Source of the DNA: Acholeplasmataceae bacterium
GTDB taxonomy: Bacteria; Bacillota_I; Bacilli_A; Acholeplasmatales; Acholeplasmataceae
Assembly: GCA_963675245.1 (NCBI GenBank)
Contig: OY775910.1
Location: 608,001-672,000, forward strand
Reading direction: 5' to 3'
DNA: 64,000 nt
Shown here: positions 1 through 64,000 of the stretch, one piece after another
How positions within the stretch are numbered: position 1 is the first letter of the stretch
Layout of the letters: every line of letters begins with the position of its first letter
The notes under the pieces: model-generated
The model's input: only the letters and a program-made list of their open reading frames with translations
Database searches by the model: none
Told to the model about the DNA's origin: nothing
Translations under genes and position numbers: made by a program

Positions 1-476
1 AAAACGGCGTTGAGATTGGTATCCAAATTATTCCTGGTATCTTGGTTATCTCAACTGTCATCTTGATGTTAACAAATACAATGCCTGCTGGTGGATATTC
101 AGGTGCCGCTTTAGAGGGTGTTGGTTATCTTCCTCAAATAGGTCAGTACTTAATGTTTATATTTAAACCTTTATTTGGATTCCAAAATCCTGAAGCTATC
201 GCATTCCCGTTAATTAGTTTGGGTAGTGCTGGTGCTGCCATAGGGATAGTTCCTGATTTTATAACAAACGGTTATATCACCATTAGAGATATTGCAGTAT
301 TTACGGCGATTGGCACCACGTGGAGTGGCTATTTATCAACACATGTATCTATGATGGATGGTGTTGGGTCTAGGGGATTAACAGGAAAGGCTATTTTATC
401 CCACACCATTGGTGGTTTGGTAAGTGGTGTTGTTGCTAATTATTTATTCATGTTGTTTACATTAATTTTTGGATAA
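1..476 (+). CDS. Membrane protein, nucleoside-recognition/Gate-like (SpmB-like) C-terminal part; 5' truncated by window
   Basis: Frame is open from position 3 (NGVEIGIQIIPGILV...); hydrophobic Gly-rich helices, motifs LFGF..PEAIAFP and SGYLSTH. Confidence 0.55.
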   Translation, partial: NGVEIGIQIIPGILVISTVILMLTNTMPAGGYSGAALEGVGYLPQIGQYLMFIFKPLFGFQNPEAIAFPLISLGSAGAAIGIVPDFITNGYITIRDIAVFTAIGTTWSGYLSTHVSMMDGVGSRGLTGKAILSHTIGGLVSGVVANYLFMLFTLIFG

Positions 477-497
477 AGTTAAAACATACATATTCAT

Positions 498-532
498 AAA
501 AAAGATCACCACATGATAGTGGTGATTTTTTA
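498..532. terminator. Bidirectional intrinsic terminator between convergent genes
   Basis: A-run, ATCACCAC-loop-GTGGTGAT, T-run. Confidence 0.7.
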
Positions 533-555
533 TGTGATTCAATAAATAGTTATCC

Positions 556-1692
556 TTACCAATTGCCTTGCAATCCAATAAATATGATTATAAAATCCTC
601 TAAATCAATTGATTCATCTGTTATGTATGTATCTAGATCATCCGGAAGTTCAGGCATATCTACATTAAAACGCATGTCAAAAGAAAAATTCAAATCAACC
701 GTCTGTGTTGTGCTTGATGTTGAAGAAAACATTCGAATATCAATTGTTGAAACCACACGCACAATTTCTTCTTGATCCATAACGACATCAACAGTGATAT
801 TGAAATTATCAATATCTGCAATGCTTTCTCTGTAATCACTAATGATTGAGTCTATTTCAGCTGATACTTCTTCTTCAGATCCAACATCTTCTTCATTTTC
901 CGCTCTTTTGTCATAGATAAACTGAAGTAAATCTTCTAAGTGGATTCGGAGTAGTCCTTTATTTATTTCAAGACGAACATCTGTTATACCTCGTCTTTGG
1001 TATACTGTCATGATTGGAAAAACATCAAGCATTTCAAAAAAGTTTTCCAAACTAAATAAATCCAAAAGTTCAGATGAAAAGTCGATATCAATATCCGTCA
1101 GATCTGATGTGTCTAACAAATCATCTAGATTTAAATTGGAAAGAGATGTCTTTTCTTTGCCTAAACCATTAAAGATAACTTCATGATTTTTATCTTCCCA
1201 TTCTTTATACTCCATTAAATCTTCATACTCGACATTTCTATTCAAAAATACATAACCATCATCTAAATATGTGTCAAACGCTACTTTCATCATGACATCT
1301 TCTTCTTTTACCATGTTATTACTCATTGTAAAAATTTGATAAAAAACTCTGTGATAGCTGCTATTAGCAGTTGCACTTAATTGAATGTCATTTAAAGAAT
1401 CTGATTCAGTCATATAAATAAAAGCGTTCATTGAAAAATCAATTGTCTGCTTATAATCATTGCCATAAAATGTGTTTTGATTTGTTTCTGAATTCATATT
1501 AAACGTGAAATCAAGCGAATTTGCTCCGTTAGTTTGTTCTAAATCAAGCTCATCGAAAATTGCTTTAAGATCCTCGCTTGATATATCAATAATATCGCCT
1601 TCATCAAAATGACTAATATCATATGGATCACCACAGGCAAATAATAAGAGTGATACTAAGATCATAATTAACATCAGTGATGTTTTTTTCAT
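556..1692 (-). CDS. Acidic lipoprotein of unknown function
   Basis: Start MKKTSL with GGCGGAG SD; signal peptide ending in lipobox LFA-C; D/E-rich body. Confidence 0.7.
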   Translation of the reverse strand: MKKTSLMLIMILVSLLLFACGDPYDISHFDEGDIIDISSEDLKAIFDELDLEQTNGANSLDFTFNMNSETNQNTFYGNDYKQTIDFSMNAFIYMTESDSLNDIQLSATANSSYHRVFYQIFTMSNNMVKEEDVMMKVAFDTYLDDGYVFLNRNVEYEDLMEYKEWEDKNHEVIFNGLGKEKTSLSNLNLDDLLDTSDLTDIDIDFSSELLDLFSLENFFEMLDVFPIMTVYQRRGITDVRLEINKGLLRIHLEDLLQFIYDKRAENEEDVGSEEEVSAEIDSIISDYRESIADIDNFNITVDVVMDQEEIVRVVSTIDIRMFSSTSSTTQTVDLNFSFDMRFNVDMPELPDDLDTYITDESIDLEDFIIIFIGLQGNW

Positions 1693-1852
1693 AATTAACT
1701 CCGCCTTAAAAAGCTTTGTCATGATTAATCATTTTATCACACACATTAAACTTTCTTTTAAGCGACTATCAACAATTAACATGTTGATGACTCCTCTTGA
1801 ATATTACACATAAGAAGGGTATGTATAGTGTGATTAAAACATAGAAGTTTTT

Positions 1853-2908
1853 CTAATGATCAACTTTACTTTTGTTTACGTGCTTAATCTTTTTAATCAT
1901 CAAATATATAACGGGTACCGCATAAATGCTTAACAACCAATAAAATCTTGGTATTTGGTCTTTGATAAATAAAAATGCTACTGGTATGGTTGTCCCAATC
2001 GACATAAAACAAATCGTAATTAAAATGAAGAATGCAAGTATTTCTGTTATCCACAAAAATGATTTTAATAATGCTTTTACGAAGTGATAACGTGAAGACG
2101 TTTTTGGCTTTTTTACTAAAAGATCTTCGTTTTCTTTTGATTTGAATGAAAGTGATACAATTGACACAATAATATTTAAAATGATAACAATGATCTTCGT
2201 TGTAAAAGTGATCGATTGTTGATTGATTTTAGTGCGCGTAATACGCACCAAATCAAAACCACCTCGTTCATATAATTTCATTTGAACATCATCATCTTTA
2301 AAAACTATGTATTCATGAAATATCCACTCATCATCTGAAATTAGCTCAATGTTATCCTCAGAAAAAAATATGTATTGCATATTAACATTCGGTTCATCAA
2401 CAACGCCTGAAACGACATATTCAATATCCCCTATGGTTATTGTTTCACCCACACTGTTAATGTGATCAAACATATCAATTGAAACTGACTTTGTTAGAAC
2501 AATTTGATTATTGTTTATAAATGCTCCACCAAATAAGAAGTCAAATTCATAAAAATTAAATAACGGACGGTAATACTCTTCCGTTGGCATGCCAACATTA
2601 AAAATATCGCTATCGCTGAACACAGCTTCATATCTAACATCATTAATTAATACAGTGTCTATTTTTATTGGGATTTCATCATCAAATGCAATAGTTGTGT
2701 TTGGTGTTTCAACATATTGATCATATGAATGTTGACTAATATACCCAACGTTGTCACTAAATGTATAATCTGTTGTTTCATAGTAAAGTAAAGATAATTG
2801 AAATGCAACGGGAATTAAAGCAATATTTACCACCAATAATAGCATACTGATGATTTTCTTCTTGATTTTTCCATGTTCTTGATATTTCTCTGTCAAACCA
2901 TCATTCAT
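1853..2908 (-). CDS. Membrane protein with MacB-like extracytoplasmic core (ABC permease-like)
   Basis: N-terminal TM; segment G.F...NQIVLTKSVS..MF....VGETITIG...Y.VSGVV resembles MacB_PCD; three C-terminal TMs. Confidence 0.55.
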   Translation of the reverse strand: MNDGLTEKYQEHGKIKKKIISMLLLVVNIALIPVAFQLSLLYYETTDYTFSDNVGYISQHSYDQYVETPNTTIAFDDEIPIKIDTVLINDVRYEAVFSDSDIFNVGMPTEEYYRPLFNFYEFDFLFGGAFINNNQIVLTKSVSIDMFDHINSVGETITIGDIEYVVSGVVDEPNVNMQYIFFSEDNIELISDDEWIFHEYIVFKDDDVQMKLYERGGFDLVRITRTKINQQSITFTTKIIVIILNIIVSIVSLSFKSKENEDLLVKKPKTSSRYHFVKALLKSFLWITEILAFFILITICFMSIGTTIPVAFLFIKDQIPRFYWLLSIYAVPVIYLMIKKIKHVNKSKVDH

Positions 2909-3087
2909 AAGCTTCCCCCACTATAAATTTTAGTTTTCAACGTGATTAACTGATTAAATTATAACATTTTTAAGTTCTGATAACTACTTTAATTTTTATT
3001 CATTAATAGGTTTATGGTTGACTGTAATCTGAAAATATATATTAAAAAGTCCTCAGTAATTGATACATATTCATTGAGGACTTTAAT

Positions 3088-4047
3088 CTATTTCATAATT
3101 TCTATACCAGCATGATAACCAATGTCTTCATAAATGATATTCTTCTCTTTATAAAGAGTCAAGGCTATCTCTCCAGATAAACCTTCTTTAATTTGATTAA
3201 TCATTTCTCCGTTGATAGGTGATGCAAGCGATGTTTCAACAATAGAATGAGCTTTAATATCCAATATGTATTTTCCTTTTTTTATTTTATAGTGCACTCG
3301 ATTTTTATGAATCTCTTCTAATATGACTTTGGCACAGTTATATGTTGCAAATCTATATTCTTTACTATCAACCACTAAGTTAACAATCAAACCTTTAAAA
3401 TATAATTTACCAAACGGTATATCCGCATAAGAAAACATAAACGATGTAGATGAATGACTAAAGTGATTAGATTGTAGCCAAACATAGGCACGTGGAAATG
3501 ATTTACCCCAATCTTTTTCGATATACCCTTTTTCGTGATTGAAATCGATGCTATGATTATTCGCCCTAAATGAACCTGATAGGATATGATTCATGCTCAC
3601 CACACCATGATAACACTCCATAAAATTCAAATAGGCAAATGGTCCCATAATATTTGGTGCGTATAATGATGTTCTCAAAGGTGTAAGATGTTGTAGCGTT
3701 ATCATACCATCAAGCTTTATATTTTGATCATCTATATGAATATTAACACTTGTTTTTGAGAAATGATTATCATCAATTGATATCATAAATGGTTTTTCTT
3801 GTGTGATAAAAGCTGTTGTTGGATATTTAATATAGTGCGTTTTTAATGTATGTTCTCTATCGTTTATTTCTGATATAAATATTTGAATAAATGCATGAGG
3901 ATCTTTTTTATTCAAACTAATTCCGGGAATTAATGCCAGTGTAAAGTCATTCTTTTCACTGACAAACTTATAGTACCAACCTTCAAAATAGTTGTTTTTT
4001 TTATGAATGCCTTGATACAATTCTGGATTTTTTATTCGTTTGAACAT
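3088..4047 (-). CDS. Tocopherol cyclase family protein
   Basis: YFEGWYYK, IMGPFAYL.FMECYHGVVSM and GYIEKDWGKSFP..Y.W.QSN motifs. Confidence 0.8.
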   Translation of the reverse strand: MFKRIKNPELYQGIHKKNNYFEGWYYKFVSEKNDFTLALIPGISLNKKDPHAFIQIFISEINDREHTLKTHYIKYPTTAFITQEKPFMISIDDNHFSKTSVNIHIDDQNIKLDGMITLQHLTPLRTSLYAPNIMGPFAYLNFMECYHGVVSMNHILSGSFRANNHSIDFNHEKGYIEKDWGKSFPRAYVWLQSNHFSHSSTSFMFSYADIPFGKLYFKGLIVNLVVDSKEYRFATYNCAKVILEEIHKNRVHYKIKKGKYILDIKAHSIVETSLASPINGEMINQIKEGLSGEIALTLYKEKNIIYEDIGYHAGIEIMK

Positions 4048-4092
4048 TCTATGCTCCTAACTAAGTGTCACTTTTATATATCGTTTTATATT

Positions 4093-4821
4093 TCATTTAA
4101 ACGTTTTTTCTATTTCTTTAACAATTTTATTCCGTGTGAAAGAGTAGGTATGAAATATGGTTTGTTCTAACAAGTATGGTTCATTATATGTTTTTGTAAG
4201 TGCATATAATGAGTCTAGGATTTCTTGATAAGAAATTTGGTTTTTCCGATACTGTTCAATATGTTTGAAATACGTTTCTTTATCGCTATGTGTTATATTT
4301 TTTTTAAAATATCCATACATATGCGTTAATGTGTTTTCACGATTTTGATTCGTGGGTGTTAGTGCAAACAATTGATCTAATTTCTCTTCATACTTTAATT
4401 GTATGATTTCATTTGCTAGTTGTTCTTTATTAGCAATTAAACGTCCCATTTCTTTTAGTATATGTTGATGATATGTCATAAATAGATATTTATTTATCGA
4501 TTGAAATGAAACAAGTTTCCTATATGAAAAATCTTTTTTAATCTGCTCAAATAATGCTAATTGAGACAGTTTGTTTAAACACTCGTTATCAATATATGTG
4601 ACTGATTTTAGCATTATCGTTTTGATATCTTTGTCTCTAAATTGATCGATACATTTATCGTTGTTTGCAATAATCACCAATAAATCAATCTTTAAAGCAT
4701 CAAACGTTTCGCTAAGATTATCGATATGATGTAACTCGGATTGTTGATCAAAATATATACCTTTAAGTTTATAACAGCTATATATATAAATCGTTGGGGA
4801 TGTTTGATTCAAATATCTCAC
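4093..4821 (-). CDS. DUF1722/YbgA-domain protein
   Basis: C-terminal NTLTHMYGYFKK...EPYLLEQTIF; start uncertain. Confidence 0.65.
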   Translation of the reverse strand: MRYLNQTSPTIYIYSCYKLKGIYFDQQSELHHIDNLSETFDALKIDLLVIIANNDKCIDQFRDKDIKTIMLKSVTYIDNECLNKLSQLALFEQIKKDFSYRKLVSFQSINKYLFMTYHQHILKEMGRLIANKEQLANEIIQLKYEEKLDQLFALTPTNQNRENTLTHMYGYFKKNITHSDKETYFKHIEQYRKNQISYQEILDSLYALTKTYNEPYLLEQTIFHTYSFTRNKIVKEIEKTFK

Positions 4822-4987
4822 CTTATTTTATTGATTGTTTAGCATGTGATTGCATATAGGGAATGTGTTTCAAATTATATCATATTGCGTGTCTGATCAA
4901 TAATGATTAACAATCGTTAGTGTCGTTTTCTTCGTAACTTATCATATAAAAAAAGTTCATATGATATGAACTTTATTAGTCGTTTAA

Positions 4988-5887
4988 TTATTTAATAACA
5001 CTCTGGTTTTTCCCGTTCTTTTTTGCTTCATACATATATTCATCTGCACGCTTAATAAGTGATTTTTGATCATCATTATCATTAAATAACGATCCACCTA
5101 TTGAAACAGTTACATCTATTGTCTTGCCGTCTTCCATGATATAACTTGATCCCTGTACAACGTGTCTTAATCTTTCGGCAATCATCAGCAAAGCTTCGTT
5201 GTTATCTACATTAATCAATCCAACAAACTCTTCCCCACCCCACCTACTAATTAAATCAGGTTTAGCTACATTAGATGCCAATGATTTCGCAACAATTTTC
5301 AATACTTCATCGCCAATCAAGTGACCATACGTATCATTAACATGTTTGAAGTCATCAATATCAATGATTAACAGACCAAATATATTCTTAAAAGTCTTTG
5401 CTTCATCAATACGCTTTGAAAATTGAAAATCAAAGAAATGCCGGTTAGCAGTGTTTGTAAGTGGATCTGTTTTTAGCTTATCTTTTAATTTTACATTTTC
5501 CTCGTAAATGTGCCGTTGAAAACGTTCATCTGTAAACACCTCTATCGCAGCAACGATATGATTGTCTTGGTCATATATAGGTTGTGTTTTAACATTAACT
5601 GGTATACGATAACCGTCTTTATGTTTAAGATAGATTCTTGCTTTATTAACAATGCCTTTTTTAATCGTATCCAACAGCGGACATCCCATGATGCACAGTT
5701 TATTTCCTTGTTCATCAATGTGTTGTAAGATATTGTCATAACAATAACTATTCAATACTTCTTCAGCTGTATATCCTGTAATGATTTCACAACCTTCATT
5801 CCAAAAAATAATTTTGCGTGCTTTGTCTACGACATAAACACCTTCATATAAATATGGAATAAGACTCTCTTCGTATTTGGTTTTCAT
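4988..5887 (-). CDS. PAS-GGDEF diguanylate cyclase
   Basis: PAS (IIFWN.GCE.ITGY), DPLT..ANR, DIDDFKHVNDTYGH.IGD, RWGGEEF. Confidence 0.9.
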   Translation of the reverse strand: MKTKYEESLIPYLYEGVYVVDKARKIIFWNEGCEIITGYTAEEVLNSYCYDNILQHIDEQGNKLCIMGCPLLDTIKKGIVNKARIYLKHKDGYRIPVNVKTQPIYDQDNHIVAAIEVFTDERFQRHIYEENVKLKDKLKTDPLTNTANRHFFDFQFSKRIDEAKTFKNIFGLLIIDIDDFKHVNDTYGHLIGDEVLKIVAKSLASNVAKPDLISRWGGEEFVGLINVDNNEALLMIAERLRHVVQGSSYIMEDGKTIDVTVSIGGSLFNDNDDQKSLIKRADEYMYEAKKNGKNQSVIK

Positions 5888-6238
5888 GCTTTACTCCTTT
5901 ATGGGATAATACGAAAATAATTGTCTCGTATCACATTTCCAGTATGTCTATTCACTCTATTTTATCACGTATCGCATCCATATGACGACAGTGATATAAA
6001 ACATGTCGAATTTTTATGCTCATATGTCTTCATTTTTCTCTACTATGATGTACCTGTAATAGATTTTTTTGACTCAATATTACTTATTTAAAACTAATAT
6101 GTATGGACTTATTAGGTTTGAAAAAGACCATCGCATATCTGTGATGATCTGTTTAAGTCATAATTGGAAACTATATAAGTTCGCCATTTAACTCGAATCT
6201 TTTAAACCTTTGTTAATTTATGGTTAAATTAATCACTT

Positions 6239-6901
6239 TTATTGTTTATCCATATTGTATCTGTTTTTTGTAACTTCATATAAGACGAGCATGGTGTCGA
6301 TTATCAACATATAGCTCAAAAAAAATACCCAATAATAATCATCTTTCACAATAACATACCATCTTTCAGGTGATGTAAAGGAAGAGTACCATTGATGAAC
6401 GCTATACGAATTCATATATAACCAACAAACGACTACCCATATAAAGTTGGTAGCAATAATGATTAAATGACTAAATCTATTCTTTGCTTTTCTAATAAAC
6501 AAGTACACACCATACAAGATGACTAATAAAATTGCAGACAAAGTAGTCCAAGATGCAAGAGGGTAAAGAAAGTCTAAATATCCCATGGCCTCTTGAATAG
6601 TATATGACGATAAATCAACGAATATCCACAAATTCCTAAATAACTCAAACAACGGAAGTATACTCAAAAGGATATACCATTTTGAAAATTTTATTGACGC
6701 ATATACAATGGTAGAAAAAATAATAAGTTGAATGCATAACCACATTGGTAACCCTTGTAAAACTAGCATTAATATACTTAACAATATATTCACTAAGATT
6801 AATACAGAATAAAATACATTATTCCTTACTATATCATTGAATTTTTTAAGTCCTTTTTTTGTTTTTATATTTAAATATCGAGATATTACTGATGTTTCCA
6901 T
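6239..6901 (-). CDS. Multi-pass membrane protein, possibly the frameshifted C-terminal part of the upstream XRE regulator
   Basis: About 6 TMs; overlaps the HTH ORF by 56 nt in the +1 frame; no SD at its ATG. Confidence 0.55.
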   Translation of the reverse strand: METSVISRYLNIKTKKGLKKFNDIVRNNVFYSVLILVNILLSILMLVLQGLPMWLCIQLIIFSTIVYASIKFSKWYILLSILPLFELFRNLWIFVDLSSYTIQEAMGYLDFLYPLASWTTLSAILLVILYGVYLFIRKAKNRFSHLIIIATNFIWVVVCWLYMNSYSVHQWYSSFTSPERWYVIVKDDYYWVFFLSYMLIIDTMLVLYEVTKNRYNMDKQ

Positions 6902-7085
6902 CCATTAAATCGTTCATTTGAATTTGATAGATTTTTGATATTCTTTCAAGCATATAAATATCTGGAATTGTTCTATCGTTTTCCCATGAACTAACTGTTT
7001 TAGGCGAAACAAACAACTGATCGGATAATTCTTGTTGTGTTAAGTGATGTTCTTCTCTTATTCTTTTTAGTATTTGGCTTATCAT
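6846..7085 (-). CDS. XRE-family HTH regulator
   Basis: LKRIREEHHLTQQELSDQLFVSPKTVSSWENDRTIPD; SD GAGGGGA. Confidence 0.85.
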   Translation of the reverse strand: MISQILKRIREEHHLTQQELSDQLFVSPKTVSSWENDRTIPDIYMLERISKIYQIQMNDLMDGNISNISIFKYKNKKRT

Positions 7086-7335
7086 TTGATTCCCCTCGGT
7101 ATGCGATAATCATTATTTTAATTATACCAAATCATTAATTAAATGTTTTTTTATCTATTATCTACAATATGTAGACTTAAAGTTTATTATCTATTCATTA
7201 AGTTGATAAATTATATTAACATAAAATATTGAAATTATTTTGTCTTGTAAAAAACATATAAATGTCCTTATTTCTATACATAAATTGCTTAGTTTGATAT
7301 AAGCTTTTGACTATGTGAGTTTTCTTCTCAAATAA

Positions 7336-7395
7336 ATGAAAAAAGCCCATTTCATAAGTGAAATAGGCTTATACTTATCATTTTGGTGACCCGTA
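7336..7395 (-). repeat. Direct-repeat copy of tRNA-Glu 3' end plus its terminator (att-like)
   Basis: 57/60 identical to 8541-8600; contains TGGTGACCCGTA (last 12 nt of the tRNA). Confidence 0.9.
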
Positions 7396-7427
7396 TTGGT
7401 TCCACGTTTTTAACCAAAAAATATGAA

Positions 7428-7745
7428 TTAAACTAAACAGACGATTATCATCATTAAAAAATTAAGTACACCCGCTACCCCTATAGCAACAATGGCGTAT
7501 AATACTTTACTAATACTTCTCCCAAACTTAATTCCAAATAGTGATGTAACTCCTGACAGAATTAAACCTACAATATAATAAGTAATTTGATGTTTAAATA
7601 AAAAACTCAATATTGATTCATTTAAAAGTGTATACATGGCATTGTTCAAAGTAATAAGTATATTGAAGAAAAAAGTTATAGTCGGTATAAATCCTATTGT
7701 AAAGATAAATAGTATGATCAAAAAAACAGCTTTGCTTTTATTCAT
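7428..7745 (-). CDS. Small hydrophobic membrane protein
   Basis: 105 aa, 3 predicted TMs; overlaps stop of upstream ORF. Confidence 0.6.
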   Translation of the reverse strand: MNKSKAVFLIILFIFTIGFIPTITFFFNILITLNNAMYTLLNESILSFLFKHQITYYIVGLILSGVTSLFGIKFGRSISKVLYAIVAIGVAGVLNFLMMIIVCLV

Positions 7746-8277
7746 GAATTTGTGTGTTGTTCTTTAGTATCTCAAAGATTCTAATTATTTGTTTTTCAGA
7801 GTATTTATTAATAACTATTTGTTCAATTTTATCAGTAAGCATTATTTCAATGCATTTTAGCTTTTGTTGTCCATATATGATAAACCTTTCATTGCCATAT
7901 TTATAGGTAAATTTAAGTGTTTCACCATGTGAGTTAGTATGTTCTTTCATCTCAACTATATTTATTGCTTTGATATAAGCATATTCAATCACTGTCGCTT
8001 TTTGGATCTGACTGGTTTCAATTGCAAAGTCTCCACGAACTTTAATATAATTTTCCTTAAATACTAATGTTGAAAATGAAAACATAATTAAACTGAATAA
8101 TAGCCAACTCAGTACAATTGAAAAAATAATAGTAATTAATATATCTTCGTTAGAAATCAAAATGAAAAATCCTGTAATAATAATAAAACCAGCAAAAAAC
8201 ACTAGGATTGATCTTAATCCTAACGAAATAAATCTCCTTTTTATTATACTTTTCATGATATAACCCCCTTTAACCAT
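7738..8277 (-). CDS. Hypothetical protein, 2 TM plus soluble domain
   Basis: 179-aa ORF; probable start at the second Met after AAGGGGG. Confidence 0.6.
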   Translation of the reverse strand: MVKGGYIMKSIIKRRFISLGLRSILVFFAGFIIITGFFILISNEDILITIIFSIVLSWLLFSLIMFSFSTLVFKENYIKVRGDFAIETSQIQKATVIEYAYIKAINIVEMKEHTNSHGETLKFTYKYGNERFIIYGQQKLKCIEIMLTDKIEQIVINKYSEKQIIRIFEILKNNTQIHE

Positions 8278-8540
8278 GTCTAGTTTAAATTAATTTTATC
8301 ATATGAAACCCTACTATAACTCTATTATTCATAAAAACATAGAAACTTATATGCGTATAAGTTAATTTATTTGAACAAGTTTTCGAGAATTACTAAAGAC
8401 TTTCTTTATTAAATACTGTTTGCAGCTTATATATACATAAGTTCAATAATCCTTTTTCTTTATGTGGAAAATCTACAATTTTTTAATGATTTTATGTTTG
8501 TTTTAATGCTTTAACTTTTTTGTTATTTATATGAATTTTT

Positions 8541-8600
8541 ATGAAAAAAGCCTATTTCATTAATGAAATAGGCTTATACTTATCATTTTGGTGACCCGTA
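8541..8600 (-). repeat. tRNA-proximal copy of the 60-bp repeat, including the tRNA operon terminator
   Basis: AAGCCTATTTCA-loop-TGAAATAGGCTT hairpin with A-run, followed by tRNA 3' end. Confidence 0.9.
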
Positions 8601-8664
8601 CGGGATTCGAACCCGTGAATGCATGCGTGAAAGGCATGTGAGTTAACCGTTTCTCCAACGGGCC
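8589..8664 (-). tRNA. tRNA-Glu(TTC)
   Basis: Reverse complement GGCCCGTTGGAGAAACGG...CTTTCAC...GGTTCGAATCCCGTACGGGTCACCA; encoded CCA. Confidence 0.97.
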
Positions 8665-8669
8665 AAAGG

Positions 8670-8761
8670 TGGCGGAGTAGAAGGGATTTGAACCCTTGCG
8701 CCGGTTTCCCAGCCTACACCCTTAGCAGGGGCGCCTCTTCAGCCAACTTGAGTACTACTCC
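8670..8761 (-). tRNA. tRNA-Ser(GCT)
   Basis: Reverse complement GGAGTAGTACTCAAG...CTGCTAA...long variable arm...GGTTCAAATCCCTTCTACTCCGCCA. Confidence 0.97.
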
Positions 8762-8795
8762 GTTTATCTATAAAGGTGCTTGTTTGCGCCTTTAT

Positions 8796-8824
8796 AGAAT
8801 ATCTTAAATTTAACTAATTGTCAA
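8796..8824 (-). promoter_or_regulatory. Sigma-A promoter of the tRNA operon
   Basis: TTGACA-17 nt-TATTCT on minus strand. Confidence 0.8.
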
Positions 8825-8830
8825 TGCTTT

Positions 8831-10996
8831 TTAGTTCTTTATCATTGAGAGTCCGACTTTTCCTTTTTGTAGATCAATCTTAATGACATAAACCTTGACG
8901 ATATCACCTACATTGAGTACGTCTTTCGGATGTTTAATGTAGCGATTTGAGATTTTAGAAATATGGAGTAATCCATCTTCTTTTAATCCAATATCAACAA
9001 ATGCCCCAAAGTCTACAACATTACGCACAGTACCTTCTAATTCCATACCTATTGATAAATCATCAATCTTTAAGATATCACTTCTTAAAAGAGGTTGTGC
9101 AAATTGATCACGGGGGTCTCTTAATGGTGCAACAAACGCGTCAATAATATCATTCAATGTATATTCATCCACATCTAATTCTCTCATCAATTGTGCGCGA
9201 TCCATATATTGCAAGAAGAGTTGAACTTCAGGTTTGCCAAACATATCACCTGTAATATTATAACGTTTCATAATCTCTTTAGCAACACCATAACTTTCAG
9301 GGTGAACAGCCGTCATATCAAGTGCTTCATCACCTTCAGGGATACGTAAGAACCCAATGGATTGTTCAAATGATTTTTCACCTAATTTTGGCACTTTTAA
9401 TATATCTTCACGACGATTAAAACGGCCGACTTTGTTTCTGTATTTAACAATGTTTTCTGCACTTGATTTATTAAGACCAGACACATACATTAATAATGCT
9501 TTAGATGCTGTATTGACATTAACACCAACACTATTAACTGCTTGTGTTACAACAAAGTTTAATGAATCATTTAACTTTTTAGGTGCAACATCGTGTTGGT
9601 ATTGACCAACGCCTATACTTTTGGGATCAATTTTAACAAGTTCTGAAAGTGGATCTTGAAGACGTCTTGCAATAGATGCTGCAGATCTTTCTTCAACAGA
9701 GAAATCTGGAAACTCTTCTCTAGCAAGTTCACTTGCCGAATACACTGAAGCGCCAGCTTCATTAACGATGACATATTGGACTTTCATCGCTGTCGTTTTA
9801 ATTAAATCAACCACAAAACTTTCTGTTTCACGTGATGCTGTACCATTACCAATCGCGATGATTTGTACTTTATATTTATGGATTAAACGTAACAGTGTAC
9901 GTTGTGATTCCATGGTTTGTTGTTCTGTGATAGTACCACCTTTCGTCTTTTCATGCGGATAAATCACACCTTTTTCTAAAACAGTACCTAATTCATTAAC
10001 AACGCTTAGTTTACATCCTGTTCTAAAAGCGGGGTCAATACCTAAGACAACCTTACCTTTTAGAGGCGGTTGTAGTAATAGTTTTTGAAGATTATCAGCG
10101 AAAACCTCAATCGCTTGCTCTTCTGCTTTTTCAGTTAGTTCTGATCTAACATCTCTTTCAAGTGATGGATAAATAAGTCTTTTTAGAGAGTCAGCAATTG
10201 CATCTTTAATGAATGGCGTTGCAGTAGATAATTGATTTTTAATCACTTTCTTTTCAAGATAAGAAGTCATGATATCTTTATCTAAATCAATTTTAGCTGT
10301 GATGACCTTTTCTTTTTCTGCACGGTTAACTGCGAGAATTCTGTGTGGTTTTAATTGTTTAACAGGTTCTGTGTAATCATAATACATTTCATACACGGCA
10401 CGTTCATCTTCTGCATCTTTCTTTTTACTTGAAACAAGATTACCCATTTTAACCATTTCTGCTCTTAATGCTTTACGATAGTTAGCGTCATCAGAAATCT
10501 TTTCGGCAATAATGTACTGCGCCCCTTCAATTGCTTCTTTAACTGTTTTGACTTTATCTTTGACAAATTGTTTCGCATACGCTTTAACGTCATCTTCAGG
10601 AAATGTTAATAACCAATCAGCGAGTGGTTCTAAGCCTTTTGCGATTGCTTCGGTTGCTTTTGTCTTTTTCTTTTCCTTATATGGACGGTAAAGGTCTTCA
10701 ACTTCAACTAACTTTTCAGCTTTTAAAATCTCTGCTTTAAGTTCATCTGTTAACATACCTTTTTCATCAATTAAGCGGATAACAGCATCTTTTCTTTCTA
10801 AAAGATTGTTTTGATACTCCCATGTTTTATGGATTTCATTAATCTGTTCTTCATCAAGACCACCAGTCGCTTCTTTACGATATCTGGCGATAAAGGGAAT
10901 AGTGTTTCCTTCGTTTAATAAGTCTAATACAGTAGTCACTTGTTTAGCAGAAATGCCTAACCCTTTTCTAATTTCTGTAATAATTTGTTCGTTCAT
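8831..10996 (-). CDS. tex: Tex-family RNA-binding transcription accessory protein
   Basis: GNTIPFIARYRKEATG, GIDPAFRTGCK, IGVGQYQHD, C-terminal S1 domain; start after GGAGG. Confidence 0.95.
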   Translation of the reverse strand: MNEQIITEIRKGLGISAKQVTTVLDLLNEGNTIPFIARYRKEATGGLDEEQINEIHKTWEYQNNLLERKDAVIRLIDEKGMLTDELKAEILKAEKLVEVEDLYRPYKEKKKTKATEAIAKGLEPLADWLLTFPEDDVKAYAKQFVKDKVKTVKEAIEGAQYIIAEKISDDANYRKALRAEMVKMGNLVSSKKKDAEDERAVYEMYYDYTEPVKQLKPHRILAVNRAEKEKVITAKIDLDKDIMTSYLEKKVIKNQLSTATPFIKDAIADSLKRLIYPSLERDVRSELTEKAEEQAIEVFADNLQKLLLQPPLKGKVVLGIDPAFRTGCKLSVVNELGTVLEKGVIYPHEKTKGGTITEQQTMESQRTLLRLIHKYKVQIIAIGNGTASRETESFVVDLIKTTAMKVQYVIVNEAGASVYSASELAREEFPDFSVEERSAASIARRLQDPLSELVKIDPKSIGVGQYQHDVAPKKLNDSLNFVVTQAVNSVGVNVNTASKALLMYVSGLNKSSAENIVKYRNKVGRFNRREDILKVPKLGEKSFEQSIGFLRIPEGDEALDMTAVHPESYGVAKEIMKRYNITGDMFGKPEVQLFLQYMDRAQLMRELDVDEYTLNDIIDAFVAPLRDPRDQFAQPLLRSDILKIDDLSIGMELEGTVRNVVDFGAFVDIGLKEDGLLHISKISNRYIKHPKDVLNVGDIVKVYVIKIDLQKGKVGLSMIKN

Positions 10997-11042
10997 GCGA
11001 GCCTCCATTTATAGCACAAAAGGGCAATTTGCCCTCTTATTT

Positions 11043-11723
11043 TTATTCTAAGTTTGTAAGTGTTGATAAGATATCGTTAATATCAATTGTCAGTGTGAAT
11101 TCATTGGCATTAACATCAAATGTCAGTAACATATTTTCTGCTTCAGAATCAAGATTTAAATGAGTAAAGCTTGTATTTTCGAATATGCTGGCATTAATTG
11201 TAGCATCCAAATCTAAGAAGAATACCGCGCGATAATCATCATCTGGATTGTCTTCTAATAATGTCATTGTAGGAATACCACCTACTGTTGATGATATAGC
11301 ACCTGTATGATCTTTTACAGCTGCAGCGATTTCATCGTTAATCATTGAACTATGATAGAAATATATATAGAAGTAATTGTTACTTTGATACAATTTATTG
11401 ATATCTTCATAGCCATCTTGTTTTAATGTGTCTGAATCGACATACTGTCCAAGATCTTCATAGTATTTTGTTAATGGAACTAGTTCTGTAACTGAAATCA
11501 CAACGTAATCTTCAAATGGATCATCAGCTGCTCTATCAACATAATATTGAACTATGAAAATAATGGCGATAATAATGACAGCTAAACCGATCACGCTCAT
11601 TCCTATTTTGAAAAATAGTATTTCTTTTGGAGAAGCTTCTCTTGGATCGCGAGGTTGTTGCTGTTGTGGCTTTGATTGTTTCTTATTATTTATTTGATTT
11701 TGTTTTTTCTTCTTGTTTGCCAT
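11043..11723 (-). CDS. Single-TM hypothetical protein
   Basis: Basic N-terminus, one TM, acidic extracellular domain. Confidence 0.6.
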   Translation of the reverse strand: MANKKKKQNQINNKKQSKPQQQQPRDPREASPKEILFFKIGMSVIGLAVIIIAIIFIVQYYVDRAADDPFEDYVVISVTELVPLTKYYEDLGQYVDSDTLKQDGYEDINKLYQSNNYFYIYFYHSSMINDEIAAAVKDHTGAISSTVGGIPTMTLLEDNPDDDYRAVFFLDLDATINASIFENTSFTHLNLDSEAENMLLTFDVNANEFTLTIDINDILSTLTNLE

Positions 11724-11793
11724 GTGGTCACATCCTATTCTATGAAAATTATAGCGGAAATCACTACAAATTACAATAATATGGGTAAATATG

Positions 11794-12150
11794 TTAAGTA
11801 ATTTCTAAAATCACATATGCTATAGCATATTCTTTTGTATGTGCAATTGATAAATGAACAATAACATCCTTAAGGATATCTGGTTTGTCAACTAAATACG
11901 GTTTACCGTTGGCACCATTCAAGATCACGAAATCTTTGAAGTTCATCTGCCCTGTTCCTGTGGAAATTGCCTTTGAGAGTGCTTCTTTGCAAGCGAATCT
12001 TCCACCAAGAAAAGTAAGCCTTCTTGACACATCAGTTATCGTATCATAAATCACGCGTTCTTTCTCATTTAAAACACGGTTGATAAATGATTCACCTTTA
12101 TCTTTAAGACGTCCTAAATCAACGATATCAGTTCCTATACTTTTAATCAT
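11794..12150 (-). CDS. acpS: Holo-ACP synthase
   Basis: IGTDIV, GRFACKEALSKA, GKP, HLSIAH. Confidence 0.95.
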   Translation of the reverse strand: MIKSIGTDIVDLGRLKDKGESFINRVLNEKERVIYDTITDVSRRLTFLGGRFACKEALSKAISTGTGQMNFKDFVILNGANGKPYLVDKPDILKDVIVHLSIAHTKEYAIAYVILEIT

Positions 12151-13088
12151 GATATGTGCCTACGTTTCTTAATATCAGATGCGAGTTGTTTAATCTTTTG
12201 AATACGATGATTAAGTCCTGATTTACTAATTGACTCACCATACTTAGTTGTATACTCATCTGCTAATTCTCTTAAATTAATATCTGGATATTGTTTTCTT
12301 AAGTCGATGATTTGTTTCACCTTAGGGTCAATTTCTTCTTTTTTCATATATTTGTTAATGAGTTTAATGTCATTCAATTGATCCCTGGCTGCATCGAGTG
12401 TTTTCTTTTCGTTTGCGACTTCGCAATTGATCACACGATTAATCGAATTATTAAAATCTCTTTTAATCCGAATATCTTCATATAGAAACATTGCATTTTG
12501 GGCACCGACAATCTGTAAAAACATACTGATACCTTCTGCATCTTTTAAATATACGATATAACCGTTTCTTCTTTTCGCGATTTTCGCATTTAAATCAAAG
12601 CTATTCATTAAACCTTGAATAAAAATGATTAAATTAGCGTTATTTGAAAATATTTCTAAATGATATTCTGCAGTTTTCGGATGATTCACAGAGCCACTAG
12701 ATAAAAATGCCGCCCTCAAATAAGCTTTTTTAGCTTCAGGTGATTGTGTTAATAATTCTTCTGCTTCAAGGTTATTTTCTAATAAACTGTGTTCATTTAA
12801 AATATCTTCAACTTTAGATTGAATGCTTACAATCACGGTTTGTCTTTTTTTAAGTTTCGTTTGTTTTTGTGTAATGAGTTGAATTTCTGCTTGATAAAGT
12901 GTTCTGATTAACTGCAAAAACCGTTTTGCAACGGTTGGGTTGTTCGTTTTAAAATCAAGACTTTTGTGTTTTGATTCTATATGTAATTCAGTGTTTAAGT
13001 TCAAGAACGCAGCACATTCAGCTAATTGTTCTTCCAACTCAACCGGAATTGTTACCAATTCCTCTTTAACAGTTTTTGCAAAACTCAT
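12147..13088 (-). CDS. whiA: DNA-binding protein WhiA
   Basis: MSFAKTVKEEL, YLRAAFL..GS, YHLEI, NRVINCEVAN, SKSGLNHR. Confidence 0.95.
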   Translation of the reverse strand: MSFAKTVKEELVTIPVELEEQLAECAAFLNLNTELHIESKHKSLDFKTNNPTVAKRFLQLIRTLYQAEIQLITQKQTKLKKRQTVIVSIQSKVEDILNEHSLLENNLEAEELLTQSPEAKKAYLRAAFLSSGSVNHPKTAEYHLEIFSNNANLIIFIQGLMNSFDLNAKIAKRRNGYIVYLKDAEGISMFLQIVGAQNAMFLYEDIRIKRDFNNSINRVINCEVANEKKTLDAARDQLNDIKLINKYMKKEEIDPKVKQIIDLRKQYPDINLRELADEYTTKYGESISKSGLNHRIQKIKQLASDIKKRRHIS

Positions 13089-13089
13089 A

Positions 13090-14004
13090 TTATTCTAACG
13101 ATTCTAAGTAACGTAAGCAATTTTGAGCAGCAACGGCACCGTCACCGGTTGCTGTAACAACCTGTCTGATTTGTTTAACGGTCACATCACCTGCTGCAAA
13201 TATGCCAGGTACTTTCGTTTCCATCTTTTCGTTTGCTTCAATATAACCAAATTTATTTGTAATGCCTAAATCTTTAATCATATCTGTAACAGGAATTAAA
13301 CCAACGTATTCAAATACACCATCAGCTTCAATGGTCGTTTCTTTACCGTTTTCGTCTTTAATAACAACACCTGTTAACCCCTTGTCATCTTTTAAGAATT
13401 TTGAAACAAGTGACGAATAATGAAAGTCAACATTTTTTTGTTTATATAACAGGTCTTGTGCTTTTTTATCAGCCGTTAATGTCGCTAAGTTTTGTACGAC
13501 TGTGACATGTGTTGCAAGTGTAGCTAAATAATTTGCTTCTTCTACAGCACTGTTGCCACCACCAATGACGACGACTTTTCTGTCTTTGTATAATGGACCA
13601 TCACAGATAGCACACCAGCTAATACCGTTAGCTGCAAGCTCATCTTCATTTTCAACACCTAAGCGTCTTGGTACTGTACCAGAGGCAATAATCACTGCTT
13701 TAGTTTCATATGAACCATTTGGTGTTACTAATTTTTTAACTTTTCCATCAAGTTCAATGTTGGTTACTTCATCATAAATCACTTCAATATCTAATTGGTA
13801 TGCATGATCAATCATCATCGTTGCTAATTCGAAACCAGCTACTTTTTTAGCACCCGTATAATTTTCAATTTCATTCGTGTTCACCAGTTGTCCACCTGGT
13901 GTTCCTTTTTCAAACATCGCGACTTTTAAATTCGCACGTTTCGCATAGATAGCTGCAGTAATCCCTGCAGGACCTGCACCAATAATTAATACGTCATAAA
14001 GCAT
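13090..14004 (-). CDS. trxB: Thioredoxin reductase
   Basis: GAGPAG, CAICDG, GGGNSA, GIFAAGD. Confidence 0.95.
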   Translation of the reverse strand: MLYDVLIIGAGPAGITAAIYAKRANLKVAMFEKGTPGGQLVNTNEIENYTGAKKVAGFELATMMIDHAYQLDIEVIYDEVTNIELDGKVKKLVTPNGSYETKAVIIASGTVPRRLGVENEDELAANGISWCAICDGPLYKDRKVVVIGGGNSAVEEANYLATLATHVTVVQNLATLTADKKAQDLLYKQKNVDFHYSSLVSKFLKDDKGLTGVVIKDENGKETTIEADGVFEYVGLIPVTDMIKDLGITNKFGYIEANEKMETKVPGIFAAGDVTVKQIRQVVTATGDGAVAAQNCLRYLESLE

Positions 14005-14022
14005 TGTTTTATAGTCTCCTTA

Positions 14023-14655
14023 CTAAATAATATCTTTTAAATTGCTGAGATCGTCAATGACGAAATCAGGAAATTCATTTAACATTTGTTGTAAACGATA
14101 TGAATATGTGACCGCACATGACGTCATGCCAGCACGTTTCGCTGCAATCATATCGTTTTCATGATCACCCACATAAATAGCATCACTTGCTTTTGTATCA
14201 AATACCTCTAAAGCCTTTAATAATGGATCTGGGTGCGGTTTGTGTTTTTCAACATCATCGTAACCGATTAATCCGTCAATTAAATTTGATAGTTTTGTAA
14301 TATCCAAATGATGAGAAGCCACTTTATTTATCTTAGATGTGACAACACCCACTTTACAACCCTGATCCTTTAAGTATTTAATCGTCTCATGGGCATTTGG
14401 ATATGCTTCTAATTCTTTTTCTAATAAGGCTTCACTCGCCATTCTATAATAGGTAATGATTTCTTCTATGAGTGCGTCATCATCTGTATATTCACCAAAT
14501 GTTTGCCATAACGTTGTGCCTAAAAAACTCGTTACTTTTTCTTCTGTAAGTTCGACATCTGGAAAATATCTTTTAAATGTCATTTTGAAAACTTCTAATA
14601 TAATACCCGTAGAACGAATGAGTGTACCATCTAAATCAAACAGTACTAGTTTCAT
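14023..14655 (-). CDS. ppaX: HAD hydrolase, PpaX-like pyrophosphatase
   Basis: FDLDGTL, KPHPDP, VGD; hprK-lgt-ppaX synteny. Confidence 0.75.
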   Translation of the reverse strand: MKLVLFDLDGTLIRSTGIILEVFKMTFKRYFPDVELTEEKVTSFLGTTLWQTFGEYTDDDALIEEIITYYRMASEALLEKELEAYPNAHETIKYLKDQGCKVGVVTSKINKVASHHLDITKLSNLIDGLIGYDDVEKHKPHPDPLLKALEVFDTKASDAIYVGDHENDMIAAKRAGMTSCAVTYSYRLQQMLNEFPDFVIDDLSNLKDII

Positions 14656-15604
14656 CTATTTTTACCAATAAATCATAGTAATATGGTTGATTTTTAATGA
14701 AATAATGTTTTAAAACAATGATTAAAATACCACCCAACATGAGCACACCAAAGCTAAGAGCGATATTTGTTGGGATACTTGTTCCGGGAATCATTAATGC
14801 ATCCCCGTCTTCTCCGAGTGTACGAAGTGGTTCAATTAAAGCTCCTCTACCCAAGCCATACCAAATGAGGTAGACGCCCATTAAATCGCCTACTTTAAAC
14901 CATTTCTTTCTTCTAGCGATGAGTAAGAATACTAAACCTACAAAGTTCCACGCACCCTCATATAAGAAAGTCGGATGATGAATTACACCGTTAATCGTCA
15001 TTTGTTCTTTGATGAAATGAGGTAATATGTTCAATACGAAAGATCCGTCAGCAATTGCTGGTCCATATGCTTCAGCATTCATGAAGTTTCCCCAACGGCC
15101 AGCGATTTGACCCACAAGAAAACCAACAGCTAAAATATCTGCAACCAACCAAAAACTCACTTTTTTGTGTCTCGTGAGGAAGAATAAAGCAATGATTGTG
15201 ACGATGACTGCGCCATGAATAGCGAGTCCCCCTCTAGTTATATTGATATAATCAAAAAAGGTATTATAGTTTGGATACGGATCAAAAATAATGTAATAAA
15301 GTCTAGCACCAACGATAGATAAAGGCACACATAAAAGTAGTCCGTCAAATAAGATGTTTGTGTCTAACCCAACTCTTTTAAATTCAAAGTAGGCAAGTAT
15401 ACCCCCACCGGTAATACCATATAAAATAAATAGTGCATACCATTGAATCGCTAAACCACTTGATCCAAATCTAATAGCAGTTTCTTCATATGGATAACCA
15501 CTCTGTGTTAATGTCGCTATTAGTATTAACGTAATTAACCCTAGAAATACACCACCATATAATAATATAGGTTGTTTGTACTTATTTATAAAATCAGTCA
15601 TCAT
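14636..15604 (-). CDS. lgt: Prolipoprotein diacylglyceryl transferase
   Basis: GARLYY, GGLAIHG, GRWGNFMN.E, HPTFLYE. Confidence 0.95.
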   Translation of the reverse strand: MMTDFINKYKQPILLYGGVFLGLITLILIATLTQSGYPYEETAIRFGSSGLAIQWYALFILYGITGGGILAYFEFKRVGLDTNILFDGLLLCVPLSIVGARLYYIIFDPYPNYNTFFDYINITRGGLAIHGAVIVTIIALFFLTRHKKVSFWLVADILAVGFLVGQIAGRWGNFMNAEAYGPAIADGSFVLNILPHFIKEQMTINGVIHHPTFLYEGAWNFVGLVFLLIARRKKWFKVGDLMGVYLIWYGLGRGALIEPLRTLGEDGDALMIPGTSIPTNIALSFGVLMLGGILIIVLKHYFIKNQPYYYDLLVKIDETSTV

Positions 15605-16526
15605 CTTTGTCCTTTCCGCTTGCTTTTCTAGCAACTGCTTCTGCTAACTCCATCGCTGCATGATGGCCAAGATATTTTAATTTTTGATTCATTGCTGCAC
15701 TTTCTACAAGTGTTGCAGCATTTCTACCAGGTAAAATTGGAATCGTCACTTTAGCGATTTCCGTATTGAAATATTTAACCATTTCGGTTTCTAAACCTAA
15801 TCTGTCATATTCCTTACCTTCTTTCCACTGTTCCAATTCAACGACAAGACGAATCTTTTTGTTTTCACGATAAGCACCTGCGCCAAACATGGAAACAACG
15901 TCAACAATACCAATACCTCTGACTTCAATATATCGTTCTAGTAATTCTGGTGCATTACCTACAAGATTACCGGGTGAGGCTTCGAAAATATCAACACGGT
16001 CATCAGAAATTAGTATATGTCCTCGTTTAATTAATTCAAGTGCAACTTCACTTTTACCAATACCGCTCGCACCAACAATTAACGTACCCATACCATGGAT
16101 GTCAACTAAAACACCATGAACGCTCATCCTCGGTGCAAGTTTTGAATGTAAGTAAGCGTAGAGCAAACTAAATAATGGTGTTGTACGCATATCAGATTTT
16201 AATATAGCGACATTAAATTCCTCACCTAAATCGAGAAACATAGGTTCAACTTCAACATTGATGCTAAAAATAATGCCTGGAGGTTGGTGTGACATAATAT
16301 CAGATATTCTTTCTCTTCTAATATCAGGTGGTAATAATTGCATGAATTGATATTCTTTTGAACCAATTAAGATCATACGATCCTTATCAAAAAAATCAAG
16401 AAACCCTGCCATTTCTACACCTGGTCTAGAAAGCATTTCTGCTGTTACTTGTCTTTCAAGTGCTTTTTCTCCAGCCAACACTTTAAGATTAAAATCTTTC
16501 ACGAGATGTTTAACTTTTAGTTTCAC
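15594..16526 (-). CDS. hprK: HPr kinase/phosphorylase
   Basis: HGVLVDI.G.G, GASGIGKSE, SDD, IEVRGIG, PGRN; GTG start after GGAGG. Confidence 0.97.
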   Translation of the reverse strand: MKLKVKHLVKDFNLKVLAGEKALERQVTAEMLSRPGVEMAGFLDFFDKDRMILIGSKEYQFMQLLPPDIRRERISDIMSHQPPGIIFSINVEVEPMFLDLGEEFNVAILKSDMRTTPLFSLLYAYLHSKLAPRMSVHGVLVDIHGMGTLIVGASGIGKSEVALELIKRGHILISDDRVDIFEASPGNLVGNAPELLERYIEVRGIGIVDVVSMFGAGAYRENKKIRLVVELEQWKEGKEYDRLGLETEMVKYFNTEIAKVTIPILPGRNAATLVESAAMNQKLKYLGHHAAMELAEAVARKASGKDKDDD

Positions 16527-17056
16527 TTTTTGCCTCCTGTAAATGAAATACGTTTTGTATATACCCAACGTCTTAAATACGTTGATAGCACAAGTCTAAA
16601 GAACGTGAATCCAATCGTAAATATAATGAGCCTCACAATGTTGGAAAAATGAAAACCACCTTGTAAGATTAAATCCACGAGATATAGCATCACAAATGTA
16701 GTAATAACGGATAGCAATCCAAAACTATACAAGATTGCACGAAATGCATATCGAAACATTAATATCTTTACAAGATTTTCCATGAGTGTTAGTAAGACTG
16801 CAGCCAATAAGAAACTTGCGATGTTATCCATCTCTACAAGTGGATCGCCAATACCAATAGATAATCCCATCACTACTGCTAAAATCAATGTGTTCACTGC
16901 TAAAGAAAGTGTTAGATGAACAAAATAATCCCTATGTAGCATGAAACCAAAATTTGTGAATGTTCTTTTTTTACTATTCTGTTGTTTTAATTCTTCAATT
17001 AAACGCTTTAATTCTTCTTCCGTTTTTTTATCCGGATCTTGTCGATTGTTATTCAC
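16523..17056 (-). CDS. 4-TM membrane protein (YvlD / holin superfamily IV-like)
   Basis: 4 TMs; position upstream of hprK as for B. subtilis yvlD. Confidence 0.6.
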   Translation of the reverse strand: MNNNRQDPDKKTEEELKRLIEELKQQNSKKRTFTNFGFMLHRDYFVHLTLSLAVNTLILAVVMGLSIGIGDPLVEMDNIASFLLAAVLLTLMENLVKILMFRYAFRAILYSFGLLSVITTFVMLYLVDLILQGGFHFSNIVRLIIFTIGFTFFRLVLSTYLRRWVYTKRISFTGGKK

Positions 17057-17095
17057 GTTAGCCCCCTATACATCATAACATAAAACTTTATTTTT

Positions 17096-21914
<4,819 letters not shown>

Positions 21915-21943
21915 TCAATAATTTAGGTGAAATCCTTTATTCA

Positions 21944-23206
21944 TCAGAAGGTTTTATCATATGATAATAGATCGCGTTTTAGCTCTTTTATAAATATTGA
22001 CTTTAAGAGATGCTTGGAATCGTTGTTAAACCTAACAAATGAAAGATATAAAAAGTGTTTAGCACGTGTCATTCCAACAAAAAATAAGCGTCTTTCCTCT
22101 TGTAAATCTAGGTTCGTTTTCGCATGATAAGATGGTATAGATCCTTGTTCTAAACCAATGATGAAAACGACTGAAAATTCAAGTCCTTTTGCTTGGTGTA
22201 ATGTGAGTAGATTTATCGCCTTTTGAGATACAGAATTAGCGGAATTATCATGATATGCTATATCAAGATAATTCATTTTCTCTTTGAGTGTATAACACCG
22301 ATTATGATTACGAAATAAGACTGCAATATCATTAGCCGTAACACCTTTTTTTAGATGTTCTTCTATGCATTTGCACACGTATTTTGACTCATCGTTTTCA
22401 TTCAAACTTTCAATCAGAAACTGCTTATAGTTATGGTTGTTGTCGGTGACAAGTATTTTCTTATATCTGTTATTATTTCTCTTTATAAGGCTATTTGCCA
22501 GTGTTAAAATGTGATTCGTTGAACGATAATTCATTGTTAATTTTAAAACCTTAGCTTGATAATCTTTAATATATGAATTGATGATTTGAGCGTGAGCACC
22601 ACGAAATTTATAAATGCTTTGATCTGGATCTCCGACACACAAGACATTCGTCTTTTTTGTGATTAATTTTTTGATAATCATGTATTGTAAATAGTTCGTG
22701 TCTTGAAATTCATCAATGAAAATATAATCATAATTCACATAACGTTTTAATTTATGAAAATGATGATGAAAATCAATGAGTAAGTCATCAAAATCTTTTT
22801 CGTTTTTTTCTACTAAAATTGATTGATATACGTGATATTCTTTTGGCTTTTTTTGTCTATAAAAACTATTTTTATATCTTGTAATTAAAAGTAGTGATTC
22901 TTCTTTAATTGGTATGTCTTCAGAGATGATATGATAACTATAATCCAAATGTTCTTTTAACTTCTGAAAACAAAATTGATGGAATGTGTGAATAGCAATG
23001 TTTTCATTTTTAACACGTTCTCTCATTTCATTTGATGCTCGATTTGTGAATGTAATTGCGAGTATTTTATCTGGACTAACACCCGTTGAAACTAGGTGTT
23101 TAATGCGTTCAACAATCACTCTTGTTTTACCTGTACCTGCTCCTGCTAACAAAAAGAGAAAGGGCTCATTTGTATAGACCACTTTCTTTTGTAATTGATT
23201 TAACAT
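21944..23206 (-). CDS. Short UvrD/Rep-family helicase paralog
   Basis: AGAGTGKT, DEFQD, GDPDQSIY.FRGA, NYRS, TLHQAKGLEF, EERRLFFVGMTRAK within 420 aa. Confidence 0.9.
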   Translation of the reverse strand: MLNQLQKKVVYTNEPFLFLLAGAGTGKTRVIVERIKHLVSTGVSPDKILAITFTNRASNEMRERVKNENIAIHTFHQFCFQKLKEHLDYSYHIISEDIPIKEESLLLITRYKNSFYRQKKPKEYHVYQSILVEKNEKDFDDLLIDFHHHFHKLKRYVNYDYIFIDEFQDTNYLQYMIIKKLITKKTNVLCVGDPDQSIYKFRGAHAQIINSYIKDYQAKVLKLTMNYRSTNHILTLANSLIKRNNNRYKKILVTDNNHNYKQFLIESLNENDESKYVCKCIEEHLKKGVTANDIAVLFRNHNRCYTLKEKMNYLDIAYHDNSANSVSQKAINLLTLHQAKGLEFSVVFIIGLEQGSIPSYHAKTNLDLQEERRLFFVGMTRAKHFLYLSFVRFNNDSKHLLKSIFIKELKRDLLSYDKTF

Positions 23207-23248
23207 ATGACCACCTCTATTTATATTATTGAAGTGGTCAAGTGATTA

Positions 23249-25324
23249 CTATTTTTTAATTTTTTTGATGGCTGGATGACTTTCGAGTATTTGTTTGATA
23301 CCATGTGGCATAGCAAAAGCAATCGTCGCTACATCTTCTTCGACTTTGATGACAACACCTTTTCCAAAAACTTGATGTTCAACGTGGTCTCCCATTTTAA
23401 GTATGTGGCTGCCATTATCAAAAATAATTGGTTTTTCTTTCGGTTGATCAAGTCTTGATTCATCAATGAATCTTGATGGATAACCTAGTCTTTTCTGTCC
23501 ATACACTAATCTTTGATTAGCGTGTGTCATATAAATTTTTTCTTTCGCACGCGTGATGCCTACGTACGCGACGCGACGCTCTTCCTCCAGATCAACTGCA
23601 CTATATTTTGCATTGTCATTTGGAAATATACCTTCTTCCATAACAACCATAAATACGACCTTAAACTCTAGTCCTTTGACTTGATGATACGTGGATAACT
23701 TAACGTGGTTTTCTTCTGTGACATCTTGATCAAGATCCGAATATAATGCAATCTGATCAAGTTGTTGTTGAAGTTTTTCATAAAAATTACCTTCATAATA
23801 TAAATCTCCGCGCACAAATACAGATTGTAATTCTTTAAGATTATCAATACGATTATCGGCGATTTCACTATCTTCAGCTTTCAGCATAGCGACATAGCCC
23901 GTTCTTTCCATCACATACGCCATGATTTGCGATAACTCTGTCATCCCAAAAAATGCTTCGCTAATATCTTCGATCATTTTCTTGAAATCGCTTAATCCCG
24001 TCATAGCTGCTGGTGAAAGTGACATATAATTAATCGCGTCAAACATTGAAATACCTAGTTCTCTCGCTTTATCAACTAATCGTTGCACTGTGACTTGTCC
24101 AATGCCTCTTTTAGGTACGTTAATGATTCTTTTTAGATAAAAATCTTGGTTATGATCAAGGGCTACTCTGATAAATGCGAGCGCATCTTTGATTTCTCTT
24201 CTTTCGTAGAAAGAGATACCACCATAAATAATATATGGCATATTTTCTTTCATCATCGTATCTTCAAAGAGTCTTGAAAGAGCATTGTTTCTGTATAAAA
24301 CAACAATGTCATCATATCGATATCCTTGTCGTACGAGACTATTAATTTCATTAATTACATAAAACGTTTCACGATAATCATTTGGTGCAACATAGTATGT
24401 AATATCTAAACCTGTTCCTAAATCACTTTCCAAATTTTTAGCACTCGGTCTATTAAAGTTGTATGAAATAAGTTTATTTGCTGATTGTAATATCTTAGTT
24501 GTGGATCTATAATTTTTATCTAAAATGACTTTTTCTGCATGAAAATCGCGAATAAACAATTCACTGTTCATGTAGTTCGCTCCTCTGAAACTATAAATAC
24601 TTTGATCGGGATCACCAACAACGAAAATATTTCTGTGTTTAGCACCTAAAATTTTTAATAGTTTATATTGAACGATATCTGTATCTTGAAACTCGTCTAC
24701 TAAAATATGTTCAAAATCTGTTTGGTATCTATCTCTTAAATGTGGATACTCAGTAAATAACTCAAGTGGGTACAGCAATAAGTCATCGAAATCAACTAAT
24801 TGATTGTCATACAAATATTGTTGATATTTCTTATAGATTTTTTCTTCATTTGTTTGATCAAATTTAGGTAATCTTTTCGTCTTGAATAGTGCAATTAGAT
24901 TCTTTAAGTTTTTAATCGAGAATTGTCTGACATCTAACCCAAGTTCCTTGATCGCATCACTGATAATTTTTCTACCGTCTTCTTCATCAATGACATTGAA
25001 TGTCACTTTATACCCATAGGGTAACTCAGCAATATGTCTTCTGAGAATTTGCAAACCAAACGCGTGAAATGTATATAACCACACATCAATCGCGTGTGGA
25101 CCAGTCATGTCGATGACTCGCTCCTTCATTTCACGTGCTGCTTTATTGGTAAACGTCACGGCTAATATGCGCTTCGCTTCAACACCGTTCATGATAAGAT
25201 AAGCAATCCTAGCTGTGAGTGTTCTTGTTTTTCCTGTTCCGGCACCAGCAACAACAAAAAGCGGCCCACCTGGGTGGACGACCGCTTTCAATTGCGATTC
25301 ATTTAGTGTCGCTAGCCAATTCAT
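23249..25324 (-). CDS. pcrA: ATP-dependent helicase PcrA/UvrD
   Basis: All SF1A motifs, full 2B domain, C-terminal Tudor-like GDHVEHQVFGKG. Confidence 0.93.
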   Translation of the reverse strand: MNWLATLNESQLKAVVHPGGPLFVVAGAGTGKTRTLTARIAYLIMNGVEAKRILAVTFTNKAAREMKERVIDMTGPHAIDVWLYTFHAFGLQILRRHIAELPYGYKVTFNVIDEEDGRKIISDAIKELGLDVRQFSIKNLKNLIALFKTKRLPKFDQTNEEKIYKKYQQYLYDNQLVDFDDLLLYPLELFTEYPHLRDRYQTDFEHILVDEFQDTDIVQYKLLKILGAKHRNIFVVGDPDQSIYSFRGANYMNSELFIRDFHAEKVILDKNYRSTTKILQSANKLISYNFNRPSAKNLESDLGTGLDITYYVAPNDYRETFYVINEINSLVRQGYRYDDIVVLYRNNALSRLFEDTMMKENMPYIIYGGISFYERREIKDALAFIRVALDHNQDFYLKRIINVPKRGIGQVTVQRLVDKARELGISMFDAINYMSLSPAAMTGLSDFKKMIEDISEAFFGMTELSQIMAYVMERTGYVAMLKAEDSEIADNRIDNLKELQSVFVRGDLYYEGNFYEKLQQQLDQIALYSDLDQDVTEENHVKLSTYHQVKGLEFKVVFMVVMEEGIFPNDNAKYSAVDLEEERRVAYVGITRAKEKIYMTHANQRLVYGQKRLGYPSRFIDESRLDQPKEKPIIFDNGSHILKMGDHVEHQVFGKGVVIKVEEDVATIAFAMPHGIKQILESHPAIKKIKK

Positions 25325-25339
25325 GGCATCCCAACTCTC

Positions 25340-26974
25340 TTATTTTTGATAACTGCTCTTTAGTGGCACAGTTTCATTAAACACAAGACTACCTTGTGTT
25401 GTATCATCGTCAGTTGTGAAATATCCAATTCTCATAAACTGATATTTATCTTGAATCTTTGTGTCTTTTAATGCTGCTTCAACAAACCCATGTTTAATTT
25501 CTAAAGAATCTTCATTAAATCGATCCATTAATTCGCTTGATTCATCTTCTGATAACATTGGTTGATAAATATTAAATTGAGCTGGTACCCCTTGGGTAGC
25601 CTCTACGAAATGGATAGTCCCATTAGGTTTACGCGCATCAAAGCCTGATCCACTTCTTGTTTCTGGATCGTAGGTTGCTAACACTTCGATAATGTCACCA
25701 TCGCTGTTATACTTAACATCGACAGCTTTGATAAAATAAGCATAAAATAATCTTACTTCGCCACCTAAATAAAGTCTTTTGAACTTTTTGTTAGGTTTTT
25801 CTAATGCGAAATCATCTTTTTCAATGTAAATATGTTTTGAAAATGGTATATCTCTACTGCCAAATTCTGGATGTTCTTTGTGATACTCTTCATTGAAATA
25901 TTCAATTTTTCCATCAGGGTAATTTGTAATAGTGACCTTTAACGGATTAATCACGGCCATCACTCTGTTAGCTTTATCTGATAAATCGTTTCTAACAGCT
26001 GCTTCAAGCATATCTGCGCCAACTGTAGAATTTACTTTTGATAGTCCTGTGGATAAAATAAATGTTTTAATGGCATCAGGTGTGTAACCGCGACGACGCA
26101 TACCTGATAACGTAGGCATTCTTGGATCATCCCAACCTTTGACCTTCCCTTGTTCCACAAGAGCACGTAAAAATCTTTTTGATAAAACTGTATTTTCGAT
26201 ATTTAATCTGCCAAACTCGATTTGTCTTGGTTGAGCAGGCATATCTGTTTCTCTTACGAACCAATCGTAAAGTGGTCTATGATCTTCAAATTCAAGTGAA
26301 CATAATGAGTGTGTAATGTATTCAACTGCATCTTCTAATGGATGTGCAAAATCATACATTGGGTAAATTACCCACTTGTTACCAGTTCTGTGGTGCTCAG
26401 CATGTACAATACGATAAACAACAGGATCTCTCATGTTCATGTTGGGTGAAGCCATATCAATCTTGGCACGTAAAACACATTCACCTTCAGCAAATTCACC
26501 ATTTTTCATTTTGTCGAATAATGCTAAATTTTCTTCAATGGATGTATCACGATAAGGTGAGTTCTGTCCCGGTGTTGTTACATCACCACGCGTATTAGAT
26601 ATCAATTCTGCTGATTGGAAATCAACATATGCTAATCCTTTTTTGATTAAAATGATGGCACGCTCATACATTTCTGTGAAATAGTCAGAAGCGAAAAGAA
26701 TATGTTTAGGATCATAACCCAACCATCTAATGTCTCTTTCGATTGATTTGACATACACATCATCTTCTTTTTCTGGATTTGTGTCATCATATCTCAAATT
26801 TGTATATCCACCAAAGTATTTTGCTAGTTCAAAATTAGTCACAACAGCTCGTGCATGACCAATATGTAAGAACCCATTGGGTTCTGGTGGAAAACGTGTT
26901 ATGATTTTGTCGTGTTTTTTAGATTCAAGATCATTTTCAATGATTGTCTTGATGAAATTTGATTGATTTTCCAT
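25340..26974 (-). CDS. glnS: Glutamine--tRNA ligase
   Basis: TRFPPEPNGFLHIGH, HSLCSLEF, VLSKR, GWDDPRMPTLSG. Confidence 0.96.
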   Translation of the reverse strand: MENQSNFIKTIIENDLESKKHDKIITRFPPEPNGFLHIGHARAVVTNFELAKYFGGYTNLRYDDTNPEKEDDVYVKSIERDIRWLGYDPKHILFASDYFTEMYERAIILIKKGLAYVDFQSAELISNTRGDVTTPGQNSPYRDTSIEENLALFDKMKNGEFAEGECVLRAKIDMASPNMNMRDPVVYRIVHAEHHRTGNKWVIYPMYDFAHPLEDAVEYITHSLCSLEFEDHRPLYDWFVRETDMPAQPRQIEFGRLNIENTVLSKRFLRALVEQGKVKGWDDPRMPTLSGMRRRGYTPDAIKTFILSTGLSKVNSTVGADMLEAAVRNDLSDKANRVMAVINPLKVTITNYPDGKIEYFNEEYHKEHPEFGSRDIPFSKHIYIEKDDFALEKPNKKFKRLYLGGEVRLFYAYFIKAVDVKYNSDGDIIEVLATYDPETRSGSGFDARKPNGTIHFVEATQGVPAQFNIYQPMLSEDESSELMDRFNEDSLEIKHGFVEAALKDTKIQDKYQFMRIGYFTTDDDTTQGSLVFNETVPLKSSYQK

Positions 26975-26995
26975 AATAACATGTAAGATTTAAAG

Positions 26996-27190
26996 TGTAT
27001 TAAGTTAGTTACTTAAGTCTTTAAATCTTTACTCCTTTCGTTCTAATTTAATATACTAATAATGTACTGTGGATCTGTGTCATATTTTTATAACCTAGAC
27101 TATTTTGAGGTGACGCTTACCACGGTCTTTATTTTAATCAGCAATAGTTAGTTAGCGGAAGACGCTTTTTACATGATTATGAGATAAAGA
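26996..27190 (+). ncRNA. Putative IS110 bridge RNA (boundaries approximate)
   Basis: Two stem-closed loops (ACTGTGG/CCACGGT; TCTTTAT..TAATC/GATTA..ATAAAGA) containing matches to the target flank and both IS ends. Confidence 0.8.
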
Positions 27191-27239
27191 CGCTGCTGGA
27201 CTTACCACACGTACAAATTTAATTCTTGGAGGTGTACTT

Positions 27240-28400
27240 ATGATCTATATCGGCATCGATATTTCAAAGTACAAGCATGACTGTTTCATCGCCACCGAAA
27301 CAGTTAGCCATCAGTTCTCATTTGAGAACAGTCAGTCTGGGTTTAAAGAACTATTAGGATACTTTAACTCTTTAGTCAAGCAAGAAATGATAATAGGCTT
27401 AGAGGCCACAGGTCATTATGGAGAAAACCTTAAGTCATTTCTTATCCTCCATGGATATTCATTCATGGAGATTAATCCTTTTCTCGTGAAGAAGTTTGGA
27501 GAAGCCCATTCACTGAGAAAAACAAAGACGGATAAGAAAGATGCACAAATGATTTCAACTTATATGAGATCTGTAGACTACAAAGCCTATCATCATCAAT
27601 CTTATCATATAAGTGCTTTAAAATCACTGACCAGGTTACGTTTTAAACTCATCTCAATTCGGACGAAACACTACAATATGATGACCAAGGTCTTAGATGT
27701 CATCTTTCCTGAATTCAAACCTTTTATGCAAGAACAAGGCTATAGTGATACATCTTTATACATCTTGAAGCGCTTTTCATCACCGGATAAAATAGCAAGG
27801 ATGACTGATGACCACTTCGATAAGCTTCGTAAACGATCGATGGGTAAATTCAATTATCCGAAGTTTGTTAAACTGAAGGAACTCGCAAAATCAACCATTG
27901 GTGTGACACAAGATCATCAACTATTCAAACTTAAGACTTCAATTTCTTATGTTGAGAAACTCAATCAAGATATCGAAGAAACTGAGAAACAGATCACTTC
28001 TTTAATGCATCGATATCCAACTAAGATTCAAACCATTAAAGGTATCGGAATCATTTCAGCAGCTGTCATCGTTTCAGAATATGGTGATATTTCACTTTTC
28101 TCCAATCCCGCTGAAATGTTATCCTATGCAGGTCTGGATTCAACCATCAGACAGTCTGGCACCATGTCTTCAACAGGTAAACTGGTTAAACGTGGCAGCA
28201 AGTACCTAAGAGCAACACTCATCAATATCTCAATGATGGTTATGATCTATAACCCCGTCTTCTACGACTACTACACCAAGAAGAAACAAGAGGGTAAACA
28301 TCATCGTGTCGCACTGGTTCATCTTTCAAAAAAACTCATTAGAGTCATTCATCATCTCGAAACACATCAGGAAGATTTTGATTCCTCTAAACTACAATAA
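27240..28400 (+). CDS. IS110-family transposase (DEDD RuvC-like plus Transposase_20)
   Basis: YIGIDISK, LEATGHY, KTDKKDA, YAGL....RQSG, KRGSKYLR; SD GGAGGTG. Confidence 0.96.
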   Translation: MIYIGIDISKYKHDCFIATETVSHQFSFENSQSGFKELLGYFNSLVKQEMIIGLEATGHYGENLKSFLILHGYSFMEINPFLVKKFGEAHSLRKTKTDKKDAQMISTYMRSVDYKAYHHQSYHISALKSLTRLRFKLISIRTKHYNMMTKVLDVIFPEFKPFMQEQGYSDTSLYILKRFSSPDKIARMTDDHFDKLRKRSMGKFNYPKFVKLKELAKSTIGVTQDHQLFKLKTSISYVEKLNQDIEETEKQITSLMHRYPTKIQTIKGIGIISAAVIVSEYGDISLFSNPAEMLSYAGLDSTIRQSGTMSSTGKLVKRGSKYLRATLINISMMVMIYNPVFYDYYTKKKQEGKHHRVALVHLSKKLIRVIHHLETHQEDFDSSKLQ

Positions 28401-28539
28401 TTGATTCCTTAAACTGTGGCGGTTAAGTCATAAAATCATCCAGTTATATGGCTAACCTCTAAAAATTATGGCTATTGGAGGTTTTTACAGTTTATCTACT
28501 AAAAGTACTTGACTTTTAATAGTTAGTCACCTCAAAGTT

Positions 28540-28548
28540 ATTGTATCA
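28540..28548 (-). promoter_or_regulatory. Probable native glnS promoter (extended -10), now separated from the gene by the IS
   Basis: Minus-strand TGA-TACAAT just upstream of the displaced SD GAGGTG. Confidence 0.55.
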
Positions 28549-28604
28549 TATTTTCGTTTGAAATTATGTTGCTATCATAAAGAAAAATACCCCGAAAGGA
28601 GTAT

Positions 28605-29540
28605 CTATTCTTCGTCGTTTATTTTAACATATTTTTTATTTTTAACAAACCGCTTTAGTGCAAAATCCACTGGATCAAGTCCCGTGTCTTTGACAATTCG
28701 TTCATAAAACATTTGTTTTTGTTCCGCCGTTCTATGCTCTAAATTCAGGATTGATTGAACTAAATGATGTTCAAATTGTTCTTGATCTCCTAAACGTTGA
28801 TGTGCTAATGCTTTGTAGTAGTGGAAATAGTCTAATAAGTAGTGCATATAATATGCTTCGCATTTTTCAATAGCGATGTTACACATTTCAACCACTTCTT
28901 CGTATTGCTCATTTCTTCCAAAGTTTTTAATCATCCAGAAATAAACGCGATATTCTGCAGTCACATTTCCACCCAAAGAGTGTCCCTTATCTCTCAAAAT
29001 ATCATACAATTTTTTTAGAATTGATTTCCTATCCTTATCGCTATATTCCATTAGAATTCCGAGCATGTATATTTCATCATCAGGGAAAGCTGATTTTTTC
29101 ATCACCCTTGGGTAATCAAGCATTTTATATATTTCGTTAATTAAATCTTCTTTTCTGATTCTTCCGGATTGTAAATCTAATATCAATTTAGAACTTCTAA
29201 ATAAATTCTCGTTAACTGTACTAATAAACACATGACTCTTCATCTTTTGATAATTTTCATACGCTTGAATGCCTTGATTAGAAGCAACCAAATTAAAAAA
29301 ACTTAAAGTGCTTTCGATTTCGTTAGCAAATTCATCGTCAAATTGATCAAGTAAACTAATAATCGAAATATTTAATTTTTCAGCAAATCTAGTAATTACT
29401 TCAAACGGGATTTCGCTTTCACCGCTACGATAGCGATAATATTGACGCTGTGATATAATACCGTCTAAGTAGTTCTCCTGGGAAATTTTTCGATCATATC
29501 TTAAATTTTCCATAAAATTTATTAATTTTAAGCTGTCCAT
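28605..29540 (-). CDS. Rgg/PlcR-like (RRNPP) HTH-TPR transcription regulator
   Basis: N-terminal XRE-type HTH (LRYDRKISQE...ISQRQYYRYRSGESEIP); C-terminal TPR-like helices (YEEVVEMCNIAIE...LLDYFHYYKALAHQRLGD); SD GAGGAG. Confidence 0.8.
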   Translation of the reverse strand: MDSLKLINFMENLRYDRKISQENYLDGIISQRQYYRYRSGESEIPFEVITRFAEKLNISIISLLDQFDDEFANEIESTLSFFNLVASNQGIQAYENYQKMKSHVFISTVNENLFRSSKLILDLQSGRIRKEDLINEIYKMLDYPRVMKKSAFPDDEIYMLGILMEYSDKDRKSILKKLYDILRDKGHSLGGNVTAEYRVYFWMIKNFGRNEQYEEVVEMCNIAIEKCEAYYMHYLLDYFHYYKALAHQRLGDQEQFEHHLVQSILNLEHRTAEQKQMFYERIVKDTGLDPVDFALKRFVKNKKYVKINDEE

Positions 29541-29626
29541 GGGGGCTTCTCCTCGAAAAGTATGACATATCCGCCGTAGTTTTATATTAAGATATATATT
29601 ATTATATAGTTAAGGAGGGGTGAGCT

Positions 29627-29788
29627 ATGAAAAAGTTTTTATCAATTATCTTTGTCATTATCTTACTCGTAAGTACAGTATTTGTGATTTCAAGAAATTC
29701 AAACGTTAATGTTGAACCTAAAAACGACATTACTGTTGATTTCGACGATCCCGATTTTCCGCCACCAGTTAATATTAGATTATATTAA
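29627..29788 (+). CDS. 53-aa secreted peptide missing from the ORF track, putative signalling pro-peptide
   Basis: SD AAGGAGG; MKKFLSIIFVIILLVSTVFVISRNSNVNVEPKNDITVDFDDPDFPPPVNIRLY*; divergent from the regulator. Confidence 0.8.
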   Translation: MKKFLSIIFVIILLVSTVFVISRNSNVNVEPKNDITVDFDDPDFPPPVNIRLY

Positions 29789-29889
29789 TTGCGGAAACTG
29801 TTTTAAAAACGACACTGATTGACAACAAATAAATTTAATATTTCCTAATACTTAATCTAAGATTTCTGCACATATTTTATGATTTTAGA

Positions 29890-30082
29890 TAAAGTGGAAT
29901 TCCCTAACACTGCTTTTACGCCTGTACAAGGTTCGATTCAATTTGTCGATCAAGGGTTTTTATGGGTGAGCCAACTTTTTCTGGTGCGCTCAGCTTATGG
30001 GATGAAGAACTCATCACTGCCAAAACTACACAACAATCCCCCTCTTATTAATAATTATTAAATAGGGAAGAAATCTTCCCAT
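29890..30082. ncRNA. Possible structured non-coding RNA, class unknown
   Basis: GC-enriched relative to AT-rich flanks, with several hairpins. Confidence 0.35.
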
Positions 30083-30150
30083 ATAATTATCTTACAACAA
30101 TTTAATCTTTTTTAAAAGGTTGTAAAACCACTTTCCTTATTTACATTGGT

Positions 30151-30186
30151 GAAACAGCGCACCCTCTTTTGAAGGTGCGCTGTTTC
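30151..30186 (-). terminator. Strong hairpin terminator
   Basis: GAAACAGCGCACC...GGTGCGCTGTTTC 13-bp inverted repeat. Confidence 0.75.
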
Positions 30187-30236
30187 GCGTATTTTTATTA
30201 AATTTTCTTTCTATATTATTAATATATATATTTATC

Positions 30237-31925
30237 TTAAGGAAGTAACCCTAAAATGTCATCAAGTGACATACCAGAATCAACGAGGTCTTGAGCAAGA
30301 TCAGAGAAGAGTTGTTCTTGTTCTTCATCTGGTAATTCATCAATAGAACTAATGACTGCTTCTACTGCTGCATCCAAGTCTTCCTGTGTCGCGTTTGGAT
30401 CACTTAAATCTGCTAATAAATCATCGATATTTGTTCCTACATCACCGTATGCAGATGCATCAAATGCATCTAAAACATCGGTAACTGTGTCTTGAATGTC
30501 ACTTAATAAATTAGCATCATCAAGTCCAACATATAATCTTAATCTACTATTCATCACACTTACATCTTCAAGTGACATGCCTGATTGTTGAAGTTCTTGG
30601 TCAAAGTTCTCAATAACGATTTGACCATCTTGAATTAAATCGTTATCACCTAACAAAGTCAATATATTTCCGATGTTATCTTCACCGATTGTTACTTCAC
30701 CAGCAGTTAATGAATTTAATGCAATCACTAAATTTGAGCCATCAATTGATGGGCTTGCATCAATCTTAATGATCGTTTTAAATTCTTTTGTATTATCATT
30801 TATATCATATAATGACAATGGTAAATTAACCGTAAGCTGATCGTCTAACATTGAAAGGTATGGGACACCTGCTTTCATTTCATATTGCTCAAACAATTCT
30901 GTTTTCAATAAATAATAGGTGCCTGGATTATCAATATCTTCTGTAAATGAAGATCTCATCATATATTCCATCATGCGATTAAGTGTTAATTCGCCAAATG
31001 AAATGTATGGGTCAGTATCTGTTGTTAATAAACTAACTAATAAAGATGATGCTTTAGACTCTAAGATATCTTGAAGTTCTTGATCTGAAGTTATTCTTTG
31101 ATTGCCAACTGTGAAAGGATCTGTGTCGTCATAAGCTCTACCTAATGCTAATGATGCACTAAATTCACCTTCAGTAAAGCCAACATCAAGCATATCGTTA
31201 GCTTCTAAAAATGATAATAATGAGTTGACTAAAGCAGATTGTTGTGGGTCAGTAATTTGCTCATCTACTAAATTTTGAATGTCGATATTAACTGATCTTG
31301 TAGCAACATCAAATTCCCCTAAACCACCCAACTGTTCATTAATCATTGCTGAAATATCTTGTTGAGCAATGGTTTTTACAAGCCAGTCTGCGACTGGAAA
31401 TGCCCATGCTAATCCTAAATTCCCGATTGTTAGTTTATCTAATGTCAATGTGACATTTTCTGTCGTGACATCCAATGTAAACCTTAACAAAAGTCTTGTT
31501 CGATATGTAATACCCGCAACAAACACGTGGGCACCAGCTTCAACTTCAACAATATCGTCTTGGAATCTCATCCACGCCCCTTGTAAACCATAATACTCAG
31601 TTTTTTGGACGTATTGATCATCATCTCCACCAGAACCATCTAAGTAATTAGGGTTCATATCTAGGAACACCATATTCTTAATCATGGTGTTAGCATCAGA
31701 CTGTTCTAAGCCAAGACTAATTTCTGAAGCACTATTTGTGTTTGTCAAAAATGAATCTAATTCAGTCGTTACCATTTCGGTCAGATTAGCTGGACCAGTT
31801 GTTGTGTAATCCTCTACTGGAATGTCAACACTCTTATACATGAGCGCTAAAATGGTAACCGGAATAGCAAGAATAACTAATATTGGTAAGATAAATACTT
31901 TAAAAATAAACTTCATATGTCTCAC
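30237..31925 (-). CDS. Membrane-anchored acidic hypothetical protein
   Basis: N-terminal TM, 562 aa, no recognised catalytic motif. Confidence 0.7.
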   Translation of the reverse strand: MRHMKFIFKVFILPILVILAIPVTILALMYKSVDIPVEDYTTTGPANLTEMVTTELDSFLTNTNSASEISLGLEQSDANTMIKNMVFLDMNPNYLDGSGGDDDQYVQKTEYYGLQGAWMRFQDDIVEVEAGAHVFVAGITYRTRLLLRFTLDVTTENVTLTLDKLTIGNLGLAWAFPVADWLVKTIAQQDISAMINEQLGGLGEFDVATRSVNIDIQNLVDEQITDPQQSALVNSLLSFLEANDMLDVGFTEGEFSASLALGRAYDDTDPFTVGNQRITSDQELQDILESKASSLLVSLLTTDTDPYISFGELTLNRMMEYMMRSSFTEDIDNPGTYYLLKTELFEQYEMKAGVPYLSMLDDQLTVNLPLSLYDINDNTKEFKTIIKIDASPSIDGSNLVIALNSLTAGEVTIGEDNIGNILTLLGDNDLIQDGQIVIENFDQELQQSGMSLEDVSVMNSRLRLYVGLDDANLLSDIQDTVTDVLDAFDASAYGDVGTNIDDLLADLSDPNATQEDLDAAVEAVISSIDELPDEEQEQLFSDLAQDLVDSGMSLDDILGLLP

Positions 31926-32039
31926 TCCCTTATGCGTATATAATATAATTTTTTAGTGAAAACCACAATAGATATACGCTATTCTTTTAAACATCATTAA
32001 AAAAGGGTATTGCGCTTAACCAAGCACTATACCCTATTT

Positions 32040-33044
32040 TTAATTTTCTAAGCTTTCAAATGTAATCGTTGATTCTCCACCTAACAAGTAATTAGGGTGT
32101 GTTCCTTCTTTAAGATATTGATAATAAGCTGCTGCACCAATCATAGCGGCATTATCTGTACAATATTTCATGCTAGGAATAATGATTTCTATATCCTTAA
32201 TTTCTTCAAATATTCTCTTTCTTAATCCTTTGTTAGCGGCAACCCCACCAGCAATAATAATTTGTTTGACATCAAACTTTTCAGCAGCCGCTTTTGTCTT
32301 TTGAATGAGGACGTCTAAGACACTTGCTTGAAAGGATGCGCACATATCATCCACGTTGATTTCTTCGTGGCGTTGAGCGGCATTATGAACCACATTAATC
32401 ACGGCACTTTTTAATCCAGAAAAACTGAAATTAAATGTGTCATTTAGGTATGGTCTAGGAAGGTTATACGTATCTTTTCCTAGTGCTGCTTTTTTATCCA
32501 CGATAGGACCACCAGGATAAGATAAACCCAAAGTTCTGGCGACTTTATCATATGCTTCTCCAACAGCATCGTCTAAGGTCGTACCAATCATTTTAATGTC
32601 CATATCTTCTTTTATGTATAATAGTTCTGTATGTCCGCCACTGACTAATAACGCAAGTGCTGGGAACTTCATATCATGTTCAATACCCGCAGCGTAAATA
32701 TGACCAATTAAATGATTAACACCAATGATTGGCTTCCCATTTGCGAATGCGAAAGCACTTGCTGCATTGATACCAACAAGCAGTGAACCAATTAATCCAG
32801 GACCTCTTGTTACAGCGACTAAGTCGATGTCACAAATGGCTAATTGACTCTCTTTAATTGCTTGTTCAAATATTCGTGTCATATGCACTATATGGTTTCG
32901 TGAAGCGATTTCCGGAACAACCCCACCATAAATTTTATGAATATCAATTTGGGATAAAACAATGTGAGATAAAACCTCTTTGCCATCTTTTACAATAGCC
33001 ACACTTGTCTCATCACAACTTGATTCAACTGCTAAAATAATCAT
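32040..33044 (-). CDS. tsaD: t6A tRNA threonylcarbamoyltransferase
   Basis: [37 protein letters not shown]. Confidence 0.97.
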
Positions 33045-33047
33045 TAC

Positions 33048-33476
33048 TTACACTTCCTTTAAATAAACAATAGCGTCTTCATTTTTGTAATATTTATCTC
33101 TTGTATACGCTGGTTTAAATCCAAATTTTTCATATAAATGGCGTGCCCATTTGTTACTTACACGTACTTCTAATGTTACTGTTTTAACACCTAACCGTAT
33201 TACTTCATTCAATGTCTCATCAAGTATGTTTGATCCATATCCATTTCCTTGGTGAAGTTTTCCAACGACAAAATTTAATATCTCCGCTTTATCATCGATG
33301 ACATGGTAACCTATGTATCCAACAACTTCTGTATTCAGCTCAAAAACCATATACATGGCGAAAGGATTATTAACGATTTCATTATAGATAAAATTAGCCC
33401 CAAGCGTTGAGCGTAAACCTTGTTTCTCAAGCTTGACAATGGCTAATATATCACCTGTTGTTGCTCGTCTGATCAT
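33048..33476 (-). CDS. rimI: Ribosomal protein N-acetyltransferase
   Basis: QGNGYG, TLEVRVSN..A..LY.KFGF, YY..EDA; between tsaB and tsaD. Confidence 0.9.
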   Translation of the reverse strand: MIRRATTGDILAIVKLEKQGLRSTLGANFIYNEIVNNPFAMYMVFELNTEVVGYIGYHVIDDKAEILNFVVGKLHQGNGYGSNILDETLNEVIRLGVKTVTLEVRVSNKWARHLYEKFGFKPAYTRDKYYKNEDAIVYLKEV

Positions 33477-34053
33477 GGTTGTTCTCAGCTTCCGTTTTTC
33501 TTAAATAATTAGGAACTAAATCATGAATTTCATCAACTTTTTTCATATGTTTAAATATGTGTTTTGGTGATACTTCATAGTGTCTTTCATCAATAAAAAC
33601 AGTCTTCGCTTTTTTATAAGATGGATCATGTTTTAAGTCATCTAATAATACATAAGTATCATCTAAAATGACATGTCCGCTTTCATGTATATTTGCAAAT
33701 ACGTAACCTCTTCTAGCGTCTATTAACGCCGCTATTTTACCCTCATAACCACTTGTCATGAAGTAGAGACTACTCACTGTATAGACAGGAATATTCTTTG
33801 TGTAACCAAGCATTTTAGCGACCATTACAGCAATTCTAATACCCGTATATGAACCAGGTCCGACACCAACAACGATTTGATCAATATCATCAATTGTCAT
33901 TTTATTTCGTTTAATGATCTGTTCAACCCGATCAACCATATACTTAGCATGGTCACGTTTAGCGATTCTAATTGAAGAATCCTTTAAATCATCATCTTTT
34001 GCAATACCAACATACATGACAAGTGTCGATACATCTATTAATAATGTTTTCAT
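33451..34053 (-). CDS. tsaB: t6A biosynthesis protein TsaB
   Basis: GPGSYTGIRI, IDARR, P.YLR. Confidence 0.93.
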   Translation of the reverse strand: MKTLLIDVSTLVMYVGIAKDDDLKDSSIRIAKRDHAKYMVDRVEQIIKRNKMTIDDIDQIVVGVGPGSYTGIRIAVMVAKMLGYTKNIPVYTVSSLYFMTSGYEGKIAALIDARRGYVFANIHESGHVILDDTYVLLDDLKHDPSYKKAKTVFIDERHYEVSPKHIFKHMKKVDEIHDLVPNYLRKTEAENNHDQTSNNR

Positions 34054-34508
34054 ATATATGTCACCGCCCGTTTACACGGAAAACCCACGCAAGTCAATGT
34101 GAGCTCGCGCGTGTTATCATCAATTTTATCAAATTTAATGAGTAAATGATCTTTTGGCATAAATTCAGATACTTGATATGGCCATTCGATAACCACCATA
34201 CCATTACCGTCAATATACTCTTCTAAATCAAAATCATTACCCACTTCATGAAGACGATATAAATCGAGATGATAAAATGTGTGTATTTTATCTTTCGATT
34301 GATATTTTTTCATAATGGTAAAGGTTGGACTATTTACAATTTCGTTAATACCATAACCTTTAGCGATACCTTGAGCCAAAGTTGTTTTACCGGAACCCAT
34401 TTCACCATCCAATAAAATGACGACATGTTTTTCATCTTTTAATAATAGTCCTAATTCAAAACCAACTCTATATGTCTCGTCTGCAGACGTTGTATACTTC
34501 TTTTTCAA
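34050..34508 (-). CDS. tsaE: t6A biosynthesis ATPase TsaE
   Basis: GEMGSGKTT, SPTF, HLDLYRL, IEW. Confidence 0.95.
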   Translation of the reverse strand: MKKKYTTSADETYRVGFELGLLLKDEKHVVILLDGEMGSGKTTLAQGIAKGYGINEIVNSPTFTIMKKYQSKDKIHTFYHLDLYRLHEVGNDFDLEEYIDGNGMVVIEWPYQVSEFMPKDHLLIKFDKIDDNTRELTLTCVGFPCKRAVTYI

Positions 34509-34516
34509 TTAAATCC

Positions 34517-35821
34517 CTACTTTAACATATTTTCGTAACCTTGCTTACCTAGCAAAGCGAACATATTCTTTTTATACGCTTCAACACCTGGTTGATTAAA
34601 TGGATTAACACCAATCAAATAAGCTGATAGTGCACATGCTTTTTCGAAGAAATAGACAAGATATCCGAATGTATAACTATCGAACTTAGGTATCGTTAAA
34701 ATAATGTTTGGAACTTGTCCGTCTGTATGTGCCATGACAGTCCCTTTTAATGCTTGTTCATTCACGTAAGACAATTTCTTGCCAGCAATATAATTAAGTT
34801 GATCTAAATTATCTTCATCTTCTGGAATATTGATATCTGCATCAAATTCGTTAACGCGAATAACTGTCTCAAATAAATGTCTTTCTCCTTCTTGAATATA
34901 TTGTCCAAGAGAGTGAAGATCGGTTGAGAAGCCAGCAGAAGCAACAAATAATCCTTTGTTGTCTTTACCTTCAGATTCTCCAAATAACTGTTTCCACCAT
35001 TCGTTCACAAACAACAATCTTGGTTCATATCCAACAAGCATTTCAATCTTTTTACCCATCGTGTACAAAATATAACGGGTTGTCGCGTAAAGGTATGCTT
35101 CGTTTTGAGTCACATCTGGATTCGCAAATCTTTCCATCGCATCCTTAGCGCCCTTTAGCATCGCGTCAGTGTCTGCGTTCGCACATGCGAGAGGTAATAA
35201 CCCTACTGGTGTTAAAACGCTAAATCTGCCGCCAATATCGTCTGGAATGACAAACATTTCATAACCGTTTTGTTTTGAAAGTGAATAAAGCGCTCCACGT
35301 GCTTTATCTGTGGTCGCATAAATACGTTCTTTCGCCTCTTCTTTACCAACACGATCTTCTAAAAGTTTTTTTAGGACTCTAAATGCGATTGCTGGCTCTG
35401 TTGTTGTTCCTGATTTTGAAATAACATTAATACTAAATGATTTATTATCAAGGTAATTAACGAGGTGCTTTAAATAACTACCTGACATTTGATGACCCGC
35501 AAAAATAATTTCTAAATCCCCATCAGAAAATGGTGTCTTTAAAAATTCAATACCCGCTTTGGCACCTAAATAAGATCCGCCAATACCGATAACAACTAAC
35601 ACTTCACTTTGTTTTCTGATTTTTTTGCTCGCTTTAATCACACGTGCATATTCTTCTTTATCATAAGCAGTTGGCCAATCCAACCATCCTAAAAAGTCGT
35701 TACCTGCACCTGTTTTTTCGTGAATCATTTGATGAACTTCTTTTACTCTTTCGTGCAAATCCTCTGGTTGCACACTCAAAAATTTGCGCACATCATTTAG
35801 CGCGATTTGGATAGAATCCAT
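34517..35821 (-). CDS. pgi: Glucose-6-phosphate isomerase
   Basis: [36 protein letters not shown]. Confidence 0.97.
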
Positions 35822-35832
35822 TCTATATACCT

Positions 35833-36189
35833 CTATTTCTTAGTTTTCTCGATCCAAAAAGGCAACGCCTTAGATAAAGAGTGAAACCCTTTTTGAATCT
35901 TTACCATTTTTTGAATTTTAGGGTGGACAGGGTTAGCTTCCTTATAGCTTAATTTTAATCTTTTTTGATCTTCATCAATTTCTAGAATAACTGTTTCAAC
36001 AACATCACCAACATCAAGAATATCTTCTAAGGATGGTACATACTGATCTGAAACTTCAGAAATATGAATGAGACCAACATACTCATCACATTGGACAAAA
36101 ACGCCATACGATTGAATACCCGTAATCCGACATGAAACATGATCTTTTACATTCATAATTAACCTCGTATAGATTATATCATATTTCAT
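35833..36189 (-). CDS. S1 RNA-binding domain protein (YugI/GSP13-like)
   Basis: [22 protein letters not shown]. Confidence 0.85.
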
Positions 36190-36278
36190 TATCTCATCTG
36201 TGTTATCACGAAAAGAAAAAGCGAATGTTATAAATCTTTAAAAGATTTATCAAACAAACGCTTCTTATTTTCTATTGT

Positions 36279-37130
36279 TTACTCATATGTAAGGTAGACA
36301 CTTAATCCACCTAAACCCACATGTGCTGAGATCACTGGAGAAATGATACCTGTAATTTTCACACTTATTTTATCACTTAATTGATAAATATTGTGTTCTA
36401 ACTCTTTCGCATCTATACTACGATCAACATAAGATATTCTTACGATGACTTGTTTTCCAAACTCAAGTAACTTCTTCGTTTCATTCACTAAATATTCCAT
36501 CGCTTTTGAAACGCCTCTCACTTTATGCTCTAACTCTAAAACACCTTGTTTAAATCTTAAAATAGGTTTGATTCTTAGAATATTTCCAATAAATGCTGAA
36601 ATCATTCCTAAGCGACCATTTCTATGAAGTGTTTGTAAGTCATTGACAGTAAAAATTAAACTGCCTTTTTTCTTAATGACTTCAAGTTCTTCTAAACCTT
36701 CTTGTGCACTATGTCCTTCATCAAGATACGCAATTAATTTTTCTGTTAGATAAGCACCACCGTTGATTGTAGTCTCACTATCAACAACATGTACTTTAGG
36801 ATTATCAATAATCGTTGAAGCGAGCGTAGCACTATTAAGTGTTCCACTTAATGTTTTTGATAACGTCATACAAATAACTTCTTCATATGTTTCAAGTTGC
36901 TTGTTAATCGCTTCTATAAATTGTTCTGGTGCGGGTTGACTTGTTTTAATGCTCTGTTTATTGTTAAATGCTTGTATAACTAATTCTGGATCAAAGCTAC
37001 CGTCTTGATATTCTTTGTTGCCAATAATGACTTTAAGTGGCACGATGCTTAGATGCTGTTCTTCAGCAAATGCTTCCTCAATACCAAAAGTTGAATCAAT
37101 CACAATTCCCACTTTTCGCATGTATTTCAC
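36279..37130 (-). CDS. DegV-family fatty acid-binding protein
   Basis: DST, KTSQP, LSGT, L.RNGR, LRIKPIL, HVG. Confidence 0.93.
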   Translation of the reverse strand: MKYMRKVGIVIDSTFGIEEAFAEEQHLSIVPLKVIIGNKEYQDGSFDPELVIQAFNNKQSIKTSQPAPEQFIEAINKQLETYEEVICMTLSKTLSGTLNSATLASTIIDNPKVHVVDSETTINGGAYLTEKLIAYLDEGHSAQEGLEELEVIKKKGSLIFTVNDLQTLHRNGRLGMISAFIGNILRIKPILRFKQGVLELEHKVRGVSKAMEYLVNETKKLLEFGKQVIVRISYVDRSIDAKELEHNIYQLSDKISVKITGIISPVISAHVGLGGLSVYLTYE

Positions 37131-37211
37131 CTCCTATAGGTTTTTACTGCTATCCACATTGATTATATCATTTCTGTAAAAGAAAAGCGCTCTGTCCAAG
37201 CGCTTTTATAT

Positions 37212-37442
37212 TTAATCAACCGTTACTACGGCAATTACTCCTGGTACGTTTTCGAGTAACATTGTTTCAATACCTTGCTTAAGTGTGACATCAAGTGCAA
37301 CACATCCATCACAAGCGCCGGTCATTTTAACATATACTATGCCATCTTCTACGCTTACTATTTCAATATCGCCGCCGTCACGTTGTAAATAAGGTCTCAC
37401 CTTATCAATCAGACTAAATACTTGTTGTTCTGTCTCATTCAT
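37212..37442 (-). CDS. NifU-like Fe-S scaffold domain protein
   Basis: VRPYLQRDGGD, GACDGC, TLKQGIE. Confidence 0.9.
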   Translation of the reverse strand: MNETEQQVFSLIDKVRPYLQRDGGDIEIVSVEDGIVYVKMTGACDGCVALDVTLKQGIETMLLENVPGVIAVVTVD

Positions 37443-37494
37443 CAGGACATCACCTTCCTCTCTTCGCATATCTAGTATAGCCTAAAAGGTTATG

Positions 37495-37818
37495 CTATTC
37501 AACTGTTTCATCTTGTTCATCAGTAACGTCATTATCATTCGTCTTTGTCCGTTTATTGCTGACGCGTTTCAAAATAAAGTAAGCACAGTTATAATTACAC
37601 GATTCATTTAAATAATCAGGAATACGTGTAAAGCCATTTTCACTTTTAGGATCTTTATTGAATCCACGAAGTCTTAATTTTTCTGAAGAAACATCACCAA
37701 CGATATACGTATATTTATTAAAAGCTACTGGAACGTATCTTTCAATAAACATTTCGAGATTAAATGCTTCTTTATAATCTTTAATTAATTCAAATTCTCC
37801 AAATTCTGTTTCAATCAT
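37495..37818 (-). CDS. YutD-family (DUF1027) protein
   Basis: YIVGD...KLRLRGF, DYLNESCNYNCAYF. Confidence 0.85.
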   Translation of the reverse strand: MIETEFGEFELIKDYKEAFNLEMFIERYVPVAFNKYTYIVGDVSSEKLRLRGFNKDPKSENGFTRIPDYLNESCNYNCAYFILKRVSNKRTKTNDNDVTDEQDETVE

Positions 37819-38942
37819 TATGATAACCTCTCAAGTAAGACAACAGCTTCCGCTGCCATCGCTTCTTCTTTGCCAATGGCTTCTAACCCTTCATATGTGG
37901 TTGCCTTAACGCTAATTTTTTCTATGTCTACATTTAGCATTGTAGCAATATTTTCTCTAATTGTCGTCATATGTGGATTTAATTTTGGCATTTGTGCGTA
38001 AATTGTTGAATCTATATTTCTAATAAAATATCCTTTTTCTGTGATTAACTCATGTGCTTTTTTCAATATTTCTTTAGAGTCTAAGTCTTTGTATCTTGGG
38101 TCTGTATCAGGAAAATGAGTGCCTAAGTCTCCTAATGCCAGAGCACCCAGTAATGCTTCACTGATTGCATGTAGTAAAACATCAGCATCGCTATGTCCAA
38201 GTAACCCTTTTGAGTGTTCGATCTCAATGCCACCTAAAATCAGTTTTCTGCCTTCTTTTAATCTGTGTAAATCAAAGCTATGTCCAATTCGTCTTTGAAT
38301 ATCACTTTCAATCATAAGTTTAAACGCTTTAAAGTCTTCAGGGTAGGTTAATTTGGGGTTAGCTTTTTTAGATAGAATCACTTCCACTTGTTCATCCGGA
38401 TAAAATGCTTGATATAAACCGATATCGTCATCATAGTGTTTTGTGTTTCTTATATAAGCATATTTGATTTTTTCAGTTAGAAACGCTTGTGGGGTTTGTG
38501 CTAAAATATATTGATTGCGATCTTTAGACTCAACGTGATGATTATTATATAACTTTAGCGCTGAAGTAACGGGTTCTGCTAAAAACACAGCATCATGTAA
38601 TTCAAGCGCACTTTCTACTTTTTTTATATCTTCAATAGATACCATCGGACGTGCAGCATCATGAATATACACATAAGGCGTGATGACTTCGGCAAGTCCT
38701 GATCTAACACTATCGCTTCTTGTTTTTCCACCGATGACAAGTTTCACATTGTCATCAACATAGGTCTTTATTGTATCTAAATCATTTTTCGCTACAACTA
38801 AAATAACTTGATAACCTAACGCTAAATAAGTTTCTACACTATAAAGAAAAATAGGTTTATCATTTACTTTAAAAAGGACTTTTGATTCATTAAGTTGTGA
38901 TCTGCTGCCTGATCCTGCAGCAACGATTAGTGCCGTATTCAT
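37818..38942 (-). CDS. ispDF: Bifunctional IspD/IspF (MEP pathway)
   Basis: IspD AAGSGSR, IHDAARP, QTPQ fused to IspF RIGHSFDLH, GHSDADV, GDLGTHFP, KATT. Confidence 0.93.
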   Translation of the reverse strand: MNTALIVAAGSGSRSQLNESKVLFKVNDKPIFLYSVETYLALGYQVILVVAKNDLDTIKTYVDDNVKLVIGGKTRSDSVRSGLAEVITPYVYIHDAARPMVSIEDIKKVESALELHDAVFLAEPVTSALKLYNNHHVESKDRNQYILAQTPQAFLTEKIKYAYIRNTKHYDDDIGLYQAFYPDEQVEVILSKKANPKLTYPEDFKAFKLMIESDIQRRIGHSFDLHRLKEGRKLILGGIEIEHSKGLLGHSDADVLLHAISEALLGALALGDLGTHFPDTDPRYKDLDSKEILKKAHELITEKGYFIRNIDSTIYAQMPKLNPHMTTIRENIATMLNVDIEKISVKATTYEGLEAIGKEEAMAAEAVVLLERLS

Positions 38943-38943
38943 A

Positions 38944-39459
38944 CTACCCCTTTATATAGCCATCTAGTTTTTCATCTAATTCTGATATCTCAATATGATT
39001 GATAAATTGAAATGGATAAATGACGCCAACAGCTTTTTTTGGTCGATGATTTTTTAAGTATCGATCATAAAACCCTTTACCGTATCCAATACGGTGATTG
39101 TTCTGATCAATCGCTAATGCTGGAACAATCATATAATCGATTGTATCAATGTATGGTGTTCCTTCTTCTGGTTCATACACACCAAATGCGCTTTTGATAA
39201 AGCGCATCTCGTCATTATATGGATAAAACGTCATATCTAATCCATTTACTTTCGGAAATAGAAATACTTTATTGTCTTTCAATAGATCACGCAAATCTAT
39301 TTCAAAGGACATCGGATAAAAAAGCGCTACGGTTTTTGCTTGTTGATATCTTTTATCTGCACGAATTAAAGTAACGATTTGTTTATCTAACTCTTTTTTT
39401 TCTTCAGAATTCAATGATTTCCTTAAGTTAATCATGTGCTTTCTAATATTTTTTTTCAC
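38944..39459 (-). CDS. 5-formyltetrahydrofolate cyclo-ligase
   Basis: FGVYEP, IVPALA, RIGYGKGFYDRYL. Confidence 0.93.
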   Translation of the reverse strand: MKKNIRKHMINLRKSLNSEEKKELDKQIVTLIRADKRYQQAKTVALFYPMSFEIDLRDLLKDNKVFLFPKVNGLDMTFYPYNDEMRFIKSAFGVYEPEEGTPYIDTIDYMIVPALAIDQNNHRIGYGKGFYDRYLKNHRPKKAVGVIYPFQFINHIEISELDEKLDGYIKG

Positions 39460-41033
39460 GCACTTATATCCTTATAAAAACATATATGTCCATTATAGTT
39501 TGGTGATTCAGCAATCTTAATCGCTTGAACTGCTGCTTGATATAATTGATGTTCTTCTTGCGCATCACCACCACCAACAGCCACGCCTCCAAACACTTCA
39601 AGTTCAGTTTGAATAGAACCGTATTGCATTTGAAGGTTTAAGAATTTAGGGTTAGTTTTCGTGCCACTTTCCAAAACTTCCATTTTTCTTGGATCTGTAA
39701 GAGTAACAGCAAATTCAATACCTGAAATACGGAAGATACCACCAGATTCAGAAACAAAGTTTTGACGCATCTTCTTAATGTATTCAGCCATTAACATATT
39801 ACCGACTTCTCTGCCATGCGTTTCATTAATAGTCGGGATATTCTTTAACCTAAATATTAAACATTGGAAATATCTGTTTGAATTAAATAATTGATGCATG
39901 TGGACCATAAAGTCGTTATGGTCTTTTAAATGATCTAATTCATCAATATGAGACGATTGGAAGTGTTTCGTTTGTATAGGGTTTAGTGTTCCCATGATGG
40001 TCGCAGTCTGTTGATCTTCAAATAAGCGAATGCCTTTTTCTCTAAACCAGCGATACTGATTATTTACCATCACACGATAAGAAGCTGTGTATTTACGTTT
40101 GTTAATCGTTAAGTCGCCTAGTATGGCTAGATATTTCTTAAGATCCTCTGCTTCAATTAAACGTCTAAAATCAGTTAAGTCAATAAGATTTCCGGGTAGA
40201 TTCAACGATGAGACCAAACTATCTGATGCCCAAATAGTTCGTTCATCTAAATCAATATAAAATAATCCTTCATCTGATAAGTCTAGCGTAGCGATGAATT
40301 TGTGTCTAATACTTTCAAGCTCATTATTTCGATCGCTTAGCTCTCTTTCAACCGCCAGCATATCAAAATCTGTTTTCTTTTCACCAACACAAATTCTTCC
40401 TTTGTATTTACCTAATACGTAAACTGGTTGCATAACCAAGTGAAGAATTACAGGATTGCCATCGTAATTAAGAAACGATAATTCCTGAATTTCTTCATCG
40501 CCTTGATGTGCATGATTTTTATAGTCTAAATAATAATTTTCAAGTTGACGATTATTGATTTCAGTATCGTTTAGTCTAGTAAACCTTACAGATTTATTTA
40601 ATACTTGAAATAATTTTTTACCAATGACTTCGTCTTTTTCTAAATTCAATTCTTGTAATAAACTAAATGATATATCTCTAATACGTTCTTTTTTATCAAC
40701 CACGTAATACGCATTCCATCTACTGTTTTTAATCGATTTAACAAACAGTTGATAGTGATTAGTTTTTAGTGTGGCTGTTTTAAATGTGGCATATAACACT
40801 AAAACAAACACACCATACACGGCAAAGTTAAAGTAAATATAAATTTGTTCATAGGTGGCATTAGTTAAAATGATGGTTTCATAAATGACAAACACAAAAA
40901 TCGTGATGGCAACATTCAAAAAAGCAAGAACTAATCTGTTCTTTAAAACCTTTTCTGTTTGAATGCTTTGCATCACCACGAGAAATAATGTGAATACAGT
41001 TATGATGAGTGGGTAAATTGGGTGTTGTAACAT
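39456..41033 (-). CDS. Membrane PAS-domain protein with degenerate GGDEF domain
   Basis: 3 TMs, PAS-like segments, INETHGREVGN and FRISGIEF. Confidence 0.75.
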   Translation of the reverse strand: MLQHPIYPLIITVFTLFLVVMQSIQTEKVLKNRLVLAFLNVAITIFVFVIYETIILTNATYEQIYIYFNFAVYGVFVLVLYATFKTATLKTNHYQLFVKSIKNSRWNAYYVVDKKERIRDISFSLLQELNLEKDEVIGKKLFQVLNKSVRFTRLNDTEINNRQLENYYLDYKNHAHQGDEEIQELSFLNYDGNPVILHLVMQPVYVLGKYKGRICVGEKKTDFDMLAVERELSDRNNELESIRHKFIATLDLSDEGLFYIDLDERTIWASDSLVSSLNLPGNLIDLTDFRRLIEAEDLKKYLAILGDLTINKRKYTASYRVMVNNQYRWFREKGIRLFEDQQTATIMGTLNPIQTKHFQSSHIDELDHLKDHNDFMVHMHQLFNSNRYFQCLIFRLKNIPTINETHGREVGNMLMAEYIKKMRQNFVSESGGIFRISGIEFAVTLTDPRKMEVLESGTKTNPKFLNLQMQYGSIQTELEVFGGVAVGGGDAQEEHQLYQAAVQAIKIAESPNYNGHICFYKDISA

Positions 41034-41057
41034 CGGGTCATCACCTTCTAAAGACGA

Positions 41058-41231
41058 TTATGCAAGTGTGTTGATATAATACATCAATATCACAATAACG
41101 GCAGAAATAACTAGTGCTAAAACATATTGCATGAATTTATACTTGATCAAAAAACTAGCAATACTATCGGCTACTTTTCTACTAAACACAAATTGAAATG
41201 GAAAAACAAACACTTTAAAAATATTTTTCAT
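41058..41231 (-). CDS. 57-aa membrane protein missing from the ORF track
   Basis: SD TAGGTGA overlapping cdaA stop; MKNIFKVFVFPFQFVFSRKVADSIASFLIKYKFMQYVLALVISAVIVILMYYINTLA*. Confidence 0.7.
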   Translation of the reverse strand: MKNIFKVFVFPFQFVFSRKVADSIASFLIKYKFMQYVLALVISAVIVILMYYINTLA

Positions 41232-41239
41232 GTTGTCAC

Positions 41240-41995
41240 CTACTTCATAAACATATTGAGATATTCTGTTAACTTTTCACGACTATTCATCTTTAACAAA
41301 ATACCTTCAATAGCAATTGATATGCCACCTGTTTCTTCTGAAACAAGGACGGTTAAACTATCCGTTAATTCACTAATACCAAGTCCGGCACGATGTCTCG
41401 ATCCCATCGTTTTCTCATAAGATTGATTTTCTGTTAAAACAAAATAGGCACCGGCACACAATATCTTATCACCACGAATAATGACAGCACCATCGTGTAG
41501 TGGTGTGAGTGGTGTAAAAATATTAACTAGAAGTTCTTTCGAAACTTCGCTGTTCATCATGATTGCTTTATCAGCATATTGATCTAGTGTGTTATGTTTT
41601 TCGATGGTAATTAACGCACCAGTTCTGTGTTCTGATAAATCCATTACAGCTTCAATAATGTTTTCTTTTGTACGTTCACTACCCATAATAACAATATCGT
41701 TTTTCTTATCTGACTTCCAAATTAAATCAATTGATCTACGAATATCTGGTGCCATAATAATGACTAAGATAAGCGGGGATGCTGTGACAAGATAACCAAC
41801 AAATTCTTGGCTGACTGGTAAGTCGATACTTGGTGAACTAGCTAAATAATATAAACCGAGTAGCACTAGAAAAATCAAGCCGATAGAAAACATCTTACGA
41901 TTTGAAATAAGAAGTTTGATTGCGACAATCACTATAATGAAAACAAGATATAAATCTAAAACGAATCGCCAAATTGGTTGTCCAAAAATCGTCAT
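41240..41995 (-). CDS. cdaA: Diadenylate cyclase CdaA/DacA
   Basis: 3 TMs, GALI, PLHDGA, GSRHRA, VSEETG. Confidence 0.93.
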   Translation of the reverse strand: MTIFGQPIWRFVLDLYLVFIIVIVAIKLLISNRKMFSIGLIFLVLLGLYYLASSPSIDLPVSQEFVGYLVTASPLILVIIMAPDIRRSIDLIWKSDKKNDIVIMGSERTKENIIEAVMDLSEHRTGALITIEKHNTLDQYADKAIMMNSEVSKELLVNIFTPLTPLHDGAVIIRGDKILCAGAYFVLTENQSYEKTMGSRHRAGLGISELTDSLTVLVSEETGGISIAIEGILLKMNSREKLTEYLNMFMK

Positions 41996-42054
41996 ATGAC
42001 CAGTGCTCCTTTTGTTTATATTATATCATAAAGATGTTGATAAAACTGTTCTGT

Positions 42055-43239
42055 TTACGCGTTGATGGTTTGCTTGATTCTAGCAGCAAGACCAGTTACT
42101 TCAGGTATTGTAATACTGCACAAAGCTATTCTTATACCGTTCGCCATTGGGATGACATAAATTCCTTTTTCTGAAAGTTTTTCAAATACTTTCATGGGTT
42201 CGTTAGTCTTTACAATTGTATAAAAACCACTCTTGAAAGGATATGTTTCAAGCCCCTCTCTTTGTGCCTCTTCTTTAAATATTGCACTTCTTTTGGCAAC
42301 GACCTTTTTTGTTTCTTCTAACGCTTTTAAGAAATTTTTTCTAGGTGCTTTTTCAGCGAAAAAATTAAAGAGCGAAATTGAGATGGTCGGTGTCGCAGAC
42401 CACGATCCTCTTGATTCATTTACGAAATTTTTATGGAATGATTCAACAGCGGATTTTGTTTTAGATAAGCCAATTGCAGCCCCCATCCTTAAACCGTAAA
42501 CACCGAAAGTCTTACTGCCGCTAAATGCAATAACTACAAAAACGTGTTCTAAAAGTTCGGTTAGTTTCGAAAGCTTGAAACGCGAATTTTTTTCATGCGT
42601 AAACTCTAAATAGGCTAAATCATACAAAAATATGATGTTATTATTGGTGAAATGGTTTAATGACGCGATTATCTCATCCCATTCTTCATCTGATAGTGTG
42701 TAACCCGTAGGATTGTGACAAGGGTCATTTACAATCACGATAACCTGTTTTTGAATAGTACATAGTTCAGCTAGTCTTTCTCTAAATGATTGTGTATCAA
42801 AATGTCCATCCTTAAATGTGTTGTGTTCAAATAATTTTAATTTTGCTCGATCTGCAAATCGATCATATTGCCATCTTACATCAGAAACAAATATGGAATC
42901 ACCTGGTTTTCCATAAACAGAAAAAGTGGCTGCAATCGCACCGCTACCTCCAGGTGTTGCACATGCTCCAACATACATTTCTTTTGAAATACTCTCTTTA
43001 TATTCTCCTAAAACCCAATTAATTAAATTATCTTTAAAAAGCTTCCCACCATCTACTGTAGGATAAGGTAATAGGTCATTATCTGACATGTTGTGAATAC
43101 GATCCAGCACCACTGGAATACCACCAATGTTTCTCTGTTCATCATAAAACATACCAATGGTTGCATTTACAACATTTGGGTCATGTTTTCTTTTTTCTTC
43201 AGCTTCTTTTGCAAGTTGCAATATGTCTATTTGTCCCAT
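42055..43239 (-). CDS. PLP-dependent aminotransferase class I/II
   Basis: HNPTG, DLAY, SGSKTFGVYGLRMG. Confidence 0.9.
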   Translation of the reverse strand: MGQIDILQLAKEAEEKRKHDPNVVNATIGMFYDEQRNIGGIPVVLDRIHNMSDNDLLPYPTVDGGKLFKDNLINWVLGEYKESISKEMYVGACATPGGSGAIAATFSVYGKPGDSIFVSDVRWQYDRFADRAKLKLFEHNTFKDGHFDTQSFRERLAELCTIQKQVIVIVNDPCHNPTGYTLSDEEWDEIIASLNHFTNNNIIFLYDLAYLEFTHEKNSRFKLSKLTELLEHVFVVIAFSGSKTFGVYGLRMGAAIGLSKTKSAVESFHKNFVNESRGSWSATPTISISLFNFFAEKAPRKNFLKALEETKKVVAKRSAIFKEEAQREGLETYPFKSGFYTIVKTNEPMKVFEKLSEKGIYVIPMANGIRIALCSITIPEVTGLAARIKQTINA

Positions 43240-43257
43240 ATTTTTCTCCCATCTAAA

Positions 43258-46200
43258 TTAAGAATATAAAAAATCTTCTAAGAATTTATCGAATAAATAT
43301 AGCCAGTGTTGTCTTTGTCCTTTTGTCGACATCGTCATGTGAATATGTCCTTTCACATAACTTAATCCAATACGTGGTTTAAATACTTGAGCACGTTCAA
43401 ATAATTTCTTTCCGTCAATTTTCTCATTTGCTTCTCTAGATAAAATAAGCGTTGTATCATTTACCCCTACAATCGTCTTATGTGCATAGACTTTTGCTGA
43501 TAATTTTTTAAATAGCTTTTCATACATATATAATAACAAATCTACATCTAAAGCGCCATAGCGGTCAGTGAGTTCGTCTTTCAAATCTTCTACATCTGCC
43601 ACTAAATTTAAATCAGCAATTCTCTTATGAATTTCAATACGAGCACTATCTAAATTAACATATTCTGGATCCACGTGTCTCGCTGCGAAAACCTGTTCGA
43701 CTGTGGTTGGTTTTTCTTGTTCTAAAGATTGTCCGGTAACGGCTTCTTCCAATAATTTCATATAGAGCTCAATACCAACACTGTTAATAAACCCAGATTG
43801 TTCAGCGCCAAGAATATCACCTGCACCACGAATAGATAGATCTCTTAACGCGATCTTATACCCACTGCCAAGTGCTGTAAAATCTTCAATCGCGTGTAAT
43901 CTTTTTTTCGCTTCATCATTAATAATCTTTGATGGCTCATAAAGTAAATAAGCATAAGCGATTCGATCACTTCTACCGACGCGTCCTCGAATTTGATAAA
44001 GTTGTGATAATCCTAATCTATCTGCATCGTGAATGATAAGTGTGTTGGTGTTTGGAATATCAACACCTGTTTCAATGATCGTGGTTGATACTAAAATATC
44101 GTAGCGATGTTCAATAAAATCTGATAACGTATTTTCTAGTTGATCTCGGTTCATCTTTCCGTGAGCATAAGCAATTCTAGCTTCAGGAACTAATTTATTT
44201 AATCGTTGAACGATACCTTCCATGCCACGAACGCGATTAAATAAATAGAATATTTGTCCGCCGCGAGCAATCTCACGTTCAATCGCTTCTTTAATTAATG
44301 CGTTTTGTCTTTCTACAACATATGTTTGAACAGGATATCTATTCAACGGTGGTGTTTCAATCATGGATAAATCTTTTAGACCCATCAAAGACATTTGTAG
44401 TGTTCTTGGAATTGGGGTCGCACTTAATGTCAATGTATCAACGTTTTGTTTACTCTCTCTGATTTTTTCTTTATGTTCTACACCGAAACGTTGTTCTTCG
44501 TCAATAATTAATAATCCTAAATCCTTAAATTTAATATCAGATGATAAAAGACGGTGTGTTCCAATCACAACATCCACGTAACCTTTTTCCAAATGATCAA
44601 GCACTTCTTTTTGAACTTTTGGTGTCACAAACCTACTCATTAAAGCAATGTTCGCACCATACTTATCAAAGCGTTCTTTAAACGTGTAGTAGTGTTGTCT
44701 TGCGAGCACTGTTGTAGGTACTAAGTAAAGCACTTGTTTTTGACTGAGTACAGCTTTAAATGCTGCTCTTAATGCAACTTCGGTTTTCCCAAATCCAACA
44801 TCGCCGCAAATCAATCGATCCATAGGTTTATCTGATTCCATGTCGTGTTTCGTTTGTAGTACAGCCCGTTCTTGGTCTCTTGTAGTTGTATAGATGAAAT
44901 CCCGTTCAAATGCTTCTTGCATTTCTGTATCCTTCGCAAACGAAAAACCTTTACTTTGATCTCTAAGGGCATAGAGTTTTACCAGGCGATCACTTAAATC
45001 TTTAATCTTCATTCTAACGCTGGCTTTTGTCTTTGTCCACGTTTTACCACCAAGCTTTGATAATGCTGGATGAGCACCTTCATAGCTGCTATACTTTAAT
45101 ACCATGTCAATTTGATCCATCGGTACATACAACGCTTCTTCATTTGCATAGATGATATGCAAATAATCTCTTTTTGCACCACTTAACTCCATCGTCTTTA
45201 GTCCAACATATTGACCGATACCATAATCATAGTGAACAACAAAATCACCAACAGATAAATCATCGACTGTTCTTATCTTTGTTGATTGGTTTAAAACACT
45301 ACGATATCTAATCGCCTTACGTGTCCTATAACTAAAGAGTTGTGATTCATCAATCACGATGAGTTGATCATTTGCTGATCTAAATGCACCATAAGCATTT
45401 TCGTTTAACAAATAAAAACCAGGTTTATCTGAAAGTTTTTCATTAAGTTTATCTTTATCTTTAAAAAATGATTTTAACTGTAACCGATAATGTGTATTAG
45501 TGACAAAGAAAATAATACGATAATCTTTTATGTCATACAAAAAATCTTGGTAGCATAACGCAAGATTCCCATGATATTCATTAATATTTGTTACATTTAA
45601 AGATTCTCCTTTATCCCTTGTTAAAGATAAATTCTCAATTTCAATATGTGGTTTTTTCAATTGTCTTGATAATGATATTCTAGCAGGAATGTCTAAAAAA
45701 CTTCTCCCATTCATCGTTACAGCATAGGTGTCCAAATCGCTTATCATGTGTTCTTCATTAATTAGCATCTTAGAGACATCAACAAATACACTGTCAAATT
45801 CAGACGTAAAATCAAACAGCGTCGTTTCTTGTGAATTGAAGAATGGTACATATAAATTAAGTGAGTCAAGATTGTGTCTCATCTCAATTGCTTCTATATC
45901 TGTTTCAAGTTTATCCTTTTCTCGTTCGGATAAAGATTTACCTTCAAAAAACTTGTTGATTTTCTTAATTGCCTTTTGTTTCATCTCATCCGTAAAGAAT
46001 AATTCATGTATTGGTGCAAACTCGACTTTATCAATCGATTGAAAACTCCGTTGTGTATCGACCATGAATTTCTTTATTTCATCTAATTCATCACCAAAAA
46101 AATCAAGACGATAGGGATGTTCGTCATCAAACGTATAAAAGTCTAATATATTTCCTCGGACACTAAATTCGCCGGGATTTTCAACCGTGAATGTTCTTTG

Positions 46201-46656
46201 ATAACCGCCATAAATTAAAAAGGTAATTAAATCTTCCATCTGATATGTTTGATGTACTTCGATTGTTTTTACACTTTTTTTGTAATCTTCTGGTGTGAGT
46301 TGTCGCTGCATAATACCATGCATTGTCGTTATAACAACAAAAGGTTTACCTGTCATTAATTGTTTTAAGGTAAACATTCTTTCACTCTTAAATTCGGGAC
46401 TGCCTAAAGCCATCATCGCTGTTAACGTTTGATCAGATGGGTAAAAGAGAACATCTTCACTAGCAAGCAACTGTGATAACACATCGTAATATTTTTGAGC
46501 TTCATAAAGATTTGCAAGTACGACAAAAATAGTGCGTTTTTGATCAAGAAAAGATTTCGCAATCATATACGCATTATAAGTATCGTTTGAATGTTTTAAG
46601 TATGTTGTCTTATTATGTACTTTCCAAGCTGGATGTAACTTTATAAACTCAAGCAT
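43258..46656 (-). CDS. mfd: Transcription-repair coupling factor
   Basis: GDVGFGKTEVA, DEEQRFG, SATPIPRT, QIRGRVGR, DLSIRGAG. Confidence 0.97.
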   Translation of the reverse strand: MLEFIKLHPAWKVHNKTTYLKHSNDTYNAYMIAKSFLDQKRTIFVVLANLYEAQKYYDVLSQLLASEDVLFYPSDQTLTAMMALGSPEFKSERMFTLKQLMTGKPFVVITTMHGIMQRQLTPEDYKKSVKTIEVHQTYQMEDLITFLIYGGYQRTFTVENPGEFSVRGNILDFYTFDDEHPYRLDFFGDELDEIKKFMVDTQRSFQSIDKVEFAPIHELFFTDEMKQKAIKKINKFFEGKSLSEREKDKLETDIEAIEMRHNLDSLNLYVPFFNSQETTLFDFTSEFDSVFVDVSKMLINEEHMISDLDTYAVTMNGRSFLDIPARISLSRQLKKPHIEIENLSLTRDKGESLNVTNINEYHGNLALCYQDFLYDIKDYRIIFFVTNTHYRLQLKSFFKDKDKLNEKLSDKPGFYLLNENAYGAFRSANDQLIVIDESQLFSYRTRKAIRYRSVLNQSTKIRTVDDLSVGDFVVHYDYGIGQYVGLKTMELSGAKRDYLHIIYANEEALYVPMDQIDMVLKYSSYEGAHPALSKLGGKTWTKTKASVRMKIKDLSDRLVKLYALRDQSKGFSFAKDTEMQEAFERDFIYTTTRDQERAVLQTKHDMESDKPMDRLICGDVGFGKTEVALRAAFKAVLSQKQVLYLVPTTVLARQHYYTFKERFDKYGANIALMSRFVTPKVQKEVLDHLEKGYVDVVIGTHRLLSSDIKFKDLGLLIIDEEQRFGVEHKEKIRESKQNVDTLTLSATPIPRTLQMSLMGLKDLSMIETPPLNRYPVQTYVVERQNALIKEAIEREIARGGQIFYLFNRVRGMEGIVQRLNKLVPEARIAYAHGKMNRDQLENTLSDFIEHRYDILVSTTIIETGVDIPNTNTLIIHDADRLGLSQLYQIRGRVGRSDRIAYAYLLYEPSKIINDEAKKRLHAIEDFTALGSGYKIALRDLSIRGAGDILGAEQSGFINSVGIELYMKLLEEAVTGQSLEQEKPTTVEQVFAARHVDPEYVNLDSARIEIHKRIADLNLVADVEDLKDELTDRYGALDVDLLLYMYEKLFKKLSAKVYAHKTIVGVNDTTLILSREANEKIDGKKLFERAQVFKPRIGLSYVKGHIHMTMSTKGQRQHWLYLFDKFLEDFLYS

Positions 46657-46687
46657 GTTTGCTCCTATATAGAATGAAAACCCAAAC

Positions 46688-47257
46688 CTATGTTTGGGTA
46701 TTGTATGTCGTCATGATATCTGTGAATGGTTTGTTATTTATAAAATCATCAATTATATTTACACATGTTAATACAGCGAGATCGATTGATATCGCTTCAT
46801 TTTTAGTGAATGTGCCCAAAACATAATGTTCAAGTGGCATAGATGTATTATTATCAACACCAATCCTCACACGTTTAAACTGGTTTGTTTTAAACAATCC
46901 AACGATACTTCTTAAACCGTTATGTCCGCCATGTCCACCGAATTGTCTTAATCTTAATCTTCCAGTTTCAAGATTAACATCATCAACAAAAACCAACACA
47001 TCATCTAAATCAATATCAAAATATTGTACTGCTTTTAAAATTGCTTGTCCTGATAAGTTCATATAAGTAACCGGTTTAAGGAAAATAACTTTTTCTCCTT
47101 GAATGGTTGTTTGACAAATGTCTGCTTCGAATCGCATATCTAATTTAGGTTTTTCATTCAAGTGCTTTAAATAAGCATCTATCACCATAAAACCGACATT
47201 ATGTCTTGTATTATCATATTTTTTGCCAGGATTGCCAAGCCCAACAACTAACTTCAT
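46688..47257 (-). CDS. pth: Peptidyl-tRNA hydrolase
   Basis: GLGNPG, TRHNVGF, YMNLSG, GHNG. Confidence 0.97.
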   Translation of the reverse strand: MKLVVGLGNPGKKYDNTRHNVGFMVIDAYLKHLNEKPKLDMRFEADICQTTIQGEKVIFLKPVTYMNLSGQAILKAVQYFDIDLDDVLVFVDDVNLETGRLRLRQFGGHGGHNGLRSIVGLFKTNQFKRVRIGVDNNTSMPLEHYVLGTFTKNEAISIDLAVLTCVNIIDDFINNKPFTDIMTTYNTQT

Positions 47258-48240
47258 TAATCCGCCTCAGCATGTGAGATGCGATCGAATATTTGGCTAA
47301 TTGGTTCATCTTTAATAATATGGAGAATGGATAGTCCTAAAAGTGGTCCAATAGATAGTTGTTTAATTTTTGATGCGTTCGCTTTAATTTCAGCTGGTAA
47401 ACAAATGGTATCTGTAACAACAATTTGTTTGACAATAGAATCTTGTAACATTTGAACCGCGTTACCGGAGAAAACACCATGTGTGGCAGCAACATAAACG
47501 TCTTCTGCGCCCGCTTCTTTAAGTGCGTTTGCACCTGCAATGATTGTGCCACCAGTGTCAATGATATCATCAACCATAATGGCGTTTTTACCTTTGACAT
47601 CACCAATAATGTTCATGACTTCAGCTTTATTTGGCTCAGGTCTTCTTTTATCGATGATTGCAAGCGGCGCATCTAGAATTCTTGCAAATATTCTTGCACG
47701 TGTTACGCCACCGTGATCTGGTGACACAACAACGATGTCGTTTAATTTTTTATGGTGTTCAAAATAATCAGCAAGTAAAGGTGTGGCTGGGAAATTATCA
47801 ATCGGTACGTCAAAGAAACCTTGGATTTGCGCTGCATGTAGATCCATACAAATTAATCTGTTAATACCTGCAACTCTCAACATATCTGCGATTAATTTTG
47901 CCGTGATTGGTTGTCTTGACTTTGATTTACGGTCTTGTCTTGAATAACCATAATATGGCATAATAACTGTTACGGATTTTGCTGATGCACGTTTTAAGGC
48001 ATCGACTAAAATCAACAGTTCCATTAAATGTCTGTTTGCCGGTGATGACGTTGATTGGATGACGAATACATGGTGTCCACGAACACTCTCTTCGATATTG
48101 ACTGTGATTTCTCCGTCTGCAAATTCAACGACTTCAGCTGTACTGATTTCAATGCCTGCTGCTTTAGATATTTCTTCTGCTAGTGGTTTATTTGAGCTTA
48201 ACGCAAATAATTTGGTCTTTTTCCCGAACACAATTGACAT
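47257..48240 (-). CDS. prs: Ribose-phosphate pyrophosphokinase
   Basis: YSRQDRK, DLHA.QIQGFF, VSPDHGG, VDDIIDTGGT. Confidence 0.97.
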   Translation of the reverse strand: MSIVFGKKTKLFALSSNKPLAEEISKAAGIEISTAEVVEFADGEITVNIEESVRGHHVFVIQSTSSPANRHLMELLILVDALKRASAKSVTVIMPYYGYSRQDRKSKSRQPITAKLIADMLRVAGINRLICMDLHAAQIQGFFDVPIDNFPATPLLADYFEHHKKLNDIVVVSPDHGGVTRARIFARILDAPLAIIDKRRPEPNKAEVMNIIGDVKGKNAIMVDDIIDTGGTIIAGANALKEAGAEDVYVAATHGVFSGNAVQMLQDSIVKQIVVTDTICLPAEIKANASKIKQLSIGPLLGLSILHIIKDEPISQIFDRISHAEAD

Positions 48241-48312
48241 GTTAAACACCCCTTTAATTTCTATAATCTATTATACATGATTTTACTGAATATTTTTAAG
48301 CTTAGCATTAAA

Positions 48313-48347
48313 AAAAAGTCTTTTTGCAGACACATGCAAAAAGACTT
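48313..48347 (-). terminator. Intrinsic terminator after spoVG
   Basis: AAGTCTTTTTGCA...TGCAAAAGACTT with flanking A-run. Confidence 0.7.
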
Positions 48348-48380
48348 CTGTTTAACTACTTAATTTGGCTTTTATTACAC

Positions 48381-48659
48381 CTATTCGCCATCTGATTCAG
48401 GTGATTCTAAAAGCTCTTGATATGCGTTAACGATTGCATCTTCAATCAACTTACGCATTTCACCGTGAATTGGATGTGCAATATCTCTAAACGTGCCATT
48501 CGGTGTCTTTTTACTTGGCATCGCAACAAACAATCCATTTTCTCCCTCAATAATGCGAATGTCGTGGACGACGAAACTATCATCGAAAGTGATGGTAGCA
48601 ACCCCTCTTAAGCGACTTTCACTGTTTACAACTTTAACTCTAACATCCGTGATTTTCAT
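48381..48659 (-). CDS. spoVG: SpoVG RNA/DNA-binding protein
   Basis: MKITDVRV, FVVHDIRII.G..GLFVAMPS, FRDIAHPI; start after GGAGGG. Confidence 0.95.
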   Translation of the reverse strand: MKITDVRVKVVNSESRLRGVATITFDDSFVVHDIRIIEGENGLFVAMPSKKTPNGTFRDIAHPIHGEMRKLIEDAIVNAYQELLESPESDGE

Positions 48660-48724
48660 TATGCCCTCCAAGACGTTTGTTATACCGTAATTATAACATA
48701 ACGATATGGCTAAGTTAAGGTATT

Positions 48725-49546
48725 TCAATCAATTAAGGCTGTTTTGATGACTTTTCTCTCTGAAATCTTCTCAATTTCGTCTAAATTAAGATTTTTTTTG
48801 AAAAATTCGACAATAAATAGCGTTGAACCACTGCCGGTCATGTATGCGTTTTTATAGTGTTTTTTTAGATTCATGTAGGCGTTTTTCAGTGTTTTATCGA
48901 GCGAAAATGCAGTTTCTAATAAATCATTATATGTGTATTTGAAGAATGCTTTGAAGTCCTTATTCTTATATGAAAACAGTAGCGCTTCAAAAGTTGTTTT
49001 ATGGTCCTTTTTGATAAAATTTTCAAATGATTCTCTAGTGGAAATAGGATGATCTGAAATGCATAAATAGATGTTTTTGATAACTGGATTTTCGAGGAAT
49101 TCAAGATGCTCACCACGACCACTGACATAGGCTGTTTTATTGTATAAACAAAACAATGTATCAGAACCTAAAGAGAGTGCTATTTTTTCCATTTCATCTT
49201 GATTTAAATTAAGTTCCCATAATGCGTTCAATCCTCTGATGGTTGCTGCTATATCTGCAGACTCTCCTCCTAAACCACTTCCAATCGGAATATGCTTGTT
49301 TAATGTGATGTGTGCGCCGTGTTCTACGTGATATATTTCTTTCATAAGCTTTGCTGTTTTTAGAATCGCATTATCAAAAATGTGAGTTTCACTTTCAAGC
49401 ATCAATTCTTCTGATGGTTGAAAAGTAAGTATATCAGATAATTTTAGTGGTACAACAATCATGTTTAAATCATGATACCCATCTACTCTTTTACCAACAA
49501 CGTCTAATGCAAGATTAAGTTTCGCATATGCATGCTCAATAATCAT
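48725..49546 (-). CDS. ispE: CDP-ME kinase
   Basis: AKLNLALDV, IPIGSGLGGESAD, GSD, MTGSGST. Confidence 0.92.
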   Translation of the reverse strand: MIIEHAYAKLNLALDVVGKRVDGYHDLNMIVVPLKLSDILTFQPSEELMLESETHIFDNAILKTAKLMKEIYHVEHGAHITLNKHIPIGSGLGGESADIAATIRGLNALWELNLNQDEMEKIALSLGSDTLFCLYNKTAYVSGRGEHLEFLENPVIKNIYLCISDHPISTRESFENFIKKDHKTTFEALLFSYKNKDFKAFFKYTYNDLLETAFSLDKTLKNAYMNLKKHYKNAYMTGSGSTLFIVEFFKKNLNLDEIEKISERKVIKTALID

Positions 49547-50315
49547 ATGGCCAACTCCTTGCAATATTAATAAATGTATTCATATCAATTTGTTCTGCAC
49601 GTACATTTTGATTTAAGTTGTTGTTTTCAAGGAATCGTTTCAATTCGTCTTTGGACACGTTAAATGCTTGATGCAAATTGTTGATTAATGTTTTTCTTTT
49701 TTGCTTGAACGCTGCTTTAACAATACTAAAAAACTTAATTTCCTCATCACCCTGTAATGCACGTTTATCATATTTTTCAATTCTAAACACGGCACTATCA
49801 ACATTAGGAACTGGATAAAACAATTTTCTACTCACATTCATCATTCGCGTCGCTTTAGCATAATATTGAACAAGTATCGAAAGTGCGTTATACGCTTTTG
49901 AATTTGGTACAGCTAATAATCTATCGCTTACTTCACGTTGAATCATTAATGAAGCGGTTTTAATTTGCTCTGATTCTAATAGCTTGAATAAAATAGGTGT
50001 CGTGATATAGTATGGTACGTTAGCCACAACATGAAAAGAACCTTCTGGTATAACTGCGGTCATGAAATCTTCATATTTTATCTCAACGTGATCAAGCTCT
50101 TCAAATTGTTTTAAAAATACACTTAATTGCTTATCGATTTCGTACGCTATAACTCGCTTCGCTCTCAATACTAAAAATTGAGTTAAAGCCCCTTGTCCTG
50201 GCCCAACTTCAATCACGTCTTTTCCATCAATATGTGAGTTTGTAACAATCTTCTCAAGTAAATTCTTATCCCTTAAGAAGTTTTGCCCAAATCTTTTTTT
50301 AGGTTGATGATTCAT
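49536..50315 (-). CDS. rsmA: 16S rRNA dimethyladenosine transferase
   Basis: KKRFGQNFL, EVGPGQG, ANVPYYIT. Confidence 0.96.
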   Translation of the reverse strand: MNHQPKKRFGQNFLRDKNLLEKIVTNSHIDGKDVIEVGPGQGALTQFLVLRAKRVIAYEIDKQLSVFLKQFEELDHVEIKYEDFMTAVIPEGSFHVVANVPYYITTPILFKLLESEQIKTASLMIQREVSDRLLAVPNSKAYNALSILVQYYAKATRMMNVSRKLFYPVPNVDSAVFRIEKYDKRALQGDEEIKFFSIVKAAFKQKRKTLINNLHQAFNVSKDELKRFLENNNLNQNVRAEQIDMNTFINIARSWPYDY

Positions 50316-50841
50316 TCATAACCTCTTTTATTCTTTCTTCTGTAATATTAAATAACTCAAGTCTTGTTTTTAACGTTTTCCCGTTTACATGACCCAAATG
50401 GAGTTTATCTGAAACATAATCTCTTAATTTTTTACTATTTCTGTGACCTATCAATCCACACGAATATAAAAAGTGCATTGATATCAGATGTTTATCGTTC
50501 ATTACTAATTGCATATGTTTAAGTGCGTAAAGAATATCATCTTTACTTGCATGTTCAATGCCAATCTTTTTTTGGTTTTTACTGATTGCAAGCTCCTGTT
50601 TTAAAAAAGCATGATGAACATGTTTTAGATCTTTTGATACAATTTGTCTAATTCGCTGACCTGCATAATCGGGATCTGTGAAAACAATAAGATCGTGTGC
50701 TTCATCAAGTGCGTTAATAAGTTTTAACGTTTTATCACTTATGTCACTACCGTTTGTTGTTATGACTTCAATGTCACCTAACACTTCTTTCAGTTTAGCG
50801 GCGTCATGTTGTCCTTCAACAATAAATACTTGTTTTCTCAT
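50299..50841 (-). CDS. rnmV: Ribonuclease M5
   Basis: IVEG..D, FTDPDYAG, GIEHAS; upstream of rsmA. Confidence 0.92.
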   Translation of the reverse strand: MRKQVFIVEGQHDAAKLKEVLGDIEVITTNGSDISDKTLKLINALDEAHDLIVFTDPDYAGQRIRQIVSKDLKHVHHAFLKQELAISKNQKKIGIEHASKDDILYALKHMQLVMNDKHLISMHFLYSCGLIGHRNSKKLRDYVSDKLHLGHVNGKTLKTRLELFNITEERIKEVMNESST

Positions 50842-52040
50842 TTGTCCTCACGATAAAAGAATTTATGGTCTGTTCTAACACCAGTTAAGATAAGTCCTCT
50901 AATGATTCTCGATTCTTCTTGTAGTGTTGAAACGGTACCATCGGGTAATAAAATATGAATTTGATTACCAAGTTCTTCTTCACTGTATGTTAAGTTCTCA
51001 ATGGTTCTTGACGTTGTAAAATATGAACGTTCAAGATCGTTATATCGCTTTTTGATCTCATTAATCTCTTCCTGATGTTCATCATCATTATCCACATATT
51101 TCCAAATGTTGCGATTCATAAAGTCATCTGAAAGTTTTCTTAAAATATCATCTTTAGTGTCTAAGAAACTGGCGATTAATCCATTCATATAAAAATCATC
51201 AATTTTAATATAACTTTCTAAATCATTTGGATTTTTAATAATGGCTTTCATCGGTTCAATATCAACTTTAAATTCATACCCTTCGAGACAAAGATCTTTG
51301 ACTCGCTTATAAATTTTTTCAAGTACAATCTCATAAGCTCTAGAAACCGGATGATAATATACTTGCCAGTACATATGATATCTGCTAATCAAATAGTTTT
51401 CAATCGCGTGTACACCGCTCTTTTTATAAACGATTTTACCGTCTTTGATGCGCATAACTCGCATGAGTCTATCTAAATCAATATGACCATAAGAAACACC
51501 TGTAAAATAGGCATCTCTTTCAAGATAGTCTAGACGATCAATATCTAACTGACTAGAAATCAATTGTTCGATGAGTGGGTATTTTCTTTTTTTTAAGATA
51601 ACACCTGCAACATCACTTGCAAATGTATCATCTACTTGATCTAAAACACTTTTAAGTTCTTTGTTTTCAATGATTAATCTCGCACCAATATGTTCATGGT
51701 TTGTATGAAAAATATCTTCAAAAGCATGTGAATAGGCACCATGTCCCAAATCATGTAATAACGCAGCACATAAAAGGATAGCTTCTTCCCGTGTGTTCAT
51801 CACATCTTTCAAATCAGATGTTAGTAAAAAACGATGTGCTACCTCATATGCACCCAAGCTATGTGAAAATCTAGAATGTTCTGCACCATGAAAAACCATT
51901 TGTACGCCACTTAATTGTCTTACTCTTCTCAAGCGTTGAAAAATACTCGTGTCGATGATTTTTTTTACAATATCATAATCAACATGAATATACCCATAAA
52001 TAGGATCTTTCATAACTTGTTCTCTTGCTAATTTTTTCAT
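50838..52040 (-). CDS. HD-domain phosphohydrolase (YwfO/dNTPase-like)
   Basis: HSRFSHSLG, LLHDLGHG, DIDRLDYL.RD, MYWQVYYH. Confidence 0.9.
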   Translation of the reverse strand: MKKLAREQVMKDPIYGYIHVDYDIVKKIIDTSIFQRLRRVRQLSGVQMVFHGAEHSRFSHSLGAYEVAHRFLLTSDLKDVMNTREEAILLCAALLHDLGHGAYSHAFEDIFHTNHEHIGARLIIENKELKSVLDQVDDTFASDVAGVILKKRKYPLIEQLISSQLDIDRLDYLERDAYFTGVSYGHIDLDRLMRVMRIKDGKIVYKKSGVHAIENYLISRYHMYWQVYYHPVSRAYEIVLEKIYKRVKDLCLEGYEFKVDIEPMKAIIKNPNDLESYIKIDDFYMNGLIASFLDTKDDILRKLSDDFMNRNIWKYVDNDDEHQEEINEIKKRYNDLERSYFTTSRTIENLTYSEEELGNQIHILLPDGTVSTLQEESRIIRGLILTGVRTDHKFFYREDK

Positions 52041-52076
52041 ATATTCACCACCATGCAAAAAAGTGCCATCAGGCAC

Positions 52077-52667
52077 TTATTCGTTAATTGTGTATGACTT
52101 GATGAGTTCGACTTCATCGCCTGTTCTTAATAAGAATGCACTACCATCATCTGTATCTAAATGACAGTCTAAACGGAATTTAGGGCTAACACGACATAAT
52201 ACGCTATCAAGTATGCCTGGTTTTTCCCCACCGATTTTAATGCTGACTAGTTGACGGTCCTCAACACCAAATTCTTTAGCTTCTTCATCAGAAAAATGAA
52301 TGTGGCGATCTGCAATGATGACGCCTTCACTAAGTTCTACTTGACCTTCTGGTCCAACAAGTGTGCATGCGCCAGATCCTTTAACATCTCCTGATGATCT
52401 TACTGGTGCACTAAATTTAAAACGTAATGCATCACTTTTAGATATTTCTACTTGAGACGCTGGGCGTACTGGTCCTAAGATACGAACGCCACTTAATGTT
52501 TTTCCTTCAGGACTAACAACATCAACTTTTTCGTTAGCTGCGTATTGTCCTGGTTGGCTTAAATCTTTTAAAACTGTTAACTCAAATCCTTTTCCAAAAA
52601 GGACTTCAAGATGTTCTTTGGTGACATGTATATGTCTTCCAGAGATTCCTACTGGTATTTTTTTCAC
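52077..52667 (-). CDS. pduL: PduL-type phosphotransacylase
   Basis: ISGRHIH, LSQPGQYA, RILGP.R..SQVEIS, RHIH, HLDTDD. Confidence 0.9.
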   Translation of the reverse strand: MKKIPVGISGRHIHVTKEHLEVLFGKGFELTVLKDLSQPGQYAANEKVDVVSPEGKTLSGVRILGPVRPASQVEISKSDALRFKFSAPVRSSGDVKGSGACTLVGPEGQVELSEGVIIADRHIHFSDEEAKEFGVEDRQLVSIKIGGEKPGILDSVLCRVSPKFRLDCHLDTDDGSAFLLRTGDEVELIKSYTINE

Positions 52668-52762
52668 TTTGTCTTCCTCCTACATACGGTGACATTATAA
52701 CATTTCGAGGCTATCATTTCAATTAAATTATGGTAGAATGAGGCTAGGAAAGAGGTGTTTTT

Positions 52763-53179
52763 ATGCCAACGATTTTCGAAAAGATAATCGCTCGAGAAAT
52801 TCCCGCTCATATCGTCTATGAAGATGACTTAGCTATCGCCTTCTTGGATATATCCCAGGCGACTAAAGGTCATACGTTGATTGTCCCTAAATCGGCCTAT
52901 CCAAATCTTTATGAAATGCCGGATGCTTTGGCTGGTCATATCATGGGAGTGGCTATCAAAGTCGCAAACGCTATTAAACGTGCATTCGAGCCAGAAGGCT
53001 TAAATCTTTTAAGTAATACTGGGACCATTGCCGGTCAATCCGTCTTTCACTTTCACATTCATCTTATCCCAAGATATGAAAAAGATGACATTGGCTTATC
53101 TTTCACATTTCATCAAGATGAATTAACCGTGGAAGATTATAAAGAAAGAGCCGAACGCATTAGAGCGGCTCTATCGTAA
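52763..53179 (+). CDS. HIT-family hydrolase
   Basis: HFHIHLIPR histidine triad. Confidence 0.93.
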   Translation: MPTIFEKIIAREIPAHIVYEDDLAIAFLDISQATKGHTLIVPKSAYPNLYEMPDALAGHIMGVAIKVANAIKRAFEPEGLNLLSNTGTIAGQSVFHFHIHLIPRYEKDDIGLSFTFHQDELTVEDYKERAERIRAALS

Positions 53180-54461
53180 ATTGAACACCTTGATCAACAT
53201 TTTCAACAATTAAACTTAAATTGAAATGTTGTGCAGTTTTTTGAACGATACTCATACCGAGGCCAAACTGCCCTTTGTTTCCTTTTTCATAAGGTTTAAA
53301 TCTAGTATTAACAAATTTATCACTAATTGGCTCACCATCATTAAAGAAGGTGAGTTTTTTGTTGTTTAACGTGATTTTAATCGTAGTTTTTGCATAACGT
53401 AATGCATTCTCAACGATATTGCTAAACATGGTATAGAAATTATCTCTTACGCCAAAGTACGTTGAGTCATCTAGTTCAGTAACAAAGTTTAAATCAGTTC
53501 TAAATTTTTGATTATCAACAATGTTCATAATAATATCTTTAATTGGTATAACTTCAAATTCAGATGGATCTTTCATGTACTCTAACTTATTAAACTCTAA
53601 TAATTGTTTTACTTTTTGATTAAGTACATCTACTTGTTGAATAATTACTTCTGCTTCTTTAGGATCTGATATGCCATCAGAAATCGCTTCAGCATATGAT
53701 TGTATCACTGAAATAGGCGTCTTAAAGTCGTGTGATACATTTTGAAGCATTTCTCGTTTAATGTTATCGCTGACTTCTATTTCCTGTCTCATTCTTTCAA
53801 TCGCTCGAGACAGATCAGTTATTTCATCTCTTCCCTCTATTTCAATTGGAATCGCATAATCGTTTTCGCCTAATTTTCCGACTTCTGTTTCTAACAATTT
53901 AATGCGGTCAACCGTTGATCTTGACCAAATTAGGATAATAATGTTGCCAATCAAAATAATAGAAATAAAACTGATTTGAATGAGCGTAGTAAATTCATTT
54001 GGAATATCTTCTAAATAATCATCATCGGTGTATGCGATATAAACGATATTTTGTGCTTCATCTCTTTCGATAATGAAATAGAAGGTGTCTCCTTCATAAT
54101 CCAACTGTGTTACATATGATTCATCATTACGACTACTAATGTTAACTTGTCCACTCCAATGGACTAAATAGTAATTATAAAGTGATGTGTAAGAAGGGAA
54201 TCTTCCAGTAATAATATTGTAGTTGGTCGATAATGGTAATTGGATGAGTCCGTTTCTATAAATCGCGTATCCATTATATTCACTATCAGGTTTATTTGGC
54301 ACTTTGATCTGCTCAAAATAAATGTTTAGTTGGTCGATATTTTGTTGTTCTCTCGCGCTACTAACAACACTTGAGAGCGTAATAAAAAAGACGAGACCAG
54401 TTATCACGGTCACTATTGTAAAAATGACATTAATTTGTGTAACAAGTTTCATCTTTCTCAT
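53160..54461 (-). CDS. Sensor histidine kinase (HAMP-HisKA; CssS-like)
   Basis: 2 TMs, SHDFKTP, NALRYA, FGLGMSIV. Confidence 0.92.
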   Translation of the reverse strand: MRKMKLVTQINVIFTIVTVITGLVFFITLSSVVSSAREQQNIDQLNIYFEQIKVPNKPDSEYNGYAIYRNGLIQLPLSTNYNIITGRFPSYTSLYNYYLVHWSGQVNISSRNDESYVTQLDYEGDTFYFIIERDEAQNIVYIAYTDDDYLEDIPNEFTTLIQISFISIILIGNIIILIWSRSTVDRIKLLETEVGKLGENDYAIPIEIEGRDEITDLSRAIERMRQEIEVSDNIKREMLQNVSHDFKTPISVIQSYAEAISDGISDPKEAEVIIQQVDVLNQKVKQLLEFNKLEYMKDPSEFEVIPIKDIIMNIVDNQKFRTDLNFVTELDDSTYFGVRDNFYTMFSNIVENALRYAKTTIKITLNNKKLTFFNDGEPISDKFVNTRFKPYEKGNKGQFGLGMSIVQKTAQHFNLSLIVENVDQGVQFTIEPL

Positions 54462-55114
54462 AGTAGACGATAGCCATACCCATAGATTGTTTCAATTTTT
54501 AATAGTGGCATCTTGTGACGTAATCTTCTAAGCAAGTCATCAACGACACGATCACTACCATAATAATTATCGCCCCAAACATGTTTTAATATTTCTTCAC
54601 GTTCAAAAGCTGTGTTTGGATTTTTTAAGAAAAATAATAGTAATTCAAATTCTTTATTGGTTAATTCAATCATATCACCTTGGAATTTAATTTCTCGTTT
54701 TGTCAAATTAATATCATATTCGTTGTATTGCATTGACTCGCTTGTTTGTGTGTGTGATTGGCGACGAAGTATTGCTTTGACACGTAATATCAATTCTTTG
54801 GGTGAATAAGGTTTTGCAAGATAATCATCACTACCCAATTCTAAACCAATGATTTTATCTAAATCTTGATCACGTGCAGAGGTGAACATTGTGGCTACTT
54901 CTGGATTATGCTCTTTAATCTCTTTTATTAAATCATAACCGTTAATGTCTCCTTCAAGCATAATATCTAAAATCCAAAGATCAACAGGATCATCAACATA
55001 CTTGATAGCCGTTTCCCCATCAGTAAAAACCCGTACCTCAAATCCTTCACGGACGAGGTACTTCCTAATAATTTCTGATAAGTTTTTTTCGTCTTCAACA
55101 TAATATATACGCAT
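54458..55114 (-). CDS. OmpR-family response regulator (CssR-like)
   Basis: VEDE, LDIML, KPY, ETIYGYGY. Confidence 0.95.
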   Translation of the reverse strand: MRIYYVEDEKNLSEIIRKYLVREGFEVRVFTDGETAIKYVDDPVDLWILDIMLEGDINGYDLIKEIKEHNPEVATMFTSARDQDLDKIIGLELGSDDYLAKPYSPKELILRVKAILRRQSHTQTSESMQYNEYDINLTKREIKFQGDMIELTNKEFELLLFFLKNPNTAFEREEILKHVWGDNYYGSDRVVDDLLRRLRHKMPLLKIETIYGYGYRLL

Positions 55115-55258
55115 GATAAAGCCCCCTTTAATAAGGAAAATAAGCGTGCTTTCACACGCTTATTATAACATAGGAGTATCTAAACAGGAGAAAAATGAAG
55201 TACTTGTAGTATAGCAAAACACTATGTGATGTCAATGTTTTTTTGATGTGAAATTATG

Positions 55259-56536
55259 TTATTGAATGACATCAACCTTCATATAAGGCACAAGTGCTTC
55301 TGGCACAGTAATGCTGCCATCTTCATTTTGATAGTTCTCGATAATGGCTATCATCGTACGACCAACAGCTAAACCAGAGCCATTTAATGTGTGAACATAT
55401 TCTGTTTTCGCGTCTTTTGTTCGTTTAAAACGAATATTTGCACGACGTGCTTGAAAATCTTCATCATTTGAAATAGACCCGATTTCACGATATTTATCCT
55501 GCCCTGGTAACCATACTTCAATATCATATGTTTTAGTTGCACCAAATCCGAGGTCGCCCGTTGATAAAGAAACCACACGATATGGTAATCTTAAGCGTTG
55601 AAGAACTGTTTCAGAATCAATCAGCATTTTTTCTAGTTCATCATATGATTCTTCTGGTTTCGTGAATTTGATTAATTCAACCTTATGAAATTGATGTTGT
55701 CTTAAAATACCTCTTGTGTCTCGACCTGCAGATCCCGCTTCAGAACGAAACGCCGTTGTATATGCGCAGTATTTAATGGGTAGTTCCTCGCCTGTCAGAA
55801 TTTCATTGCGATATAAGTTAATCGTAGGCACTTCAGCTGTCGGATTTAAATAGTAGTCTGAATCTTCTAAATCTAACTTAAAAGCATCCTCTTTAAATTT
55901 AGGGAATTGTCCGGTTGCATACATGGATTCACCATTCACAATATATGGTGGGATAATTTCAGTATATCCTTCGTCTATCGCGTGTTGGTCCATCATGAAC
56001 TGTATAAGTGCTCTTTCAAGTCTAGCACCTAATCCTTTATCAACAACAAATCTAGTGCCCGTCACTTTAGCGGCTCTTTCAAAATCAAGAATGCCTAATT
56101 TTTCAGAAAGTTCAACATGATCTTTTACTGGAAAATCAAATTGTCGTGGTTCTCCCCATTTTTTGACTTCAACATTGTCATTTTCATCTTTACCAATTGG
56201 TGTATCTTCATGAGGGATGTTTGGGACTTCTGCCATAATGGTTTGAATCTTAAGCTCAACGTCTTTTAATTCGTTGTCCAATACTTTAATAGCATCTCCA
56301 ATATCAGCCACTTCAATAAGTACTTCAGAAGCATCTTTCTTTTCTCTTTTTAATTGTCCAATCTTTTTTGAAGCTTCGTTGCGGTATGCCTTTTTCGCTT
56401 CAACATCCATGATAATAACACGTCTTTTTTCGGCTAGTTCAACAAGCTCGTTCAAATAACTGAAATCCGCATTTCTTGTCGATAGTTTTTTAATTACCAC
56501 TTCAATATTATCAATCACATACTTTAGGTCCAGCAT
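55259..56536 (-). CDS. serS: Serine--tRNA ligase
   Basis: [27 protein letters not shown]; start MLDLK after GGAGG. Confidence 0.97.
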
Positions 56537-56556
56537 TATTATTTCCTCCTTTAAAA

Positions 56557-56760
56557 AGAAAACGCCCTTAGACAAATGCTAAGGACGATTATTCGCGGTA
56601 CCACCTTAGTTCTAGATTAACTCTAGCCCTCAAATCCTTTAACGCAGGTAAACGGGCGTGATTAGCGCCACTCCGGAGTAGATTCATCAATATCAACCTA
56701 ACGCTTTCACCAACCGCGTTTTCTCTAGACGTCATCAATTGATTATGGTCTCCATCTCGT
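56557..56760 (-). promoter_or_regulatory. T-box riboswitch upstream of serS
   Basis: T-box AAGGTGGTACCGCG at 56594-56607; AGAGA and GGTGAA stem I motifs; Ser codon(s) in GAATCTACTCC; terminator. Confidence 0.92.
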
Positions 56761-56809
56761 GTTACTTATATTATAAATTTAAATATCTGAAAAGTAAAGA
56801 TTTAATCTG

Positions 56810-57673
56810 TTAAACTTTTTTCTTTAATCTTTCTAAAATATCTTCTCTTAATTCATCATTTTGTAAAGCAAAATCAACAATCGCTTCGATGTAATCTACT
56901 TTGTTTCCAACATCGTATCTTTTCGCATCTAAATCAAGAGAATAGACATCTTCTTTATCCATCATTCTTAAGATTGCATCTGTGAGTTGGATTTCGTTGC
57001 CTTTTCCTTTTTGTTGATCCTTTAAGTATTTAAAAATCTTTGGCGATAAGATGTAACGTCCACCGATTGCACTTCTAGATGGTGCATCTTCTGGGTTTGG
57101 TTTCTCAACCACACTTTGAAGTGCTTTTAATCTGCCCGTTTCACCTTCTTTAGGTGCTGTTATACCATATAGGTTTGTATGTTCTTTCGCCACTTCCATT
57201 GTACCAAGAATTGAAGCTTGAACTTTTTCATATTCATCCATCATTTGCTTGATTGCTGGATATTCATGATTAACATACATATCATCGCCCAACAATACAG
57301 CAAATGGTTCATCACCGACGAATGTAGCAGCCTGTAAAACAGCGTGCCCTAAACCTAATTGTTCTCTTTGTCTTACGAAGTGAATATTAGCACCTTCTCC
57401 TAAATGTCTGACAAGACCATATTCATAGTCTTTCCCTCTTGATTTAAGAATAGTTTCTAATTCTAAATTACGATCGAAGTAATCAACGATGGCGTTTTTG
57501 TTTCCGGATACAATTAGAATAATATCTGTAATGCCACTTTCAATCGCTTCTTCAACAATAAACTCTATGGTTGGTCTGTCTATTATGGGTAACATTTCTT
57601 TGGGTAGCGATTTCGTAATAGGCAAAAATCTAGTGCCGTATCCTGCTGCAGGAATGACTGCTTTTTTAATCAT
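56810..57673 (-). CDS. galU: UTP--glucose-1-phosphate uridylyltransferase
   Basis: KAVIPAAGYGTRFLP.TK..PKEMLP, LGLGHAV, VEKP, EIQLTDA. Confidence 0.96.
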   Translation of the reverse strand: MIKKAVIPAAGYGTRFLPITKSLPKEMLPIIDRPTIEFIVEEAIESGITDIILIVSGNKNAIVDYFDRNLELETILKSRGKDYEYGLVRHLGEGANIHFVRQREQLGLGHAVLQAATFVGDEPFAVLLGDDMYVNHEYPAIKQMMDEYEKVQASILGTMEVAKEHTNLYGITAPKEGETGRLKALQSVVEKPNPEDAPSRSAIGGRYILSPKIFKYLKDQQKGKGNEIQLTDAILRMMDKEDVYSLDLDAKRYDVGNKVDYIEAIVDFALQNDELREDILERLKKKV

Positions 57674-58557
57674 GATAATTCCTCCGTTTTTTCTTGTTTT
57701 CTAGTTGAAATATAATATGTTAGCACAAGCCCTGATATGAATAGAACAGCAGCGATAACATATGTATACCATTGTTGCCCCAAAATGCTTGTGTTTAAAT
57801 CTCTATTTAATGTGACGATTATATTTATGGGTGATACAATCACAATACCTAAAACCGCAACATAAAAATGTGTTTTATATTGATGGAATAGAAAATGCAT
57901 CACTTTACCCATACCAATCAATCCAATAAGTGTTCCTAATATTAATAATAACAAAACTGGTAGTTGGCTAGCAAATAGTGCAAAATCCATGGTAGCGATA
58001 GCAACTCCTACATTTGAAATAATATCTAACAACAAATGAAAAAAACCAAACGCCAATAACATGGTTGATCCACTTAATCCAGGAATGATAAGTGCGATAG
58101 CATAAATCACACCAATTAATACCACGATGACGTGATATAACCACGATGTTGGTGAAACATGTGATTCAGTTAAAAAGATAATACCTACCATCGCAACAAT
58201 CGCTAAGACGAACACAAGTATGTGATGCCACGCGATATGTACTTCTTTAACTTCTTTTAATAGAATAGGGATTGCTCCAAAAATAAATCCAATAAATAAG
58301 AACGTCATAGGGATTGGTGCATAATCAAAAAAATAATTAATGAATACAAAACCGATGAGCAACCCTACAATGACACCCACGATATATTGCCATACACTTT
58401 GGATTGCTTTAATTGGATGTCGTGTCACATCATTTAGTGCATCAATTAAATTTTGATATATTTTCAAGATGGCTGCTACCATGCTTCCACTAATCCCTGG
58501 AAGAATACTACCAATACCAACTAGGCTTCCTTTTATGACCTTTATAAGGTGTTGCAT
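57670..58557 (-). CDS. DUF368 family undecaprenyl-phosphate translocase
   Basis: Twin motifs PGISGS and PGLSGS in a polytopic membrane protein. Confidence 0.85.
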   Translation of the reverse strand: MQHLIKVIKGSLVGIGSILPGISGSMVAAILKIYQNLIDALNDVTRHPIKAIQSVWQYIVGVIVGLLIGFVFINYFFDYAPIPMTFLFIGFIFGAIPILLKEVKEVHIAWHHILVFVLAIVAMVGIIFLTESHVSPTSWLYHVIVVLIGVIYAIALIIPGLSGSTMLLAFGFFHLLLDIISNVGVAIATMDFALFASQLPVLLLLILGTLIGLIGMGKVMHFLFHQYKTHFYVAVLGIVIVSPINIIVTLNRDLNTSILGQQWYTYVIAAVLFISGLVLTYYISTRKQEKTEELS

Positions 58558-58642
58558 ATAGTCTCCTTGATGTTTCGTTTCTTTGCTCCTATTTTAACAT
58601 ATTTTTAGTCATATCATATGCTATAATATGAGTGGTGATGAT

Positions 58643-59458
58643 ATGCCTCAACTAATTGAAATAATAAAATATATTGTTTTAGGGATCATTCAAGGTATCA
58701 CAGAAATATTCCCTGTATCTAGTAGTGGACACTTAACGTTGTTTAGTAATATCTTCGGTATGAACTTAGACAACTTAACTGTTTTTTTAATGATTACAAA
58801 TACCGGAAGTTTCCTAGCGCTTTTCATTTATTTTTGGAAAGATATTGTTCAACTCATTAAAGGTACTTGGTTATATTTGATTAAACATCAAGAAACAAGC
58901 AAACAAGATTTTCAATATGTTGTTAAATTAATCATCGCTGTGATTCCAATTGGTCTATTAGGATTTTTCATAAAAGATTACTTACCAAACGATTTATTAT
59001 CTACTGGACTTGCATTACTCATTACCGGTGGACTACTCTACTATGTTTATCGTGTAAAAGACATTCAATGGCGTCAAGAAATTTCTTGGAAAAACGCCTT
59101 AATTATCGGAGCATTTCAGATGATTGCAGTCTTCCCGGGAATTTCAAGAAGTGGTATTACAATGTCGGGTGGTTTGGTTCAAAAAATCGATCTAAAAAAA
59201 GTGCTTCGTTTCACGTTTTTGAGTTATATAATGGTGTCTGTTCCGGTGATGATTTTGGGATTCTATGAAGCAGCAAACGCTTCTGAGTCAATCAACACGA
59301 TTGGATATGGGTTAGCCTTTATTATGAGTTTTATATTTAGTTTTATTTCTGTTCATGTACTCTATAAATTTGTACATGTTAAAAACCTCGTTTATTTTGC
59401 GGGTTACTGTTTCGTTGTAGGTGTGCTATCTATTGTTTTATACTTCACTGTTTTCTAA
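58643..59458 (+). CDS. uppP: Undecaprenyl-diphosphate phosphatase
   Basis: QGITEIFPVSSSGHL and PGISRSG. Confidence 0.93.
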   Translation: MPQLIEIIKYIVLGIIQGITEIFPVSSSGHLTLFSNIFGMNLDNLTVFLMITNTGSFLALFIYFWKDIVQLIKGTWLYLIKHQETSKQDFQYVVKLIIAVIPIGLLGFFIKDYLPNDLLSTGLALLITGGLLYYVYRVKDIQWRQEISWKNALIIGAFQMIAVFPGISRSGITMSGGLVQKIDLKKVLRFTFLSYIMVSVPVMILGFYEAANASESINTIGYGLAFIMSFIFSFISVHVLYKFVHVKNLVYFAGYCFVVGVLSIVLYFTVF

Positions 59459-59476
59459 AATATTCTTTTTCAAATA

Positions 59477-59514
59477 ACACTTCATGATGCAAATTATCGT
59501 GAGGTGTTTTTTTT
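59477..59514 (+). terminator. Intrinsic terminator after uppP
   Basis: ACACTTCATGAT...ATCGTGAGGTGT followed by T-run. Confidence 0.75.
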
Positions 59515-60116
59515 ATGAAAATCATTTACAGAAAGTCTTACACGTTTATCTTTAATAATTATTGAAATTTTTATGACCAAATAAGCCTTGTAAATGATTG
59601 TGTTAGGTTATCTTTAAATTGTGTGATCTACATAGTCTTTCTGTCTGCATAAAATCAGAACTTTTACATCTTTCAAAAATAATTGATTCATACTTTTTTA
59701 CACACAAAAATGAAAGAGCATTTTTTAAAAATTATTTTATCAACCTCTGTTAAGGTGTCTTAGAGCGGTATTGAAGTGATATATACAAAAATACCGTATA
59801 ATCTCTTTATAGCGACAATTACAGCACGTCACTATAACAGTCAATCGTTCATAGTGTCTTGTGTTGAAAAACAAAAGCTTCGAAAATAGTGTCTATAAAA
59901 ACTTGAAAGACCAATTGGACGTTTCTCAAAAAAATTCTTTTGAAAAACCTAAAATTGATCTATTTTTTGTAGTATCGTATGTTATTTATATGATATTCCC
60001 TTAACTGGGCGATTATCACCATATAAATTTCACTTTCTTTATACAATTATATCTTTGTGTTGTAATTGATGTTATTTGTTGTTTTACATCACTTTATACC
60101 ATTGTTTTCGGTAATT

Positions 60117-60926
60117 CTAGTGAATTACCATCATTAAAGATTCACAATATAATTCATATCCTATTTTCATATAGATGCTATTGGATGTTGGATTAGATGC
60201 GTCTGTGTAAAGTGTTGCATATCGTTTATTTTCTAGAATCTTTGATGTTACTTCTGAAACAAGTTTTGTTGCGAAACCTTTAGCTCTATGTGAAGTAGGT
60301 GTGTACACCATAGCTACTGTTTGACTGTTTTTAGTCTCTCTGGTTTTCGCTGTCATCGATACGATTTCACCTTCGTTTTCCATCACGAACAAGTTCTGAT
60401 TTTCAATCGCATGCAATAACGATCTTTTAATCTTATCATCCGATGTTGGTCCTTCTAAAGTAGTGATGAAATCTTTATACCATGTAAATAAAATATCAAT
60501 ATCTTTTCTAGCGGCTAATCGTATGTTATTCTCTGAGTTTAAATTGCTTTTTGCTCTTTCACACTTATAGATTTTTTGATTCATTTCAATACTCATTTTT
60601 CTTTGTGTATTTTTTTCAAATACTCGTTGATATGTAAGACATGCCAAGCGTTCACCAATGATGCCTGGGTATGCTATTTTCTCCATATGTTTAACCAAAT
60701 CCACATACACATCTTCGTCTAAAGTGTTCGCTGTTATAATCATTTTTCTTCCCATGATAACACCCAATAATATGTGATCACCAATAACGGAAGACACAAA
60801 ATAAGCGTCCTTATCAATGGCTTTTTTTGCAATCCCAATTATTAAATTATTTTTGATATCATCCATTTCAAGAAATGTTAGATACTCATTTAAAAACATG
60901 TTGTTGTCTTTATATTCTTTGATCAT
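60117..60926 (-). CDS. GNAT acetyltransferase
   Basis: VYTP..HRAKGFA, LYTD.SNPTSN.IY.KIGY. Confidence 0.85.
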   Translation of the reverse strand: MIKEYKDNNMFLNEYLTFLEMDDIKNNLIIGIAKKAIDKDAYFVSSVIGDHILLGVIMGRKMIITANTLDEDVYVDLVKHMEKIAYPGIIGERLACLTYQRVFEKNTQRKMSIEMNQKIYKCERAKSNLNSENNIRLAARKDIDILFTWYKDFITTLEGPTSDDKIKRSLLHAIENQNLFVMENEGEIVSMTAKTRETKNSQTVAMVYTPTSHRAKGFATKLVSEVTSKILENKRYATLYTDASNPTSNSIYMKIGYELYCESLMMVIH

Positions 60927-60944
60927 GTTACTTTCCTCTTGTCG

Positions 60945-63050
60945 CTATTGGTTTAAGAGCGCATTTAGTTCTTTCAATTTATCTTTGGTAGATAGTAGAT
61001 AATCGCTATACATTTTGTACGTTCTAATATATTCATATAAATCAACATCCACGGTTGCAGATGTCGGATATACTTTGCTCGGTTGACGTAACGAATAAAA
61101 GTATTGATCTGTAACAACATCTAAGAGTCTATTATCTAAAACAAAAGTTGGTTCAGTGGATAATACGTTCACGCCAAAGTATGCATCATTGCCTACTGGC
61201 ATATCAAACAATTCAACCATTGTGCGATATAAATCAATAGGTGATCTAGCCCTTTCTTGATCTCCAACCAACATGCCTTTTCTTAATGAATAGTCACCAT
61301 AATCAACATACTCATCATTACTTGGGACATATATAAACGCTAATGTTTGTTGGAGAATTTGTCTTTCTTCCAACTCACTTAGTTCTTTATCAAGTAGTAT
61401 ATCCAAATCACCATTTTTCAATCCCGAACCATGGTCACTATAAAATATATAAGCTGTATCGCTGATTGTTTGATCCGTTCCATCTTCGGCAATAAAGAAG
61501 CGTTTAATCGTTTCGCTATAGTAGTTTGCATAGTTAAGATACTTGAGCGTAATTTCGTGTATATAAGGTGCATAGTTTGGATAAATAGATGTCATTGAAC
61601 CATAAGGTCCAAAATCAAACGGAGTATGCCCCATCATATAAATAGGGAATAGCATGAATGGATTTGTCATGCTGTTTCCAAGTGTCGCTGTGCAATCTCC
61701 TAAATAATAATCACTTACCCAAGGACTAACATGCGTTAGCTGATTTTCTTCATCATATAGATAACCTTGATTGATATCGTATCCATCCTCCATGAAATCT
61801 TCTAGTGAATATGAACGACTAAAATTATAGAAATTAGGATAAACGACATTACGATTATAGAACGTTTCATGATCTCCGTGAATCGATTCTGTATAGTAGC
61901 TTTCTAGTGTTAAGTATTGTGGAATCGATGGTAACTCATAAACTATGTCGCTATAATCCCAATATAGTGTTTTATCTCCTTGTGGATTCAAACCTGTAAG
62001 AACAGAAAACTCAGCGTCTGAACTTACACCCATACCAACGTTAGCGTAATAATTAGAAAGCACATAACTCTCGTTAAGTAGGTTATTTAAAAAGCTCATT
62101 TGAGCATTTGTATATTGATTTTGTAGTAAGAAATAGTTAAACGATTCTAAGTGAATTAGTACAAGATTTTTATCTTTCAATATACCTTGTAATTCATCGC
62201 CATTTTGAAGAGATGGATCAATATAATCAATATCTGCTTGATTCATCGTTAATCGATTTGAATAGGTTATACCGTCAATGGGATTTACATAACTAGAAAC
62301 ATTTTTATTATATATATTCATATATGATAATGCGTCTTCATCTGTCTTTATATTCAAAGCATCTTCTGAATTTATTTTAGTTTTTATGCCTAAAAACTCT
62401 TTTATATAATATGGATAAACACCATAGTTTTGAACTGAGTAACTGGATACTGCAGATTGAATGGGCATATCTGAATTAACTTGGACTGTAAATGTAATGG
62501 ATGTGGCAACCATCACAACCAATACAGCAATCAATTGTGTTAACACTCTTTTGTAATTGAATTTAAATCTCAACCCTTTCATTTGTTTAAAGGAAATAGC
62601 TGTCCAAATAGTTAAGGTGAAAAATGGAATAAATACTACAATTCGATAATAGCTAATCAGTTCTCTAAAAGCCTCTATTGCTGTTTGTCCAGCAAAACCA
62701 CCGGTTGGATTATTGAATAAATTTAGCATATCTACAGCAAATGCTGTACCATAATATAAATTAAATATACCTAACACAAATATAAATGAATTGAGAATAA
62801 GTGTAAATACTATCAATATCACCATTCTAGCTCGCATGGATTTAATTACCAGTGAGACAATTAAGATGATAAAAATAAGTGCCCCTACATTGCCAATGAT
62901 AGCCGTTAATTCACCAATAAACGTATGAGAAAAAGGCGCAATATATTTATTTAGCGCACTTGATGTTAAAAAGTATGTGTTTAAAACATTTAAAGCAATG
63001 AATAATACAATGAATATCGTATATGCATAATCTCTTGTTGTTTTCTTCAT
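60945..63050 (-). CDS. LTA synthase (LtaS)-family sulfatase-fold membrane protein
   Basis: 5 N-terminal TMs; IHLESF, SSDAEF...TG, HGD..TFYNR, GHTPF, YSDHG. Confidence 0.85.
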   Translation of the reverse strand: MKKTTRDYAYTIFIVLFIALNVLNTYFLTSSALNKYIAPFSHTFIGELTAIIGNVGALIFIILIVSLVIKSMRARMVILIVFTLILNSFIFVLGIFNLYYGTAFAVDMLNLFNNPTGGFAGQTAIEAFRELISYYRIVVFIPFFTLTIWTAISFKQMKGLRFKFNYKRVLTQLIAVLVVMVATSITFTVQVNSDMPIQSAVSSYSVQNYGVYPYYIKEFLGIKTKINSEDALNIKTDEDALSYMNIYNKNVSSYVNPIDGITYSNRLTMNQADIDYIDPSLQNGDELQGILKDKNLVLIHLESFNYFLLQNQYTNAQMSFLNNLLNESYVLSNYYANVGMGVSSDAEFSVLTGLNPQGDKTLYWDYSDIVYELPSIPQYLTLESYYTESIHGDHETFYNRNVVYPNFYNFSRSYSLEDFMEDGYDINQGYLYDEENQLTHVSPWVSDYYLGDCTATLGNSMTNPFMLFPIYMMGHTPFDFGPYGSMTSIYPNYAPYIHEITLKYLNYANYYSETIKRFFIAEDGTDQTISDTAYIFYSDHGSGLKNGDLDILLDKELSELEERQILQQTLAFIYVPSNDEYVDYGDYSLRKGMLVGDQERARSPIDLYRTMVELFDMPVGNDAYFGVNVLSTEPTFVLDNRLLDVVTDQYFYSLRQPSKVYPTSATVDVDLYEYIRTYKMYSDYLLSTKDKLKELNALLNQ

Positions 63051-63071
63051 GTTATCGTGCCTTTCTATCGT

Positions 63072-63647
63072 TTAAAGCTGCTTCCTCATGATTGCACATG
63101 TTTCAAATTCCTTATGTACATCAAATCCTTGTTTTTCAAACATCAGTTTATAACCGTGATAATTCATATAACAATCTTGGTGTCCGGTATCTGGGTAGGC
63201 TTCAATATATTGATATCCTTCTTTTCTCGCTTCTTCAATTGCATGTGTTAGTAGTGCGGTTGCGATGCCTTTATGACGATAATGAGGAGAAACTACAAAA
63301 CAAGCAATGGATTTTATATGCTCATCTTCGCTTGTGGAGACATCAACATCTGAAAATAATCTTACATATTTTTGTTTTTTATTGGAACTAATCCAACCAA
63401 TCATTTGTTCGTTTTCATATGCTAAATAGCCTTGTAGTAATTGACTTTTAACATATTCAGCAGCTTTACTTCTTGTGTAGTTAGCATCATAATTCGTTTT
63501 TTTAAACGCGTCTAATTCGTTTTTACCAAAATGATTAAATGTACAATAACATCCCGCCCAATCTGGATGATCGCTAAAAGCAACTTCATCAAAAAACGTT
63601 AAATAATCGTCTAACGATTCTTCATTTAATGGTTTAAATATCAACAT
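63072..63647 (-). CDS. GNAT acetyltransferase
   Basis: CYC motif, IACFVV...YRHKGIA, IEAYP. Confidence 0.85.
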   Translation of the reverse strand: MLIFKPLNEESLDDYLTFFDEVAFSDHPDWAGCYCTFNHFGKNELDAFKKTNYDANYTRSKAAEYVKSQLLQGYLAYENEQMIGWISSNKKQKYVRLFSDVDVSTSEDEHIKSIACFVVSPHYRHKGIATALLTHAIEEARKEGYQYIEAYPDTGHQDCYMNYHGYKLMFEKQGFDVHKEFETCAIMRKQL

Positions 63648-63742
63648 ATGACCATCTCCAATCTATATGTTCATATTTTACCATATCAATATACCTATAT
63701 TGAGGAAAGAAAACGCGATCTATTTCAATCGCGTTTTTCGTG

Positions 63743-64000
63743 CTATATTTTGGCTGTTTCTACGATAACTACTGTTCCACTTTCACCATCAATAGAAAGC
63801 GTATCTCCTGTTTGAATTTTTCTTGTCGCGAAATCAATGTTAGATACTGTTGGAAGTGCATATTCCCTAGCGACTACTGCACCATGCGATAATGCGCTAC
63901 CTACTTCTGTGACTAAACCACCAATAACTGCATAATATGGTGACCAACCAATATCTGTGTATCCCGCAACCATGATTTCACCAGGTTTTAGTTTTTTAGC
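63743..64000 (-). CDS. C-terminus of a PEP-utilising enzyme (mobile phospho-His domain; PEP synthase / rifamycin phosphotransferase-like), 5' truncated by window
   Basis: TDIGWSP, GSALSHGAVVAREY.LP.V, IDG..G.V. Confidence 0.8.
   Translation of the reverse strand, partial: AKKLKPGEIMVAGYTDIGWSPYYAVIGGLVTEVGSALSHGAVVAREYALPTVSNIDFATRKIQTGDTLSIDGESGTVVIVETAKI

Follow-up and report, generated by a model that had tools for sequence, protein, structure and literature searches.

The left end of an IS110-family insertion sequence probably constitutes a portable split ribosome-binding site, like those of phage T4 genes 25 and 38, from which the downstream host gene could be translated. In the window, i.e. 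the whole stretch of 64,000 nucleotides that was analysed, this element of 1548 bp (26980-28527, one core copy counted) parts glnS from its native GAGGTG Shine-Dalgarno (SD) sequence. An earlier note on this DNA had proposed that the SD is structurally replaced through a hairpin, and the computational checks that it named all favoured such a reading.

The host gene glnS (25340..26974, minus strand) encodes a glutaminyl-tRNA synthetase of 544 aa, identified by Pfam tRNA-synt_1c (E = 3.9e-99) and both anticodon-binding domains, with an N-terminus (MENQSNF) that is common to relatives. Its ATG lies at 26974-26972 on the minus strand, as previously given. Four copies of the element with 99-100% identity are present in the genome, and the limits of the copy in the window (26980..28527, plus strand) were set from the end of identity among copies and from an empty site. 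The same junctions give the core dinucleotide, CA on the plus strand and TG on the gene strand, at 26980-26981 and, repeated, at 28528-28529. Between the element and the ATG, the 5 nt at 26975..26979 (minus strand, TTATT on the gene strand) are the remnant of the native spacer between SD and start. The four copies differ here, their flanks being TTATT, ATTAT, ACTGT and ACTAT, and the empty site in G006, the closest relative, again has TTATT.

The native SD GAGGTG (28528..28533, minus strand), whose last two bases are the duplicated core, and the native extended -10 TGaTACAAT (28540..28548, minus strand) now stand 1.55 kb upstream of the glnS ATG, in agreement with the earlier description. The -10 motif was read from the sequence, and the same motif is found upstream of the empty sites in G006 and G005. 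The proposal of a TA core, with GAGGTG-ACTATT-ATG as the excised site, proved wrong: the core is TG, because the identity between copies ends at GAGGTG / CATG and because the G006 empty site reads GAGGTGTTATTATG, i.e. GAGG-TG-TTATT-ATG. The restored site is GAGGTG-TTATT-ATG. The empty allele expected in relatives was indeed found, with (G)AGGTG or GGGTG 5-8 nt before the same ATG in 12/13.

The element is a member of the IS110 family, with a dinucleotide core and site-specific insertion. Its transposase (bridge recombinase, 386 aa, 27240..28400, plus strand), antisense to glnS, combines a DEDD/RuvC-like N-domain (Pfam DEDD_Tnp_IS110, PF01548, E = 4.9e-36) and a Transposase_20 C-domain (PF02371, E = 4.7e-22). 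The element ends, ACTAACT... and ...CTTACA, are unrelated and thus without terminal inverted repeats, and TG is found at both junctions. A hairpin AACCTC...GAGGTT followed by TTTTT (28454..28486, plus strand) resembles a terminator on the transposase strand alone; close homologues conserve it, and it was not flagged by the terminator scan. Joining the right end to the left end would create a circle-junction promoter, TTGACT-17 nt-TAAGAT, from a -35 half at 28509..28514 (TTGACT, plus strand, conserved as TTGAC(T/A) in homologue right ends) and a -10 half at 26984..26989 (TAAGAT, plus strand). In homologues this promoter would read TTGACT-17-TATAAT, on sequence-level evidence only. Promoters formed at the circle junction are described for IS110/IS1111 elements in PMC11187229. 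The promoter scan also returned an internal sigma-70-like promoter, TTTACT-18-TATACT (27028..27057, plus strand), a candidate for the bridge RNA promoter, whose -10 keeps its position relative to the conserved ACTGTGGAT in homologues.

A candidate bridge RNA with two stem-loops was delimited at 27068..27190 (plus strand) from its fold and its guide matches. The putative target guide UUUGAGGUG (27104-27112, plus strand) matches the SD and is complementary to the right flank CACCTCAAA; GACUAU lies beside it (27098-27103, plus strand), according to the fold and to sequence reading. Two putative donor guides, AAUAGUUAGU (27143-27152, plus strand) and UUACAUG (27169-27175, plus strand), match the right end AATAGTTAGT and the left end CATGTAA respectively. 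The two-stem-loop fold is not better than that of shuffles (z = -0.72), and a search of 26900-28650 against Rfam families matched none, bar a chance snoRNA match (E = 0.44).

The location of the insertions is the same throughout, between GAGGTG and N5-ATG in 4/4 genomic copies, and in a single orientation, the transposase always being antisense to the host gene. Among homologous loci with at least 150 nt of flank, an ORF of at least 45 aa starts no more than 22 nt from the left end in 47/57. Homologues precede the genes for GAPDH, Ddl, Era and Glx-tRNA synthetase, and in G009 the glnS site is filled by a diverged relative of the element. As read from the candidate guides and the flanks, the programmed target of the element would be the ribosome-binding site itself, with the TG core between GAGG and a 5-nt spacer before the ATG.

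On the glnS strand, the left end carries an outward-facing SD, GAAAGGAG, confirmed at 27039-27032 (feature 27032..27039, minus strand). The consensus of this motif in homologues, AGAAAGGAG, perfectly complements the terminal 9 nt of the organism's own 16S rRNA, the 3' end of which reads GGATCACCTCCTTTCTAAG (tail ...CACCTCCTTTCT); on the plus strand, the left end CTCCTTTCT is identical to these last 9 nt. AAGGAG is the commonest SD hexamer in the genome, where an SD-like 4-mer was detected for 675/1027 long ORFs vs 76/1027 control windows. No second SD is present near the glnS ATG, as had been noted: GGAG, GAGG, AGGA and AAGG are all absent between the motif and the ATG.

Among homologues, the left-end motif forms an island of conservation between stretches of variable sequence. 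An SD-like motif was found in 43/45 loci in which the core removes the host SD, vs 15/26 loci in which the junction regenerates an SD. Conservation of the AAGGAG-type motif together with the hairpin in homologous left ends, which the earlier note had put forward as a check, was thus observed, the hairpin occurring in about 10 sequence-distinct forms. Taken by itself, GAAAGGAG does not exceed the chance expectation for the window (2 matches vs 1.33 expected). For the reading proposed here, the weight of the evidence comes from conservation across homologues and not from the single occurrence at glnS.

The hairpin (26982..27032, minus strand) stands directly after the SD motif and extends nearly to the terminus of the element. 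Its perfect 11-nt inverted repeat (26985-26995 / 27019-27029), the inner TTAAGT/ACTTAA stem (27000-27005 / 27011-27016) and the 10 nt from the 11-nt repeat to the ATG were all recovered as first described. A further GTAA/TTAC pairing, with one bulge, lengthens the outer stem to 26982-27032, and G19 pairs with C68 in the centroid fold. In all 4 copies the stem is predicted with a probability of 0.92-0.96, and for glnS the SD is predicted to be unpaired with a probability of 0.77. Folding would reduce the distance between SD and ATG from 57 nt in the linear RNA to about 8 nt (8 nt from helix to AUG in the centroid fold). Native GGAG-to-ATG distances in the genome are most often 7-8 nt, with 18 nt as the largest observed. 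The gene-strand fold is moderately better than that of shuffles (z = -1.8), 8/200 of which fold equally well.

The structure of the hairpin is conserved and its sequence is not, since the homologues have about 10 unrelated sequence forms. In alignment A2, which covers the close group, the outer helix is 91% paired, 4 pairs are changed on both sides and the covariation score exceeds those of 500/500 shuffles and of all slid controls. G:U wobbles in A2 number 21 on the gene strand vs 8 on the other strand, in sequences that share ancestry, and six of the 21 come from one column common to related sequences. Among 55 unique left ends, folding energies are equal between strands (24 vs 29), with 30 G:U pairs counted on the gene strand vs 16 on the other. 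The wobble counts favour the gene strand as the strand of action, in a manner that is only suggestive. The hairpin also persists in a subgroup whose motif has lost GG and therefore probably has a second, element-intrinsic role besides bridging the SD. Folding leaves 11-16 nt, instead of 8, in many distant type I homologues, a distance at or beyond the upper limit of normal use. The script used for these values captured the terminal hairpin in 16/26 type I loci, gave artefacts (-3, 0) in 2 and returned nothing in 8, failures traced to minimum-energy folds of the longer context that favoured other structures.

These observations can be combined into the following mechanism. Insertion strips the host gene of its SD; in an mRNA reading out into this gene, the folded hairpin would then place the left-end SD about 8 nt from the host ATG. 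Because the SD would be brought near the start codon in this way, glnS and the other interrupted genes could stay translated and insertion would be nearly neutral. The mRNA could start at the host promoter and read through the element, antisense to the transposase, or it could start at an outward promoter. On the glnS strand near the left end, the promoter scan detected no outward promoter, and candidates picked by eye have poor -35 boxes; therefore transcription would have to cross 1.5 kb of antisense element.

Two other routes to translation of glnS were considered and rejected. A hed-like or glnS-coupled leader ORF does not exist, and every frame has stops in the interval from the motif to the ATG. 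The ATG within the terminal CATG of the element, taken as a start, is 8 nt upstream of the host ATG, is out of frame with it and abuts the helix.

After later deletion of the element body, the SD-hairpin module remains as the only ribosome-binding site of the gene. Solo left-end remnants of this kind account for 9/39 examined matches and come from eight other genomes. They consist of the SD, the hairpin, the terminus and the ATG, with unrelated DNA directly upstream, and open frames follow 8/9 of them. On the gene strand, 5 of the 9 solo hairpins fold more stably than on the opposite strand; the reverse holds for 2, and the remaining 2 show no difference. Detection of the remnants required the presence of the hairpin, so that the retention of the module partly reflects the search; the pattern itself is observed, and selection for the module may be what maintains it.

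The left-end hairpin and its pyrimidine tract could instead serve the element on the transposase strand, as an insulator or weak terminator against read-in from the flank. The SD likeness would then be a by-product, and host genes would be translated poorly or without an SD. We regard this as unlikely, although several features fit it. A T/C-rich run follows the hairpin on the plus strand in every subgroup, and the two strands do not differ in folding energy. The subgroup lacking the GG of the motif has kept the hairpin, with a more T-rich tract (TTCTTTCT). The junction promoter, whose -10 box overlaps the 5' arm, would on this account bypass the hairpin because its start site lies in that arm.

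The conserved Cs (CTCC), however, are poor for a U-tract and yet are an exact match to the 16S tail. The left-end hairpin was not flagged by the terminator scan, has 2 G-C pairs in a stem of 11, and its tail begins TACTCCTTTCG. Moreover, once the element is inserted, the adjoining flank is occupied by the 5' end of a divergently oriented gene, and little read-in is to be expected. An insulator also leaves unexplained why solo remnants with intact hairpins stand before intact genes after the death of the element, and how essential genes without an SD within 50 nt are translated, given the use of SDs in this genome.

In IS10, fold-back inhibition protects against read-through translation of the transposase, and it provides the model for another role of the motif: CUCCUUUC in plus-strand RNA would act as an anti-SD folding back on the transposase ribosome-binding site. 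The motif is pyrimidine-rich, the transposase ribosome-binding site is GGAGGTG, and the motif lies upstream of the internal promoter, so that only transcripts started externally or at the junction would contain it. The match between the two is only 4-5 nt, however, as compared with 9/9 for the 16S tail, and they do not co-vary, the TTCTTTCT subgroup still having AAGGAGGTG. The strongly folded bridge RNA stands between both sites, and solo remnants keep the motif without a transposase gene. Together, these points make an anti-SD function improbable.

Even less probable is a role at the DNA level, in which the inverted repeat and the motif would be a site for the recombinase or a host protein, needed for synapsis or excision. 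The 5' arm does overlap the bases recognised by the donor guide UUACAUG, and no clear strand preference is seen across the whole set. Against this, between subgroups with about 50% identical recombinases the arms differ wholly in sequence, and yet the CTCCTTTCT beside them is unchanged; what is conserved is therefore base pairing and not sequence. In addition, G:U wobbles are tolerated, and solo remnants keep the structure without a recombinase gene.

All these readings concern a gene that must be expressed. glnS was found in 31/31 genomes; here it is single-copy, with gltX as the sole further GlnRS-type match. No GatB is present in this single-contig genome, which is 99.96% complete; the control genomes gave a match in 12/14. 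With a sole GlnRS gene and no GatB, glnS must be expressed, and the silent glnS that the earlier note had named as a refutation is contradicted by these results. Four sequencing runs contain the locus, all as DNA assembly contigs of the same organism, and the RNA-labelled runs X18 and X20-X23 share only 0.06-0.07 of its sequence words. Inactivation or near-silence of glnS in this allele, with a merely coincidental resemblance to a split site, is thus hardly credible: the near-identity of the copies (99-100%) may indicate a recent insertion and GAAAGGAG alone does not exceed chance, but the glnS ORF is intact, no other GlnRS gene or GatB backs it up, the filled site is seen in contigs of the organism from three runs of one sample, with no empty-site joint in any of them, and a diverged relative of the element sits at the same site in another species.

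Targeting of the region between SD and start is itself already known from IS900 and IS901. In Mycobacterium avium, these elements insert in a single orientation between the SD and the start codon, according to PMC2942039 (citing Doran 1997 and Inglis 2003). PMC8141618 gives as the proposed purpose of IS900 targeting the expression of hed, a complementary-strand ORF that borrows the host ribosome-binding site. The element described here resembles both in belonging to the IS110 family, in its one orientation and in its SD-to-start insertion. It differs in having no hed-like ORF, the only minus-strand ORF inside the element (27472-27627, 51 aa) being internal, and no ATG, GTG or TTG 5-10 nt after GAGGTG at the right junction. 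At its other end it carries an outward SD and a hairpin. If correct, the proposal is relevant to the long-standing question of what makes IS900-type elements aim at translation starts.

The closest functional parallels are in phage T4, where folding shortens the SD-AUG distance from 22 to 5 nt for gene 38 and from 27 to 11 nt for gene 25 (PMC3014915). In both T4 genes, as is predicted here, the SD is distant in the linear sequence and an intervening hairpin restores a working distance. The T4 hairpins, however, are fixed phage features proven by mutagenesis, whereas the one described here is mobile, comes to lie before whichever gene the element enters and is supported only by comparative evidence. 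It would be the first mobile, transplantable hairpin-bridged ribosome-binding site, a device so far proven only for a few phage genes. In the literature searched, no paper was found that describes an insertion-sequence end supplying a replacement SD, and the accessible portions of PMC4607514 and of bioRxiv 10.64898/2026.10.21.760802 contain nothing relevant to this point.

The DEDD recombinase and the core dinucleotide are shared with IS621, ISEc21 and ISEc11, bridge-RNA/seekRNA elements of the IS110 and IS1111 groups, and the candidate bridge RNA would add a two-loop 5' non-coding region to this likeness. The target differs, being here the SD-start spacer of protein-coding genes generally and not REP, another IS or attC. 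Insertion sequences with outward or hybrid promoters also exist and give expression signals to neighbouring genes. The ends of such mobile elements and the left end described here are alike in supplying these signals; theirs are transcriptional, whereas the conserved outward signal here would be translational (SD plus hairpin).

A wider reading can be put forward tentatively. These elements could form a clade of translation-neutral, bridge-RNA-guided insertion sequences in Acholeplasmataceae and other low-GC Bacillota, the guide of which aims at ribosome-binding sites. The damage would be repaired by the split site or, in sister lineages, by GAGG/AAGG rebuilt from terminal bases; antisense read-through from the host would quiet the copy, and after decay of the element the SD-hairpin module would be domesticated as the lasting ribosome-binding site of the host gene. 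The split-site proposal, if true, would account for the survival of hosts in which an insertion sequence lies directly upstream of an essential gene (glnS, era, gap or ddl). Bridge recombinase engineering would gain a natural family in which the guide reads the Shine-Dalgarno region and the left end tolerates or provides downstream expression.

The same proposal would also open a route from transposon ends to host translation signals. On the wider reading, part of the unusual translation initiation regions with hairpins in these genomes would derive from transposons. Genes behind such elements or remnants seem to be without a ribosome-binding site, and annotation may give them wrong starts or list them as pseudogenes. 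For one remnant-borne gene, in G005, the orthologue in G000 has a normal GAGGTG-N6-ATG. Mechanically, the two GGAG repeats could promote the deletion from which solo remnants arise.

The insertion sequence (the element) is a 1548-bp member of the IS110 family located at positions 26980–28527, and it encodes on the plus strand a 386-aa transposase (27240–28400) with DEDD_Tnp_IS110 and Transposase_20 domains. The source genome, a single contig of 1,626,300 bp, contains four copies with 99–100% identity. Alignment of the copies with their flanks places the limits of identity at GAGGTG and, at the opposite end, CATG. Beyond the end of identity, the gene strand reads TTATT, ATTAT, ACTGT or ACTAT, followed in all four copies by the ATG of a gene (glnS, 2-oxoacid dehydrogenase E3, a small unknown protein and a GDSL lipase). 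As the earlier note had proposed, the empty allele was looked for in relatives: in the closest one (G006, whose GlnRS is 88% identical) the site is intact and reads ...tacaataactgtGAGGTGTTATTATGGAAAAT, and (G)AGGTG or GGGTG stands 5–8 nt upstream of the same glnS ATG in 12 of the 13 relatives. The coordinates of the element follow from the ends of flank identity and the G006 site. These data confirm that it lies between the SD and the start codon of glnS, and that the native GAGGTG and TGaTACAAT are now 1.55 kb upstream; the TA core and ACTATT spacer first put forward were off by a few bases, since on the gene strand the core that is duplicated reads TG, and restoring the site gives GAGG-TG-TTATT-ATG. 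In the remaining relative (G009, with a GlnRS of 77% identity), the same glnS site is occupied by a diverged relative of the element; as the sites of closer relatives are empty, this insertion appears to have arisen independently. Identity, target and boundaries of the element are settled.

The glnS gene (25340–26974, minus strand) encodes a complete glutaminyl-tRNA synthetase (Pfam tRNA-synt_1c, E = 3.9e-99, and both C-terminal domains), present in one copy in the source genome and found in 31/31 genomes examined. GatB was not found in the source genome (99.96% complete) by a search that was positive in 12/14 control genomes, indicating that there is no amidotransferase route to Gln-tRNA. The filled glnS site was present in assembly contigs from three runs of one sample of the organism and the empty-site joint in none. 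Since glnS is needed, some signal must start its translation. No further SD-like 4-mer occurs between the left-end motif and the ATG, as the earlier note had observed, and within 57 nt the left-end SD is the only candidate. A 311-aa ORF (28605–29540, minus strand) without Pfam match at E ≤ 0.001 lies upstream of the native glnS promoter and is followed by a terminator-like site (28606–28585), the only one in the region.

On the glnS strand, the left end (the end facing glnS) carries GAAAGGAG at 27039–27032 and a perfect 11-nt inverted repeat (26985–26995/27019–27029, inner arms TTAAGT/ACTTAA), both as originally described. Taken as a single occurrence, this motif and its fold are not remarkable: GAAAGGAG occurs twice in the window against 1.33 expected, and the local fold has a z of −1.8 relative to shuffles. 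The organism relies on SDs, with an SD-like 4-mer at −18 to −5 in 675/1027 long ORFs versus 76/1027 control windows, and AAGGAG is the commonest SD hexamer (187/1027). The 3' end of its 16S rRNA is GGATCACCTCCTTTCTAAG. On the plus strand the consensus of left ends, CTCCTTTCT, is identical to the last nine bases of the mature 16S tail; the sequence read outward is therefore AGAAAGGAG, an SD of full length.

Scanning a single genome from each species yielded 80 loci with transposases 47–91% identical in Acholeplasmataceae, Izemoplasmatales and other Bacillota. The left terminus could be placed in 71 of 81 loci, counting the element's own. Flanks of 150 nt or more are available for 57 loci, and in 47 of these an ORF of at least 45 aa starts no more than 22 nt from the terminus on the strand opposite the transposase; the genes include GAPDH, D-Ala-D-Ala ligase, Era, Glu/Gln-tRNA synthetase, ThrRS, signal peptidase I, UppP, WhiA and, again, lipoamide dehydrogenase. 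Two core types were distinguished. In type I, to which the present element belongs, the core is TG, the right flank is CCTC or TCTCC, and the host gene is stripped of GGAG/GAGG. In type II, the core is AG, inside the SD, and the element's terminal bases join with the flank to restore AAGGA or GAGG(AG) at its original spacing. In the AG-core sister subgroup (left junctions L044, L052, L059, L062–L069, L071, L073, L075, L085, L087–L091, L093 and L097), recombination inside the SD leaves a terminal ..CAAG or ..CGAG which, with the flanking G, restores AAGG or GAGG at the native ATG distance. The SD-like motif stands beside the hairpin in 43/45 type I versus 15/26 type II loci, a difference amounting to few independent events because the core-type subgroups are clades. 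The 11 motif-less type II loci form the subgroup in which GAGG or GGAG remains with the gene, and there CTCCTTTCT has become TTCTTTCT. This distribution goes in the direction expected if the Cs were kept for the sake of the host gene.

In 230-nt contexts, the outer stem has a predicted probability of 0.92–0.96 in all four copies, and the unpaired probability of GAAAGGA is 0.77 for glnS (0.37–0.91 over the four). In the centroid structure the stem is lengthened by GUAA/UUAC, leaving 8 nt between helix and AUG instead of a linear motif-to-ATG distance of 57 nt. GGAG-to-ATG spacings of 7 nt (90 genes) and 8 nt (92 genes) are the most frequent in the source genome (maximum 18), and the split ribosome-binding sites of phage T4 genes 38 and 25 are functional at 5 and 11 nt once folded (PMC3014915). 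Other type I subgroups have folded distances of 6–8 nt, the stem reaching the very end of the element, or of 11–16 nt (16/26 loci measurable); the latter count against a uniform mechanism. The hairpin, whose presence with the motif in homologous left ends had also been proposed for comparison, is kept in about 10 unrelated sequence forms. In an alignment of the close group (20 active copies, 9 solo), 91% of outer-helix cells are paired, four pairs are changed on both sides, and neither any of 500 shuffles nor any slid control reaches the observed covariation score.

The main rival, a candidate that is also compatible as a second role, is that the hairpin acts on the plus strand as an insulator. 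Joining the right end to the left end creates TTGACT-17 nt-TAAGAT here and TTGACT-17-TATAAT in homologues, a junction promoter of a type known for IS110-family elements (PMC11187229); with a start site within the 5' arm, this promoter would bypass the insulator. The hairpin survives in a subgroup whose motif lacks GG, and for this reason it is likely to have a role for the element itself as well. In a set of 55 left ends, folding energies do not differ between the strands (gene strand better in 24, other strand in 29, equal in 2), while G:U pairs number 30 on the gene strand versus 16; in the fixed register of the alignment wobbles number 21 on the gene strand versus 8, six of the 21 coming from one column common to relatives. 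The strand test is only suggestive. A second inverted repeat (26994–27008/27043–27057, 15 nt, 87% complementary) links the hairpin loop with the −10 region of an internal promoter; where the 5' arm is absent, for instance in junction-promoter transcripts, this repeat could give rise to an alternative structure.

Among homologues the motif is a conservation island between hairpin and spacer, both freely variable. That it might be a fold-back anti-SD for the transposase ribosome-binding site GGAGGTG is spoken against by a match of only 4–5 bases and by the constancy of GGAGGTG where the motif has changed.

A 71-nt module query matched 37/172 genomes of the family, and the 39 loci inspected comprised 22 full elements, 6 at contig ends, 2 weak partial matches and 9 solo remnants from eight genomes. 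A remnant consists of GGAG, hairpin, terminus, 4–8 nt and ATG, with unrelated DNA from 0–15 nt upstream of GGAG, such as a promoter-like stretch (L126) or the end of an upstream gene (L152, L153). Open frames follow 8/9 remnants: four are complete (245, 308, 242 and 189 aa) and four, one of them ProC-like, run without a stop for at least 97 codons, up to where the fetched sequence ends; L130 has only 25 codons behind it. For the G005 remnant, the source-genome orthologue (81% identical) has an ordinary GAGGTG-TTCAAA-ATG, so that a transposon-derived module is now the only SD of the G005 gene; all four stem substitutions there give G:U on the gene strand. The nine solo hairpins are all stable (−8.1 to −13.7 kcal/mol), although a hairpin was required for detection; since, moreover, GGAG repeats at both ends may favour deletion of the body, retention of the module alone is not proof of selection.

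Together, exact 16S complementarity, conservation of the motif where the host SD is lost, a folded spacing equal to the genome's mode, the essential genes behind the element and the solo remnants make a portable split ribosome-binding site the best-supported reading of the left end, one that we consider probable with moderate confidence. SD-start targeting and hairpin-bridged ribosome-binding sites are already known separately; a literature search, short of the original Doran 1997 and Inglis 2003 studies, did not find in print a split site on a mobile element, an SD rebuilt from terminal bases or domesticated remnants.

The 260 nt upstream of the transposase are predicted to fold into two stem-loops, a layout resembling that of a bridge RNA/seek RNA (PMC11187229); no Rfam model matches this candidate bridge RNA. 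Two segments of its second loop correspond to the ends of the element: AAUAGUUAGU equals the right end and UUACAUG is the complement of the left end. In the first loop, UUUGAGGUG is complementary to the right flank of the plus strand, CACCTCAAA, which is the SD of glnS, and GACUAU beside it agrees with the consensus spacer. IS900 and IS901 also target the SD-start interval (PMC2942039, citing Doran 1997 and Inglis 2003), which for IS900 has been linked to hed, a complementary-strand ORF (PMC8141618), whereas no such ORF was found inside the present element. The transposase's own ribosome-binding site (27226–27242, plus strand) is GGAGGTG-TACTT-ATG, the target form GAGG-TG-N5-ATG, as in most homologues, and insertion of the element into a further copy of itself is conceivable in principle.

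Copy B (L002, G000:C1 845499–847066) lies within an operon in which the E3 gene directly follows E2; the E2 acyltransferase gene ends in a TGA overlapping the GAGGTG of E3 as it was before the insertion, and E3 expression would now depend on transcription crossing the element or starting inside it. At 28454–28486, 3' of the transposase stop, a hairpin AACCTC...GAGGTT with TTTTT behind it resembles a terminator on the transposase strand alone, and transcription from the glnS promoter would meet it in the non-terminating orientation. Three loci in Izemoplasmatales MAGs (L072, L077 and L101) have no adjoining gene start, and their right flank is CACCCCT followed by repeats of TTTACGCACCCCT; these homologues may be aimed at a repeated element, or earlier copies may have left the repeats as scars. 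At L100, the shortened right end adjoins an apparent tRNA gene on the other strand and the left end is devoid of the SD-like motif.

Follow-up and report, generated by a model that had tools for sequence, protein, structure and literature searches.

An intact element of the IS110 group, inserted before glnS, very probably moves by bridge RNA-guided recombination, with the target-binding loop of its RNA aimed at the signal that starts translation of a host gene. The 1.63-Mb source genome carries four near-identical copies of this element (100% identity over 1546 shared bases plus the shared GT-CA), and all four lie between a Shine-Dalgarno (SD) sequence GAGGTG and the ATG of a gene, with the recombinase gene antisense to that gene. 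In each case the right junction is GAGGTG-AC and a CAT lies 5 nt from the left junction. The genes behind the four copies are glnS, a GDSL hydrolase gene, a 109-aa ORF and a gene for a pyridine-nucleotide disulfide oxidoreductase.

By analogy with IS621, we propose that the element excises as a circle. Joining of its ends places TTGACT of the right end 17 nt from TAAGAT of the left end (13 nt, the core and 2 nt, a spacing kept in relatives), which would create a promoter that serves RNA and recombinase alike. With this RNA bound, a tetramer of the enzyme would then pair the donor junction with a target, the 5' side of the target loop, UGUCAUAUUUU-UA, resembling the left flank that bears the complement of the start codon. 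Strand exchange would occur at the CA core, between GAGG-TG and N5-ATG, and the AC that follows the right target guide would pair with the GT of the incoming donor end in a handshake. The expected outcome is a single orientation, with the recombinase gene antisense to the host gene, in which the right end keeps the host SD beside it and the ATG of the gene comes to lie 5 nt from the left end. The same logic appears to operate in a clade of relatives from Acholeplasmataceae-like and other low-G+C genomes, and the natural covariation of guides and flanks suggests that the system is programmable.

The element, its recombinase and its bridge RNA

The limits of the element are set by an empty site. 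In the nearest same-genus genome the glnS site reads GAGG-TG-TTATT-ATG on the gene strand, which is the exact pre-insertion sequence. Thus, the core is CA and not the TA that the first-pass annotation had proposed, and since the core is CA the element ends at 28527, so that GT 28526-27 is the element's own end rather than flank. From the four junctions alone both a TA and a GT core had been considered, and the empty site leaves CA. Comparison of the occupied with the empty site places the insertion at a 2-nt core common to donor and target, without a longer duplication. An intact SD-spacer-ATG precedes glnS in eight of nine other same-genus genomes. Terminal inverted repeats were not found when the ends TGTAAGAT... 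and ...AATAGTTAGT were compared by reading, and GatB was not found in the genome. In the contigs of the two sequencing runs that hold the stretch, the element is a repeat at ~3x flank depth, the flanks of the other copies are loose ends and no contig joins across the element. A search of sequencing runs brought up no RNA run of this organism, and the contigs of two metatranscriptome runs contain diverged relatives only (~90% identity or less) and are uninformative on transcription either way.

The recombinase combines an N-terminal DEDD (RuvC-like) domain (PF01548, 4.9e-36, residues 4-157) with a C-terminal Tnp domain (PF02371, 4.7e-22, residues 262-345), and it scores 231 bits against the NCBIfam model NF033542, 'IS110 family RNA-guided transposase' (cut-off 140). 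It also matches the solved bridge recombinases of ISCro4 (7e-17) and IS621 (1.2e-15). Its RQSGT aligns with YESGS of ISCro4, and the serine of this motif is probably the nucleophile, by analogy with S241 of IS621 as given in the available text of the structural study (PMC11208158). Within the element there is no antisense ORF longer than 51 aa, the largest being an internal one of 51 aa, and none is hed-like.

The fold of the predicted bridge RNA, two stem-closed loops with an inner hairpin in the donor loop, had been described in the first-pass annotation and is borne out by covariation: across 15 relatives its helices comprise 33 pairs with 97.8% of cells paired, 4 of these pairs being changed on both sides, while slid controls gave 28-53% paired. 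A covariance model built from the same 15 relatives matches 96 of 100 loci of relatives (44-100% protein identity), just upstream of the recombinase gene. No curated Rfam family matches the predicted RNA; a single chance snoRNA match fell below threshold.

The donor-binding loop matches the ends of the element itself. On its 5' side, AATAGTTAGT is found at 27143-27152 and again at 28518-28527, two matches where 0.31 are expected and to which 5 of 100 shuffles attain. The annotation had read the shorter AATAGTTA (27143-27150) as the right end plus a TA core; the match holds, and indeed extends to these 10 nt, but the core does not. On the 3' side, TTACATG (27169-27175) corresponds, as its reverse complement, to the left end CATGTAA at 26980-26986, just as had been noted, although these 7 nt fall short of significance by themselves (two matches arise within the 4.5-kb locus in 45 of 200 shuffles). 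Among relatives the donor guide places the right end in 78 of 97 rows. In other groups the donor guides shift with the ends, as in TAGTTAGT, AGTAAGT, AGTTTAT and TAATAGTTTGT and in ACGTG/CACGT, ACAAG/CTTGT and CGAGG/CCTCG. Relatives likewise carry TTGAC[TA] at an equal distance from the core, with TATAAT or TATACT as the -10-like box in the more distant ones. The features of the locus are collected in the table.

Table. Features of the element and its glnS insertion site (positions in the window)
Feature	Positions	Strand	Basis or remark
glnS (glutaminyl-tRNA synthetase)	25340..26974	-	host gene, separated from its own SD by the element copy
Left target half TTCCATAATAA	26969..26979	+	at CAT 26972-26974 the minus strand carries the glnS start codon
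IS110-family insertion sequence	26980..28527	+	1548 bp including one CA core; limits set by empty site
Core dinucleotide CA, left copy	26980..26981	+	empty site CATAATAA-CA-CCTCA, nearest same-genus genome
TAAGAT, -10-like box of circle-junction promoter	26984..26989	+	predicted, read from sequence
Left-end hairpin (outer arms 26985-26995 / 27019-27029, inner 27000-05 / 27011-16)	26985..27029		per-sequence folds
AAAGGAG, putative SD-like motif (CTCCTTT on +)	27032..27038	-	glnS strand, directly before hairpin, faces glnS
Bridge RNA region (outer stem, target-binding loop, donor-binding loop)	27061..27217	+	covariance model R1
Left target guide TGTCATATTTT 27078-88, UA 27089-90 at core position	27078..27090	+	alignment of relatives; holds CAT
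Right target guide UUUGAGG 27104-10, core-binding UG 27111-12, handshake-position AC 27113-14	27104..27114	+	flank match, covariation
Left donor guide AATAGTTAGT, UA at core position	27143..27154	+	identical to right end 28518-28527
Right donor guide UUACA 27169-73, core-binding UG 27174-75, handshake-position AU 27176-77	27169..27177	+	left-end match
Recombinase gene, 386 aa, DEDD (RuvC-like) and Tnp domains	27240..28400	+	domain searches
TTGACT, -35-like box	28509..28514	+	predicted, read from sequence; complete promoter only in circular form
Core dinucleotide CA, right copy	28528..28529	+	four-copy junctions and empty site
Right target half CCTCAAAG	28530..28537	+	with core, complement of glnS Shine-Dalgarno GAGGTG

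The left end and translation of the host gene

Among the genes before which insertions lie are some of an essential type, namely glnS (in three genomes), gltX, trpS, era, ddl and gap. A pattern search of 60 unique left ends found 56 with a purine-rich SD-like motif on the host-gene strand, mostly GAAAGGAG, and in these 56 the order along that strand is SD-like motif, one stable hairpin, short tail, junction and host ATG. In the CC-core group, GAGG or AAGG arises anew 4-5 nt ahead of the ATG from the last bases of the element and the core. RNAalifold returned no consensus structure on a MAFFT alignment of the 60 left ends because the hairpin interiors are unalignable, and the hairpins were instead scored by per-sequence folds with shuffles.

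It is quite possible, and nearly as probable as its opposite, that the left-end CTCCTTT and the hairpin serve the element and not the host gene, whether as an anti-SD that masks the ribosome-binding site (RBS) of the recombinase or the SD-like guide, as a barrier to outside read-through or as a site that acts at the DNA level. Fold-back masking of transposase RBSs is common among insertion sequences, the hairpin has no strand asymmetry (36 versus 34 G-U pairs; folds more stable in 22 versus 35, p 0.16), and the ~12 nt that would stay unpaired between the motif and the host ATG are long for an SD. However, inspection by eye shows only 4 bp between the motif and the recombinase RBS GGAGGUG, and the motif reproduces the 5' portion of the extended SD rather than the complement of the recombinase RBS. 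Moreover, the -10 box of the proposed junction promoter lies partly within the outer hairpin arm, and an RNA made from this promoter would therefore lack the outer arm. Such a role for the element itself would also leave the translation of glnS unexplained.

Perhaps the elements instead bring a replacement SD that, together with the hairpin, keeps the host gene translated, a scenario that we regard as rather doubtful. Transcription from the host promoter would then cross the element on the strand opposite to the recombinase gene and would damp the recombinase, while the hairpin would bring the element-borne SD near the host ATG. A promoter scan of the left end found no consensus promoter facing glnS, with one weak minus-strand match at 27267-27240. 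If true, a portable SD with hairpin would explain the insertions before the essential-type genes named above. The universal start signal could then serve as a low-cost landing pad in any SD-using genome. If SD and hairpin do restore translation, the elements would be near-neutral passengers before essential genes. They would then also offer a natural design for adding DNA ahead of a gene that stays expressed. Translational coupling via an ATG at the element end was considered as well, and it is not general: in only two of the four own copies does the frame close with ATGA at the host start.

What the target-binding loop probably reads

The window, that is the whole 64-kb stretch of DNA that was analysed, contains two matches to TTTGAGGTGAC, one at 27104-27114 on the forward strand and the other, as the reverse complement, at 28526-28536, where 0.05 are expected and none of 100 shuffles reaches two. 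The first-pass annotation had found this complementarity, and these two matches are indeed the sole ones in the window. It had taken all 11 nt of the latter for the right target flank; the complementarity is real, but the first letters, GT 28526-27, belong to the element's own end. Within the guide, the AC at 27113-14 is complementary to these last two bases, and UUUGAGG-UG, on the 3' side of the target loop, is the complement of CA-CCTCAAA in the top strand of core and right flank and looks like an SD. The annotation had suggested from its SD-containing guide that this IS110 element may home to ribosome-binding sites, for which four of four copies now speak, and the homologs to which it pointed agree: where the guide differs, the flank carries the SD variant to match.

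This covariation was scored over 67 unique junctions with 30 guides, at 4.63 versus 2.73 matches of 6 between right target guide and flank (0 of 5000 permutations), and over close relatives at 5.00 versus 3.04 (n=18, six guides, 0 of 5000), the right end having been placed by the donor guide alone and the junctions of related genomes not being fully independent. Examples of such guide/flank pairs are GGGGTG/CACCCC, GGAGTTG/CAACTCC, GGAGATG/CATCTCC, GAAGGTG/CACCTTC, GGAGGC/GCCTCC and AGAAAGGC/GCCTTTCT. At least 5 nt of the extended SD are present within the right target guide in 64 of 80 unique guide sets. On the other side of the core, a CAT lies at a distance of 4-7 nt at 57 of 72 unique left junctions, as compared with 9.3% at random positions of the source genome, and in 54 of the 72 the junction CAT begins an ORF that either spans 60 codons or more or stays open up to the end of the locus. 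Ten of the 72 have no CAT within 2-9 nt of the core.

The left target guide had been sought at TTTTTATAA (27085-93), a candidate that extends into the core position and the distal hairpin arm and finds no support in the alignment of relatives, which places the guide at 27078-27088. This guide matches the four left flanks of its own copies at 6, 8, 7 and 8 of 11 positions, with mismatches beside the core. In two of these copies the left flank ends in GT, which could pair with the AC of the target loop; in IS621, according to the available text of PMC11208158, cognate pairing of the handshake type blocked strand exchange.

It is possible, if somewhat unlikely, that the RNA reads only the SD half of the site through the right guide and the core, the ATG and its 5-nt spacing reflecting the usual SD-ATG distance and the 5' side of the loop contributing little. 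The left guide match is weak, and so is its covariation among close relatives (5.82 versus 5.22 matches, reached by 223 of 5000 permutations); thus, the start codon beside the site may largely follow from the fact that an SD never lies far from one. The CAT-to-core distance is also variable, from 4 to 7, and 5 nt is the commonest GAGGTG-to-ATG spacing in the genome, with 37 sites as against 6, 13, 18 and 29 sites at 3, 4, 6 and 7 nt. However, CAT or UAU, the latter perhaps forming a U-G wobble to the ATG strand, stands at the aligned position of the left guide in 69 of 80 guide sets, while the neighbouring positions vary, and single cases match well (TTTCATcTAAT vs TTTCATtTAAT; ATCTATAATAC vs ACCCATAATAC). 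Across all 72 junctions the covariation of left guide and flank is modest (5.47 versus 4.49 of 11) and is reached by 0 of 5000 permutations, even without the CAT columns, and IS621 needs its own left guide, according to the available text of PMC11208160. It is highly improbable that the element has little sequence preference or follows a protein-read motif, with only insertions in SD-ATG spacers surviving selection and the guide-like matches as a by-product: the source genome offers four insertions only, the left guide match is weak and 33 GAGGTG-N5-ATG host sites are unoccupied, some of which match the guide better than the occupied ones, but in relatives RNA and flank vary in concert (0 of 5000 permutations), there is a single orientation with base-exact junctions at a 2-nt core, and insertion beside essential-type genes is no obvious selective optimum.

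With a target loop set on the start signal, as we favour, the guides of relatives drift among SD variants, with CA, CT or CC as their cores. The whole branch would thereby keep a programmable loop on the pair of SD and start codon, the short signal with the widest spread among bacterial genomes. The element provides a clear case from nature of the reading of a bridge RNA, in which the sequence allows all four guides, the core and the handshake positions to be assigned, with an empty site as a check. For annotation, an IS110 element directly before the ATG of a gene in low-G+C bacteria is best read as targeted.

Comparison with known systems

In phage T4 gene 38 a split ribosome-binding site is bridged by a hairpin. 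The order of SD-like motif, stable hairpin, short tail and start codon is alike in the left end of our element, whereas ~12 unpaired nt would remain in the element. For the recombinase, the ISCro4 transposase (PDB 9t56) is the best match among solved structures, judged by protein sequence alone; both domains align, as does the SG of Tnp.

The likeness to IS621 of Escherichia coli, so far as the available text of the two studies describes it (PMC11208160; PMC11208158), extends from the DEDD and Tnp recombinase to the position of the RNA upstream of the gene at the left end, and to two internal loops in each of which the 5' guide has the sense of the top strand, in our target loop probably so, and the 3' guide is complementary. 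It includes a core dinucleotide that takes part in each of the four pairings, a pair of handshake-position bases behind every 3' guide (PMC11208158) and a right-end -35 box, in our element a predicted one, that would need circularisation. In contrast, the core is CT in IS621 and CA here, the 5' guides of our element carry UA at the core position (a probable U-G wobble), and its right target guide is longer, with 7 nt plus core. The targets of the IS621 type are, in the same text, repeated intergenic sequences rather than the SD-ATG spacer of genes. Our element also has the extra left-end hairpin and SD-like motif, and a good sequence-search alignment of the two recombinases covers only ~150 N-terminal residues.

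In a literature search, no paper was found that joins IS900 to bridge RNA and none on an IS110 element with a Shine-Dalgarno target site, although tables of natural target motifs in PMC11208160 may contain such elements; the seekRNA paper mentions an RBS for a cargo gene only. The bridge-RNA mechanism as such is already known, and the choice of the RBS spacer as target is known from one mycobacterial relative, IS900. Its site was reportedly placed between RBS and start codon by Bull et al. in 2000. The insertion motif of this IS110-family element of Mycobacterium avium subsp. paratuberculosis is given as CATGNNNNNNTCTCCTT, or CATG-N6-TCTCCTT, in the available text of Conde et al., 2021 (PMC8141618). 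IS900 differs from our element in its host phylum and G+C, and in a long opposite-strand ORF, hed, that according to the same text borrows the host RBS and that our element lacks. By insertion geometry the two are alike, with a start-codon complement, a spacer of ~5-6 nt, an SD complement and equal orientation (PMC8141618), and CT-core relatives of our element have a nearly equal site, such as TTTCATGTTAT-CT-CCTTTAG. A target guide set on the start signal may thus account, at the level of RNA, for an insertion motif of IS900 that has long been known.

Element, ends and core

Judged by its sequence, the insertion sequence described here is a real and intact bridge-RNA element: each feature compared at sequence level, left-guide covariation aside, places it in the IS110 group, and by analogy its mechanism would be that of IS621. 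The recombinase scores 231 bits against the NCBIfam model 'IS110 family RNA-guided transposase' (cut-off 140) and, among solved bridge recombinases, matches ISCro4 (7e-17) and IS621 (1.2e-15). The genome, a single contig of 1,626,300 bp with 33.9% G+C, contains four copies that are near-identical over the DNA they share, the protein of the window copy differing by one residue from that of the other three. Position 27997 is C in the window copy and T in the collapsed repeat contigs of both runs that contain this stretch, which fits the one-residue difference. Relatives occur in Acholeplasmataceae and in other Mycoplasmatota or low-G+C lineages. At loci L034 and L006 of another genome (G008), an intact element is followed immediately, in the same orientation, by a second, degenerate recombinase gene (74% identity, six stop codons), which is a decayed tandem or truncated copy.

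Features of the element and its surroundings
Feature	Position	Strand	Description
Insertion sequence	26980-28527		1548 bp
Recombinase gene	27240-28400		386 aa; sole long ORF of the element; DEDD_Tnp_IS110 and Transposase_20 domains
Recombinase RBS	27229-27242		GAGGTG-TACTT-ATG
Target loop, 5' side	27078-90		UGUCAUAUUUU + UA
Target loop, 3' side	27104-14		UUUGAGG + UG + AC
Donor loop, 5' side	27143-54		AATAGTTAGT + UA; equals right end plus core, with U-G wobble
Donor loop, 3' side	27169-77		UUACA + UG + AU; complementary to core plus left end
SD-like motif of left end	27038 to 27032	host-gene strand	AAAGGAG
SD-like motif plus hairpin	26985-27038	host-gene strand
Putative circle-junction promoter	28509-14 and 26984-89		TTGACT, 17 nt across the joined ends, TAAGAT (TATAAT in relatives)
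Extended -10-like box	28540-28548	minus	TGATACAAT
Terminator-like hairpin	28606-28585		follows the 311-aa ORF
Neighbouring ORF	28605-29540	minus	311 aa, without Pfam family

The right junction is the same in all four copies, ...AATAGTTAGT-CA-CCTC, and the left junctions read CAT-N5, then CATGTAAG; taken alone, these junctions are compatible with several cores. At glnS (92.5% identical), the nearest genome of the same genus lacks the element, and its gene strand, ...ACAATAACTGTGAGGTGTTATTATGGAAAATC, is collinear with both window flanks. This makes CCATAATAA-CA-CCTCA the target and CA, rather than the TA proposed in the first-pass annotation, the core; the element extends from 26980 to 28527, with the second CA at 28528-29. 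That annotation had also matched an 11-mer of the non-coding left end to the right target flank; the match holds (two occurrences in 64 kb, 0.05 expected), but the GT with which the supposed flank begins belongs to the end of the element itself. The 8-mer that it matched to the right end can be extended to a 10-mer, while its 7-mer match to the left end is present but not significant on its own.

Guides and target sites

In 15 relatives with proteins 63-100% identical, the 157 nt preceding the recombinase gene were aligned, and the alignment predicts an RNA with an outer stem, a closing stem for the first loop, a long closing stem for the second and a small hairpin within each loop. Pairing is kept in 97.8% of cells, with two-sided changes at four pairs, and falls to 28-53% when the partners are slid as a control. 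Of 100 loci, with protein identities as low as 44%, 96 match a covariance model of this RNA over its full length immediately 5' of the recombinase gene; no corresponding family was found in Rfam. Guides were assigned by the rules of IS621, according to which (PMC11208160, PMC11208158) 5' guides are in top-strand sense, 3' guides are complementary to the top strand, the core is read in four pairings and two handshake bases follow each 3' guide. The register is supported by the layout common to both loops: guide, UA, inner hairpin, 7 nt, UG, 2 nt. The terminal AC on the 3' side of the target loop is the complement of the element's final GT, as predicted for the incoming donor strand by the handshake model. 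The left target guide, for which 27085-27093 had been the candidate, is moved to 27078-90.

Comparison across relatives argues that the right side of the site is chosen by the RNA. Right ends were placed with nothing but the donor guide and the conserved TTGAC[TA] box, successfully in 78 of 97 rows. Over the resulting 67 unique right junctions, with 30 guides among them, agreement at the six positions beyond the core was 4.63 for cognate and 2.73 for non-cognate pairs (0/5000 permutations). Close relatives alone (18 junctions) gave 5.00 versus 3.04 (0/5000), and an earlier guide-informed analysis had the same outcome. Guide/flank pairs include GGGGTG/CACCCC, GGAGTTG/CAACTCC, GGAGATG/CATCTCC, GGAAGTG/CACTTCC, GAAGGTG/CACCTTC, AAAGGAG-AC/GT-CTCCTTT, TAGGAGGC/GCCTCCTA and TAGAAAGGC/GCCTTTCTA. 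Every guide variant among these examples is an SD variant, at least 5 nt are common to guide and extended SD in 64 of 80 unique guide sets, and the 16S genes of the genome have the usual anti-SD at their 3' end. The handshake bases vary along with the right end (TC with GA, AU with AT). With the right guide varying with its flank, the main proposal of the first-pass annotation, a bridge-RNA IS110 element homing to ribosome-binding sites, is upheld.

For the left side, the evidence that the RNA chooses the site is weaker. Of 72 unique left junctions, 57 have a CAT at a distance of 4-7 nt ahead of the core (9.3% at random positions), and in 54 of the 72 this CAT begins an ORF that either has 60 codons or more or runs off the end of the locus. 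The aligned place in the guide is CAT (30) or UAU (39) in 69 of 80 guide sets, the UAU being read as wobble-pairing to the ATG strand. Guide-flank agreement is 5.47 versus 4.49 of 11 across the 72 junctions (0/5000 permutations), 5.82 versus 5.22 for close relatives only (223/5000), and 6-8 of 11 positions for the flanks of the four own copies. The start codon is thus probably read by the RNA. Part of its presence at junctions could nevertheless stem from the SD alone, a rival reading held to be less likely.

A relative about 90% identical, on a contig of a compost metatranscriptome run (aligned to 26980-28428), carries 27106 T>G and 27107 G>T in its right target guide; the left flank terminates in ...TTCATAATATT, and here too CAT is 6 nt from the core.

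The four own insertions are upstream of glnS, a GDSL hydrolase, a 109-aa ORF without family and a 456-aa disulfide oxidoreductase, with the recombinase gene antisense to the host gene in each. Of the 37 GAGGTG-N5-ATG sites that the genome still contains, four are copies of the element's own recombinase RBS and 33 are unoccupied host sites. The recombinase RBS fits the target consensus as well as occupied host sites do. In principle, copies could insert into one another's recombinase RBS; no nested copies were seen in the genome. In a second species of the genus (L039, G009), a diverged relative occupies the same glnS SD-ATG spacer (flank ...TTACATG-ATACT-ATG); the contig ends within the bridge RNA, after its first 44 positions, and the left guide agrees with the flank at 8 of 11. 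A third insertion in a glnS SD-ATG spacer, again of a diverged relative, is found in another genus (L021, G030), and insertion at the glnS start site seems to be recurrent. Genes starting at relatives' junctions (47 ORFs scanned) include gltX, trpS, era, ddl, gap, uppP, signal peptidase I and whiA.

Possible translation of host genes cut off from their SD

The insertion puts 1.5 kb between the SD and the ATG of glnS. GatB (PF02934) was not found in this 99.96%-complete genome by a search that was positive in 12 of 14 control genomes, and glnS is present in one copy; therefore glnS should be essential. Gln-tRNA is probably made by way of GlnRS alone, despite the displaced SD. Since essential-type genes are hit, their expression must survive insertion.

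About 10 nt separate the extended -10-like box from the displaced glnS SD downstream of it; in relatives, the corresponding position is occupied by TATAAT. Transcription from the host promoter probably enters the element directly, in antisense to the recombinase gene. The terminator-like hairpin is located just upstream of the glnS promoter region.

On the host-gene strand, the left end follows a common plan: a purine-rich SD-like motif (mostly GAAAGGAG), one hairpin, a few bases, the junction and the ATG. A pattern search of 60 unique left ends detected the motif in 56, and in all 56 folds the stretch from motif to terminus closes into a single hairpin that begins 0-4 nt past the motif and stops 2-10 nt short of the terminus (median z-score -3.7; below -2 in 53 of 56). 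Since stem sequences vary between groups, it is structure rather than sequence that is conserved. In the CC-core group, the element's last bases and the core re-form GAGG or AAGG ahead of the ATG. Perhaps motif and hairpin serve as a portable ribosome-binding site for the host gene. We regard this as doubtful: about 12 unpaired nucleotides would be left between motif and ATG, and the hairpin is without strand bias. Read on the other strand, the motif could instead be an anti-SD or a read-through barrier serving the element itself. However, the -10 box of the putative circle-junction promoter shares positions with the outer hairpin arm, so that RNA from this promoter would lack the arm, which favors the host-strand reading.

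Comparison with known systems

Bull et al., in 2000, reportedly placed the IS900 site between RBS and start codon. RBS spacers are a target class already known from IS900. The IS900 insertion site, given as CATG-N6-TCTCCTT (PMC8141618), has the geometry of the element's sites. IS900 differs in having a hed ORF, whose counterpart is absent from the window element. In the literature searched, no paper was found that ties bridge RNA guides to IS900 or to SD targeting. The problem raised by the element is how essential host genes stay translated, and a portable RBS would be a testable answer.
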